A stretch of 64,000 nucleotides of DNA from Ministeria vibrans ATCC 50519 (taxonomy: Eukaryota > Protista > Filasterea). The DNA lies in NCBI GenBank assembly GCA_943704425.1, contig CALSCP010000572.1, positions 3,766 through 67,765 on the forward strand, in the 5' to 3' direction. Position numbers and translations under genes: made by a program. How positions within the stretch are numbered: the first letter of the stretch is position 1; each line of letters begins with the position of its first letter. Positions 1-64,000 of this stretch are shown here, one piece after another. The notes under the pieces were generated by a model. That model was not told the origin of the DNA. It saw nothing but the letters and a program-made list of their open reading frames with translations, and did no database searches.

Positions 1-58
1 GACTCAGACACCACACACCACAAAGACTCAGACACCACACACCACAAAGACTCAGACA

Positions 59-130
<72 letters not shown>
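1..130 (+). repeat. 24-nt tandem repeat (GACTCAGACACCACACACCACAAA x~2.5) running into a (CA)n microsatellite; intronic to the helicase gene
   Basis: Directly visible at 1-60, followed by pure (CA)n to ~130. Confidence 0.9.
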
Positions 131-132
<2 letters not shown>

Positions 133-179
133 TGCTCTCTTCGATTGTATTTTGACGGTTTCTTTCTTACACCTGTCAG

Positions 180-2746
180 TTGGCCACTTCTCATAACCGA
201 ATTCTTGTGTGTACCCATCTCAATGTCACGGCCGACGCTTACGTCCGCCGACTCAGTAAATGCCCCGAGTAAGACCTATATCTTCTTTGATATTTTGGGT
301 CTTGTTCTCACCTGCCCCTCTCCGCTTTTTTTTTTTCGAAGACTTCAACCTGGGCAGCTGTTGCGTCTGTACGCGACCGACCGTATTCCGACGGTCGCCA
401 CCGACCTGCGTCCGTTCTGTTGCATGACAAGCGACGGTGCTCACCTGGCAGTGCCTTCGCAGAAGGCCATGTCAATTTATCGTGTGGTTGTGTGCACACT
501 CATCGCATCTGACGAACTGCGCAAGTCGGGCATGAAGGGTCAGTTTACGCATATCATTTGCGATGAGGGAGCGCAGATTCTTGAGGCGGAGGCCATTGTG
601 CCAATGTGTTTGGCGGTGCACAACACCAAGATTGTGCTGGCCGGTGATCCGCAACAGGCGGGGCCGGTCGTCCTGTCAGAACGCGCCCGTTCACTGCGTC
701 TCGACATGTCGCTTCTTGAGCGCCTGTCGCTCTCGCCCGCCTATAGCAGCGCTGAGGCGCGCGATTTCCGCGTCGATTTGCGTCTCAACTACCGTTGCCA
801 CCATGAGATTGTGCATCTCGTGTCAGACCTGTTCTACAAGAGCAGTCTTGAGCCAGCGCCCGATCTGTGCATTGACCTGCCTGGCGGAGTCGCTCATCCG
901 CTTGCGGCCATGCACGTTCAAGGGGCGAGTGTGCGCGACGAGCAGTCGCCCTCGTTCTTCAACGACATTGAGGCACGCAAGACAGCCGAGGCGGTGAGCG
1001 GACTGGTTGAAAAGTGGGGTGTGTCTCCGCAGGATATTGCAGTGGTTGCTCCCTTCCGCAAACAGGCACACTACATCCGCAGTCTGCTGCGTCGCAACCC
1101 AAACCGTAGCCTCCAACTGAGGAATGTGTGGGTGCGCACCACAGCCGAGATTCAAGGTCTAGAGTTCAGTGTGCTCGTCGTGTCCACTGTGCGCACTCTC
1201 GCTGACACGCGCGTTGACAACGACTGGGTGTCCTTTGACCACAACCACCATCTCGGGCTGCTCGACGTAAGTCAAGAACGATAGTGTGTGTGTGTGTGTG
1301 AGAAGGAAAGCAGGGGAAGGAGAATAACGATGTGATATGTATACGTAGAGTCCTCAAGCGATGAACACAATCATTACGCGCGCCCGTCGATACGTTCTTG
1401 TTGTCGGTGACACCTATCTGCTTGAGAAGGTACGCTAACTCTATGATTGACGAATTTATTATGAGATGCCTCTTTTTTATCTTTTTGTTGCTTTTTTCTT
1501 TTACATTTTGAAGGACGCGTACTGGGGAACATTTATTGAGACGTGCAAGCGGCAGAAAGCGCTGTACGACCGAGAAGATGTGACAGGTGCTGAGGAAGAG
1601 AGTGTAAACAAGGGAGCTGTGGGAGTGGTGGAAGCAGACGCGCCTTCTGTGGCTGGTGCGTCGTCGGTGGATGTGTCTTCGAAGTTTGATCAGGAGGCAT
1701 CGCTGACGTTTGGGGGTACGACTGCGACGCACGAGATGCTTTTGGCGGCGCTTTCAGAGGACACGACCCTGTCCAAGACGCAGCGGAAGAAGCAGAAGAA
1801 GGCGCTTGCAGCTGCCGCTGCGGCTGCGGCTGCTACTGCTCGTGGTGGCGGTGATAGTGATGTGTCTCTGTCTGTGCCTGCTGCCTATCCTAGTTCGGGT
1901 GTTGTGGTGGGCAGTGGCAGTAGCATGATTGACTCGGTGATTGGTCCTCTTGTGGAGAGTGAGCCTAATGAGGAAATCAGTACCACCAGTGGGAGGAATG
2001 GAGCGAACGGAACCAGCGCAGTCAACATGAGCGCGAGTAACCCTCCCAACAGCACCGACTGGTGGCCCAGTGCGTCCGATCCCTCTGCGACCTCAACCGG
2101 TGGCACGGGTGCCAGTGGTGCGTCGCCCTCCCCGCACCTCCATCACCACCATCACCACCACACTGCCTCCTCCTTTGGCGGTGGTGTCTGGCACTCTCAG
2201 TCCTCCGCCTCTCCTCCCTCCGTCCCCTCCTCCTCCTCTCCCTTCGACTCCCTCTACCGTGCCCTCCGCGCTCTCCCTCACCTCGTCCAATCTATTCCTG
2301 ACTCACCTCTCAAACGCCAGGTTAGTCAATTATATTATTATGATAATGTTGTTCGTATGACATCAAGTTGTTTCTCACACCGTCCCATTTGTATGTAGTT
2401 CCTGGCACTGTCTGAGTCACAACTGCGACAAACGGACGAACTTTCATCTGTCTACACGCAGCTGCAATCGCTCGTTCCTCACATCTCTAGCCCATCCACC
2501 AGCACCAACACCAGCACCCCCACCATCACTACCGCTACACGCACGGCCAACCCTGCCGCCACTCCCTTTTACCCGTCCTCGACCGACTCGTTTCTTTTCT
2601 CTCCTGCTCCGCAGCAGCAGCAACAACAACAGCGACAGCAGCTGCCTCACCCCCACACACCACAACAGCCGCTGCAACAGCAACTTCCACCTCAACAGCC
2701 ATTTCCCGGCCACAACTGGTCTTTTCCCTCTCAAAATTTCTATTGA
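180..2746 (+). CDS. SF1 (UPF1-like) RNA helicase, HELZ-like; 3' part of a multi-exon gene that begins before the window
   Basis: Inferred exons ~180-268, 342-1266, ~1350-1428, ~1514-2320, 2399-2746. Motifs RILVCTHLNVTAD, HIICDEGAQ, IVLAGDPQQ, LRLNYRCH, IAVVAPFRKQ, IQGLEF, NTIITRAR. Low-complexity tail carries a PAM2-like ANPAATPFYP. HELZ is favoured over MOV10 by the CTH.N..AD motif and the PAM2. Confidence 0.85.
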
Positions 2747-3153
2747 CCCTTCTTTTACTTTCATCTCGATTTTCTTGTATTATATAGTACACACATTGTC
2801 TTTTTTTTGTTTTATGCGAGTTGCTTCAGAAGCAACACAGCACGCAAATGATCCGGTTTGACAAATGCTTCAGGTCCCGACGTTGCCTTGAGCTTTCCTA
2901 GGACCATCTTTCCGCCTAGAGTGAGAGAAGAGAAGGAGGAAAATCAGAGAGAGAGAGAGAAAGATGCACAACAATGTGAATTAGTCGACTGAATTGTTTG
3001 AACATCAGTGCATAGTGTGACTGATAGTCCAGCAGAGGAAAGGAGAGCGGTGGCGCGACTTGGAAGGAGAAGGGACACACACACACACACACACGATAAG
3101 CACACACGATACGCAGGGTGACACCATCGATGTCATGTTTCCCCACCGCTCCT

Positions 3154-3654
3154 CTATCGTGCCACAGCGCACCATGGCACACTTGAGGGTTGGGACAGAA
3201 GGGGCGTCGCGGGCCAAGAGCAGCAGGGGAGAGACATGTCGCGCATCCTCACGAGCTGTGACAGACTGTCACTTGCGCAACACCACAACTCTTGCAAAGC
3301 GTTTTCGAGCACGCGCACACGGCCACACAGATGCATTTCAGGTGTATACACCATGTAGAAAGTCGGGAAGCGGCATTGGAAGCGCACTAGCGTACCTTGG
3401 AGACCGTAAGAATGGACGTTGCCTTGAGTGTCGACAAATTTCACCGAAGAGATCTCTGCGCTGACTTTCTCCACCTCAGAATGCTTGAGAATGTTCAAGT
3501 AGACAAAGTCGCATCTGGCACCGCCATCGAGAATGCACAGGGGCACGTCGGCAAGCCACACTCCGCATCCGGGCTGTGACACAACGTACACCGGCACGTT
3601 GACAAAGGCCGCCTTTTTCGGGTCTGTAATGGTTGTCGATGCGGCCTTGGACAT
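3154..3654 (-). CDS. Hypothetical protein, possibly retropepsin-like; may splice to further exons down to ~2812
   Basis: ATG at 3654 follows an AT-rich spacer; 166-aa ORF with CILDGGARCDFV resembling the hhD[ST]GA protease motif; intron-like (TG)n and (CT)n+AG tracts downstream. Confidence 0.45.
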   Translation of the reverse strand: MSKAASTTITDPKKAAFVNVPVYVVSQPGCGVWLADVPLCILDGGARCDFVYLNILKHSEVEKVSAEISSVKFVDTQGNVHSYGLQGTLVRFQCRFPTFYMVYTPEMHLCGRVRVLENALQELWCCASDSLSQLVRMRDMSLPCCSWPATPLLSQPSSVPWCAVAR

Positions 3655-3723
3655 CGCTTAGGATCGAGAAAAAAGATAATGATGAATATTAATTCGAAGT
3701 GAAACGTTTCATCAATTTTGTTG

Positions 3724-5630
3724 ATGAAGGTCGCAGTTGTTGTGTGCCTCGCACTGTGCATTGGGAGCGTGTGCGACGCCTCATCTGCCAGCATTATGTC
3801 GGCATTGTACTCGGGCGACGTGGAGACACTCGAGCGGGCGCTGGCGAAAGAGCCGCTCGACGAGGAGACGTCTTCGTCGGCGTTGGTAGCGATGGCGACC
3901 GAAATGGCCCGTCCCGACTTGCTCGGCGTGCTGCTTGACCACGGCGCCACGTTCTCGGCTGAGGCGCGACCGTACCACCAGGTCTTGGCGCAGCACCACT
4001 CCATGCTGCGCTTGCATCACTGCGAAGCGGGCTATTCGTATGCAGCGCTCGACCAGCTGATCGACGTGCTGCTTGAGCACAGTGTGCCTGTCGAGGGCTA
4101 CGACGCCCTGGGAAACACTGCCTTCCAACTGGCTGTCCAGACGCGCCATGTCGAGGCCATTGCTAAATTGGCACGGCCTGACGACTGCGCTGTCGGCGTT
4201 CATGGCAAGCGGGATGATGTTTCGACGGCGCTGCACTTTGCTGTTGACACACAGCGAGCGTTCAAGATGCTTATGACCATGATACTTCAGTTTCGCGGAA
4301 ACGACTGCAGCGCATCGGCTGCCACGGCGCCTCTCAATACGTACCATGCGTGGGGCCTGGACGCACTGGCACTTGAAGATGGGAGTTTGTTCGTCGACTC
4401 TGAGCGGCGCACGGTCGCGCGCTGGCCCGTCTGGCACGCGACCATTGCATGGTCGCGCCGCATCGCCACAGCGACGCTCGACGCATGCCCTCAGCTTGCC
4501 GAGTTTATTACCGCCCCCAATGAACAGGCTCTGTCAGCGCTGCACATTGCTGCGCGCAGTGGCGACGCAGCCGTCGCGGCACTTCTCGTCGAGCGCTCAC
4601 ACGAGCCTCTCACGTCCGTGCTCGCACACAGTGCCCAGTCTGACGCCCTCACGCCACTTCACATTGCCGCTGCACGCAATTTTCCTGCGGTTCTCATTGC
4701 CATGGGCTGTGCAACGAAACTTCATCACAATGGGGACTGGACCGCCTTTCAAAGTGCTCTGGAGAGTGCGACCGACTCGTTTGGGCGCACTCCCTCGCAC
4801 ATTGCGGGTCGTGCTGCACAGGCTGCAATCCACCAGCTACTGCACGAATCCACCGTGTGCAGATTACGGCACCTGGAGTCGGCACAAGACACACAAAGCT
4901 ATGTGGACTGGCTTGAGTTTGACGAAGGCGCACACAGCACAGCGCAAGTGTCTCAAAAGACCAACTCGGACGACTGTGACGTGTGGACGGTCCACTCTCC
5001 CTCAGAGTACTCTGCGGCAAAACTTCACGAGCTGTTTATCAGCACACGTACTCCATTTCGTCTGCGGCGCACTGACTCCTTTGCCAACTGGACCCTCTCA
5101 GTGCTCGAAGAGACGCTGAACACAACGCGCATTCAACTGCAGCCCATTCCGCACGCGCGTCAGTTTGGCGAGCCCCGTGGCTCTCTCATGACCTTTGCTG
5201 AGTTTGCACAAGGATTACGCGAGCGCACCATTATCGACGAGTACTACACACTGACCCGTGTGCCGCAGAGTCTCCTCTCAACGTATGAATCACCGAAAGT
5301 CTTTCAACGGTTTTCCGCCCGCAACCATCTTTTGTTCGTGGGCCCTCGCAACAGCGGAGCTCCCGAACACTTCCACCTGGACGCCTTTAACACGCTTTTT
5401 GTTGGCCACAAAGAGTGGCTGCTGGTCGAGCCCCGCTGTGCCACCATGTCTGTCGTGCGAGCTCCTGATTATGCGTCCACTCCCGATCCCACTATGTCCT
5501 CCCACCCCCGTCCCTGTCCCCTCCTTCGTTGCACTCAGCATCCCGGTGATGTTATCTATGTCCCGCTTGGGTGGGGTCACTCCGTTCTTAATCGTGCTGA
5601 TGTCAATGTGGCGCTCGCAATTGAGTTTTA
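3724..5630 (+). CDS. Signal peptide + ankyrin repeats + JmjC (JMJD8-like) oxygenase; intronless
   Basis: MKVAVVVCLALCIGSVCDA leader. Ankyrin motifs GNTAFQLAV, TALHFAV, SALHIAA, TPLHIAA, GRTPSHIA. JmjC motifs LFVGPRNSGAPEHFH..GHKEWLL and QHPGDVIYVPLGWGHSVLN. Confidence 0.85.
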
Positions 5631-5740
5631 ACAAAACTGGTGTGTGTCAAATGAAAATTTATATTATAACAATACTCAATAGCCCGGAGTGGTGCCCTGG
5701 TTTGCCTTTCGTTTCTTCTTTCTTGATAATTGTAGTCGGG

Positions 5741-7149
<1,409 letters not shown>

Positions 7150-7288
7150 GATTCACTACCGAGAAAAGACAAAAAAAGAAAAAAATATATACAAATCAAA
7201 AATGGAATGAAAAAAAATATTATTATTATTATATTTTCTTCTTCAATTAATAATTCAATTGAGTTTCTTTTAACGCATTTCCTTCGTC

Positions 7289-8512
7289 ATGGACAACATA
7301 CTGGAAGATTTTGATGCCACCTTGGGCGGGTTGATTCCGGCGAGTTTTGTTGTGAGCGCTTGGAGTTTGTTCTTTACGGCCATTCTGTTTGTCGTCGCGT
7401 TTGCGCTGACCAAGGCCTTTGCGCGACACATGAGCGGCACGGAGCAGTGCGTGTTTATCTGGCTTGCCTGGGATGCGATGATCCACTTCTCTGTTGAGGT
7501 ATCTTGGGCAGGGGAGCGACGCAACGGAAGGCGATCCAGCGCACCAGACCCTCTGACCCCTCTGCGCTCATAGGGCCCCTTCCTGTACTTCTCCACGATG
7601 CGCACCGACATTGCTACGTCAAAGAACCCTCTTGCCGTCATCTGTATGCATTCCAAAGCGAAACCTCTGTTGTTGTTGTTGTTGCTGATTGTCTCAATTC
7701 TCTAATCCTCCTAATCACACACACACACACTCACACAGGGCAAGAGTACGGCCGAGCAGACATTCGATGGATCCAAAGCGATCCTACCATTGTTTCGCTT
7801 GAGATTCTTACTGTGGTATGAGCTGTAATTTCATCCTGGCTCAATGTAATTACCTAACTCTCTCTTTATATCACTATGTTTCTCTCCCTCTCTCTCTCTC
7901 TCTGTCTATATATATATATATCACTTTCTCTCTCTATATATCACTTTCTCTCTCTCTCACCTTTTCTCTGTCACTTTGCTTTTCTCTATCACTGTGTTTT
8001 ATATTTATTATTGTGTTTCTCTCTCTATCACTGTGTTTGTCTCTCTTTATTACTTTGTTTTTTTTCTCTCTCTATCACTTTGTTTCTCTTTCTTTATCAC
8101 AATATTGTTTTTCTCTCTCTAATCACTGTGTTTCTATCTTTCCATCACTTTGTTCACTATCACTTTGTTTTTCTTTCTCTATCACTTTGTTTCTCCCTCT
8201 CGCTCTACTCAGCTTGGCGCAGGACCCATTTGTTTGCTTATCATGTACGGGATGGTCAAGAACCGTCCATGGCGCCACTTCTGGCAGATTGTTCTGTGTG
8301 TCGGTGAGCTCTACGGCGGATTTATGACCTTTTCGCCCGAATGGCTCACGGGCAGCAAAGGACTCACAACGGACGACCCTCTGCTGCTCTGGGTCTACTT
8401 GGTCTTCTTCAACATGCTCTGGGTGGTTATTCCACTGGCGCTTCTTAAACAGTCCTATGTGTACCTGTGCGGTGCATTGCGCGAGTCCCAACAAGTGCGA
8501 AAGACCAAATGA
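7289..8512 (+). CDS. EBPL: Emopamil-binding protein-like (EXPERA domain), 4 exons
   Basis: Spliced product WLAWDAMIHFSVEGPFLY..WQEYGRADIRW..DPTIVSLEILTV..RHFWQIVLCVGELYGGFMTFSPEWLTGS..LWVYLVFFNMLWVVIP matches the EBPL signature. Confidence 0.9.
7855..8200 (+). repeat. Degenerate ~18-20-nt intronic minisatellite (TATCACTTTGTTTCTCTCTC)
   Basis: Many tandem degenerate units in EBPL intron 3; the same motif recurs in five other introns of the window. Confidence 0.85.
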
Positions 8513-8629
8513 AACTATGACTCTCTTTATAGCAATGCTAACAATTTCAATAACCCAAAATAAAAGAACAATGAGAAAATCGCGCAGAAAAAGAATAACA
8601 GTGTGTTTTTTTTCATTGTACGCACGACA

Positions 8630-10046
8630 TTAATTACCAACAACGTCAGTTTTGAGGGAGAGAACGGTGCACACGCCACTTCCAGATGCTCCATCGGCGG
8701 TGGTCGTCGCGCCCACACTGATAGCTGTATCTGTCTGTGACGCGTTGGAATNNNNNNNNNNNNNNNNNNNNNNNNNNNNNNNNNNNNNNNNNNNNNNNNN
8801 NNNNNNNNNNNNNNNNNNNNNNNNNNNNNNNNNNNGGGGGGGTGTCTGAGGGGGGTGTCTGGGGGGTGACGGTTCGGTGAAGGTGTCGTTTCGGCAATTC
8901 TGAAGCAATTCTTCGGGACACCCATTGGCTTCAACCTGGCCATGAGGCGACACGCGGTCCATTAAAGAAGTCCAATATCGTTCGTTAGACGTTAAGGAAC
9001 CGACCATGCATGGTAACGTGAGTGTGAACGATGGCATTTTGGCACAATATCCCCAAGTAGAATTTTAACCCACTTCAGGCCCGCGTGCGCTCCGTCCGGA
9101 TTCCGTACTCTCCTTCTTCCACTTCTCACATACGTGAACAATGAACAACATCCGCGCGCTACTAGCCATTAGGGGGGAGCGGGAGACTGCCGCACGGGCT
9201 CCATTTCACGCAGAGTGGGATTTGATAAGTTCGATTGAAGTGTACTCCGTACTCCCTTCGTACCACGGGAGCAGTCCGGAGCACCCCGCAGCCACCTGGA
9301 CTTGCCGGCAGTTGCCGCGGAGTTGCCGCCACCGACCACCGATCAGACACAGAACGAACACAGAACAGACCACCTTCATTGTGTCAGAGCTCTATGCCTC
9401 CACTGGCGGAATGGCGTACTAGAGTTTTGTTTGAGTTTGCAAGGCGGTCTGGCTGTGTCTTCGCGTGGTGACTGTATCATATGGGTTGTATTATTATTCT
9501 TCTATTTATATAATCCTATTCACTGGATAGCGTCGACACAGCACTATGACCTGCCACTGTTCTCCCATGTTACCTCTAGAGTTTCGGTCGAGTTTGCAAG
9601 GCGGTCTGGCTGTGTCTTCGCGTGGGGACTGTATTTAATATGGGTTGTATTCTTCCTCTTCAGTTAATTACCAACAACGTCAGTTTGGGGGGAGAGAACC
9701 GTGCACACGCCACTTCCAGACATTCCGTCGGCCGACGATCGTGGTGGTCTCACCAACGCTGTATGTGTGGCTATCTCCAAATTCTCTCCAAATAAAAATT
9801 GCAATGCAGAGATATGCATGACTTGTTTTGTAGGAGAAGAAAAAAGTAGAAGTAATTAAAACGTAAGAACAATGAGAAATCGAAGAGAAATCACGCAGGA
9901 AGGAGATAATAAATAATATATTATTATTATAATTATTAAGAGTGCTTGTTTTTTTTTCTTCATTGTACGCACGACAAAGGGAATTAATCATCAACAACGT
10001 CAGTTTTGAAGGAGAGAACGGTGCACACGCCACTTCCAGATGCTCC
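8630..10046 (+). repeat. Three dispersed copies of a ~63-nt core (8630-8692, 9664-9726, 9984-10046) plus two copies of an ~82-nt unit (9419-9500, 9576-9657)
   Basis: TTAATTACCAACAACGTCAGTTTTGAGGGAGAGAACGGTGCACACGCCACTTCCAGA seen three times with few changes; GAGTTTGCAAGGCGGTCTGGCTGTGTCTTCGCGTGG seen twice. Confidence 0.9.
8752..8835. other. Assembly gap (N run), followed by a short G-rich repeat (GGGGGGTGTCT)
   Basis: Ns visible in the sequence. Confidence 1.
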
Positions 10047-10392
10047 GTCAGCCGTGGTGGTCTCACCAACGTTGATATCTGCGCTGACAGCTCCCCTGCC
10101 GCAGTTGGTATTACCATCTTCCTTCAGATAGCAGACCCCGCTCTGCAGTTTAAGCTGTAGAACATCGTTGGGGCAGTCTGCATTGTATATACCAATAAAA
10201 TAAATAAATAGCTCAGGGGGAACAAATATTTCCGTTTAATAGAAACGAGAAAAAATAAAAATAATAATAAAATTATTAATAATTATTATTATTATTATTA
10301 TTATTATTATTTATTATTAATAATGCACCCAACTGATGATGTAATAATAAAAGTAATAATTAACATACCGAATCCCGTGCAAGAATCATTAG

Positions 10393-10447
10393 GTGCCGCC
10401 GCCCAAGGTATGTGAGGTGCTTTGGCACGAGACGCGTGTGCTGAACT

Positions 10448-10492
<45 letters not shown>

Positions 10493-10654
10493 GTCTCACT
10501 CAGCCGCCGTTCAAGGCTATTGCCCTCGCTCTTTTTCTCTTGGCCGTCGGCACCACGTTGCTATCCATTGGTGCGCTCATGATTACCGGTCATTTGGGAG
10601 CTGCGGTACGAATGACTGGAGGGAGACGCACTAATAAAATTTCGTTAATAGCAC
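10393..10654 (+). pseudogene. TMEM230-like gene fragment (15-nt exon + 102-nt exon with flanking introns); N- and C-terminal exons not found
   Basis: VPPPK|PPFKAIALALFLLAVGTTLLSIGALMITGHLG resembles TMEM230 TM1 (P[YF]KAIALA..LF). GT-AG introns 10408-10503 and 10606-10651. No second TM (.PG.YH) recognisable nearby. Confidence 0.55.
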
Positions 10655-10892
10655 GTAAGTATCACGAAAGTAACACTCTCTTGCAAGGTATAGGCGAAGA
10701 CGTTTTCTCCTTGGCTCTCTCAACTGTCAGACTTAAGACCTGACAGAAAGTTGAAAGATGTACTGTCTTACTTGTTCAGGCTGAATAAAAAAAAATGAAA
10801 AATTATCGGTCCATACAGGGGGAGATAAGACAAATTTTGATGAGATAAGAAAAAGAAGAGATAAAGAAACGCACGATTGAGTCAGCCACCAT

Positions 10893-10918
10893 AGGGCGCT
10901 TCGGCGCCCTTATTTAGT
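10893..10918 (+). mobile_element. Candidate Helitron-type 3' terminus (GC hairpin followed by TTAG|T)
   Basis: Perfect hairpin AGGGCGC-TTCG-GCGCCCT followed by TATTTAGTTATATA; the canonical end is hairpin + CTRR|T, so there is one mismatch. Confidence 0.35.
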
Positions 10919-11068
10919 TATATAAGCACGCCCAGACGGCCATCACGGCCCAGTGACACGCTCAGCTGCACAGGAACTCATTCTGCCCACCCATCCACCT
11001 ACGGACACTCTACGGACACCACCAGAGCCACCGCAGCCATCGGCAGAGACACACATATCCATTATACT

Positions 11069-12878
11069 TTACAGAAATACAACACGAAGGCGCGACTCGA
11101 CGGCAACCACAAGCAAGGGCAACACGAGATTGTCAATCTGGGTTGTGTGGGCTTCAACAAGAGCACTCACTGCGCACGCACAACACATTGCCACTGTCTC
11201 AGCCACACTCACTGCAGATACTTGGCTCAGCACAACCACACAAACCACCTGGCTCACAACACTACAATAAAGAAAGAAGACAAACGACACTTAAAAACAT
11301 CCATAAAGTGTTCCTTTTCAATCTTACTTTGCGATTGTTCCTTCCACCGTTTTCTTTCGCTCTGCGCCCCAATACACTTTCCCCCAACGTGACCCCACCA
11401 CACTTGCCATTGAATCACCAACTCCAATCGACAGTAGTCCACTCCAGCACGAAAGTACAGAAGAGTCAATAAACTGCAAACAAAAAGCCCGCAAAACAAC
11501 ACACCAATCAAAAAACATGACGTTTGGATTTTCTTCTTTTCTTACGCTATATCTGAACCAAATGGGTAGTGCGCATGCCAGTAAAAGATACGTGTGCGTG
11601 ACAATGGCCGGTCCACTCTTATCGCGTTCGTCGCGATATCGCTCAAAGTAAGTCTGCAGAAAAACTCCCTATGCACAAAAACAATCAATAATAATTATTA
11701 TAAATACAATAATAATAATAATTATAATAATTATTATTGTTTTTTTTTACCAAAGGAGGAACATTAAAGTGGCGGAGAAAGTCAAGAAGAAGGAAGAGGG
11801 GAAACATGGCAGCGGCGGCGAGAGAGGGTAGATCAAATTCAGAGAGGAGAAGAGACGGGGCAAAGAGCAGAGTTATGAGCAGGTGAAAGAGTTTGCGCTG
11901 GCGAGTGCTAATGTGATGAGACTCGGCTGTGGTGGTGGTGTGGCGGTCCATTGCCATGAGAGTAATGAGAATAGAGACAATCCAAAGCGCTAAAAGAGCT
12001 ATTCGTGAGGGGTTTTCTGTAAAGAAATCCGCGGTGAATGTAAACACGTTGAGTTGAAATGGACCAAAGAGAACCCATAGAAAGAGCGACTGCACTGCAC
12101 CAAGTGCAACCATTGGTGCGAGAAAGGTGTGGAAAGTGGAGGTTGCAAGAGCAAGACGCGCACAGAAGAGCGACACAGGCATTGACGTGAGACCAGAGGC
12201 GATGAGAATAGGCACAAGCGAACTGTGGGAGAACGGCATTGTCTTATGAAGGAAGCACACATGAGATGTAATGTAAGTAAAGGCGCGTCGTTGTGGTTGT
12301 TCGTACCAGAAGTTGAGTGTAGGCAAAGCACGAGAGAGAGTAGAGTTGAGCGACAAGGATGGCCTCGCCGACTGTAAACGAACGAGAGAGCCAGACGGAG
12401 ATGGAAAGTGTTGTGACAGCACTGGCACAGAGAGCGACAGACAAGGCAGACGAACCGCTGAAAATGGTCGTGTTCAGGGACGCAAGGGCCGCAGCCAAGG
12501 CACACACGTGCTGAATCACACGATGGCCACGGAATAGTTCAGTCAGGGCAAGCAGGCTCAGACAGACGGCGGCACAGTTGAGCTGCAAAGCACGGCGGTT
12601 GAATGTTGTCAACGTCGATGTGCAGTCTTACGGCACACGACGCAGCTGGAGGCGACCCGAAGAGCGCCAAGGGAACCAACAGTGCGCCAACCACAGTGCC
12701 ATGGTCGGCATGCGGTCTCCAGTCACCAAGAGGCGACATGAGCAGTGCTGAGTCGAGTGGATGAGTTGCGCCGATCAACGAAACACATCCATGTACCTGC
12801 CAATGCCAACAAGATCACATTCCAATCGACGCAAGCCAGGGAGAGTATTCCAACCAAAAGGGTTTCGATACCGGACAT
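11069..12878 (-). CDS. DOLK: Dolichol kinase, multi-exon
   Basis: RKLFHLL; GLLSIGVGDSMASVVGSRWGKVYW..KKTVEGT; ALVEAHTTQIDNLVLPL; multi-TM N-terminus. Confidence 0.9.
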
Positions 12879-12998
12879 ATCTGACGGGAAGGGTTAGATC
12901 ATTGGAAAAAATGTTTCAGAGTTGACTGTTGAGTTCGACTCATCAAATTCACTAATTCAGTGAATTTTTCAATTTGATTAATCTTTTCACAGACAACA

Positions 12999-17245
<4,247 letters not shown>

Positions 17246-17326
17246 ACAATTCTCAAAATTATCCAAAAGTCAAAACTATTCAATAATTTCAATTCATTTT
17301 ATTTCTTCAACGACTGCCTCATCATC

Positions 17327-20300
17327 ATGTCGAGCGCAATGAGCGCTCAGCTGAGCGCTGATCGCTTGGCGGTGCAGAAGAAAACATTCACCAAGTACGA
17401 CAACTCTTTTGGGCGAAATCTCTCTCTGTCTCTCTTCTCCTTCTCCCTCTCTCCCTCTCTGCTCTTGAAACCCTTCACTCCTTTTCTGCCCAACACTCCC
17501 GCTTGCCTCTGAGAGCCTTCTTCTCCTCTGTGCAATGGGTCAGAATCCGTTTTTGCCCAAAAACCCGAATTAAACCGCCAAACCATCTTCGTGCGCCTCT
17601 ACGTTTCGCACACACCAGCATCCACCCTTCCTTTGGACCCTCCTCCTGCGGCCACCGTCTCTCAGCGTCGTCTTGATTGAGCATTGGACTTTGTTCTGTT
17701 GAGTCAAACACAAAAGTGCGTTTGTCCCAAATTCAGTGGTGCGCTCCTCCTAATCCCCGCCTCAACCCCTCACACACGCTTCATTGACGCCGTAGTGTAT
17801 CGATTGCATCGAATCCCTCCTCCAGAATACTCTCTATCGCTCAGCATTTTTTGCTTTTGCATTATTTTTTTTTTTCAAAAAAAAACGTCATATTGAGAGA
17901 TTATCGCAATATTTTGACTGTTTTGTGTTGTGAAATGTCTTTTTCTTCAGTGTTTTGTGTGTCGAGAAAGGATCGACTGACCTGCCATGCGCTGTTGTTG
18001 TGTAGATGGATGAACATGCAGCTGCGTGGCAAGATTGCTGGGGAGGTATGTTCCTGATTGCGCGCGACCGGACGACTGACTGATTTGTGTTTGTGATTAG
18101 GTGACTGATCTCGTTGACGATCTCAAGGACGGCAAAATGCTGCTGACGCTGCTTGGCATTATCAGCGGTGAGATTGCTCCCCGCCCGGAACGAGGGCGCA
18201 TGCGAGTGCACATGGTGCAGACAGTCCAAAAGGCTCTGGACATGCTCAAGTCCAAAGTGAAACTCGAGAACATTGGTCCCGAGGATATTGTCGACGGAAA
18301 CGAAAAGCTTATTCTTGGTCTCATGTGGACCGTGATTCTTCGCTTTCAAATTCAAGTGAGGCACACCTTTTGTTTCTATTAATTGTGGCGTTCGTTGCAT
18401 CAACTATTAACTTTTCCTTTTCTTCAGGACATTTCCGTCGACGAACTCTCGGCGAAGGAGGCTCTGCTGCTCTGGTGCCAGCGCAAGACAGCGGGCTATC
18501 CCGGTGTAAACGTGCAAGACTTTTCGCGCTCATGGAAGGACGGGCGGGCCTTCAACGCACTCATCCACAAGCACCGGCCTCACCTCATCGACTACGCAGG
18601 GCTGCACGGCCGCGGAAACGCACGCGAGATGCTTCAGAACTCCTTTGATGTACGAAAATGGAAGAGAGGAGAGGAAGAAGAGGAGGAGAAGGAGGGGGGA
18701 GGGGCAGGGAAAACGAAGAGGGGTTTATTTGAGATAGAAAAGGCGGGAGATTGACAACAATAGTGATTGGACTCATTCTTTTTCTTTTCTTTGTTCTCTG
18801 TGGTTCTGTTAGGTGGCGGACCGTTCATTGGGCATCTCCCAACTACTCGACGTGGAGGATTTGGCGGGGGTGGAGAAGCCCGACGAACGTTCAGTCATGA
18901 CCTACGTTGCTGCTTACTACCATTACTTTGTGTCTATGCAACAAGAAGAGGTATTGTATTGGCATGTGTATGTGCATGCGCCTGCATGTGTGTGTATGTA
19001 TGTATAGTGTGTGTGTGTGTACACCTCTTCGACTTGCTCTTGTAGTCACTTTTTTCTTTGGTCCTCTCAGGTGGCGGGAAAGCGTGTCTCGAACATGGTC
19101 GAGTTTGCAGAGGAGATTGAGCGACTGAAACAAGACTATGAGCGACTCGCGACGGACTTACTCTACTGGATCACCATCACATTGGTCAACCTGAACAACA
19201 GAGAGTTCCCCAACTCACTTGACGACGTCCAAAAGGTCCGTTATCGTAGTTGCAGTAATTTTTGAACATGTGCTGAGAGGGGGTTTCTGACCAAACCGCG
19301 AATTTTTTCATTCGTTGTCTTGCTTCAGATTGTTGCTGCTTTCAAGCGCTACCGTACTGTGGAAAAGCCGCCGCGATTTCAAGAGAAAGGGGATCTTGAG
19401 GCACAACACTATGCACTGCAGACCAAACTGCGCTCGCGCGACCGCTCTGCCTATGTGCCACCACAAGGAAAGACACTCACCGACATCAATCGAGAGTGGC
19501 TCAAGCTCGAGGAGGCCGAGCACGAGAAGGTATTTACCCACCAATTATATATATATATATATATATGTACACATAACACTCACTCTCTTCTATGTAGGAA
19601 AAAGCACTTCAAGAGGAACTGCGACGTTTGCAGAAAATGGAACGACTTGCCGAAGTGTTTCACCGCAAAGCAGATCTGCGACTGGCGTGGATTGCACAGA
19701 CGGAGAAGGTGCTGGCGAGCGAGGACTTTGGCTTTGATGTGGCTGCAGTGGAGGCGGCGCAGAGCCAACACGAGGCCATTGTGTCGGACATTCTTGGTCA
19801 TGAGGACCGCATTGAGGTGGTCATCCAGTTGGCAGACGAACTTGATGTGGGTCGCTACCGTGACGAGGTACAAGACACAAAGCTCACGTCTACTGCTTCT
19901 TCTTATTTCTTTCTCTTTCTCTATCACTTTGTTTCTCTTTATCATTTTTTTCTTTCTATCACTTTGTTTCTTTTTCCCTCCCTCTTTTCTTTCTCTCTCT
20001 TTCTCTATCTCTTTCACTACTACAGCAAGGACTGGTCAAGGCCAAGGCAGAGCACATTGAGAGCCGCTGGAGCAAGATTCTAGGCATGCTCAAGGAGCGC
20101 AAGGGCAAGATTGCCGATGCGGTGGAGGTGCGCAAGTTGCACGAAGACATCGACGGCGCAATCAAGGATGTGTGGGAGAAGATTGTCGAGGTCAAGTCGT
20201 TGCCGGACGCCAATGCGGCGGCCGATCTCGACTCGGCCGAAGATACGCGCGAGCTGCTCAAGGCCTCAGAGGCCGATGTGGGCCTGCTTGACGGCGCACT

Positions 20301-23300
20301 GAGTCTGTTGCGTGAGCGTCTCGCACCCTTGGCCGCCGCAAGTCACCCCGAGATGGACGTCTTCAACGAGCGCGTGTCTGTGCTCGAGTCGCAAATCAAG
20401 GTTGCACAAGATTTGTGCACCGAGAAACTCGCGGCGCTCGACGCCGCCGACGAGCTGCTCGCCTACCGTCGCAAGGTCGACGACGAAATGCAATGGCTCA
20501 AGGAGAAGGAGCAGTACTTGCTGGCGGCGGACCAGGGCAAAGATCTCTCGGGCGTCATGTTGCTCCAGAAGAAGCACGTGGCGTTCGAAGAGAGCCTCGC
20601 GGCGCGTCAGTCGCGCTCCATCGTTGGCACGAGTCCGCCGGCCATCGCCAACGACGAAGATCGATCAGTGCGCGCTACGGCCCTCAATGACCTTTGGACC
20701 CACGTCCAGGCGACCTCGTCAAAGCGCAAGACAGCACTCGAGGACGCACTTGCATTGCAAAAAGTGCACACGCAGGCCAACGAATCGGCTGCCTGGCTTG
20801 CACAGCGCGAACTCATCATTGCTGTGGACGATGTCGGCAAGAATGCCGACGCGGTTGCTCTGCAGCTCAAGACCCTGGATGGGATTGACCAGGATTGCCA
20901 GTCCATCTTCAGCGAGATGCTCGCGTCCCTTGGCGCCGCTACCCAGGCGCTCAAGGACAACTCTCATCCGGGCGTCGAACTCGCTCAGAAGCGCCTCGCA
21001 CTTCTGACGAAACGCCTCGCCGACACACGCGAGTGCTCAGTGCAACGCCGTCAACGCCTCGTGAAGGCCAGCGAGCAGTTTGCCTTTGAGCAGGACTGCA
21101 CCGGTCTCGAGTCGTGGATTGGCGACCGTGAAAAGATTGTGGCGGGTCTGCCAGCTCTTCAGGGCGGCACCAGTGACCTCGAGCAGCTCCAGGTGGTCGC
21201 GAAGAAGCTGGAAAATCTCGAGGCGAACATCAGCGCGAGCGAGACGCGTCTCACGGCCATCTCCGACACGGCAACGCGCCTCGCCAACGAGGGGCACCCC
21301 GAAGTGGACACCATCTGTGCACGCGAGCGCGCTTTGCACGCACGCATGGAGTCGCTGCGGGAGTCGGTACACGCCAAGAAGCAGGAACTTGCCGACGCCA
21401 ACGAGACTGCTGCCTTCTTCACCGACGCGGCCGAGTCACTCCATTGGATCGACGAGAAGACGAGCGCCGTCAAGCCTGACGAGGTGGTGCGTGACGCCGG
21501 CAATGTGGACACGTACTCGCGTGCGCACGACACGTTTGCGCGTGACATTGCCGCCGTTGACGACCGCGTCAAGTCCATTGCACGACAGGCCGAGGTGCTT
21601 GCCTTCATTCATCCGAGTGAATCCGAGCTGGTGCGTACCAAGGCACAGGCGGTGCAGGACGCCTGGAAGAATCTCCATCAGAATGCGAGTAGCAAGGACC
21701 TCGCCATTCTCGATGCCAAGGAGCTGCAACGCTTCAATGGCTCGGCCAACACCATTCGCACAAGTTTGCGTCATCTCACGACGCAGGCATCCAGCGATAC
21801 GCTCGCTCACGACCTGGCCGGTGCCGAACAGCTGTTGGACAAGCACAGTGAGAATCGCGAGGAAACCGCCGCCGTTGACGTCAAGATCAAGGCGTGCACT
21901 ACGCTTGGCGAACGTCTTGTGGGCGACGGGCATTTTGCACGCGACGAGATCACGTCGACGCTGGAGACACTCGCGAACGAGCGCAAAGCACTCGAGAATG
22001 CTTGGCAGTCGCGTCAGACGCGTCTCGAACAGTCGCACGCACTGCAACTCTTCCTGGCAGGTGTCAACGAGGTGCAGTCGTGGATCACCAGTGCGCGTGT
22101 AGCTGTCTCGGTCGAGGACGTTGGCGGCTCGATCGACGCCGTGACAGCCAACCTGAAGAAGCACAGCAATTTCGAAAAGGAGATGCACACGCAACATGAG
22201 AAGTTTGATTCGCTGGGTGCCGACAAGGATTCACTCGCGAGCAGCAGCAATGTTGACGCTGAGGAAGGTGCGGCGCGCTACGAGGTGGTCAATGCCGAGT
22301 GGGACACGCTCAAGGCAGCGGCCGCCGAGCGACTGGCGCGTCTCGAGGCCGCCATGCGTTTCCATGAGTTTTCGCGTGATGCCGACGAGGCACGGGCGCT
22401 TATCAAAGAGAAAATGCAAAGGGCGACTGACGAGTGCTACCGCGACCCGACCAACCTGTTGACGAAGAATCAGCAGCAAGAGGCGTTTGAGGCGGAACTC
22501 GACTCGAACCGCGACACAATTGACAAGTTGCGCTCTAACGCTGACGAGCTAGTCGCCCAGAACAACGCTGCAGCGGCCACCATTACCAGTACCATTGAGG
22601 ACGTGACGTCGCGCTGGACAGACTTGCGTGCCAAGTCGGCGGACAAGTCGGCGAAGCTCAAAGAGGCGGCCAAACAACAGTTGTTTGTGCGCAAGGTCGA
22701 GGAACTCTCTGCCTGGATGGACCCTGTGCGTCAGGCGGTGTCATCTGAGGATTACGGCCGCGACCTCTCGTCCACTCAGAATCTTCTCAAGATTCACGGT
22801 CTCACACAAGCGGATGTGGCGGCGCACGTCGGTGACTTTGATGAGATCAAGGAGACTGCACAGCGGTTTGTAGACGAGAAGCACTTTGCCGCTGAGAGCA
22901 TCCAAAAGCGCGCCACGGTTGCTGTCGATGCCTATGCCAAGGTGGTCGAGGCGACGGCCCAGCGCCATGGGCATCTCGAGCACAGCAAGCAGTTCCACGA
23001 GGTGATGGTAGCCGCCGACAGTATCGACACATGGACTCATGACAAGCAGACGCTCGCAACGGCTGACGACGACGACAGCGAACTCGAATCGGTCGAGTTG
23101 CTCCTCAAAAAATTTAACAACTTTTCAAACGATCTGCTGGCGAATCGTCAGCGCATGGACAATGCGCTGGCGCTCGCCGACAAGCGCATTAGCGAGTCTC
23201 ACCCGCGCGCCATTGAGATTGGCGAGCGTCGTGCCAAGGTGCAGAGTGCGTGGGAATCGCTGGAGTCGACCATCAAGGCACGGCTGGTGGCGCTCGAGGA

Positions 23301-26300
23301 GAAGCGCAAGGCGCTCGCGTTTGTCAAGGACACGGACGCGGCACAGCGACGCATTGGCCACAAGACGGACGAAGCTTCTATCGAAGACCTCGGCTCGTCG
23401 GTAGAGTCCACCGAAGCACTCAGCAAACAACATTTTGTGGTGGAACGCGACGTGGCCGCCATCGAGGAGAAAGTCAAGACGCTGATGGGCACGGCCAAAT
23501 CTCTCGCCGTCGAGTGTCCTAATCACGATTCACTCGTGCGTGACTCAATGAGCGGCGTTGAAACCAACCTGGCGGCTCTCAAGAACACGTCTGCGGCGCG
23601 TCGTACTCGTCTTGACAGTGCTATTGAACTGCAGCAATTTCTTCGCGATCAACGCAACACACTGGACACGGTGCAAGACACCCAGACGCTCGTGTCGTCC
23701 GAGGAGCTTGCCGAGGACTTGTCTTCGGCGGAGGCAATGCTTGAGAAGCACAGCGAGCACAAGTCGACGATGGATGCTGTGTCGGTGAGTGTCAAGGACG
23801 TTGTGGCGCAAGGGCAGGCGTTGATTGCGGCGGAGCACTTTGCGCGCGATCGCATTGACGAGGGCATCGAGGAGCTTGCCGACGGCGAGAAGCAGATGCA
23901 GCAGTTGTGGCAGGATCGCCAGCGGGTGTTGGAGCAGTGTCGCGAGTTGCACACGTTCCAGCGCGATGGGCTTGCACTGGAAAACTGGATGGGGAGTGCG
24001 GAGACGTTCCTGTCGAATGCGGATGTAGGCGAGTCGTATGCGGGCGTGGAGTTGCTGATGAAGAAATACGACGAGTTTGTGAAGACGATGCCTGTGCACG
24101 AGGGGAAGCTGCAGGGTGTGGAGGAGCATGGGGCGCGTCTGGTGTCGTGTGAGGGCGGCCACTATGCAAGTGAGCGGATCACGGAGCGACAGAGTGCGTT
24201 GCGTGGGCAGTGGCGTGCGCTGGAGCAGCTAAGCGAGTCGCGACGACAGCGTCTGGTGGACTCGATGCAGTTGCAGGCGTTCTTCCGGGATGCGACGGAG
24301 GCGGACGTGTGGGTGGCGGAGAAGATGAAGACGGCGACGGACGAGTCGTTCCGTGATCCCACCAATCTGGTTGTGAAGGTGAAGCAGCACGAGGCCTTTG
24401 AAGCGGAGGTGTCGGCGAACAAGTCGCGCATTGACAACGTGAGCAAGGGTGGACAGGCGTTGGTGGATGTGGAGCACTATGCGACGGAGGAGGTACAGCA
24501 GCGCATGTCGCAAGTCGAAGCCAACTACGCGGAACTCGTGGAGGCGAGCAAGGTGAAGACGCAAATGTTGCGGGAAGCGACTGAAGCACAACAATTCTAC
24601 CGCGATGTGGCGGACGTGTTGTCATGGACAAAGGAAGTGATGGTTCCGTTGACGACGGGTGAGTTTGGCAGTGATCTGACGGCGACGCAAGACATGCTGA
24701 AGAAGCAACAGGTGGCCGAGGTTGACATTGCCGCTCACAACGAGCCGGTCGCTGCGTTGTGTTCGCAAGGGGCAGCGTACGAGGATGCAGGCAACTTTGA
24801 CCAAGTGTCGATTGAGGCGAAGCGCGAAGAGCTTGAGGAAGCTGTGATGGCTGTGAAGCGAGCTGCAGCAAACCGTCGTACGGGTCTTGAGAATGCAGAG
24901 AAGTTGCACCAGTTCAATCGTGAGGCGGCGGAAGTGGAGTCGTACCTGTCGGAGAAGGCTGCAATCGCACAGGCGGATGCAGACACCCAGGGCATTGGCA
25001 AGGTGGAGATGCTGCAGAAGAAGTTTGACGACTTTCAAAACGACCTGGGCGCCAACGAGGACCGCGTGCAGGCGGTGGTGGCATTGGCACATCGTCGCGG
25101 CAACGAGGGACATCCCGAGAGCGACGCCATGAAGAACCGGGCGGACGCGATTGTGAGCACGTTTGAAGAGCTGAAGGGGCTGGCTTTGACGAAGAAGGGA
25201 TCGCTTTCCGACGACCGTGAGGTTCAGGTGTTTGACCGCGACGCGGACGACACCATCGCGCGCATCCAGGAGAAGCTGACGGCCGTGTCGAGTGATGACT
25301 ATGGCACGGACATTGAAAGTGTGGCTGCGTTGCAGCGGAAGCACGACGACGACGAACGTGAGATTGACGCGGTGGCCGAAAAGGTGCGTGCGCTCGGCGG
25401 TGCTGTCGACGAACTGAGTGGGAAGGAGCGGTCACCGGGAGCTGTGAAACGACGACACGACGAGACCGCATCGCAGATGGAGCAATTGCTGGCTCAGGCG
25501 GCGCAGCGCAAACGGAAGCTTGCGGATTCGATGGACTTGCAACGCTTCTTGAGCGACGCGCGAGATAATGTTGCTTGGATTGGCGACATGGACATGCGTG
25601 GCTCGTCGAATGAGCTACCAGTGGATCTCTCGGCGGCCGAAGCCGCCTTGGTCGCGCACAAGGAGTACCGTGGCGATATTGATGCTGGCAAAGGAGTGGT
25701 CGACACGACGTGCGCCACTGGTCAGAAGCTCATCGATGCCGACCACTACGCTGCAGAGCAGATTGAGGCGACTATGGACGAGCTTCAGTCGAAGATGACA
25801 CACGTCAATGATCAGTGGCACCAGCGCAACGCTCAGCTGACGCAATGCCGCGACCTGCACGCATTTAACCGAGAGATTGATCTTATTGGCGATTGGACTG
25901 CCAAGGCGGCGGTGTTCTTCAACAACGCCGATTTGGGGGACTCCATTACGGCCGTGGATAATCTCATCAAGAAGTACGACGAGTTTGTGAGCAAGATGCC
26001 TGCGCAAGATGTCAAGGTGAAGGCGCTGGAGGAGCACGCGGAGACACTAGTGGACGCGGGCCATTACGACAGTGAGGGTATCACTGAAACGGTGGACAAG
26101 ACGCTGGAAGACTGGGCGGCGTTGAAGGAGACGGCCAAGACGCGACAAGCGCAGCTGACGGACTCTCTGAAGCTGCAGCAGTTTTACCGACAGGCGGCCG
26201 AGGCGGACGCGTGGGTGGCGGAGAAGATGAAGCCGGCGACGGACGAGTCGTTCCGCGACCCAACGAATCTGGCGGTGAAGGTGCAGAAGCACGATGTGTT

Positions 26301-29300
26301 CAATGCAGAGGTTGGTGCGAATCGATCGCGCATTGATGGCGTGAAAAGCACAGGCCAGGCATTGGTGAACGCCGAGCACTATGCGAGCGACGACGTGTCG
26401 GCGCGCATGGACCAGGTGGCGCTGAACTACGAGATGCTTGTGGGAGAGAGCGACAAAAAGAGCCAGGGACTGCGGGAGGCGACGGAGGCGCAGCAGTTCT
26501 TCCGCGATGTGGCGGATGTTGAGTCGTGGGCCAAGGAGGTGATGGTGCCGCTGTCGGTGGACGACTTTGGCAGTGATCTGACGGCGACGCAAGACATGCT
26601 GAAGAAGCAGCAAGTGGCGGAGGCGGACATTGTGGCGCACAGCGAGCCTGTGGCTGCGCTGAGTGGACAGGGTGCCGGGTATGTGAGTGGGGGCAACTTT
26701 GACAAGGAGACGATAGAGGAGAAGCGCAAGGGGCTGGAGAAGACGTATGGAGCGGTGAAGCAGGCGGCGGCGGAGCGTCGGGAGGCGCTGGAGAACGCGG
26801 AGAAGCTGCACCAGTTTAATCGGGAGGCGGGCGAGGTGGAGTCGTGGATTGCGGAGAAGGAGGCGATTGCGACCGCGGCGGCGGACACGTCGGACATCGA
26901 GAAGGTGGAGGCGCTGCAGAAGAAGTTTGACAGCCTGCAGAATGACCTGGGTGCGAATGAGGATCGCGTGAAGGCTGTGGTGGCGCTTGCCGAGGAGCGT
27001 GTGAGCGAGGGTCACCCGCATAGCGATGCGATGGTACAACGTGCAGGTGCATTGGAGGGTCATTTTGAGAAGCTGAAGGAGGCCGCCAACGATAAGCGAT
27101 CGCAGTTTGCCGACTGTCGTGATGTACTCTTGCTTGAGCGTGACGCCGACGAAACTGTGCAGCGCATTGGCGACAAGATGTTGACCATGGAATCGGGCGA
27201 GTACGGCACGGACGTGGACAGCGTGGAAGCGTTGCGTCGCAAACACGACGACGACGAGCGTGATGTCGCTGCCATTCGTGAGAAAGTCAGCAAGTTGGAA
27301 GAGTCAGCACAGACTCTCGCTGCTGCCAAGCCTGACTTTGCAGACTCAATCAATGCGCAGCACGACGATGCTGCGGCGGCTCTGGCCAAGTTGCAGGCAG
27401 CGTCGGCGGCGCGTCGCAAGCGTCTTGATGACACCCTTGCGTCCGAGCGCTGGTTCCGTGACCAGCGTCACACGATGGGCACGGTGCAAGATACCCAGAC
27501 GCTCGTGTCGTCCGAGGAGCTTGCCGAGGACTTGTCTTCGGCGGAGGCAATGCTTGAGAAGCACAGCGAGCACAAGTCGACGATGGATGCTGTGTCGGTG
27601 AGTGTCAAGGACGTTGTGGCGCAAGGGCAGGCGTTGATTGCGGCGGAGCACTTTGCGCGCGATCGCATTGACGAGGGCATCGAGGAGCTTGTCGACGGCG
27701 AGAAGCAGATGCAGCAGTTGTGGCAGGATCGCCAGCGGGTGTTGGAGCAGTGTCGCGAGTTGCACACGTTCCAGCGCGATGGGCTTGCACTGGAAAACTG
27801 GATGGGGAGTGCGGAGACGTTCCTGTCGAATGCGGATGTAGGCGAGTCGTATGCGGGCGTGGAGTTGCTGATGAAGAAGTACGACGAGTTTGTGAAGACG
27901 ATGCCTGTGCACGAGGGGAAGCTGCAGGGTGTGGAGGAGCATGGGGCGCGTCTGGTGTCGTGTGAGGGCGGCCACTATGCAAGTGAGCGGATCACGGAGC
28001 GACAGAGTGCGTTGCGTGGGCAGTGGCGTGCGCTGGAGCAGCTAAGCGAGTCGCGACGACAGCGTCTGGTGGACTCGATGCAGTTGCAGGCGTTCTTCCG
28101 GGATGCGACGGAGGCGGACGTGTGGGTGGCGGAGAAGATGAAGACGGCGACGGATGAGTCGTTCCGTNNNNNNNNNGACAGCGTCTGGTGGACTCGATGC
28201 AGTTGCAGGCGTTCTTCCGGGATGCGACGGAGGCGGACGTGTGGGTGGCGGAGAAGATGAAGACGGCGACGGATGAGTCGTTCCGTGATCCCACCAATCT
28301 GGTTGTGAAGGTGAAGCAGCACGAGGCCTTTGAAGCGGAGGTGTCGGCGAACAAGTCGCGCATTGACAACGTGAGCAAGGGTGGACAGGCGTTGGTGGAT
28401 GTGGAGCACTATGCGACGGAGGAGGTACAGCAGCGCATGTCGCAAGTCGAAGCCAACTACGCGGAACTCGTGGAGGCGAGCAAGGTGAAAGCTCAAGTAC
28501 TTCACGAAGCGACTGAAGCACAACAATTCTACCGCGATGTGGCGGACGTGTTGTCATGGACAAAGGAAGTGATGGTTCCGTTGACGACGGGTGAGTTTGG
28601 CAGTGATCTGACGGCGACGCAAGACATGCTGAAGAAGCAACAGGTGGCCGAGGTTGACATTGCCGCTCACAACGAGCCAGTCGCTGCGTTGTGTTCGCAA
28701 GGGGCAGCGTACGAGGATGCAGGCAACTTTGACCAAGTGTCGATTGAGGCGAAGCGCGAAGAGCTTGAGGAAGCTGTGATGGCTGTGAAGCGAGCTGCAG
28801 CAAACCGTCGTACGGGTCTTGAGAATGCAGAGAAGTTGCACCAGTTCAATCGTGAGGCGGCGGAAGTGGAGTCGTACCTGTCGGAGAAGGCTGCAATCGC
28901 ACAGGCGGATGCAGACACCCAGGGCATCGACAAGGTGGAGATGCTGCAGAAGAAGTTTGACGACTTTCAAAACGACCTGGGCGCCAACGAGGACCGCGTG
29001 CAGGCGGTGGTGGCATTGGCACATCGTCGCGGCAACGAGGGACATCCCGAGAGCGACGCCATGAAGAACCGGGCGGACGCGATTGTGAGCACGTTTGAAG
29101 AGCTGAAGGGGCTGGCTTTGACGAAGAAGGGATCGCTTTCCGACGACCGTGAGGTTCAGGTGTTTGACCGCGACGCGGACGACACCATCGCGCGCATCCA
29201 GGAGAAGCTGACGGCCGTGTCGAGTGATGACTATGGTACGGGCATTGAAAGTGTGGCTGCGTTGCAGCGAAAGCACGAGACGGACGAGCGTGAGATTGCC

Positions 29301-32300
29301 GCCATTGGCGAGAAGGTCAAGGCCATGGCAGCCCAGAATGCGGCATTGGCTGTGCAAGTGCCGTCAAAAGAAGAGTCGCTGCAGTTAAAACAAGATGAAG
29401 TGAACCAGCTCATGCAGGAGCTTGAGACACAAGCGGCGCAGCGCAAGCAGACACTCGCCGATTCGATGGATTTGCAACGCTTTTTGCGTGACTTCCGCGA
29501 GCAAAAATCGTGGTGTGCCGACATGACGGTGCGTGGCTCATCGAAGGAGCTGCCAGCGGATTTGACAGTGGCCGAGCGCGCTCTGCTGACGCACGGCGAG
29601 TTCAAGGGCGATGTTACTGCTGGCATTGCCAAGGTGGACTCAGTCATTGTCACGGGTGAAGGTCTGGTCCGTGCCGACCACTATGCTGCAGACGAGATCC
29701 AGCCGTGTATTGACGTGCTTCAGAGCGAACGCCAGGCTTTGTTGGATTTGTGGGACCAGCGCAACGCTCAGCTGACGCAATGCCGCGACCTGCACGCATT
29801 TAACCGAGAGATTGATCTTATTGGCGATTGGACTGCCAAGGCGGCGGTGTTCTTCAACAACGCCGATTTGGGGGACTCCATTACGGCCGTGGATAATCTC
29901 ATCAAGAAGTACGACGAGTTTGTGAGCAAGATGCCTGCGCAAGATGTCAAGGTGAAGGCGCTGGAGGAGCACGCGGAGACACTAGTGGACGCGGGCCATT
30001 ACGACAGTGAGGGTATCACTGAAACGGTGGACAAGACGCTGGAAGACTGGGCGGCGTTGAAGGAGACGGCCAAGACGCGACAAGCGCAGCTGACGGACTC
30101 ACTGAAGCTGCAGCAGTTTTACCGACAGGCGGCCGAGGCGGACGCGTGGGTGGCGGAGAAGATGAAGCCGGCGACGGACGAGTCGTTCCGCGACCCAACG
30201 AATCTGGCGGTGAAGGTGCAGAAGCACGATGTGTTCAATGCAGAGGTTGGTGCGAATCGATCGCGCATTGATGGCGTGAAAAGCACAGGCCAGGCATTGG
30301 TGAACGCCGAGCACTATGCGAGCGACGATGTGTCGGCGCGCATGGACCAGGTAGCGCTGAACTACGAGATGCTTGTGGGAGAGAGCGACAAAAAGAGCCA
30401 GGGACTGCGGGAGGCGACGGAGGCGCAGCAGTTCTTCCGCGATGTGGCGGATGTTGAGTCGTGGGCCAAGGAGGTGATGGTGCCGCTGTCGGTGGACGAC
30501 TTTGGCAGTGATCTGACGGCGACGCAAGACATGCTGAAGAAGCAGCAAGTGGCGGAGGCGGACATTGTGGCGCACAGCGAGCCTGTGGCTGCGCTGAGTG
30601 GACAGGGTGCCGGGTATGTGAGTGGGGGCAACTTTGACAAGGAGACGATTGAGGAGAAGCGCAAGGGGCTGGAGAAGACGTATGGAGCGGTGAAGCAGGC
30701 GGCGGCGGAGCGTCGGAAGGCGCTGGAGAACGCGGAGAAGCTGCACCAGTTTAATCGGGAGGCGGGCGAGGTGGAGTCGTGGATTGCGGAGAAGGAGGCG
30801 ATTGCGACCGCGGCGGCGGACACGTCGGACATCGAGAAGGTGGAGGCGCTGCAGAAGAAGTTTGACAGCCTGCAGAATGACCTGGGTGCGAATGAGGATC
30901 GCGTGAAGGCTGTGGTGGCGCTTGCCGAGGAGCGTGTGAGTGAGGGTCACCCGCATAGCGATGCGATGGTACAACGTGCAGGTGCATTGGAGGGTCATTT
31001 TGAGAAGCTCAAGGAGACCGCCAACGATAAGCGATCGCAGTTTGCCGACTGTCGTGATGTACTCTTGCTTGAGCGTGACGCCGACGAAACTGTGCAGCGC
31101 ATTGGCGACAAGATGTTGACCATGGAATCGGGCGAGTACGGCACGGACGTGGACAGCGTGGAAGCGTTGCGTCGCAAACACGATGACGACGAGCGTGATG
31201 TCGCTGCCATTCGTGAGAAAGTCAGCAAGTTGGAAGAGTCAGCACAGACTCTCGCTGCTGCCAAGCCTGACTTTGCAGACTCAATCAATGCGCAGCACGA
31301 CGATGCTGCGGCGGCGCTGGCCAAGTTGCAGGCAGCGTCGGCGGCGCGTCGCAAGCGTCTTGATGACACCCTTGCGTCCGAGCGCTGGTTCCGTGACCAG
31401 CGTCACACGATGGGCACGGTGCAAGATACCCAGACGCTCGTGTCGTCCGAGGAGCTTGCCGAGGACTTGTCTTCGGCGGAGGCGATGCTTGAGAAGCACA
31501 GCGAGCACAAGTCGACGATGGATGCTGTGTCGGTGAGTGTCAAGGACGTTGTGGCGCAAGGGCAGGCGTTGATTGCGGCGGAGCACTTTGCGCGCGATCG
31601 CATTGACGAGGGCATCGAGGAGCTTGTCGACGGCGAGAAGCAGATGCAGCAGTTGTGGCAGGATCGCCAGCGGGTGTTGGAGCAGTGTCGCGAGTTGCAC
31701 ACGTTCCAGCGCGATGGGCTTGCACTGGAAAACTGGATGGGGAGTGCGGAGACGTTCCTGTCGAATGCGGATGTAGGCGAGTCGTATGCGGGCGTGGAGT
31801 TGCTGATGAAGAAGTACGACGAGTTTGTGAAGACGATGCCTGTGCACGAGGGGAAGCTGCAGGGTGTGGAGGAGCATGGGGCGCGTCTGGTGTCGTGTGA
31901 GGGCGGCCACTATGCAAGTGAGCGGATCACGGAGCGACAGAGTGCGTTGCGTGGGCAGTGGCGTGCGCTGGAGCAGCTAAGCGAGTCGCGACGACAGCGT
32001 CTGGTGGACTCGATGCAGTTGCAGGCGTTCTTCCGGGATGCGACGGAGGCGGACGTGTGGGTGGCGGAGAAGATGAAGACGGCGACGGACGAGTCGTTCC
32101 GCGACCCGAAGAACCTCGAGGCAAAGATGAGTGACCACGATGTGTTTGAAGCGGAGGTGGCGGCACACAAAAGCAGCGTGGAGAAACTCGAGATGGCGGC
32201 GTCAGAAATCAAGGGTGACATTGTCGATTCGGCGGAGCGCGTGGATCCGCGTGTCAGTGCGACGCAAGCGGCGTACGCGTCGCTTGTGGAGGCGACTGAC

Positions 32301-35300
32301 GTGCGTACCGAGCGCTTCAAGGACGCCAAGGCAGAGGCTGACCTGAAACGCAACGTTGAGGAGAGTCTGGTGTGGATTCAGCAAACGTCGTCGTTGCTGG
32401 CGGCCGCTGCGACCGGCAAAGATCTTGCGAGTGTGCAGAGTCAGCTGTCGGATCATGGGCTGTTTGAGGCGGATGTGTCGGCGCGTGGACAGGAAGTACA
32501 GGCACTGAGCGAGACGGCTTCGGCGCTCGTTAACAATGGTCACTTTAACGCTGACAGTATTGCGGCTGCGTCGGCGAGACTTGGCGAGGAGTTTGCGGCG
32601 CTCGAGACAAAGTGTGCGGCGCATCGCGTGCACTTGACGGAGCGCGAACGTCTGTACTCATTCCTTATTGAGGCGGACGAAGTGGATGCGTGGGTGAGCG
32701 ATCGCGAGACGGCACTGGCGGGTCTCGAGACGACCGCCAAGGACGTCGATGATCTGGAGCTGTTGCGCACTAAGCACAACGACTTTGCCAAGGACTTTAA
32801 TGCGAATCAAGATCGCGTCGACTCGATTACCAAGCAGGCGCTTGAATTTGTCGAGGCGGCACATCCGGACGCTGATGAGGCGGTGGAGCGTCAAGATGCG
32901 GTGGTGCAACACGCATCGAAGTTGCGCGAGCATATGTTCCGTCGTCGACAAGAGGTGGACGACGCCAACGAAATGCTGTCGTACCTGGCGGACGCCAACG
33001 AAGCGCACGGCCGTATTCGGGAGAAGGCCGGGGCGGTTGCTGTTGAGGATTTGGGCAAGGACATGAGTGGCGTGCAGATGCTGCAGCGTCGTCATGAGGT
33101 GGTCGAACGCGATTGCATCCCTATTGAATTCAAGCTGGATGTGATTGGCAAGGAGGCGGATCGACTGGCGGCTGCCTATCCCGAGCAGAAATCGGTGGTC
33201 GAGGCGAAGCGAGACGAGCTCACACGTGAGTGGGCCGAGCTTCAGACGCGTGTGACGTTGCGAGCGACCCGTCTTAACGACTCGCAGTCTCTTCAAATGT
33301 TGCTTAACGACTGTCGCGATGTGCAGCTGGTGCTTGAACAGCAGCAGCAGAGTCTCGCGGCGCAAATAGGCGAGCGTGCAAGCGACTTGTCGACGGCGCA
33401 GAGCCAGGTGTTGCGTCACGATGGCTTCAAGGGCGACATGGAGGCGGGGCGCATTCAGATGGAGAGTGTGCAGGCGGCGGGCGATAAGCTCATTGGCGAG
33501 GGGCACTTTGCCAGCGACACCATTCGCGAGGCACTCGATGGACTTGTGGCGGCGCGCGCCAAGGCGGACGAACAGTGGATGGCGCGCAAGAGCGAGCTGG
33601 ACGACGCACTGCGCGTGCAAGAGTACCTGCGCGACGTGGACGCGCTGGACACGTATGCGGTGCGTACGCTGGGCCAGGTGGAGAGCGGTCGCTCGGCTTC
33701 AGTTGAAACCCTCTTTGACGTGAAGGCACTAGTGGAGCAACTTGACGAGCTTGAGAAGGGGGTGGGCGGCCAGGGACAGCGGTACGAGACGATTGTGGCG
33801 CGCGCGGGCGAGGTGGGAGAGCTCACGGGCAGTGACGCGGCCGGCGTTGCCGAGAGCACCGTGACGCTACAAGAGCACTGGATCGCGTTGCAAGCGGCAC
33901 TTGCGGAGCGACGCGCCGAACTTGCCGCGGCACAAAAGCTTCAGGAGGTGCTGCAAGACGAGAGCGAGTTTATTGCGTGGCTGCAGGAGCGTCTGCGTGT
34001 CGCGGTGGACGAGTCGTACCGCGACGTGGCGAACAGCAAGAAGAATCTACAGAGTCACAAGGTGTTTGCGGCCGAGGTGGCCTCGAGCGAGAATGAGAAT
34101 ACCGTCAAGAGTTTGGTGGCGCGTGCGGAGGGACTGAGCAAGTCGCGTACCGACGAGCTGCAGCAGTTGTGGAATCAGTTGCGTACGAAGACGACGGAGC
34201 GCGGACAGCGCTTGCAGGAGGCGGTGGATGAGTTGCAGTTCAATGGGAATGTGGACGACACGGAGGTGTGGTTCAATGAGATGCGCATTGTGCTGACAAG
34301 CGACGAGACAGACCTGGGTCAAAATCTTACGAGTGTCGAGCAACTGCTGACGAACCATCGGGCGCTGGCAGACACGGTCAAGGGTCACCGTGCGCGCGTG
34401 GATGGTCTCGTGGCGACCGCACAGGGACTGGTAGACGCCGAACATTTTGATGCGGAAGCGATCGGGGTGAAGCGCGATGTGTTGCGAGACAACTATGGCA
34501 GTCTGGAGAAGCTTGTGGAACAACGCATGGAGAAGCTGGAACACTCGCAACGGCTGCAGGTGTTCCATCGTGACGCTGACGACGAGATTGCATGGCTTGC
34601 CGAGCGCCAGTCACTGGCCGAGGCGAACGACGTGGGACGCGACGCGAGTAGTGTCGAGACTCTACTGAAGCATATGTCGGCGCTGGAGGCGGAAGTGGCT
34701 GCGCGACGACCCGCTCTGGATGGGGTGATTGCGCGCGGACGTGAAGTGGGCGGCGACAGCGTTGCGACGGTGCAGATGCGCGTGGATGCACTCGAGGCGG
34801 CGTGGACGGCGCTTGAGACAGCGATGGGGGTGCGACGAACTCAGCTGGGGGCTGCCGAGGCATTCCACCAGTGGAATGTCGAGATGGAGGAGCAGATGAT
34901 TTGGATGCAAGAGCGCCGCGCGCCGCTGCAGAGTCAGGACTTTGGCCATACGGCGGCGGCCACCAAGTCGCTGCAGCAGCAGATGGACGCCATGGAGGAG
35001 GAGCTAAGTGCACAGGCGCAACGTGGAGCGGCTCTGGCGAAGCGCGGACGAGCGCTCGCCGAGGTGGGCGGCACACTGACACTGGAGGCGCAGCAGGAGC
35101 AAGTGGCGGCGCGTGTGACTGCCTTTGATAATGGCCTGGAGGAGATGGGAGCGTTGTCGTCGGAGCGACGACAGGCGCTGAAGGACACGGAGACGCTACA
35201 TGCGTTTATGTCGCAGGCGGATGGCGTGGAGGCATGGGTGCGCACACAGGAGCAGCGATTGCGCACGGCGGCCGTGGGCAAGAATCTACCGGACGTGCTT

Positions 35301-37877
35301 AAGCTGCTCAAGGAGCACGAGCGTCTGCAGGGCAACGTGGAGGCATCGCGCGACCGACTAGTGTCGCTGGAGACGGAGCTGCGTGAGCTGGTGCAGCAAC
35401 AACATCGCGACGTGGAGGTGATGGAGGCGCGGTATGTGGCGGTCGAGGAGCTGTGGGATGGTATGCAGGTGGCGGCGGAGAACCGAGAGGACAAGTTGCA
35501 CTCGGCGGAGACAGCCTTCCGCAAGCTGGACGAGATGTGCCTGACGTTTGCCAAGAAGGCGTCTGCGTTTAACAGCTGGCTTGAGACGGCGGAGGAGGAC
35601 CTCACGGAGCCGGTGCGCGTGAACAGCACCAAGGAGATTGATGCGCTGCAAGAGAACCTGCTCAAGTATCAGCAGGCGTTGCTGCCGTCCAAGGAGGACT
35701 TTGAGGAGCTGCAGGCGCTTGCGACGACTATTGAGGAAGTGGGAGGTGCGGGCGTAGTGAACAAGTTCTCGCCTGTGTCGATCACGCTGCTGAGCGACAA
35801 GTGGAACACGATTCTAACGTTGATGGAGACGCGCATTACGCTGCTTGACGACGAGGCGGATCGCCAGGACGACAACGAGGAGCTGCGGACGTCGTTTGCA
35901 GACCGTGCGAATGCGTTTGCAGGGTGGGTGATGGAGACGCGTCTGTCGCTGACGGACTCGCAAGGGATGGAGGACCTTGAGAAGCAGCTGGCGGTGATTC
36001 GAAAGACGGCGTCGGAGATTGCGGCGCATCGGGCGGACCTGAGCGAGTGCGAGCGAGTCGGGGCGATGCTGGAGGAGGCGCAGGTGTTTGACAATGAGCA
36101 CACGGAGCACACGCCGACGGGACTGGCGCAGCAGTACGACCAGCTGGAGCAGCTTGTGAAGCGCATGGAGACCAATGTGCAGCAACAGATTGAGATTCGG
36201 GCGAGCAGTGGGGTGAGCGATGCGCAGCTGAAGGAGTACCGCGACACGTTTGCCTACTTTGACAAGAACAACTCGGGCTCGCTGTGCTATCCCGAGTTCA
36301 AGGCGTGTTTGCGGTCGCTTGGGTATGACTTCCCGATGCTCAAGGAGGGCGAGCAGGATCCCGAGTTTGAGCGTATTCTGAGCTATGTTGATGTCGACGG
36401 CAGTGGCGAGGTCGGTCGCGAGGAGTTTGTTGCGTTTATGATTTCGCGCGAGACGGAGAATGCGGATCGGGCGGACGACGTGGTCGAGGCGTTTCGGTCG
36501 ACGGTGGACGGTCGGCCGTACATCACCAAGGCGGAGCTGGAGCGGGCCCTGCCGGCCGAGCACGTGGAGTATTGCATCAAGCGCATGGATGCGTTCAGGA
36601 ATGACGAAGGCTTTGCCATCAAGGGTCGCTACGACTACACGATGTTTACGCGCGCCATGTTCCTCGAGGCGAAGACAGAGGCGATGCAGGTGCTTGAGGA
36701 GCAGATGCGGGCAGAGAGCGAGATTACGGAAAAGGACGACAAGGAGGCGATTGAGAATGAGATGTCCATTTGGCAGGATGAGCTTGCGGCGATGCGTGCG
36801 TTGGAGGAGCAGCGGATGCGCGAGGATGCGGATGCGGCGGATGCGGCGCGGATGCAGTACGAGCAGGATGCGGATGCGGTGGAGGACGCGCTGCGTGCGG
36901 AGCAGGAGGCGAATCGCAAAGGGATGGTGGCGCGACTGAGTGAGCTGACGCAGCAGGAGCAGGTCAAGTTGGGTGAGGTTGCGAGGGAGCGTGAACGTGA
37001 GGCGGCCGAGGCGCGACTGGCGGCGGTGCAGCGCGCGATGGAGGAGCGTGAGCGAGTAGTACGCGAGCAGGCGGTGCGCGAGGAGAGTGTGCGCGAGGAG
37101 GCGGCACGACGGGAGGCGGAGGAGCGCGCGACGCTGGTCAAGGGACTTGTGTCGGTGGTGTCGGGGGAGGAGGAGGCGGCGACACGCGTGAGCCAGAGCA
37201 AGGAGCGCAATGCGGCGACGATGGAGAAGTGTCGCGCTGAGGCGGAGGCGGAGTTGGAGCGCCAGGAGAAGCGACGGGCAGAAGCGCGCGAGCGGGCTAG
37301 TGCGGCTGCGGCGCGGATGCGTGAAGCGGAGGCGGAGCGTGCGCTCAAGGTGGAGGCCAAGGCGGCAGAGGCGCGTCGTGTCGAGGAGGAGCTGGAGGCG
37401 GCGGCGTTGAAGATCAAGGGTAGTGTGGTGGAGAAGCGGACGAGTGTGGAGACGCGTGTGCGACAGGAAGAGGAGCAATTGAGTGGGTGGGAGCGGGAGC
37501 GGGAGGCGCGCACGGAGGCGGAGCGACGAAAGAAGCAGGCGCAGAAGCGGGAGGAGGCGGAGCGTAAGGCCAAGGCGGAGGCGGAGACGAAGGCGCGTGT
37601 GGAGCAGACGCGACTGACGGCGGAGCGACGGGCGCGGGAGGAGGTGGAGCGGGAGGTAGCGGAGCGCAAGGCGAAGTTCCTTGCAGATAAGGAAGCGATG
37701 CAGGCGCAGGCCAAGGCAGACGCGGAGGAGCAGTTACGAGAGAAGGAGGAGCGCAACCGGGTGAAGCGTGAGTCTGCGGAGCGCGCAGCCAAGGAGGAAG
37801 CGGCGCGCATTGCCCGCGAGCGCAAGGCTCTGGAGGAAGCCAAGGCCAGTGCGAAGCAGACGGCCCTTGCCAAGTAG
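17327..37877 (+). CDS. Giant single-chain beta/alpha spectrin (~6,360 aa): CH1-CH2, ~50-52 spectrin repeats, alpha-type terminal repeats and EF hands, ~400-aa charged tail
   Basis: Exons 17327-17394, 18006-18045, 18101-18355, 18428-18649, 18813-18950, 19071-19235, 19329-19529, 19598-19867, then 20026-37877, which is continuous once the 119-nt gap overlap is removed. Beta-type: [60 protein letters not shown]. Alpha-type: [65 protein letters not shown]. Confidence 0.85.
23668..32102 (+). repeat. Near-identical intragenic tandem repeat of ~3.81 kb (12 spectrin repeats): 23668-27480, 27481-31415, partial 31416-32102
   Basis: [18 protein letters not shown]-encoding DNA recurs at 23668, 27481 and 31416, giving offsets of 3813 and 3935-119=3816 nt. 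Confidence 0.92.
28168..28176. other. 9-N scaffold join with a 110-nt overlap (28058-28167 repeated at 28177-28286), producing an artefactual frameshift
   Basis: Identical sequence on both sides of the Ns; removing 119 nt restores the frame and matches the copy at ~24245-24370. Confidence 0.9.
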
Positions 37878-38184
37878 TAGTCCTGAGAGTTACATTGACA
37901 TACGATTGTGTGTGTGTGTGTGTGGCAGAGAGAGAGTCGACTGGGCCGCTGCAGCGCCCTGAGGAAGGTCGGGCGCGTGCACCTCGTTCGTTCGCCCAAA
38001 CCTCCTTTCCTCTCCCTTGCGCCGTCTGTGAGTTGTTTTTTGAACCAGACCAACTGCATTTGCCTTGCCCGCCGCCCCCCCACAGTCTTCCTGCACTCCT
38101 CGTTCGCCTCCCATCCCTAGCAAGTCCTCCTTTGCAAAGTTTGACGAAATTCTCGACAGCCAACGGCGAATCCTCCTCAAACAG

Positions 38185-38194
38185 NNNNNNNNNN
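38185..38194. other. Assembly gap (10 N) followed by an A-run
   Basis: Ns visible in the sequence. Confidence 1.
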
Positions 38195-38226
<32 letters not shown>

Positions 38227-38296
38227 AGAGAGAGAGGAAGAGAGGGAGAGAGGGAGAGAGAGAGAGAGTATTTTTCTTTAATCAATGGTAATACAA

Positions 38297-38699
38297 TCAA
38301 TTGAATTGCGAAGTGACTGTGTGTGTTTGGTCTTCGTCTGATTGTGACTCAGAGTCTGAGTCGCTCTTTTCTTTTTTCTCTTCTTCTTCTTCTTCTTCTT
38401 CGTCTTCTTCTTCGCTTTCTTGCCACTTTGACGGACTCTGAACGGTCATTGCGATCCCTATGACATACATTGCAGTTAGAGGTAGCAATTGAATGCTTTT
38501 TTTTCACGGACCTGAGCTGAGTTTGACAGATTGATCGAGTGAATTGATTTGATGTGGCTCCACTTTGCTGACAGATTCGGATTGGGAGTCGATTTCCATT
38601 GGTGCAGAGACACTCTGAGTGGACTCAAGTGCAGTGTTGATTCGCTTCATCGCTATTTGATCCGCTGAAAGAAATCGCGTCAGAAAGTGCGTGTGTGTG

Positions 38700-38740
<41 letters not shown>

Positions 38741-39943
38741 AAAGTGAGAGAGAGTTTTGATTGCTTAAATTTTTTACAATCAATTGGCTCTGTTGAAGAA
38801 AGGGCCTTTTCAAGAAGTTCAGTCAATTCAATTGCCTATACAACACAATACATATGTGAGGACATTGAGGAGAGAGAGAGAAACAAAGTGATAGAGAGAG
38901 GAAGGCTAGAGAGAAAGCGACAGAGAGAGAGAGAAAGGCTAGAGAGAAACAAAAAGATAGAGAAGGAAAGAAAAGAGAAACAAAGAAACAAAGTGATAGA
39001 GGGAGAAGAAAAAAAGAAACACAATGATAGAGAAAGAAGAGAGAACAAAGTGATGATGATCTTCGGAATGGGTACCTTGACCGTCGCAATGTGAAGTGCG
39101 TGTTTGAGTGTGTGAGGCGCAATGGGCTGTGCGTGTGCCGTCGCACCCCGTACGTGCACGCAGCACAATTCACGGTGTGCATTCACTGCAACTGTCACAT
39201 GTGCGTCGCTGACGGACTCCTCAAGGAGTGTGCAGTCGACGGCAATCCGTCCGCCTACCAAATTACATCCGATTACAATTATGATAAGTGATAGTGTGGG
39301 CACTCGAATGGACTGACCTGAGTCTAGCGGAATGTGACTTCCCTCGGCGGAAGCAGCGGCCGAGTCGGGCGGAAAGAAAAGCGCAAGGCTGATGGCGACG
39401 GGTGAGTGGTGGATGCTCAGTGGAATGGGATTGCTACGCTCAAAGAGAGGTTCAGACGCATCAAGTGACTGCCAGAACACATTTTTGAACTGACCGTTCT
39501 TTGATGTCGTGCACAACGACTGTTTCGCCATCAACAGACACGTCGGGACGTCTGAAGTGTCTGAGAGCGCCCGCCGTGGCGAGCACAGCAGCATCAACGG
39601 CATTTCCGTGAAAGTCCAAAACGTGCACATCAACGCGAAGCGAAAAGACCTAAGAAGACCGTAAAGAGGCGCAATGCGGTCGCAAGACACACGGCACACG
39701 GACGCATGCTGACCTTTTCGCCCGCCTGGATGACGAGAGACTCGACGTCGACGGCGCGTGTCTCGCGGAAGATGCGTTCAAGGAGTCGGTTGAGCTGGAC
39801 AGCATCGGCGGACGACGCACGCCCGTCGAAGGCCGGCGACGCCATGGGCGACAGCTCTGCATTGAAGTGGATGATGCCCTCGGTGGGGCGGTCGGCAAAG
39901 GGACGCACTACTTCACAGTGGACGTGCGCAACAACACTACTCA

Positions 39944-39986
<43 letters not shown>

Positions 39987-40197
39987 TTTCTGTCATTCCT
40001 CGGCTCCCTCTCTCTCTCTCTCTCGACGCCTCATACCGTGTTCGTCCCATCGTCACATTGCACTGGCCAGGAGCGGGAAATCCGATGCGGATCCGACGGT
40101 AGTCAAACAGATTTCGACCGTCGATGCGCAATCCTTGATCGAGCAGGCACGATCGAGCAAACTCCTTTTCGCAGTTGGCCAATGGAAGCTCTTTCAT
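38297..40197 (-). CDS. EXOSC9: Exosome complex component RRP45, multi-exon, acidic tail
   Basis: MKELPLANCEKEF..LRIDGRNLFDYR; RPTEGIIHFNAELSPMASPAF; RAVDVESLVIQAGEKV; LRHFRRPDVSV; PLSIHHSP; NAHRELC. Confidence 0.92.
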
Positions 40198-40327
40198 AGC
40201 TATAGGCAATAGATGAAGACCGAAAAAAAAAAAAAAAAAAACTGATTACTGAAACAATCAATTATCAAACTCAATCATTCCTTCTTCTTATTGAGTGCAC
40301 AAACAACTTTGTTTTGGTTTAAAAAGT

Positions 40328-41490
40328 CTACATATGATGGTGTTGATGAGGAGGCGGGTAGGAACGATAGCCACCGCCACCGCCGCCACCACCGCCGCCA
40401 CGAGAGTAGTCGCGATCCCGCGACGAATAGTCGCGATCACGACCATAGTCACGTCTGTAGCCTCCGCCACCGCCACCGCCACCGCCACCGCCACGGTAGC
40501 CCCTTCCGCCGCCGCCACCACCACCGGGAATCTCATAGCTGAAGGGGCGGTTGGCATAGAGACGGTGACGCAGGTCACCGACAATGGGCTTGATGTGCAT
40601 GAAGTTGCAGAAGGAGCCGCGCGTGCACGAGTCCTGCTCGTATTGCCGGCAGATGGACTCGCGGAAGTCGCTCACCGGCGACAGCTACACACCCATACAT
40701 ACATCATCACCATCGTCAGAATAACTAATGCTTTCTTTGGGCGTACGCTTGCGTACCTCTGCGTTGATCACTCGCCCGGCAAACCACCGATTGTTAAGAC
40801 CCTCCACTGCTTTCGACGCATCTTCTTCAAACCGAAACTTGATGTACACATTGCCCAGCAGATGGTCGCCCTGGTTGTCGCACACGTGAATCTAGAGAGC
40901 AAACAAGAAAGAGACGGAATGAGACAACTTGTCTCTCATATATATATAAAAAAACACGCACACCAGAACAGAAAGATACACCGACACATTCCGCTTACTT
41001 CTTCGATTTCCCCGTATTTATCACCCATCTCGAGGAAGACGTCCTCGTAGAACTCCTAAAAGGACGCTGAGAAGCGCGTTTGAAGGGGAAAGGGCGATTC
41101 TTACCTCAAACGCCCTCTCAATGTCGACAGGAGTGCAGTCAACGACGGCTTTTCCGTCGTGCAGGTTGGGGCAGTACAGGGGGTTCTAAAGAGGCGGTGT
41201 GAGTGCGCGTGGGGCGTGCAGGGAAGGCGTGTGGCGCACCTGCCAGAAGTTTTGCAAAAGGACGACGGACGAAAAGTGTGGCTTAATGTGCAAACGACTG
41301 CAGCGGTCGCCGTGGCGGCACGCGCCAATCTTAAAGTAGAACGAGCAGTTGACCCTGGAATGCGCGGGAAGGAGCGAGGGGGTGAGAGGAGCGAGTGAGT
41401 GAGTGAGAGAGAGAGAGAGAGTCACTGATCGTTTCGACGACGTTACTTGTCCTTTTCACTGCCGTAAATCGAGGCGAGAAACTCGGCCAT
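40328..41490 (-). CDS. U2AF1: Splicing factor U2AF small subunit (U2AF35), multi-exon
   Basis: [37 protein letters not shown]; [17 protein letters not shown]; LNNRWFAG; [22 protein letters not shown]; Gly/RD-rich tail. Confidence 0.97.
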
Positions 41491-41816
41491 TGCGGTTGTC
41501 TGTTAGTATAATAATAATAATAATAATAAATAATCATAAGTAAGAAAAATCAAAAAGTCAAAAAGTCAAGAGAATATCACATTTCCAATAGTTAGAAAAT
41601 GTTGAGAATCATAAAGAGCAGCACAACACTAAATAAACACTTGCGCTGTAGATGTCTGGAGTGGCTCTGGACGAAATTCACGAGAAGGATAATTTATACA
41701 TTATAACGAATCACATATTTATTATACTTTTCAATTTATTCCTATTGTACAGTGGTTTGTATTCTTCTTTAATATTATTATTATAATAATCAGACTTTAT
41801 TATAGCTCTTTAAGGG

Positions 41817-44068
41817 TTAAGGACAGGTAGAATTGCTCCAGATCGGTCGATGTTGAGCAAGCCAGGCAGTCGCACCTGTTGCAAACGAAGCTGGCGGCGT
41901 TGAAATGAGTGGCGTGCACCAAGTGGACAGATCTTGGTTGAAGGCAGTCGCAAGGTTAAACATGCCTTCCATGTCAGTTGTACGCGTGGGCGTCCACGCA
42001 CTGATGTCCTGGTTGAACAAAGATGTCTCTTCAAACATGAAACTCATGCTGATCACATTTGACACTGTTTAAGGGGACAGTAGCAAAACAAAAGAGAATG
42101 AGTGGGAAATTGAGCGTATATATAATATTATATATATTGTGTGTGTGTGTGTAAGCACGTACCATTCCAACTATTAATGTTTCCATTAAAGTTGGACGAG
42201 GAAAACATATGTGACATATGCTCAACCTACGTAAAAACAAGAATGTCAATAAAACATTCTTTGCGTTTCGCTCTCGTACCGATTTGGTCTCCCACATGTC
42301 CAGATTGCCTGAAAAACTGGTTGTGCCGCGGAAGAAATAGCCCACGTAAAGGGCCTGAAGAGTGAAGAGACAACAATACAAGTAAGGATCACAGAGAAGA
42401 CGACACGCCCTGTGTTGGTTGTACGCTTTGGAGGTCAAAGTGAGCGAGCGACTGATTGAACGCGAAGGCGTTGTGAAGGAAGCTGGAGAAGTCAGTGACG
42501 CGGGAGGTGTCGAAGGAGAGGAGGGGCTGGTTGAAGAGACGGGCGTCGGCAAACATGGAGCTGAGGGTGGTGACTTGGCGGGTGTCCCAGGGGACGGGCT
42601 GGTTGAAGGCGTAGGCGTGGAAGAAGGTCTGTAGCATGGTGATGACTTGGGAGGTGTCGGTGAAGACGGGCGAGTTGAAGGCGGACGCGCTGAAGAAGGT
42701 CTGCACTAGGTTGGTCACTTGGCTGGTGTTCCACTGGTCCAGTGGCTGGTTGAACACGCGAGCCTGATGAAACGTCGACTGGAGCGTCGTAACGCGTGAC
42801 GTGTCCCAGCTGTTGACTGGGCTGTTGAACAGATAGCAGTCCTTGAAGGTGGCCACGAGTGTGCGGACGTGCGACGTGTCAAAGTTGCCCACGCCCACGC
42901 CTTCAAACGCATGACATCCGTTAAAGAACGACGAAATGTCTTGGGCAGACGACGTCTACGCGTAAGGGACAACAATACATATGAGTTTTTCAAAAACGAT
43001 TTCGTAATATAATAGTTAAGCATTATATGACTGTTGAGGTCGTACATCCCAAGTCGCAAAGGAAAAGTTCATCTTGGAGCAGCCGCGAAACATGTTAGCA
43101 AAGGTAGTGACACGGGAGGTGTTCCATGACGAGAGGTCGTCAACAAAGCTGGCGTCGCCAAAGAAGGTGCCCTGCATGAGAGTGACCTGACTCACGTCGA
43201 GACGGTCCAGACCCGTGTTGGCGCTGAGAGCAGTGCTTGCAAACGCCCAATCGAGTGACGTGGTGCCGTCCATGTTGAGTGTGTCGCTCGCTGTAATGGT
43301 GAGATGAGTGGCGCCCCAGAAGTACTGGCCCGTGTTGCCCAGCTGGAGCGATCCCCATTGGTAGATGTTGCGGATTTGCAGACGAGACAACTGCGACACC
43401 ATGACCCAGCCACGAAGTGTACCGGTGATTGTGATGTTGTACAATCCGGGCACAGTGTAGGCGTGTGTGGCAGCCACATCGTTGTACGCACTGATCTCAT
43501 CTTCGGCCGAATTGTCGCCCCAGTTCACGATGAAGTCGTAGTCGCCAGTGTCCGAGAGCGGGAGCACAACCGTCTCGCCCGCAAAGTCGGTCAGCCAGGA
43601 CGAGATGAACGGCGGCCCGTCGCATCTCAGCCCAAAAGGACATGTACAGGTAAAGCCAGAGTCAACTGATGGCGAGCAGTCCGCACCAAAGCGGCAGGGC
43701 GACGAGGCACACTCGTCAACTTGTTGGCCGCAGAGACTGCCCGTAAATCCGACCGGACACACACACGAAAAGGAGTCGCCGTCGATACACGTTGCCCCAT
43801 TCTGACACGGCTGAGACACGCATGGCCCTAGGATCTGTGCCTCCAGGGCGGACACGCGCGCAGTCAGGCGTGCGAGGCGAGACACGACCTCTACTTCGGT
43901 CAGTACTTCGTTTCCGTGTACGAACAGTTCAGACTTCACCAGAACACTCCCATTGGTCCCCAGAGCCAAAATGATATCGCCACCGCTGCTTGATATGCTA
44001 GGATCATCGCTCAAGGCAAAAACAGGCGCCAGTAGAGCGAGAACAAACGCCAAGACGACTCGACGCAT
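41817..44068 (-). CDS. Secreted protein: signal peptide, short coiled coil, 2 EGF, PKD-like segment, many DUF285/BspA-type 25-aa repeats; multi-exon
   Basis: MRRVVLAFVLALLAPVFA; CVSQPCQNGATC and DECASSPC; YDFIVNWGD..HAYTVPGLYNITITG; repeats such as FNQPLDQWNTSQVTNLVQTF and FNQDISAW, FNQDLSTWC. Confidence 0.85.
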
Positions 44069-44444
44069 GATGGGAAAAAAATATGAGAGTTCCCTTTATT
44101 GATTGATCTTTGGGTTGTGAGATTTTATATGGAATGTTTACTGTCGTCAAAAAAATTTCCCCACTCACCTTATCCGTCAGATTGATCAAGTGCACACATC
44201 TGTTAGAGTGTCACAGCTGCCCCTACCCACGAAGACCTGCCCCTGTCATCCAAGCTTGTTTCGCAGACATGTACAAAAAAACGAAAAAAAAAACTTTCGC
44301 TCTCACTGTTCGCTCGCTCCCTTTGCATTTCGTGAACTCTGTGCCCTATTCCATGGCTAACATGCTAGCCTGTATCAACTGATGTGCATTTCGCGCGCGC
44401 GCTCTCTCTCTAATGAGACTGTCCCGCAGAGTCAAAAAGCTCTC

Positions 44445-44770
44445 TGACGTCAAAAAGCATTGCTTTCGGGAATCCAACAGCACAACAGCCTTTTGCGCCA
44501 TTCCACGACTGCCCCCAAATAGCACCACCTCATACGTTCCACCCATGGGTGCCTCGTAGAGCTGTGTGGATTCCTTATTTTGTGTCGTTGTTAAGGGTTC
44601 AAATATGTCGGTCACTTTTTCGCTTCCTCTCTCGTGCACTCCTCATTCCTCTCTGTCGCGCTCCTTCGCCTCCACCACCTCTCTCATGCACCCTATATAA
44701 ACACCCTGTGCAAGCAATCCGGCCCCCTTGCGCCCTCCATCCTCTCATCTCGCCCCACTCTGACGTGGCA
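44445..44770 (+). promoter_or_regulatory. Candidate promoter of the adhesion GPCR (CRE palindrome TGACGTCA 44445, TATATAAA 44694, TGACGTGG 44761)
   Basis: Motif matches only, in the 951-bp divergent intergenic region. Confidence 0.3.
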
Positions 44771-45019
44771 CGGCGGTTTTTCGCCTTGTGGTTAGTTTCC
44801 CTTCCCACTCCCTCCCCTACCCTTGTGCTGCCCTGTTTAGTTGCTGCCTTCTCCTCATCAAATTCCCCTTTGTCCCCGTGTTTCAACACCGTGTCTTTGT
44901 CGAATGTGTTTGTGTGTGTGTGTTGTTTTTTTTTTTTTTTTTGGAATCTTATCACTCAATGCCATTTACTTCTTTTCTGCTTTCATTTGAAGAAGTACAG
45001 GGTCACCTCTGGCAGCAAG

Positions 45020-48000
45020 ATGGTCCAGTCCAGTCGGGTTCTGTTTCTCCTGGTCGCAACCCTCGTGTTGTGCAGTGTCAGCGCTCAATCGTGTCCCGCT
45101 GGCCTCGCCTGGACGTACGACGTGCTCAGCGGGACTCCCAACATGCCCACAGACTTTGTGGCGCGCAACATGGCGTTTGACAAGTCGCGCAAGATAATGT
45201 ACATTGCGGGAGAGGTAACAAACAAACACTAAACTTCCACAAAAGCACAAAACAAACAATCATCATCATCATCATACTCACTGTGTTCCTTATTATACTC
45301 ACTGTGTTCCTTATTAGACTGTCGCTTCAAAGGCAACGGTCATCGAATGCGCCGCGCCATACTCCAACCCATGCATTGTGCACCACCTGGATGCGTATGT
45401 GGGTGTGCCCAATCGTCGGATGAGCGGTGGTCGTGTCGTCTACGACGACCTCAACGACAAGCTCATTCACGTATCGACCGACGGCGACGCCAACGACCGT
45501 CTTGTTGCCGTTATCTGTCAGGCCCCTTCGCTTCAGACAGCCTCTTGCTACATTAGGTACATCTCGTCTATGCTCTCCGAAGACGATGGCTACGAGCCAC
45601 ATCCGTTTATCGTCGACAAAAAACTCTTTGTGGTCTCCCTCGTCAACTCGCTCGGCTCGCAACGCCTCGCATTCCACACATGCAGTGGACTGGATGCCTC
45701 ATTTTGCATCCGCAAGACCATTTTTACGTGGAACTACGCCGAAAGCATTGCGGTTGCGGTCAACGCAGACACAAAATGGGTCGTCGCGACGGGCCTTATC
45801 ACCACGGCCGTGTCTACCTCTTTGTCTACCTCGCGGCGTCGTGTGTGGGGCGGCACTTCGGACGATCGTCGTCGCGCCAGCTCCACCACACAGAGTGTCG
45901 CTGCGTTTGGCTGCAATACATCACCCATCATTAGCACAACGGAGTGCAAGCAAGAGCCCCTTATCAACGCCAACGACGAACTGCTCGCTACGACCAGTGC
46001 CATCGTTGCGCGCTCCGACAACACCCTCCTCTCCGTCGCGCGCAACCACCAGAACGAACTGGAAGTGTCCGAGTGCAACACACTCCTTACCTCCTGCTCC
46101 ACCCGCACCCTTGCCACTGTGGGTCTGCTCACAGGTGCCCCGGCAGTTCTCTACGACGCCATCACCCAACGCTTGCACATCCTCACCACCCGCCTTGCCG
46201 ACCGTCACCTCCTTCACACCGAATGCGACGCACTCCCTTTCACCCTCGACTCGTGCGTCACCACTGATATGTCCCTTGGTGTCTCCTTCGACGACCCCAC
46301 CGCCACAAGCAGCAATGATGTTTCGCCGCCTCTCATCGCACATGACCCAACCGCCGACGCGCTTATATTTTCCGCCTCCGCGCAGTCCATCCCGCACCTG
46401 TGGTCCTGCGCCGATACCTCCGCGCTCGTCCCGTGCGCCTCCAGCCCCTGCCAACACCCCTCCGCTACCTGCACGAATGCCCCTCTCAACCAGTTCTCCG
46501 CACCCGGCGCCCTAGCGTTCACCTGTGCCTGCCCTTCTGGTTTTGCCGGTGCCCTCTGCGACATTGAAGTCGACGCCGCCTTTGCTGAAGTTGCTTCGAA
46601 CGACATCAGCTCGCTTGCCTCGGCCTCCGCCACGCTCGTCGAGTTGTCTGAGCTCTCCCTCACGTCTGTTTACTCCGCAGCGATGCATTCTTCCGCTGCC
46701 GCCATGCACCTGGTTGCGGCTCTTCAGCACGTCGCCGATTTCACACTCACCCTCTCGCTCAACCTCACGTCCGTGTTGGCCGAGCACATTGTCGACACGA
46801 CGCTCGTCTCCGACATTGTCAGTGAGCAGCCCTCTTCGCTTGCCGAGTCCACTCTCGCAATGACCAATGCGCTCTTGTCGAACAATGCGTCGCGCACTTG
46901 GCTCGTCGAGCAGACCAACCAAGGTCCCACTCTGGCGCGCGTCGTCGAGACATGTCTGCGCACCCTTGCGCTTAACTCTACCTGTAACGCCCCCGTGCCC
47001 ACCATGCTTTTCCACGAGGCCTTTTCGCTCAACTACAAGCGCGTCTCGTCCATGAATGCCGTCACAGGTACCTTCAGCATCAACGGCTCCTCCATCACCG
47101 TTCCCGACCGCTTTCCTTCCGAATACGTTGCGAGCACGGCGCCCGCTCTGCTCGCCGCCCCTTGCTCTATCCCTCTCGAGCTCGCCGTCTACGCCCGTTC
47201 GCCCTTCCCCGCGCGACTCGCTCTCGGTGAGTCGTCTCTGGGCACCACCGTCTTCCTCGACTCGCCCATCGTGTCCTTCACCGCCGGCGCCGGCTCTGTC
47301 TTGGGCCTTTCCGACGACGCGAGCATTGCCATTGAGCTGACGGTTGGCAGTGAGCTCGTTGTGACGAAGCAAGTCAATGGCGTTGATGTCGAACTGACAG
47401 CGGCGGAGCTTGCCGCTCGTCGCGGCTGCTTCTTCTGGTCGTACACCCTTGACGGCTGGTCGTCCAGTGGCTGTCGCAAGACCCACGAGACACGCGAGAC
47501 CGTTACCTGCCGGTGCAATCATCTGACTAACTTTGCAGTGCTCTTTCAAGGTGACGCCACCACGACAGAGTCGCACCACCAGACGAACTCCCCCTCCGCG
47601 CACGATGGCATCAACGAGTGTGCGTCTGCGCCCTGTCTCAACGGCGGAAACTGCACCGACGGCAGCGGCAGCTTCATCTGCGATTGTCCTATGGGCTACA
47701 GCGGTTTCCTGTGCGAGCAAAACATCGACGAGTGTGTTTCGAGTCCCTGCGCGCCCGAGGCCACGTGTGTCTCCAATCTCAACTCCTTTGTCTGCCTGTG
47801 TCAACCGGGCTTCACCGGCGCACTCTGCCTTGAGGACATTGACGAGTGTCTGTCACAGCCCTGTCTCAATGGTGGCTCCTGCTCCAACCATCATGGCGCC
47901 TTTGCCTGTGCCTGTCCTGACACCTTCGAGGGCTTTACTTGTGCCGAGCCTTTTGACCCTTGCCGTTCGAATCCATGCTACGACGACGCCATCTGTGTCG

Positions 48001-50966
48001 CATCACCGGGTGTCAGCGCGAACTTTGTCTGCACCTGTCCCCCCGGCTTTGTTGGCGTCCAGTGCGAGCAGAATTTCGACGAGTGTGCGTCGCAACCGTG
48101 CTTTGACGGCGCCACCTGCGTTGATGGGGTCAATTCGTTCATCTGTGTGTGTCCCAGCATGCGCTTTGGCCTTCTCTGCAACCAGCTTGTCGACCCGTGT
48201 CTCTCTCAACCCTGTCCCGCTACCCATGTGTGTCTGCCATCGCCCACCACGGTCGCTGCGCACGTGTGTGAGTGTCCCCGTGGTTTCATGGGCACCACAT
48301 GTGCCATCGAAATCGACGAGTGTGCCTCACAGCCGTGTCTCAACGGCGCCAGTTGCGTCGACGCCCTTGCTGGCTACCATTGTGCGTGTGCCGCGGGCTG
48401 GACCGGCCTCCATTGCACGCGCAACATAGACGAGTGTGCGTCGCAGCCGTGTCTCAACGGCGCCACCTGTGTCGATTTGCCCAATGGGTTTGTGTGCAAC
48501 TGTGAGCCGGGACTCGAAGGGACCGTGTGTGACCAAGTTGTTGACTCCTGCGAGTCGTCGCCCTGTCACAATGGAGGCGCCTGTTCGCTCATTGCGCCGC
48601 TGCAGTTGGTATGTGAGTGTCCCATTGGCTACGAAGGGGTCTTTTGCGAGCGTCAAACCGACTACTGTGTGTCAAATCCGTGTCAGAATGGCGCTGTGTG
48701 TGTCAGCCAGCACGCCACTGGCTCCTTTGCTTGTGTGTGTGCGTCGAGCTTTGCCGGTGATTACTGCCAAGTTGCACTGGGCTATGCGGTTTTGCTGTCC
48801 ATTGGCGCCGATCACATGGACTTGACGCAGCACCAGTACGCCGAGGCGGGCCTCGTTGCAGTGGACGTACCGGCCAACTCGCTTGCCGAGACACTTGCGC
48901 TCACTGTGGGCGTTGCCGATGACCAGTCGCCTCGCACCAACGAGCCCTTTGCGCGTCGTGCCTCAGTCGTGTTTACGCTGTCACCCGCGACGACCTTCCT
49001 CAAGCCAGTGCGCATCACGGTGCCCGTGGGCGCGCGCAGTCGCGCGTCGCGCTTCAGCGTGTTCTACCGTGCCGAGGGCGCGACGCACTGGGAGCGCGCT
49101 CTCGAGCCCAGCGAGAACCTCGATGCAGGCACTGTCACGGCGGGTCTCATGCACTTTAGCGAACTTATTGCTTACTACGAGCCGGTTGACGATGCGTTGG
49201 CAAAGGCCACGCAGGTGTTCACCTGGCTCGGCGGCGTGCTCTCGGTGCTCTGCTGTTCCGCTCTCATCGTTGTCTTCCTGCTGTTTCCTTCGCTACGCAC
49301 CATTCCCGTCAAGTTCATTATGAATCTGTGTGTCGCCCTCATTGGTGTCAATGTGCTCTTCTTGGGCGGCATTGACCGCACTGAATCGCGCGCCGGCTGC
49401 ACCACAGTAAAGCTGGCACTGTACTACTTCCTTCTCGCGACCTTTTCGTGGATGACTGCCATTGCGTTGCACCTGTACCGGTCGCTTGTGCGCGGTCACA
49501 ACATCAAAAACGAGAAGCGCATCATGCTGGGTACGACCATTGTCGCCTGGCTGGTGCCCGTCGTACCCGTCTTTGTCGTGACCATGATTGACGTGCAGAC
49601 AGACATGTCGACGACAGGCCAGTCTGTCTGTTGGTTCACCACCGGCTCTACCCCCAATGCCCTTCTGTACGCCTTCCTTATTCCCGTGGCTGTCATGCTC
49701 GCCGCCAACATGATCATGCTTATTGGTTGCTACGTTGCCCTCGCCAAGAGCCGTCTGCGTCTGCGCCGCCAGATTGGCGAGAAGAACCTTGCCGGTAGCT
49801 CACAACTGCTGCGCGCGTGTATCATTCTCGCGGCGACTGTGGGCCTGACTTGGGTTGTGGCGTACATTGCGTTGGCTGTGGACGTAAGAGAAATTACGAG
49901 AGTCAGATGTTAATTGCATGACGTAATTGAATGTTTATATATGTTGTAGGTTCGCGGATTGTGGCTGGTGTTTGCACTGTGCAATGGATTCCAGGGAGTG
50001 TGGTTGTTCATTGCGTACTGTCTGGGACGTCGAGTGCGCACCGAGATCCGCAAAGGATTCACGGAGTGGCGCACACGGCAGATGAGTACGTCGGGACTGC
50101 GCAAGGGTACGAGTGGAAGTGATGAGGGTGATGTTGATATTATGGTGCGTGGGAGCACCAAGAGCTCGGGAAAGAGCAGCAAGAAGGAAAAGAAGAAGAG
50201 AAAGAAGCGTCGTGGATCGACGACGGAAGAGATGGACGACGAGGAGATGCAGCGGAGTATCCAGTATCTGATGCAGAATGAGGAGAGCGGATCGCATTCG
50301 TCGTCAGGCATGGGCATTCTGCTGCGTGACATGACACACGGGCGTCTCACGAGTGTATGGGATCCCGAGGAGGTGTCGCGGTCGGTGCGCAACAAGACGG
50401 CCAAGTACGATGTGGAGACGGCGATGACCGACTCCATGTGGATGGCCATTGAGGATGAGATGCTGCGCGACGAGACGTACAATCAGAGTGAGGGCCTGGA
50501 CGATATGTCGCCGCGCGCCGGCCGCCTCCAGAGTAACCCGGAGTTTAGCGATGATCCCACGCGTGGTCTGCTGGGCGCGTTGTCTTCATCATCGCCGCCC
50601 TCCAGTGCGTCGCCTATAAAGCGCTTCAAGCAGTCCCGCCCCTCCCCCATTGTCACCAGCAGCTTGTCCACTTTTGACTCGGGCTGGAACATGTCGGAGG
50701 TGAGCTATTGCGACAATACGACGAACAGCAGCATGATGGCAACGCCACCCGACAGCCGCTACCAGCAGTTGGCGCAGGTCGACTCGCCTCTCCCTTCTGC
50801 CTCTCCCAAGTCTCCCCGACGCACCTCCCTCTCCCTCTTTCGCCGCACCAACACCAAATCCTCCTCCTCCAAAGCGCTTTCCAACGCCACTCCCATGCAG
50901 TCCATCCCCAGCTATCTTGTCCACAGCGACTCTTCTCCCGCCTGGACCGAGTCTCTTCAGCTCTAA
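45020..50966 (+). CDS. Adhesion-class GPCR: signal peptide, Cys-rich N-domain, EGF, GAIN/GPS, 10 EGF, ZU5-like domain, 7TM, Ser-rich tail; exons 45020-45214, 45318-49883, 49950-50966
   Basis: GPS: CFFW..WSSSGC..TVTCRCNHLTNFAVL. 7TM class B2 motifs MNLCVAL, YFLLATFSWM..ALHLY, AWLVP, CWF, AFLIPVAVMLAAN, GLTWV, NGFQGVWLFIAYCL. Confidence 0.92.
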
Positions 50967-51255
50967 CCTATTTATATTATTTGTATAATTAATAATTGTA
51001 TTCAAAGTTATTAAACGTTTTTGCAAAGACACCTCGCTTGCCAAGTTTGAAATGTATTTTCACGATGAATCGCCACGTAACTCTTTTAATGTGTAATTTC
51101 GTTGAGAGGTCACGATCGGTTTGGTAAAAAAATATTTCAATTTTAGTATACTTTTAGTGACAGTGAAAGGACAAACTTTTTCCCAGTAGAGATACAACGA
51201 AGACACACTCAGTCGTACAAAAAAAGAGAGAGTAAGTGTGTGTGTGAGTGATACA

Positions 51256-53166
51256 TCAGATTCGATCGAGTGGATCAAGACCAATGAGGGCAAGACCAGT
51301 TGCAAGGACGCGCTGGGTAGCCATGAAGAGGAGAGCACGGGCAGCGGCACGGGCACGGTCGGGCTCGTCGGCGACTCGATGCATATGGCAGGCGGCGTTG
51401 GCGGCGGATGCAGTTTCAACGAGAGCGCGGACGAGCGGGGAGGGGTCGCGGGCGGCAAGGGAGCGCTCGATGGTGATGGGAAAGGTGCTGAGTTGCCAGG
51501 TGAGACGGTGGAGGGAGGCGGTGCTCTCGTGTGGAGTAGTGCTATTGCTACTGTTGCTGTTTTTGTTATTGTTGGTGATGGTGAGTTGTTTGATAGCGTC
51601 GAGGGTAGCTGGGCAGCGAAGAAGTTCGCGTGTGCGCTCACGTACGGCGCAAGGGTCAGTGGGATCGGCGAAGATGCGGCCGTGACGGGCAATGCCGCAC
51701 AAGCGTGTGTGGGTGAACTGCAGATAGGGTCCAGTGGTGCCGGAGGGAGAGCACATGCGCGTCCAGTCAAAGGCGTACGGACGAGTGCGGCCCAGATAAA
51801 CGTCCTGGACTACCACTGCCGAGAGGCCGAGCACGTGAGCCGCATGAGACGGGTCTGTGGTACGCTGCCGTTCGCTGTCGGGTCGCTTATGGTCAATCCA
51901 CTCCCGCATAAATGTCGTTGCCTCGTCCAGTACGTCTGAGAGAAGCACCACGCGACCTGCGCGTGTGCTCATACCCGTTACTGCGCCCACATCGATGTGA
52001 TGACAGCAGTGCGCTGCCCACTCGTGTCCTGTGTCCCGTAGCAAGGCAAAGAGACGCGCAAAGTGCAGTCGCTGGTCTTTCCCGACCACATAGAGAATTT
52101 CGTCGGGTTTGTACTTTTCATAGCGGTCCACAGCGGCCGCATAATCGCGACTAAGGTAAGTAGTGGTGTTTGAGTGGGAGCGTGCGAGTAGCGCACTGCC
52201 CAGTTCGTCACCCAGGTCGGCGAAAAGGCCACCCTTGTCGTCGAAGAAGCGCAGAGTGTTTTGTGCCGGTGGTTGCTGCTGTTGTGGCGGTGACGGTGAC
52301 GCATCAATGGATTGACGCCAAAAGTGCGTGTATTGCTGTGCGGCCGTCACATAGTCGCTTTCGTAGTGGAACGCGTCGAAACGAACGCGCAAGCGAGCGT
52401 ACATGTCTTCGAGTGCCGGCAGACTGAGGGCACGCAGGTGTTTCCAGCGCGCGATGAGGGGCTCGTGGCCACGCTCCATGTCGGACAGGTAGTGGCGGGC
52501 ACGGTCGTGGATTGAGGGATCCGTTTCGGCGTGCTGGTGGACGCGTACGTACACGTCGACAAGGTGCTTGAGCAGGTCGACGGACGACATCGTCTGGGCA
52601 CTGGCATCGGCAAACAGGTCGAGCCCCACGCCCAGCATGCCGTACTGCTTCCCCCAGTCGCCCAGATAGTTGATGCTGACGGTGCGGTGGCCTGTGTACG
52701 CGTACAGTCGCTGCAGACAGGCGCCAATGTTTGTCGAGCGCAAATGACCAGCATGAAACGGTTTGGCGACATTGGGAGAGGAATAGTCCAGGAGGATGGT
52801 GCGCCCCTGGCCCAGGCTGGACGATCCGTAGCAGCGAGGAAAGGCAGAGGACGGCGAGGAGGAGGAGGAGGAGGAGGAGGAGGAGGAGACGTGTAGCGAC
52901 GACAACTGATCGACTGTTGGAATCTGATCGCACGCAACAAGTACGTCGTCGACCGTCTCGCAGAACATGGTCTCTGGAGAGGGCGTGGCGAGCCACACTC
53001 GACCCGGGACTGTGTTGGTGAGCGTGCCCAAATGCGATTGGTGCGGAAGCGCACTCTGATCAGTCCGGATCACAATGCCTTGACGTTCCGGTCGCACCTG
53101 CATCGCGTGAGCAGGCACGTCCGTCAGGGCACTTAGCGATCGGATGAGTCGCGACAAGTATGCCAT
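51256..53166 (-). CDS. RARS2: Arginyl-tRNA synthetase, mitochondrial type; intronless
   Basis: DYSSPNVAKPFHAGHLRST (HIGH region), INYLGDWGKQYG, TTYLSRD, GMSTRAG, TGPYLQFTHTRLC; transit-peptide-like N-terminus. Confidence 0.92.
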   Translation of the reverse strand: MAYLSRLIRSLSALTDVPAHAMQVRPERQGIVIRTDQSALPHQSHLGTLTNTVPGRVWLATPSPETMFCETVDDVLVACDQIPTVDQLSSLHVSSSSSSSSSSSPSSAFPRCYGSSSLGQGRTILLDYSSPNVAKPFHAGHLRSTNIGACLQRLYAYTGHRTVSINYLGDWGKQYGMLGVGLDLFADASAQTMSSVDLLKHLVDVYVRVHQHAETDPSIHDRARHYLSDMERGHEPLIARWKHLRALSLPALEDMYARLRVRFDAFHYESDYVTAAQQYTHFWRQSIDASPSPPQQQQPPAQNTLRFFDDKGGLFADLGDELGSALLARSHSNTTTYLSRDYAAAVDRYEKYKPDEILYVVGKDQRLHFARLFALLRDTGHEWAAHCCHHIDVGAVTGMSTRAGRVVLLSDVLDEATTFMREWIDHKRPDSERQRTTDPSHAAHVLGLSAVVVQDVYLGRTRPYAFDWTRMCSPSGTTGPYLQFTHTRLCGIARHGRIFADPTDPCAVRERTRELLRCPATLDAIKQLTITNNNKNSNSSNSTTPHESTASLHRLTWQLSTFPITIERSLAARDPSPLVRALVETASAANAACHMHRVADEPDRARAAARALLFMATQRVLATGLALIGLDPLDRI

Positions 53167-53462
53167 CAATATAAAGACGAAAATTTGAATAATAAGTCAT
53201 AAGAAAATAAAAATTATTAGAATCAAGAGCTGTACTCAATGTCAAAACAAAACTATAATATACAAAACAAAGAGCAGCAAAATACTTCCGCCGTAGACTT
53301 TTAGACGAGAATGTCCCGATAGAAGCCCATAGACCCATAATAATAATTATTGTTATTATAAGTAACTATTATTATTAATTTATTATTGTATTAAATTTTA
53401 TTTTATTTTGAGAGTTTACTCTGTACAATCTGTCTTTCGAAAATATAATTCTTATTGTGTTG

Positions 53463-55290
<1,828 letters not shown>

Positions 55291-55453
55291 GGACGCCAAA
55301 TATCCCCTCGCAAGCAGCAGCAGCGGTGGTCGTCGTGGTGGTCGTGATGGTGGCGCAAATAGTGTTTAGGCAAGAAAATATTCGTACAAAGTGTGAAAGT
55401 GAAATAATTTCAGTCATATTCAGTCATATTCAGTCTTACGTCTACAACATCCA

Positions 55454-56078
55454 ATGGTGATCTCTTTCCCTCTTCTGTTCCCTCCACGCTGACCCACCTC
55501 CACCCCCCTCCTGTGTGTTTGGATTGTGCTGTAGGGCCGCCACACGCAAGTGAACCCCGACAAGCAGATCCACCCGCATTCGCGCAAGGCAAGGAAGATG
55601 TCGGCCAACGCCACGCGCGACGTCCGCGTGTCCGCCAAGAAGGCCTCCCACGCCATCCATGTCGGCTCGAGACTCGTTGAGAAGATCCAGTGGTCAGTGT
55701 CGCCCCTTCCTCCCCCAAACGTCTGTAAAAAGTGTCATTTTGCGTAACCTTCGTTTTTTTTCTCTCTCTTTTTTTTGGACAGGTTTAAAGATCACTACCC
55801 GGAGAATTCGGCACTGTTGACACGCGCCGAACTTGCATCGTTGACCAGGACCTACCTTGCGCGCGAAGAGGAGTTGGGAGCAGCAAAGAAGAAGGTTTCA
55901 TTCCCTATTGCACAAAAAGACACATTGCGTCTCATTTGTCTCTATCGCTTTGTCTCTCTCTCTCTATCTATCGCTTTGTTTATCTCTCTCTATCTATCGC
56001 TTTGTTTATCTCTATCTATCACTTTCTCTCTCTGTATCACTTTGTTTATCTCTATCTATCACTTTGCTTCTTTCTCCC

Positions 56079-56165
<87 letters not shown>

Positions 56166-56416
56166 GTCTCATCTGTCTCTTTCTCTCCTTCTCTCTTTTT
56201 CAGGTGGTACACGAAGCAAAATCTACGACTGCCGAGCTGCTTTACGACATGGAACGACGGGACGAGCGCAATGAGTTTGGATCGAACCGACTGCGCGTGC
56301 CGGACCTGACGACCAAGGCGGGCGCACGCTCGTTGCACGAATGGCCCGGGACCGTGTCAACACTGCAGGCCGTGAAATTGATCGATATTGGTGTGGCCAG
56401 TGAGAAGACTGCTTGA
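55454..56416 (+). CDS. TMA16: Translation machinery-associated protein 16; the first coding exon is the ATG alone
   Basis: ATG|gt at 55454; QIHPHSRKARK; EKIQWFK; YLAREEEL; LRVPDLT..LHEWPG. Confidence 0.75.
56083..56161. repeat. (CT)n microsatellite in a TMA16 intron
   Basis: Directly visible. Confidence 0.95.
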
Positions 56417-57719
56417 CGCACTCTCATGCTCTCGGTGGCCAGGTGTCGCATTCTTTGACTTTTTGTACTACGTAATATTGTGTTCTCTTCCCAACTTACC
56501 TCAGCAGAGAAGGCAGTTTTGATTGATTGTCTTGTCTTGCTGTGGCATTGAGTACAGCACCCGATTTCTTTTCCTTCTTCAATGTTTGTTTTAATTCCTT
56601 TCTGATAATCCTCAACTGAGTACTGACCTGCCATTGTGACAACCGCTCAAGTGTAATGGCTCATGCAATGCAGTCTGGTTGTGTTTTTCGCGCTCTATTG
56701 GACTGACTGTTACAATAAGGTATGCGCGCGAGAAGTGTAGAGCAGAAGTCACAAAAACTTGCAAGTTGTATTATATTAATTTTATTAATAATTATTATGA
56801 ATTCTAGCTAGCCCGCCGCTAGGAAGGTAAAGAGTAGAAGAAGACGAAAAAATCTATGTATTAGTATTAATTAGGTGTCCACGTCGCTCCTTATCAATGT
56901 GACTGTACACCACCAAACACCCCCCCCCCCCCCCCCCCATGGCGTCCTCGTCTCTCCCACGCTTTGCTTTCATCCATGCATGTGAAGAACACGTGACTAT
57001 TACTTTATTTACTCCAGGTTCACTACCGCCCTCGGACCACCCTCCCCCTCTTCCCTCTTTCTAATCCGCCACAACGCCATTGTAAATATTGTTCCATTGA
57101 CCAGCTGGCCAGTGGGATTCATTGGGCGACCTCATGCACCGCACACCACACGCATTGCGTACACATTCGTACCCAGTACAAATGGGGGTATGGGGCTTGC
57201 GCGTCACGTTATTTCCCTTGTACTTGTGTGACTTGTGAGTTGATCTCGCCTCATTTTTGATTCATTTTTGATAAGAGAGATAAAGGAGAGTACGATTTCC
57301 TTAATCCCTTATTTTTACTTTTTTTTGTTTCGTTTCTTGATCTGTGCGCTCGGTCGTCGGGACTGTCGACTCCCAAGCATTCTCTTTAGCTGCTAAACGC
57401 CATCTCGCCCCTGTTTCTTTGCCACACGCCGTACGAATTCGCATTGTCGTTTGAATTTCGTTTGAATCGTTTGAAAATCGTTTACGACAAAAACTCATTT
57501 CATGAGCTCATATGAGACCAGAGAGCCAACGCTGCTCTCCCTACTCTCTCCTTCTGAAACCCCATGTGCTTGCCGCCACCTGCCGTTGGCGCGGCTTCCT
57601 CTCTCAGCCACCTCCTCCTTCAACCTCTTGTGTTGTTGTTGTTGTTGTTTTTTTTTAAAAAAAAGTTGTTTTTTCAGTACATCGCGACCACTCAAACATT
57701 GGCGTGGCTTTGTTTCCGG

Positions 57720-60700
57720 ATGAGTCTTGCTCGGATTTGCGTCTGTGCCTTGCTTTGTGTCTGTCTGGCCCTGCTCGCTACGGTACTAAGCGCGTGGAAG
57801 ACTCCGCTTGAGATTTTTGACCGTGTCGTCTCAACTCCCTTCTATAAATAAACTCTCTCCTTAGACTACCGCTGCGCCCTTGCACGTGGCACAACACACC
57901 TCTCTTGGGGTTGATACCCCTGCCGATGTTGACGTGAGCAACGCGCTTGCCTGCTTTGTCGGCAGCACAACGGGAAATCTGTTTGGAGAGCATCTCGGTG
58001 GTGGCACGGACGCCTTTCTCGAGTGTACGCTGGCAGCGAACGCCTCGCACGCGCTCATGGCAGTGCAACTGGGTACGCCCGGTGTTGATACTCTTGCTGC
58101 CGTTGTGGTGGACGGCGTTTCCTCGGTCGTTTTCGCCGTCGGCACAACCACAAGCGCAAATTTCTCGCAACTCCCTCTCGGCGCCCCTCAAGGCGACAAC
58201 GACGCCGTGTTGCTGGCGTACGCCACTGACTCGTGGACGCCGATACTCTCCGCTGCGTTTGGCACCACCAACGGCTCGGACACGGTGGAAAGCGCTGCGG
58301 GTGAACGCGCGTCTGAAATGGACGCCGTGCATGCCATCCTCGTGGCTGGCAGCACGACGGGCGTCGTGTCAGGCAGCACCAGCGCAGGGGGCTCGGACAT
58401 GCTTGTCGTGCGATTGAACGCAACCACGGGAGTGCAGCTGTGGAGCGCGCAGTTTGGCTCGGCCGAGCACGACAGCGCCACCGCAATCGTTTTCTCTGCC
58501 GCGCACGGGCTGGTGCTCGTGGCAGGCACTACAGAAACCGCAACAACATTCCTTGGGATTTCCTCTCCGCTGCCGGGCAAGGCAATTCCCGTGCTTCTCG
58601 CGCTTCATGTTTCCTCCGGGTCGCTCGCGTACGCCGTTGCCGCGTCAGTCACCGGCACGTCGTTAGTGTTCGCCATTAGCGTCCACGGCCCTGTTGCTGT
58701 TGTTGCAGGTGCCACAGAGGGCACAATAAACAATGCCACAGCTCTGACAAGCTCGACCACCTCAGGATTTGCGTGGGCAGCAAATATCTCCGCCAGCGGC
58801 GTTCACATCCAGTCGAGGCTCGTGGTCCCCGACGGCACCCTTCATTCGGTAATCCACTCCCGCGACGGATCTCGTCTTTATGTAGCGGGCACCACCAACT
58901 CGACGCTAACGACCGCCGTCGGTGGCTGGGATGCGTTTGCCATGGAACTGTCTTCCAATTCAATGTCCATCCTGTGCTCCGAGCAGATGGGCACTCCCCT
59001 TGCCGACTCTGCTGTTGCTGCCGCCATTGTCCCTGCTGCTGCTGCTGCTCCCTCCGGATCCAATAACAACACCGATCAACTGCTTCTATTCGTCTCGACT
59101 GCCGGTAGCTTCTCTGCCAACGCAGAAAACGTCGAAGGTGCGGTCGACCTTGCCATGGTCACGGTCTTCGGCGATCCGTGTGCCGCATCCCCCTGTGCCA
59201 ATGGCGGTGTGTGCGTAGCGGCACCATCGTCGTCGTCGTGTGCCTTTACCTGCAGCTGCCCCGCAAACTTTACCGGTGCTCTGTGCGAGGATGACGTTAA
59301 TGAGGTATACAATAATTATAAAAAAATAATTATTATTATGTCTTTTCCTTTTTCTATCTATAGAGCAGCTTATAATAAGACTGTCTCTTCAGTATCAGTT
59401 CATCTATGGAAAATTAATTATTATTAATACTCTTTGCGCTTAAATAATAATTATTATTAGTGCCTGACGAACCCGGATCCGTGCAGCGGACTGCCGTGCG
59501 CCAACATCATTGGGGGATACCTTTGCGGCTGTGTGGGCACGACGCGTCCCGATGAAATGACCACCATCTACGGCAATGGTGGCCCAAATGTCGACGATGC
59601 ACAGGGTATTGCGGTCGACCAGAGGCGCGGCCGTGTGTTCATGGCTGGATATACAGCGACTGCGGGTGTGTTCAACGCGCCGGGGAACCGCCACGGCTCT
59701 CTCACTCGCTTCCAACCTGGCAACTTCCATCCGCCTGTGTGGACCGTGACCTTTGGAGCTTTAACTTATAGTGCAGCGACGATGCGCCTGGCCGTGGATG
59801 AGTCTACTGGAATTGTGTATGTCCCTGCCACCGCGACCGAGGGTGTTAACGGTGAAGCACGTGTTGGCGGATACGATGGCGTGGTGGTTGCGTTTGATGG
59901 AGACTCGGGAATGACGTTGTGGAGTCGCATGTTGGGCTCCACAGGCCACGATGCGCTAAAAAACGTTGTTTCCGATGGGGCGGGCCGTAGCGTGTTTGCT
60001 GTGGGCATCACCAGTGGCAACCTGCCCGGCTACAGCAACCCTAATGGTGATGACGCCATCATCTTTGCCCTGAACTCTTTTAACGGCTCGACTCTGTGGC
60101 AGTATCAGGCTGAGAGCTCCGAATCCTATTTCTACGCAGCTGCCGTGCACCAGGAAAGCAACCGCCTGTTTGTAGTGGGCAGTGCCAGGTACTCCATTGG
60201 AAATGTGACTCATCCGTCGCCTAACGTACAACATGCGCTGTTGATGGCACTGGATGCCACCACGGGCGAGCTGGTGTACGCATTCATCGCGGATCAGGGG
60301 TGGCTATCCGACGTATCCTTGGACCGTGCGCGCGGGCTTCTGTATTCCACAGGCTTTGCGTCAACCACTGTCTTCCAAGGCGTAACGACGGGCTCCAAAG
60401 GCATCATATGGGCGGTCAATGCAACGTCCGCTGCTACCGAGTGGGTGTATGCTATGCCAGGGAGCTCACAGAGTGTGTTGTACGCTTCGTACGACTCGCT
60501 CGGCGACACACTCTACTTTGCCGTGTCCGACTCCGACATTCTTGGACTCACGAGCATGGGAAACAAGGACGTCAACGTAGGGGTGTTCAACGTGTCCTCG
60601 CGCTCCCTCTCCCATGGTTTCCTCGTGGGCACGCGAAGTATCGATTTGGCCGGACAGATTGCCGTGTTTCCAGCGCTCAAGACCTTTTATGTCCCATTCA

Positions 60701-63700
60701 GTTCCTTTGAGAGCAACTCTTTGGGCATCTACGACCAAGACCTTGCGATGTATGCTGCCGAATTTTGCTCTGCACCCGCCGCTTGTGCTTCTTCCCCGTG
60801 CCTCAATGGCCAGCCATGTGTGAACACTGTGAGCGGATTCCAATGCTCCTGCACCGGCTACTCGGGCGCGTTGTGCGAGACCAACATTGACGAATGTGCC
60901 AACATTAACCCGTGCTTCAACAACTCGGCGTGCACCGACACGCCGGGAAGCTACTCGTGTGCCTGTGATCCGTCGCGGACGGGGAAAAATTGCGAAACCG
61001 ATATTGCATCACTGCCCTCGTCGTGCTCAGAGCTGCTGGCGCGCAACTCGTCGACCCCAAGCGGAACATACGCGTTTCTGGTGCAAGGGGCTCTGGTGGA
61101 GCTCTCTTGTGACATGGACACGCTTGGTGGCGGCTGGACGCTTCTGGCCAGCTCCAACGGCAAGGATGCCTTCCGCCTCGCTGGCGATTCCGCGTACGCG
61201 GGTGACCCGACACAGTATGAGCGCTATATTGTTTCAAAGAGCCTGCGAGCGCACTTTAGCAATTCGAGTGCGACGCAATCGGGCTATTTGGAAACAGCAG
61301 TGCTGTTCATTGCGGGGCGTGCAGCCGGCACCACGCACAAACCGTACATTCACGTCAATCGTCCACCCTTCTCGGAGAGCTTTGCTGACCCCTCGGTGGA
61401 AACGGAGGAGTACCCCGTGCGCATCGCACGAAGCTCGGGAGAGGTGGATGGATACATGGGCTGGAGCAGAACAAGAAACTCGCATGGTGGGGACTTTGGC
61501 ATTTCCCTTGTCCCATTCGACCATCACCGCAACATTTACTATTTACTGAACAACAACTGCATAAACCAGTGCTTTTTCTCGATTGGAAGCTTTTACAGCT
61601 CGCTGCCCGAGGGCATTCCAAATTGTCGCGACACAAAGACAATCTTTCAACTGGCCGTGCGCGAGCCTTGTTTGTTTAACGATGGCTGCGCGTGTACACA
61701 CACCAACTGCTTCAACGGAGGTTCGTGTGTACAATCGATGAGCAACTACACCGAGGGTGGTACGTGCGCTTGCTTGCCTGCGTACACGGGCGCGCAGTGC
61801 GAAACGGAAGTTGACGAGTGTGCTTCCATGCCGTGCACGAACAATGCGACATGTGTAGATGGTGTTGGTCACTTCGTTTGCAACTGCTCGACCGGATACA
61901 CGGGCGTCCACTGCGAGACGAACATTGACGAGTGCGCATCGAGTCCCTGTGGCATTGGTGGCACGTGTACAGAGCAGGGACTGGATTTCTTTACGTGTAC
62001 ATGCTCTGCAGGCTACACGGGCGTACACTGCGAGACGAACATTGACGAGTGCGTTTCCTCACCCTGCAGCAATGGCGCCACGTGTGTCGACGGCGTGGAC
62101 GAGTACACGTGTGTGTGTGCCGGCGGCTACATGGGCTCACTGTGCGAGACGGACATTGATGAGTGTTCGTCTGTGCCGTGTCGCCACGGTGCCACCTGCT
62201 CGAACTTGCCCGGTAGGTTCGAGTGTGCATGTGTAGCGGGGTACACTGGCGTGGCGTGCGAGACGGACATTGACGAGTGTGCGTCGGCGCCATGCGCGTG
62301 GCCTCGCGTGCGCTGTCTGGACCTGCGGGACAAGTACGAGTGTGTGTGTCCCGAAGGGGTTACGGGAGTCAACTGTACGCAGGATCTAGACGAGTGTCAA
62401 TCGTCGCCGTGCCTACGCGGCAGCACGTGCACAAATCTGTTTAACGCATTCAACTGCACGTGTCTGCCAGGCACCGCGGGTGTCCAGTGCCAATCGGACT
62501 GTTTGTCCAGCGACGCCGCGCAGCTCACGGGCTGTGAGAATGTGGGCGGTGGCGTTACCGTCAGCTCGCAGAGTGGTCTCCAGGATCTGACCGTGTTGGG
62601 TGAGCTAGAGGTGATTCGGGGCAGCATCACGATTAGAGACACAAGCTCGTTGAAGAGTGCCGTTGGGTTTAGCGCGTTGCTTGCGGATGTGCCGGGCAAC
62701 CTGGAGATCCGGAACAATGCAGCCCTGAGCACACTTTCGGGTTTGAACGGTTTGCGGAATGTCACGGGCAACGTCGTGATTTCGGGCAACCCTGTGCTGG
62801 AGACGCTCGCGGGTCTGGGTGGCCTGGAGTCTGTGGGCGGCTCCATTGCGATTACGGACTGCGACAATTTGCGCAACCTCACGGGCCTTGGGAGTGTTTC
62901 GGCTGCAGCATCGGGTCTACTGACGGTGACGTTGCGTGGTAACAAGGAACTGTCGTCGCTGGCGGGCTTTGAAGGGGTGGATTTAGCCGGCGGCACACTG
63001 GTGATTGAGAATCTGTCGGCGCTCACGTCGTTGGAGGGCATCACAGAAGCGAACCGTGTCGGCCGGGTGGTGGTGAAGGACAATAGCGCACTGATCGACC
63101 TCTCTGCGCTGCGACACTTGTCCTTGACCGGCACACACCACATTGAGATCACGAACAACACGGCGGTGGAGTCACTCGAGTACGTGAATGGCAACTCGGG
63201 CTCGAATGGTCGCCGGCGTGCCGTGACACCCTGTGTGCTGAGCGACTCGCTCGTGGGCTCTGCGGATCTTGTGATTGTGATCAGCAACAACCCATCGCTG
63301 GCGTCGATTGAATGCGACGTGTCGGGCATCACGGAGGCGCGATCGATCCGCATTACCGGGAACACCGCGCTGCGGACCATCGAAGGCTTCAGTGGTGTCA
63401 CCTCCATTCACGACGTGCTGGAGGTGTCGGGCTCGCCTGTCTTGGTGGACCTCGGTGGCTTTGGCGCTTTGACCACGGGCGACATTCTTGTGCAGGGCAA
63501 CGGTGGAGCGAATGCGACGACACCGCTGGCTCTGACGCTGTTCTCGGCACTGCCGGCCACGTACATCGGCAATATTTCGCTGATTGGGAACCCGTCGCTG
63601 AAGTACGTGCCACTGTCGAGTCTCGTGACGCTGTACGGTACACTCTTGGTACGCACCAACGGTAATTTGGACGACCTGGGCGACGGCAGCACGGCGGTGC

Positions 63701-64000
63701 TGGACACCATCTATGGGTCATTGGTGTTGGAGGGGAACACGGTGCTTAGTGCGCTGACGGGCCTTACAGCTCTTACGCTTGTGACAGGCAATATTGTGGT
63801 GGCCACCAACACGGATCTGTGCACGAGCAACTTCATTGACTTTTCCACCGTCTCCTTGTCTGCCCCAGCGCTGGACGACGAGACGCTGGCGTGTTCGCTG
63901 AGCGAGCTGCGCACGACGCCGACGACGGATGCTACGTCGGCGGCTCGCAACACGGATCTGCTGGTGACAGTGGCGAGCGGCAGCAAGTGGCTGTCGGCGG
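57720..64000 (+). CDS. Large extracellular mosaic protein (3' end outside the window): signal peptide, two SBBP-like beta-propellers, ~11 EGF, fibrinogen-like domain, receptor-L-type repeats; exons 57720-57782, 57865-59304, 59461->64000
   Basis: Hand translation of the open frame from 59461, which is absent from the ORF track because it has no stop. Motifs DDAQGIAVD..VFMAGYT; WSRMLGSTGHD; SCSELL..SGTY..CDMDTLGGGWTL; DECxSxPCxNGxxC repeats; GNLEIRNNAALSTLSGLNGLRNVTGNVVISGNPVL. Confidence 0.88.

Follow-up and report, generated by a model that had tools for sequence, protein, structure and literature searches.

A ZU5-like, candidate self-cleaving domain between the EGF stalk and the membrane of an adhesion-class receptor in Ministeria vibrans

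In a recent survey of adhesion GPCRs, covering 99 from filastereans and 301 from choanoflagellates, the GAIN/7TM combination is presented as usual ('most, but not all'); the main text makes no mention of ZU5. The GAIN and ZU5 domains have been placed in one superfamily (Liao et al., 2014, as cited; Zhang et al., 2012, PMC3482391). The ZU5 autopeptidases of bacterial surface proteins and polymorphic toxins are extracellular, stand as a rule at the N-terminus of RHS or adhesin proteins and are described with a CxH thiol active-site motif; autoproteolytic processing of large surface proteins is their proposed task (PMC3482391). Here we describe a gene in a window of 64,000 nucleotides (the whole stretch of DNA analysed) whose product is a 7tm_2 GPCR of the adhesion class, from a filasterean-like unicellular eukaryote, with a candidate self-cleaving EGF-ZU5 cassette between GAIN/GPS and TM1. 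Unlike the bacterial enzymes, this ZU5 is a juxtamembrane module of eukaryotic signalling receptors. We found no ZU5 next to a 7TM core in the literature searched.

Compared with canonical adhesion GPCRs, specifically ADGRF1/GPR110, CD97/ADGRE5, ADGRL3, Capsaspora CAOG_00386 and CAOG_00812 and gene C2221 of the same genome, the receptor shares the 7tm_2 core, a long EGF-bearing ectodomain, a GAIN with an intact C-x-C-x-H-L-T-x-F-A-V-L GPS and, ~16-24 residues ahead of TM1, a triad of the autoproteolysis type with a buried beta-strand after it. It differs in that a ZU5 rather than a GAIN abuts TM1, that its GAIN/GPS is 538 residues off, on the far side of 10 EGF repeats, and that the juxtamembrane strand reads SELIAYY, not TxFAVLM. 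As read from the sequence, the gene has three exons (45020-50966, + strand), and the protein runs from a signal peptide and N-terminal region through one EGF, the GAIN with its GPS, 10 EGF and a domain of ~135 aa to the 7tm_2 core:

45020-45214, + strand: exon 1 (65 codons) with the start codon and a signal peptide (MVQSSRVLFLLVATLVLCSVSAQ...), followed at 45215 by the donor GTAACA (sequence reading)
45215-45317, + strand: intron 1, 103 nt, GT...AG, phase 0, acceptor AG at 45316-45317
45318-46574, + strand: start of exon 2, N-terminal ectodomain, then one EGF-like repeat (Pfam)
46575-47552, + strand: GAIN region with intact GPS (Pfam GPS, 51.2 bits on this piece)
47553-48764, + strand: short linker and stalk of 10 EGF repeats (Pfam EGF, 10 stretches, 163 bits)
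48765-49214, + strand: ZU5-like beta-sandwich including strand SELIAYY, and linker to TM1 (AF2, Foldseek, VIA-align, family profile)
49152-49160, + strand: His-Phe-Ser triad, candidate HF|S autoproteolysis site (conservation in 25 paralogs, position in the model)
49206-49883, + strand: 7tm_2 core with TM1-TM6, closing exon 2 (Pfam 7tm_2, 94.7 bits, ORF aa 1277-1499)
49884-49949, + strand: intron 2, 66 nt, GTAAGA...TTGTAG, phase 0, with an in-frame TAA
49950-50966, + strand: exon 3, with TM7 (VRGLWLVFALCNGFQGVWLFIAYC) and, down to the stop codon, a long cytoplasmic tail of low complexity

The frame of the long ORF carries on into exon 2 after intron 1, and exon 2 (45318-49883) stays open for 1522 codons. 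In the N-terminal ectodomain Pfam gives just weak EGF matches, near ORF aa 353-397; by eye, unaligned, the N-terminal layout resembles that of C2221 (read from the L047 protein). The only intron within the receptor core is the 66-nt intron 2, just ahead of TM7. A paralog at C572:74 kb apparently has an intron at the same point, the frame of paralogs L002-L004 is uninterrupted there, and the TM7 of exon 3 aligns to paralogs without a break. Exon 3 has no Pfam match above cut-offs. The contig, not a human one, belongs to a small eukaryotic genome, and among named proteins the 7TM has its closest relatives in Capsaspora owczarzaki.

The distal GPS, CRCNHL|TNFAVLF, is encoded at ~47508-47546 with its HL|T codons at 47520-47528, and was matched at ORF aa 684-722 with 47.8 bits in the whole-ORF Pfam scan (45378-49883, + strand). 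The preliminary description was right that the CNHLTNFAVL motif is intact and slightly off in placing it, at 47520-47545 instead of 47514-47543. By phmmer, the GAIN region matches the ADGRF1 GAIN-B (7wu3_R, E 4.5e-9, ~100 aa) as well as ADGRL3, CELSR1 and ADGRG3, and from its length only we infer that a helical subdomain A is present. Pfam and the single continuous exon agree with the earlier reading that 10 EGF repeats, not TM1, come after the GPS; the Pfam stretches span ~aa 743-1125, and the same count is reached from six-Cys patterns by eye.

The juxtamembrane domain of the window's receptor, scanned alone (48765-49214), gave no match to Pfam, ZU5 included. Its family does: ZU5 is matched by 5 of 11 members, and three paralogs pass the cut-off of 21 bits, namely the GPCR on C2584 (22.4 bits), L018 (25.4) and L021 (29.6). 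Profiles of 11 and 25 paralogs match the ZU5 of ankyrin-2 (4d8o_A) with E 6e-10 and 2.8e-12 respectively and, weakly, those of UNC5B and ZO-1. The AF2 model built on the 25-paralog alignment (pLDDT 86.7, pTM 0.81) retrieves ankyrin ZU5 in Foldseek (E 3e-6, TM 0.66-0.72), and in VIA-align ankyrin ZU5 is again the top match (Z 13.5-14), ahead of GAINs (Z 8-10.4, CD97 reaching 10.4), UNC5b (8.2), CARD8 (7.7), NLRP1 (6.3-6.8) and Nup98 (4.3-4.9). The AlphaFold comparison with ZU5 that the preliminary description had proposed thus has ankyrin ZU5 as its best fold match (TM 0.72, Z 14), and its proposal of a ZU5-like fold is borne out jointly by sequence profiles, Pfam on the paralogs and fold matches. 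Together, profiles and predicted structure show the 135-aa juxtamembrane domain to be a true ZU5-superfamily beta-sandwich.

The triad lies at exactly the position first reported for it, 49152-49160, with codons 49155-49157 and 49158-49160 flanking the candidate scissile bond. It is also as close to TM1 as had been claimed: its Ser, ORF residue 1261, stands 16 residues ahead of the start of the 7tm_2 match at 1277. A lone HFS tripeptide in a protein of ~1900 aa has no significance by itself. The 25 paralog domains share just 13-35% identity with that of the window, and H-F-S is the best conserved motif across the family (first position His 20, Ser 4, Glu 1; second Phe 21, Leu 3, Met 1; third Ser 23, Thr 1, Gly 1); because the triad is kept at such divergence, its presence goes beyond chance. 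In the model it forms residues 130-132, within the last beta-hairpin (E123-140), and structural alignments to N-terminal-fragment chains end at residue 131, the Phe (at 1212 in NLRP1, 863 in Nup98, 382 in GPR56 and 566 in GPR110). Modelled in this way, HFS is shown to occupy the scissile-bond position of the NLRP1/CARD8 FIIND, Nup98 and GAIN. When ~100 ordinary adhesion GPCRs are aligned, HLT falls under HFS in 58, and HLS, HMT and HFT in 2 each; in this alignment HF|S is in register to TM1 with their HL|T.

Like the FIIND of NLRP1 and CARD8, PIDD1 and UNC5CL, the Ministeria domain combines a ZU5 fold with an H/S-F-S triad at its end, and in the model its candidate cleavage position superposes on F1212|S1213 of NLRP1. 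The family contains both HFS and SFS, the latter being the site type of NLRP1/CARD8 (PMC9539791). As in the autoproteolytic ZU5 proteins, the strand after the site, SELIAYY, is an integral part of the modelled sandwich and would thereby keep the fragments together. FIIND, PIDD1 and UNC5CL, however, are cytoplasmic and continue after the site into UPA plus CARD or a death domain, whereas the Ministeria domain is extracellular and is followed by one strand and then the 7TM or a single TM; the similarity to FIIND (Z 6.3-7.7) also falls below that to ankyrin ZU5. In both sequence and fold, the domain is matched best by the ZU5 of ankyrins, UNC5A-D and ZO-1, cytoplasmic protein-binding modules which, to our knowledge, do not cleave and have no conserved HFS.

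At least 25 paralogs of the domain are found in the same genome (29.7 Mb searched). The EGF-ZU5 block is present in five receptors, all of one 7TM clade; they have 41-48% 7TM identity, keep both HLT and HFS, and group with a sixth member, C2221, in the 7TM tree (100/100). C2221 shares their outer architecture but has its GPS directly on TM1, without the block between. A canonical GPS is kept in every paralog whose distal GAIN can be seen, and the stalk varies from 2 to at least 13 EGFs among the GPCR paralogs. The GPS-EGF-ZU5-7tm_2 architecture that was earlier suggested as a search target occurs within the genome in these five receptors; since the searches gave no relative of this architecture beyond the Ministeria genome, its conservation is known among paralogs only. 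At least 8 receptor tyrosine kinases and many EGF or Sushi single-pass proteins also carry the ZU5-HFS module ahead of their membrane span, at least 20 single-pass receptors in total. Judged by this distribution, it is a general juxtamembrane module and not specific to one receptor, a point the preliminary description missed; a general part in cleavage or shedding is thereby no less likely than one as an agonist specific to GPCRs.

The proposed logic resembles that of SEA domains and other self-cleaving modules beside the membrane (MUC1 SEA, the SEA of ADGRF1/F5, the GAIN of polycystin-1): extracellular juxtamembrane self-cleavage would give a non-covalent receptor of two fragments, separable under force, and the module is used across several receptor classes. 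Fold and motif differ, however; the domain has no G|SVVV motif, and no SEA structure is among the fold matches listed for the AF2 model. Specifically, we think it fairly probable, from the analysis above, that the ZU5 domain cleaves itself at HF|S, presumably via the N-O acyl shift used across the superfamily, which would leave an N- and C-terminal fragment pair held together non-covalently by SELIAYY. If the N-terminal fragment were pulled away, S-E-L-I-A-Y-Y would be freed and could serve as a tethered agonist of the 7TM, the ZU5 doing the usual job of GAIN; we put this last step forward tentatively, as somewhat less than an even chance. At P7', 4 of the 5 GPCR members have Tyr where other members mostly have Ser, Gly or Thr, an aromatic residue that does not conflict with the hydrophobic P6'/P7' in the agonist consensus TxFAVLM; SELIAYY and TxFAVLM differ most clearly at P3' (Leu/Val, not Phe).

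A reading which we find rather unlikely accepts cleavage at ZU5-HFS but gives it solely the role of a mechanical fuse or shedding module, like mucin SEA, in which the exposed strand does not activate the 7TM and the cassette came into the GPCR as an EGF-ZU5 unit. The module does stand ahead of RTK and EGF/Sushi single-pass spans, where there is no 7TM pocket. The S-x-V-x-x-F/Y pattern of the post-cleavage strand is common to GPCR and single-pass members, hence dictated by the fold and no evidence of agonist function, and the ZU5 tree places the GPCR copies, weakly (73/70), beside a single-pass EGF-ZU5-TM gene on C2066 that adjoins a GPCR paralog. Against this reading, the Ser-TM1 spacing is short, conserved and fixed at ~16 residues in the GPCR members, matching the canonical Stachel register, whereas single-pass members have long Gly/Ser-rich, low-complexity linkers, and the aromatic at P7' is GPCR-specific.

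It is also doubtful that the domain does not cleave at all and is a ZU5 spacer or ligand-binding module with HFS kept for structure, as its ankyrin/UNC5 top matches and members with degenerate triads (E-M-G in L033, no motif in L039) might suggest. The triad is the family's best conserved short motif despite its divergence, the variants SFS, HLS and HLT are those of cleaving relatives, the two triad-less domains are also the two that adjoin no membrane span, and profile alignments to ankyrin ZU5 end at profile position 109-118, ahead of the triad.

A degenerate, cysteine-less second GAIN subdomain B in place of ZU5 is very improbable: MHFSELIAYY does resemble NHLTNFAVLF in register, GAINs are the second-best fold matches and the literature unites the two domains, but profiles and Pfam favour ZU5, hhalign finds no significant match between the family and 91 canonical GAIN-B segments (E 0.08, probability 0.7%), ankyrin ZU5 at Z 14 clearly exceeds the best GAIN at 10.4, and the domain follows directly on an EGF repeat, with no helical subdomain A in front. 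Equally improbable is splicing of the EGF-ZU5 block out of the mature mRNA to give an ordinary GAIN-7TM receptor, the architecture of the close paralog C2221, since GPS, EGF repeats, ZU5-like domain and TM1-TM6 share one exon without a stop, five paralogs keep the block open and conserved at the protein level with the triad intact, and the one GT...AG pair checked by eye near the block ends is out of frame, with a donor (GTGACG) unlike the real ones (GTAACA, GTAAGA).

Returning to the self-cleaving ZU5, the distal GAIN is probably a second, independent break point on the EGF stalk of variable length; cleavage at HF|S beside the membrane and shedding at the distal GAIN would make a two-step proteolytic design. 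Since ZU5-HFS precedes many single-pass spans, its basic role is probably to cleave or to release under force next to the membrane, and one clade of GPCRs would have co-opted it. Of the earlier idea that a ZU5-type fold substitutes for GAIN, the structural half stands, in fold, site position, TM1 register and intact distal GAIN, while autocleavage, tethered agonism and distal shedding are its predicted functional half. In these adhesion GPCRs of a single-celled relative of animals, a ZU5 with a candidate cleavage site takes the place of GAIN beside the membrane, and GAIN lies far out on the EGF stalk.

The receptor gene of the window lies on the forward strand, and protein searches with it were made exon by exon. 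Its parts are as follows.

45020-45214, + strand: exon 1, with the ATG and signal peptide, donor GTAACA
45215-45317, + strand: intron 1
45318-49883, + strand: exon 2, 1522 codons
49884-49949, + strand: intron 2, 66 nt, GTAAGA...TTGTAG, phase 0, with a TAA inside
49950-50966, + strand: exon 3, with TM7 and the tail

In the long open reading frame (amino acids counted over 45378-49883), Pfam identifies a GPS at amino acids 684-722 (PF01825, 47.8-51.2 bits), ten EGF stretches and a 7tm_2 core at amino acids 1277-1499 (PF00002, 94.7 bits against a cut-off of 20.6 bits). Ahead of the GPS, the sequence matches the GAIN-B domain of ADGRF1 (E 4.5e-9) and other adhesion GPCRs, and the nearest named relatives of the 7TM part are family-2 GPCRs of Capsaspora owczarzaki. 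With the GPS ending at amino acid 722 and the 7tm_2 match starting at 1277, no GAIN/GPS lies directly N-terminal to TM1, and the strand next to the membrane reads SELIAYY, not TxFAVLM. The preliminary description had reported a GPS reading CNHLTNFAVL, then ten EGF repeats, then a juxtamembrane domain with an HFS triad: the GPS is there, at 47514-47543, a few bases from the position first assigned to it, the ten repeats are those recovered by Pfam, and the triad falls exactly at 49152-49160.

Three observations concern the gene and its surroundings. The N-terminal ~330 amino acids of the ectodomain (45318-46400, amino acids ~1-340 of the reading frame) have no Pfam match and by eye resemble the N-terminus of C2221, a sister receptor whose GPS adjoins TM1. 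The intron just before TM7 apparently has a position common to the tandem paralogs of this contig, C572 (49884-49949 in the window; L005/L016, ~74.9 kb), and in the three remaining paralogs with ZU5 the reading frame continues uninterrupted at that place. Downstream, a long reading frame on the minus strand (51256-53169) looks by eye like an arginyl-tRNA synthetase with an insert rich in poly-Ser and poly-Gln.

The ~135 amino acids between the last EGF repeat and TM1 give no Pfam match when scanned alone. Within the genome (29.7 Mb, 2860 contigs) a protein search finds 11 paralogs of the domain, and a profile gives 29 matches. The profile of the 11 paralogs matches both ZU5 domains of ankyrin-2 (4d8o_A, E 6e-10), and a 25-paralog profile matches ankyrin-2 ZU5 at E 2.8e-12; weak matches to the ZU5 domains of UNC5B and ZO-1 come next. 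Pfam ZU5 (PF00791) is itself matched by 5 of the 11 members (best 3.3e-8), and its 21-bit cut-off is exceeded by the GPCR paralog on C2584 and by the single-pass proteins L018 and L021. From the single sequence of ZU5 plus 7TM, AlphaFold2 reached a pLDDT of 50; with the alignment of 25 paralogs it returned a confident all-beta model (pLDDT 86.7, pTM 0.81).

Structural matches of the juxtamembrane domain model
Foldseek, ankyrin ZU5 (3f59, 4d8o, 3ud1): E 3e-6, TM 0.66-0.72
Foldseek, UNC5b: TM 0.62
Foldseek, GAIN domains and NLRP1: lower
VIA-align, ankyrin ZU5: Z 13.5-14.0, 118-134 residues aligned
VIA-align, CD97 GAIN: Z 10.4
VIA-align, BAI3 GAIN: Z 8.8
VIA-align, UNC5b: Z 8.2
VIA-align, CARD8: Z 7.7
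VIA-align, NLRP1: Z 6.3-6.8
VIA-align, Nup98: Z 4.3-4.9

The AlphaFold model and the family profile both match ankyrin ZU5 best, in agreement with the ZU5-like fold proposed when the sequence was first read. A degenerate GAIN-B domain is one alternative: a likeness of fold to GAIN is present, second to that with ZU5. Because an hhalign comparison with 91 canonical GAIN-B segments was not significant (E 0.08, probability 0.7%), the domain as modelled is a ZU5 beta-sandwich, not a decayed second GAIN; the triad is not preceded by a C-x-C either, and the domain follows directly on an EGF repeat. A SEA domain can be set aside, with no SEA structure among the listed fold matches, no Pfam SEA match and a model that is all-beta. 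Nor does a UPA domain follow the triad, as it would in the autoproteolytic ZU5 domains of FIIND type (PIDD1, UNC5CL, NLRP1, CARD8), whose [H/S]-F-S triad in the C-terminal hairpin the domain otherwise has: one beta-strand and a linker of 16 residues lead to TM1. The ESM Atlas, with bacterial clusters at 0.92-0.93 and a ZU5 cluster at 0.87, provides a lead only. Two further Pfam ZU5 matches of 28-29 bits in the genome (G000:C124:27734-27994 and C1157:16343-16519) are missed by the profile of the juxtamembrane family and may be classical cytoplasmic ZU5 proteins. The families among the structural matches (GAIN, ZU5 and Nup98-type) are treated as one ancient autoproteolytic fold in passages of PMC9539791 and PMC11697300 that draw on Liao et al. 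(2014), and also in Zhang et al. (2012; PMC3482391).

The HFS triad of this ZU5-like domain corresponds to model residues 130-132, in the last hairpin (E123-140), where pLDDT is above 90. It is conserved across 25 paralogs that share only 13-35% identity with the window's domain: the first residue is H in 20, S in 4 and E in 1, the second F in 21, L in 3 and M in 1, and the third S in 23, T in 1 and G in 1. The triad is absent only from the first copy in L033 and from L039, neither of which adjoins a membrane span. HLS and HLT, which occur among the variants, resemble a GPS. Several solved chains of the superfamily consist of the N-terminal autoproteolytic fragment alone, and their alignments stop at the phenylalanine of the triad.

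Chains whose alignment ends at model residue 131 (Phe)
NLRP1, 6x6c_E: ...1212
Nup98, 1ko6_A: ...863
GPR56, 5kvm_A: ...382
GPR110, 8hc0_A: ...566

The NLRP1 chain ends at its cleavage site, F1212|S1213, and the GPR56 (...382) and GPR110 (...566) chains likewise end at cleavage positions. Nup98 is cleaved before the catalytic Ser-864, and the SFS variant found among the paralogs is that of NLRP1 and CARD8 (both PMC9539791). The modelled fold shows the conserved triad at the scissile position of the superfamily.

Among the matches listed, searches beyond the genome returned no second example of the arrangement. Word-index protein searches, which are of limited sensitivity, gave no match for the window's domain or for the ZU5 regions of L017 and L021, nor did they bring up the proteins of the genome itself. 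With a ZU5+7TM profile against 1.84 billion representatives, the best 150 of 8992 matches all proved to be adhesion GPCRs of the ordinary kind or fragments with a 7TM alone, and a local hmmsearch of those 150 gave no ZU5-like match; the library held no match of self strength, so the source genome is apparently absent from it. A metagenome locus scan with the same profile gave 142 pattern matches and no relative. A GPS-EGF-ZU5-7TM relative was not found in protein libraries or metagenome contigs, as far as the best 150 profile matches and a word index of limited sensitivity extend. Full-text literature searches turned up no paper in which a ZU5 domain adjoins a 7TM and none that names ZU5 in filasterean or choanoflagellate receptors, and the main text of a 2025 eLife survey of GPCRs in animal relatives gives GAIN/7TM as the rule and makes no mention there of ZU5.

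The same profile allows the triad to be placed relative to the membrane, by aligning it with the best 150 adhesion GPCRs of the 8992 matches. Roughly 100 alignments reach the triad columns: HLT stands exactly under HFS in 58, and HLS, HMT and HFT in 2 each. The alignments in this way show the putative ZU5 site at the canonical GPS position relative to TM1, with the triad in the canonical register and SELIAYY as the strand that, judged by sequence, takes the place of TNFAVLM. The linker from triad to membrane is 16 conserved residues in the GPCR members and long and rich in Gly, Ser and Thr in the single-pass members; P7' is Tyr in 4 of the 5 GPCR members and mostly small elsewhere in the family.

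Matches across the genome number roughly 46-60 for 7tm_2 and 57 for GPS, and at most other 7tm_2 loci the GPS precedes the 7TM match by roughly 30-170 nt. A ZU5 domain stands directly before TM1 at five loci: the window gene, a second gene at ~74 kb on C572, and one each on C2066, C2584 and C1103. At four of them the GPS can be read, and there the order GPS-EGF-ZU5-7tm_2, the architecture for which a search had been suggested, recurs: the distance from a canonical GPS down to the ZU5 domain is 0.3-1.2 kb, that to the 7TM match 0.7-1.7 kb, and the stalk between GPS and ZU5 has about 2, 6, 10 and 10 EGF repeats. On C1103 the contig ends within the stalk, of which at least 13 EGF repeats are visible. 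The distal GAIN/GPS is intact, and both motifs, the GPS and the HFS triad, have been retained long-term in the GPCR clade.

In a tree of the 7TM regions, the five ZU5-bearing receptors and C2221 (L047, G000:C2221:3442-7101) form a clade with 100/100 support. C2221 resembles the others in its N-terminal region, EGF repeats and GAIN, and carries CRCSHLTNFAVLF directly before TM1. The tree puts it inside the clade (94/90, long branch); a single ZU5 gain may lie behind this, either followed by a loss or with C2221 as the sister branch. When the ZU5 domains themselves are compared, those of the five GPCRs fall together with that of L017, an EGF-ZU5-single-TM gene adjoining the C2066 GPCR, but with weak support (73/70). 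Among the other 7tm_2 genes, L039/L051 (G000:C2362:38083-40791, minus strand) has a weak ZU5-like match without the HFS triad, followed by EGF repeats and a weak GPS on the 7TM, so that the two kinds of fold have changed places, and a 7tm_2 match at G000:C716:7704-8339 (minus strand) contains four in-frame stops (1 TAG, 3 TAA) and may be a pseudogene or contain introns.

The ZU5 module is not confined to GPCRs. At least eight receptor tyrosine kinases carry it before the span (L019, L023, L025, L027, L028, L029, L037 and L038), L026 being a near copy of L025; together they lie on C879, C320, C1708, C1664, C313, C1426, C1788, C2846 and C2736. Their ectodomains are of EGF or Sushi type and end, close to the membrane span, in a ZU5-like domain with H-[FL]-S, and they would be candidate two-fragment receptor tyrosine kinases. 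The module also directly precedes the span in EGF-only proteins (L017, L018, L021, L022, L032 and L034) and a single span in one Sushi protein (L024). In two further EGF-only proteins it stands farther from the span: in L031 (G000:C232), where the triad of the ZU5-like domain is a GPS-like HLT, one more EGF repeat intervenes, and in L033 (G000:C1890) the span comes only after a long low-complexity stretch. L033 has two tandem ZU5-like domains, the first without the triad (E-M-G).

For the GPCRs we propose a mechanism in which the ZU5 domain cleaves itself at the candidate HF|S site, which we think probable. The N-terminal fragment would stay bound non-covalently through the buried strand; on its removal the exposed strand could act as a tethered agonist, a step we put forward tentatively and would not bet on. 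The distal GAIN would form an independent break point. A general role as a fuse or in shedding is the safer reading, because the module is common to single-pass receptors; an agonist role specific to the GPCRs is the more interesting one. The most far-reaching version is unlikely to hold in full. It says that ZU5 took over the complete function of GAIN, with self-cleavage at HF|S and a non-TxFAVLM agonist (S-[DE]-V-x-V-Y-Y-E) presented to the 7TM, that an ancestral GAIN persists as a distal second break point, and that extracellular ZU5-HFS served pre-metazoan receptors quite generally, receptor tyrosine kinases among them, as a juxtamembrane module of autoproteolysis so far unrecognised, in function the counterpart of animal SEA and GAIN.

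The GAIN/7TM module is what defines adhesion GPCRs, and the model of their activation is built on a tethered agonist buried in GAIN. In the receptors described here the position of GAIN is held, in exactly the same register, by a sister fold of the ancient autoproteolytic superfamily (GAIN, ZU5, Nup98). Together with the canonical close paralog C2221 as control, the ZU5-bearing receptors would form a natural swap experiment, which asks whether tethered agonism needs GAIN itself or whether any cleavable beta-sandwich with a hydrophobic strand buried in it would do. To our knowledge, eukaryotic ZU5 domains have so far been cytoplasmic modules; here, in a unicellular organism closely related to animals, the domain is predicted at the cell surface in ~25 receptors, some of them receptor tyrosine kinases. 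Such a location would bear on the origin of force-sensitive two-fragment receptors before animal multicellularity.
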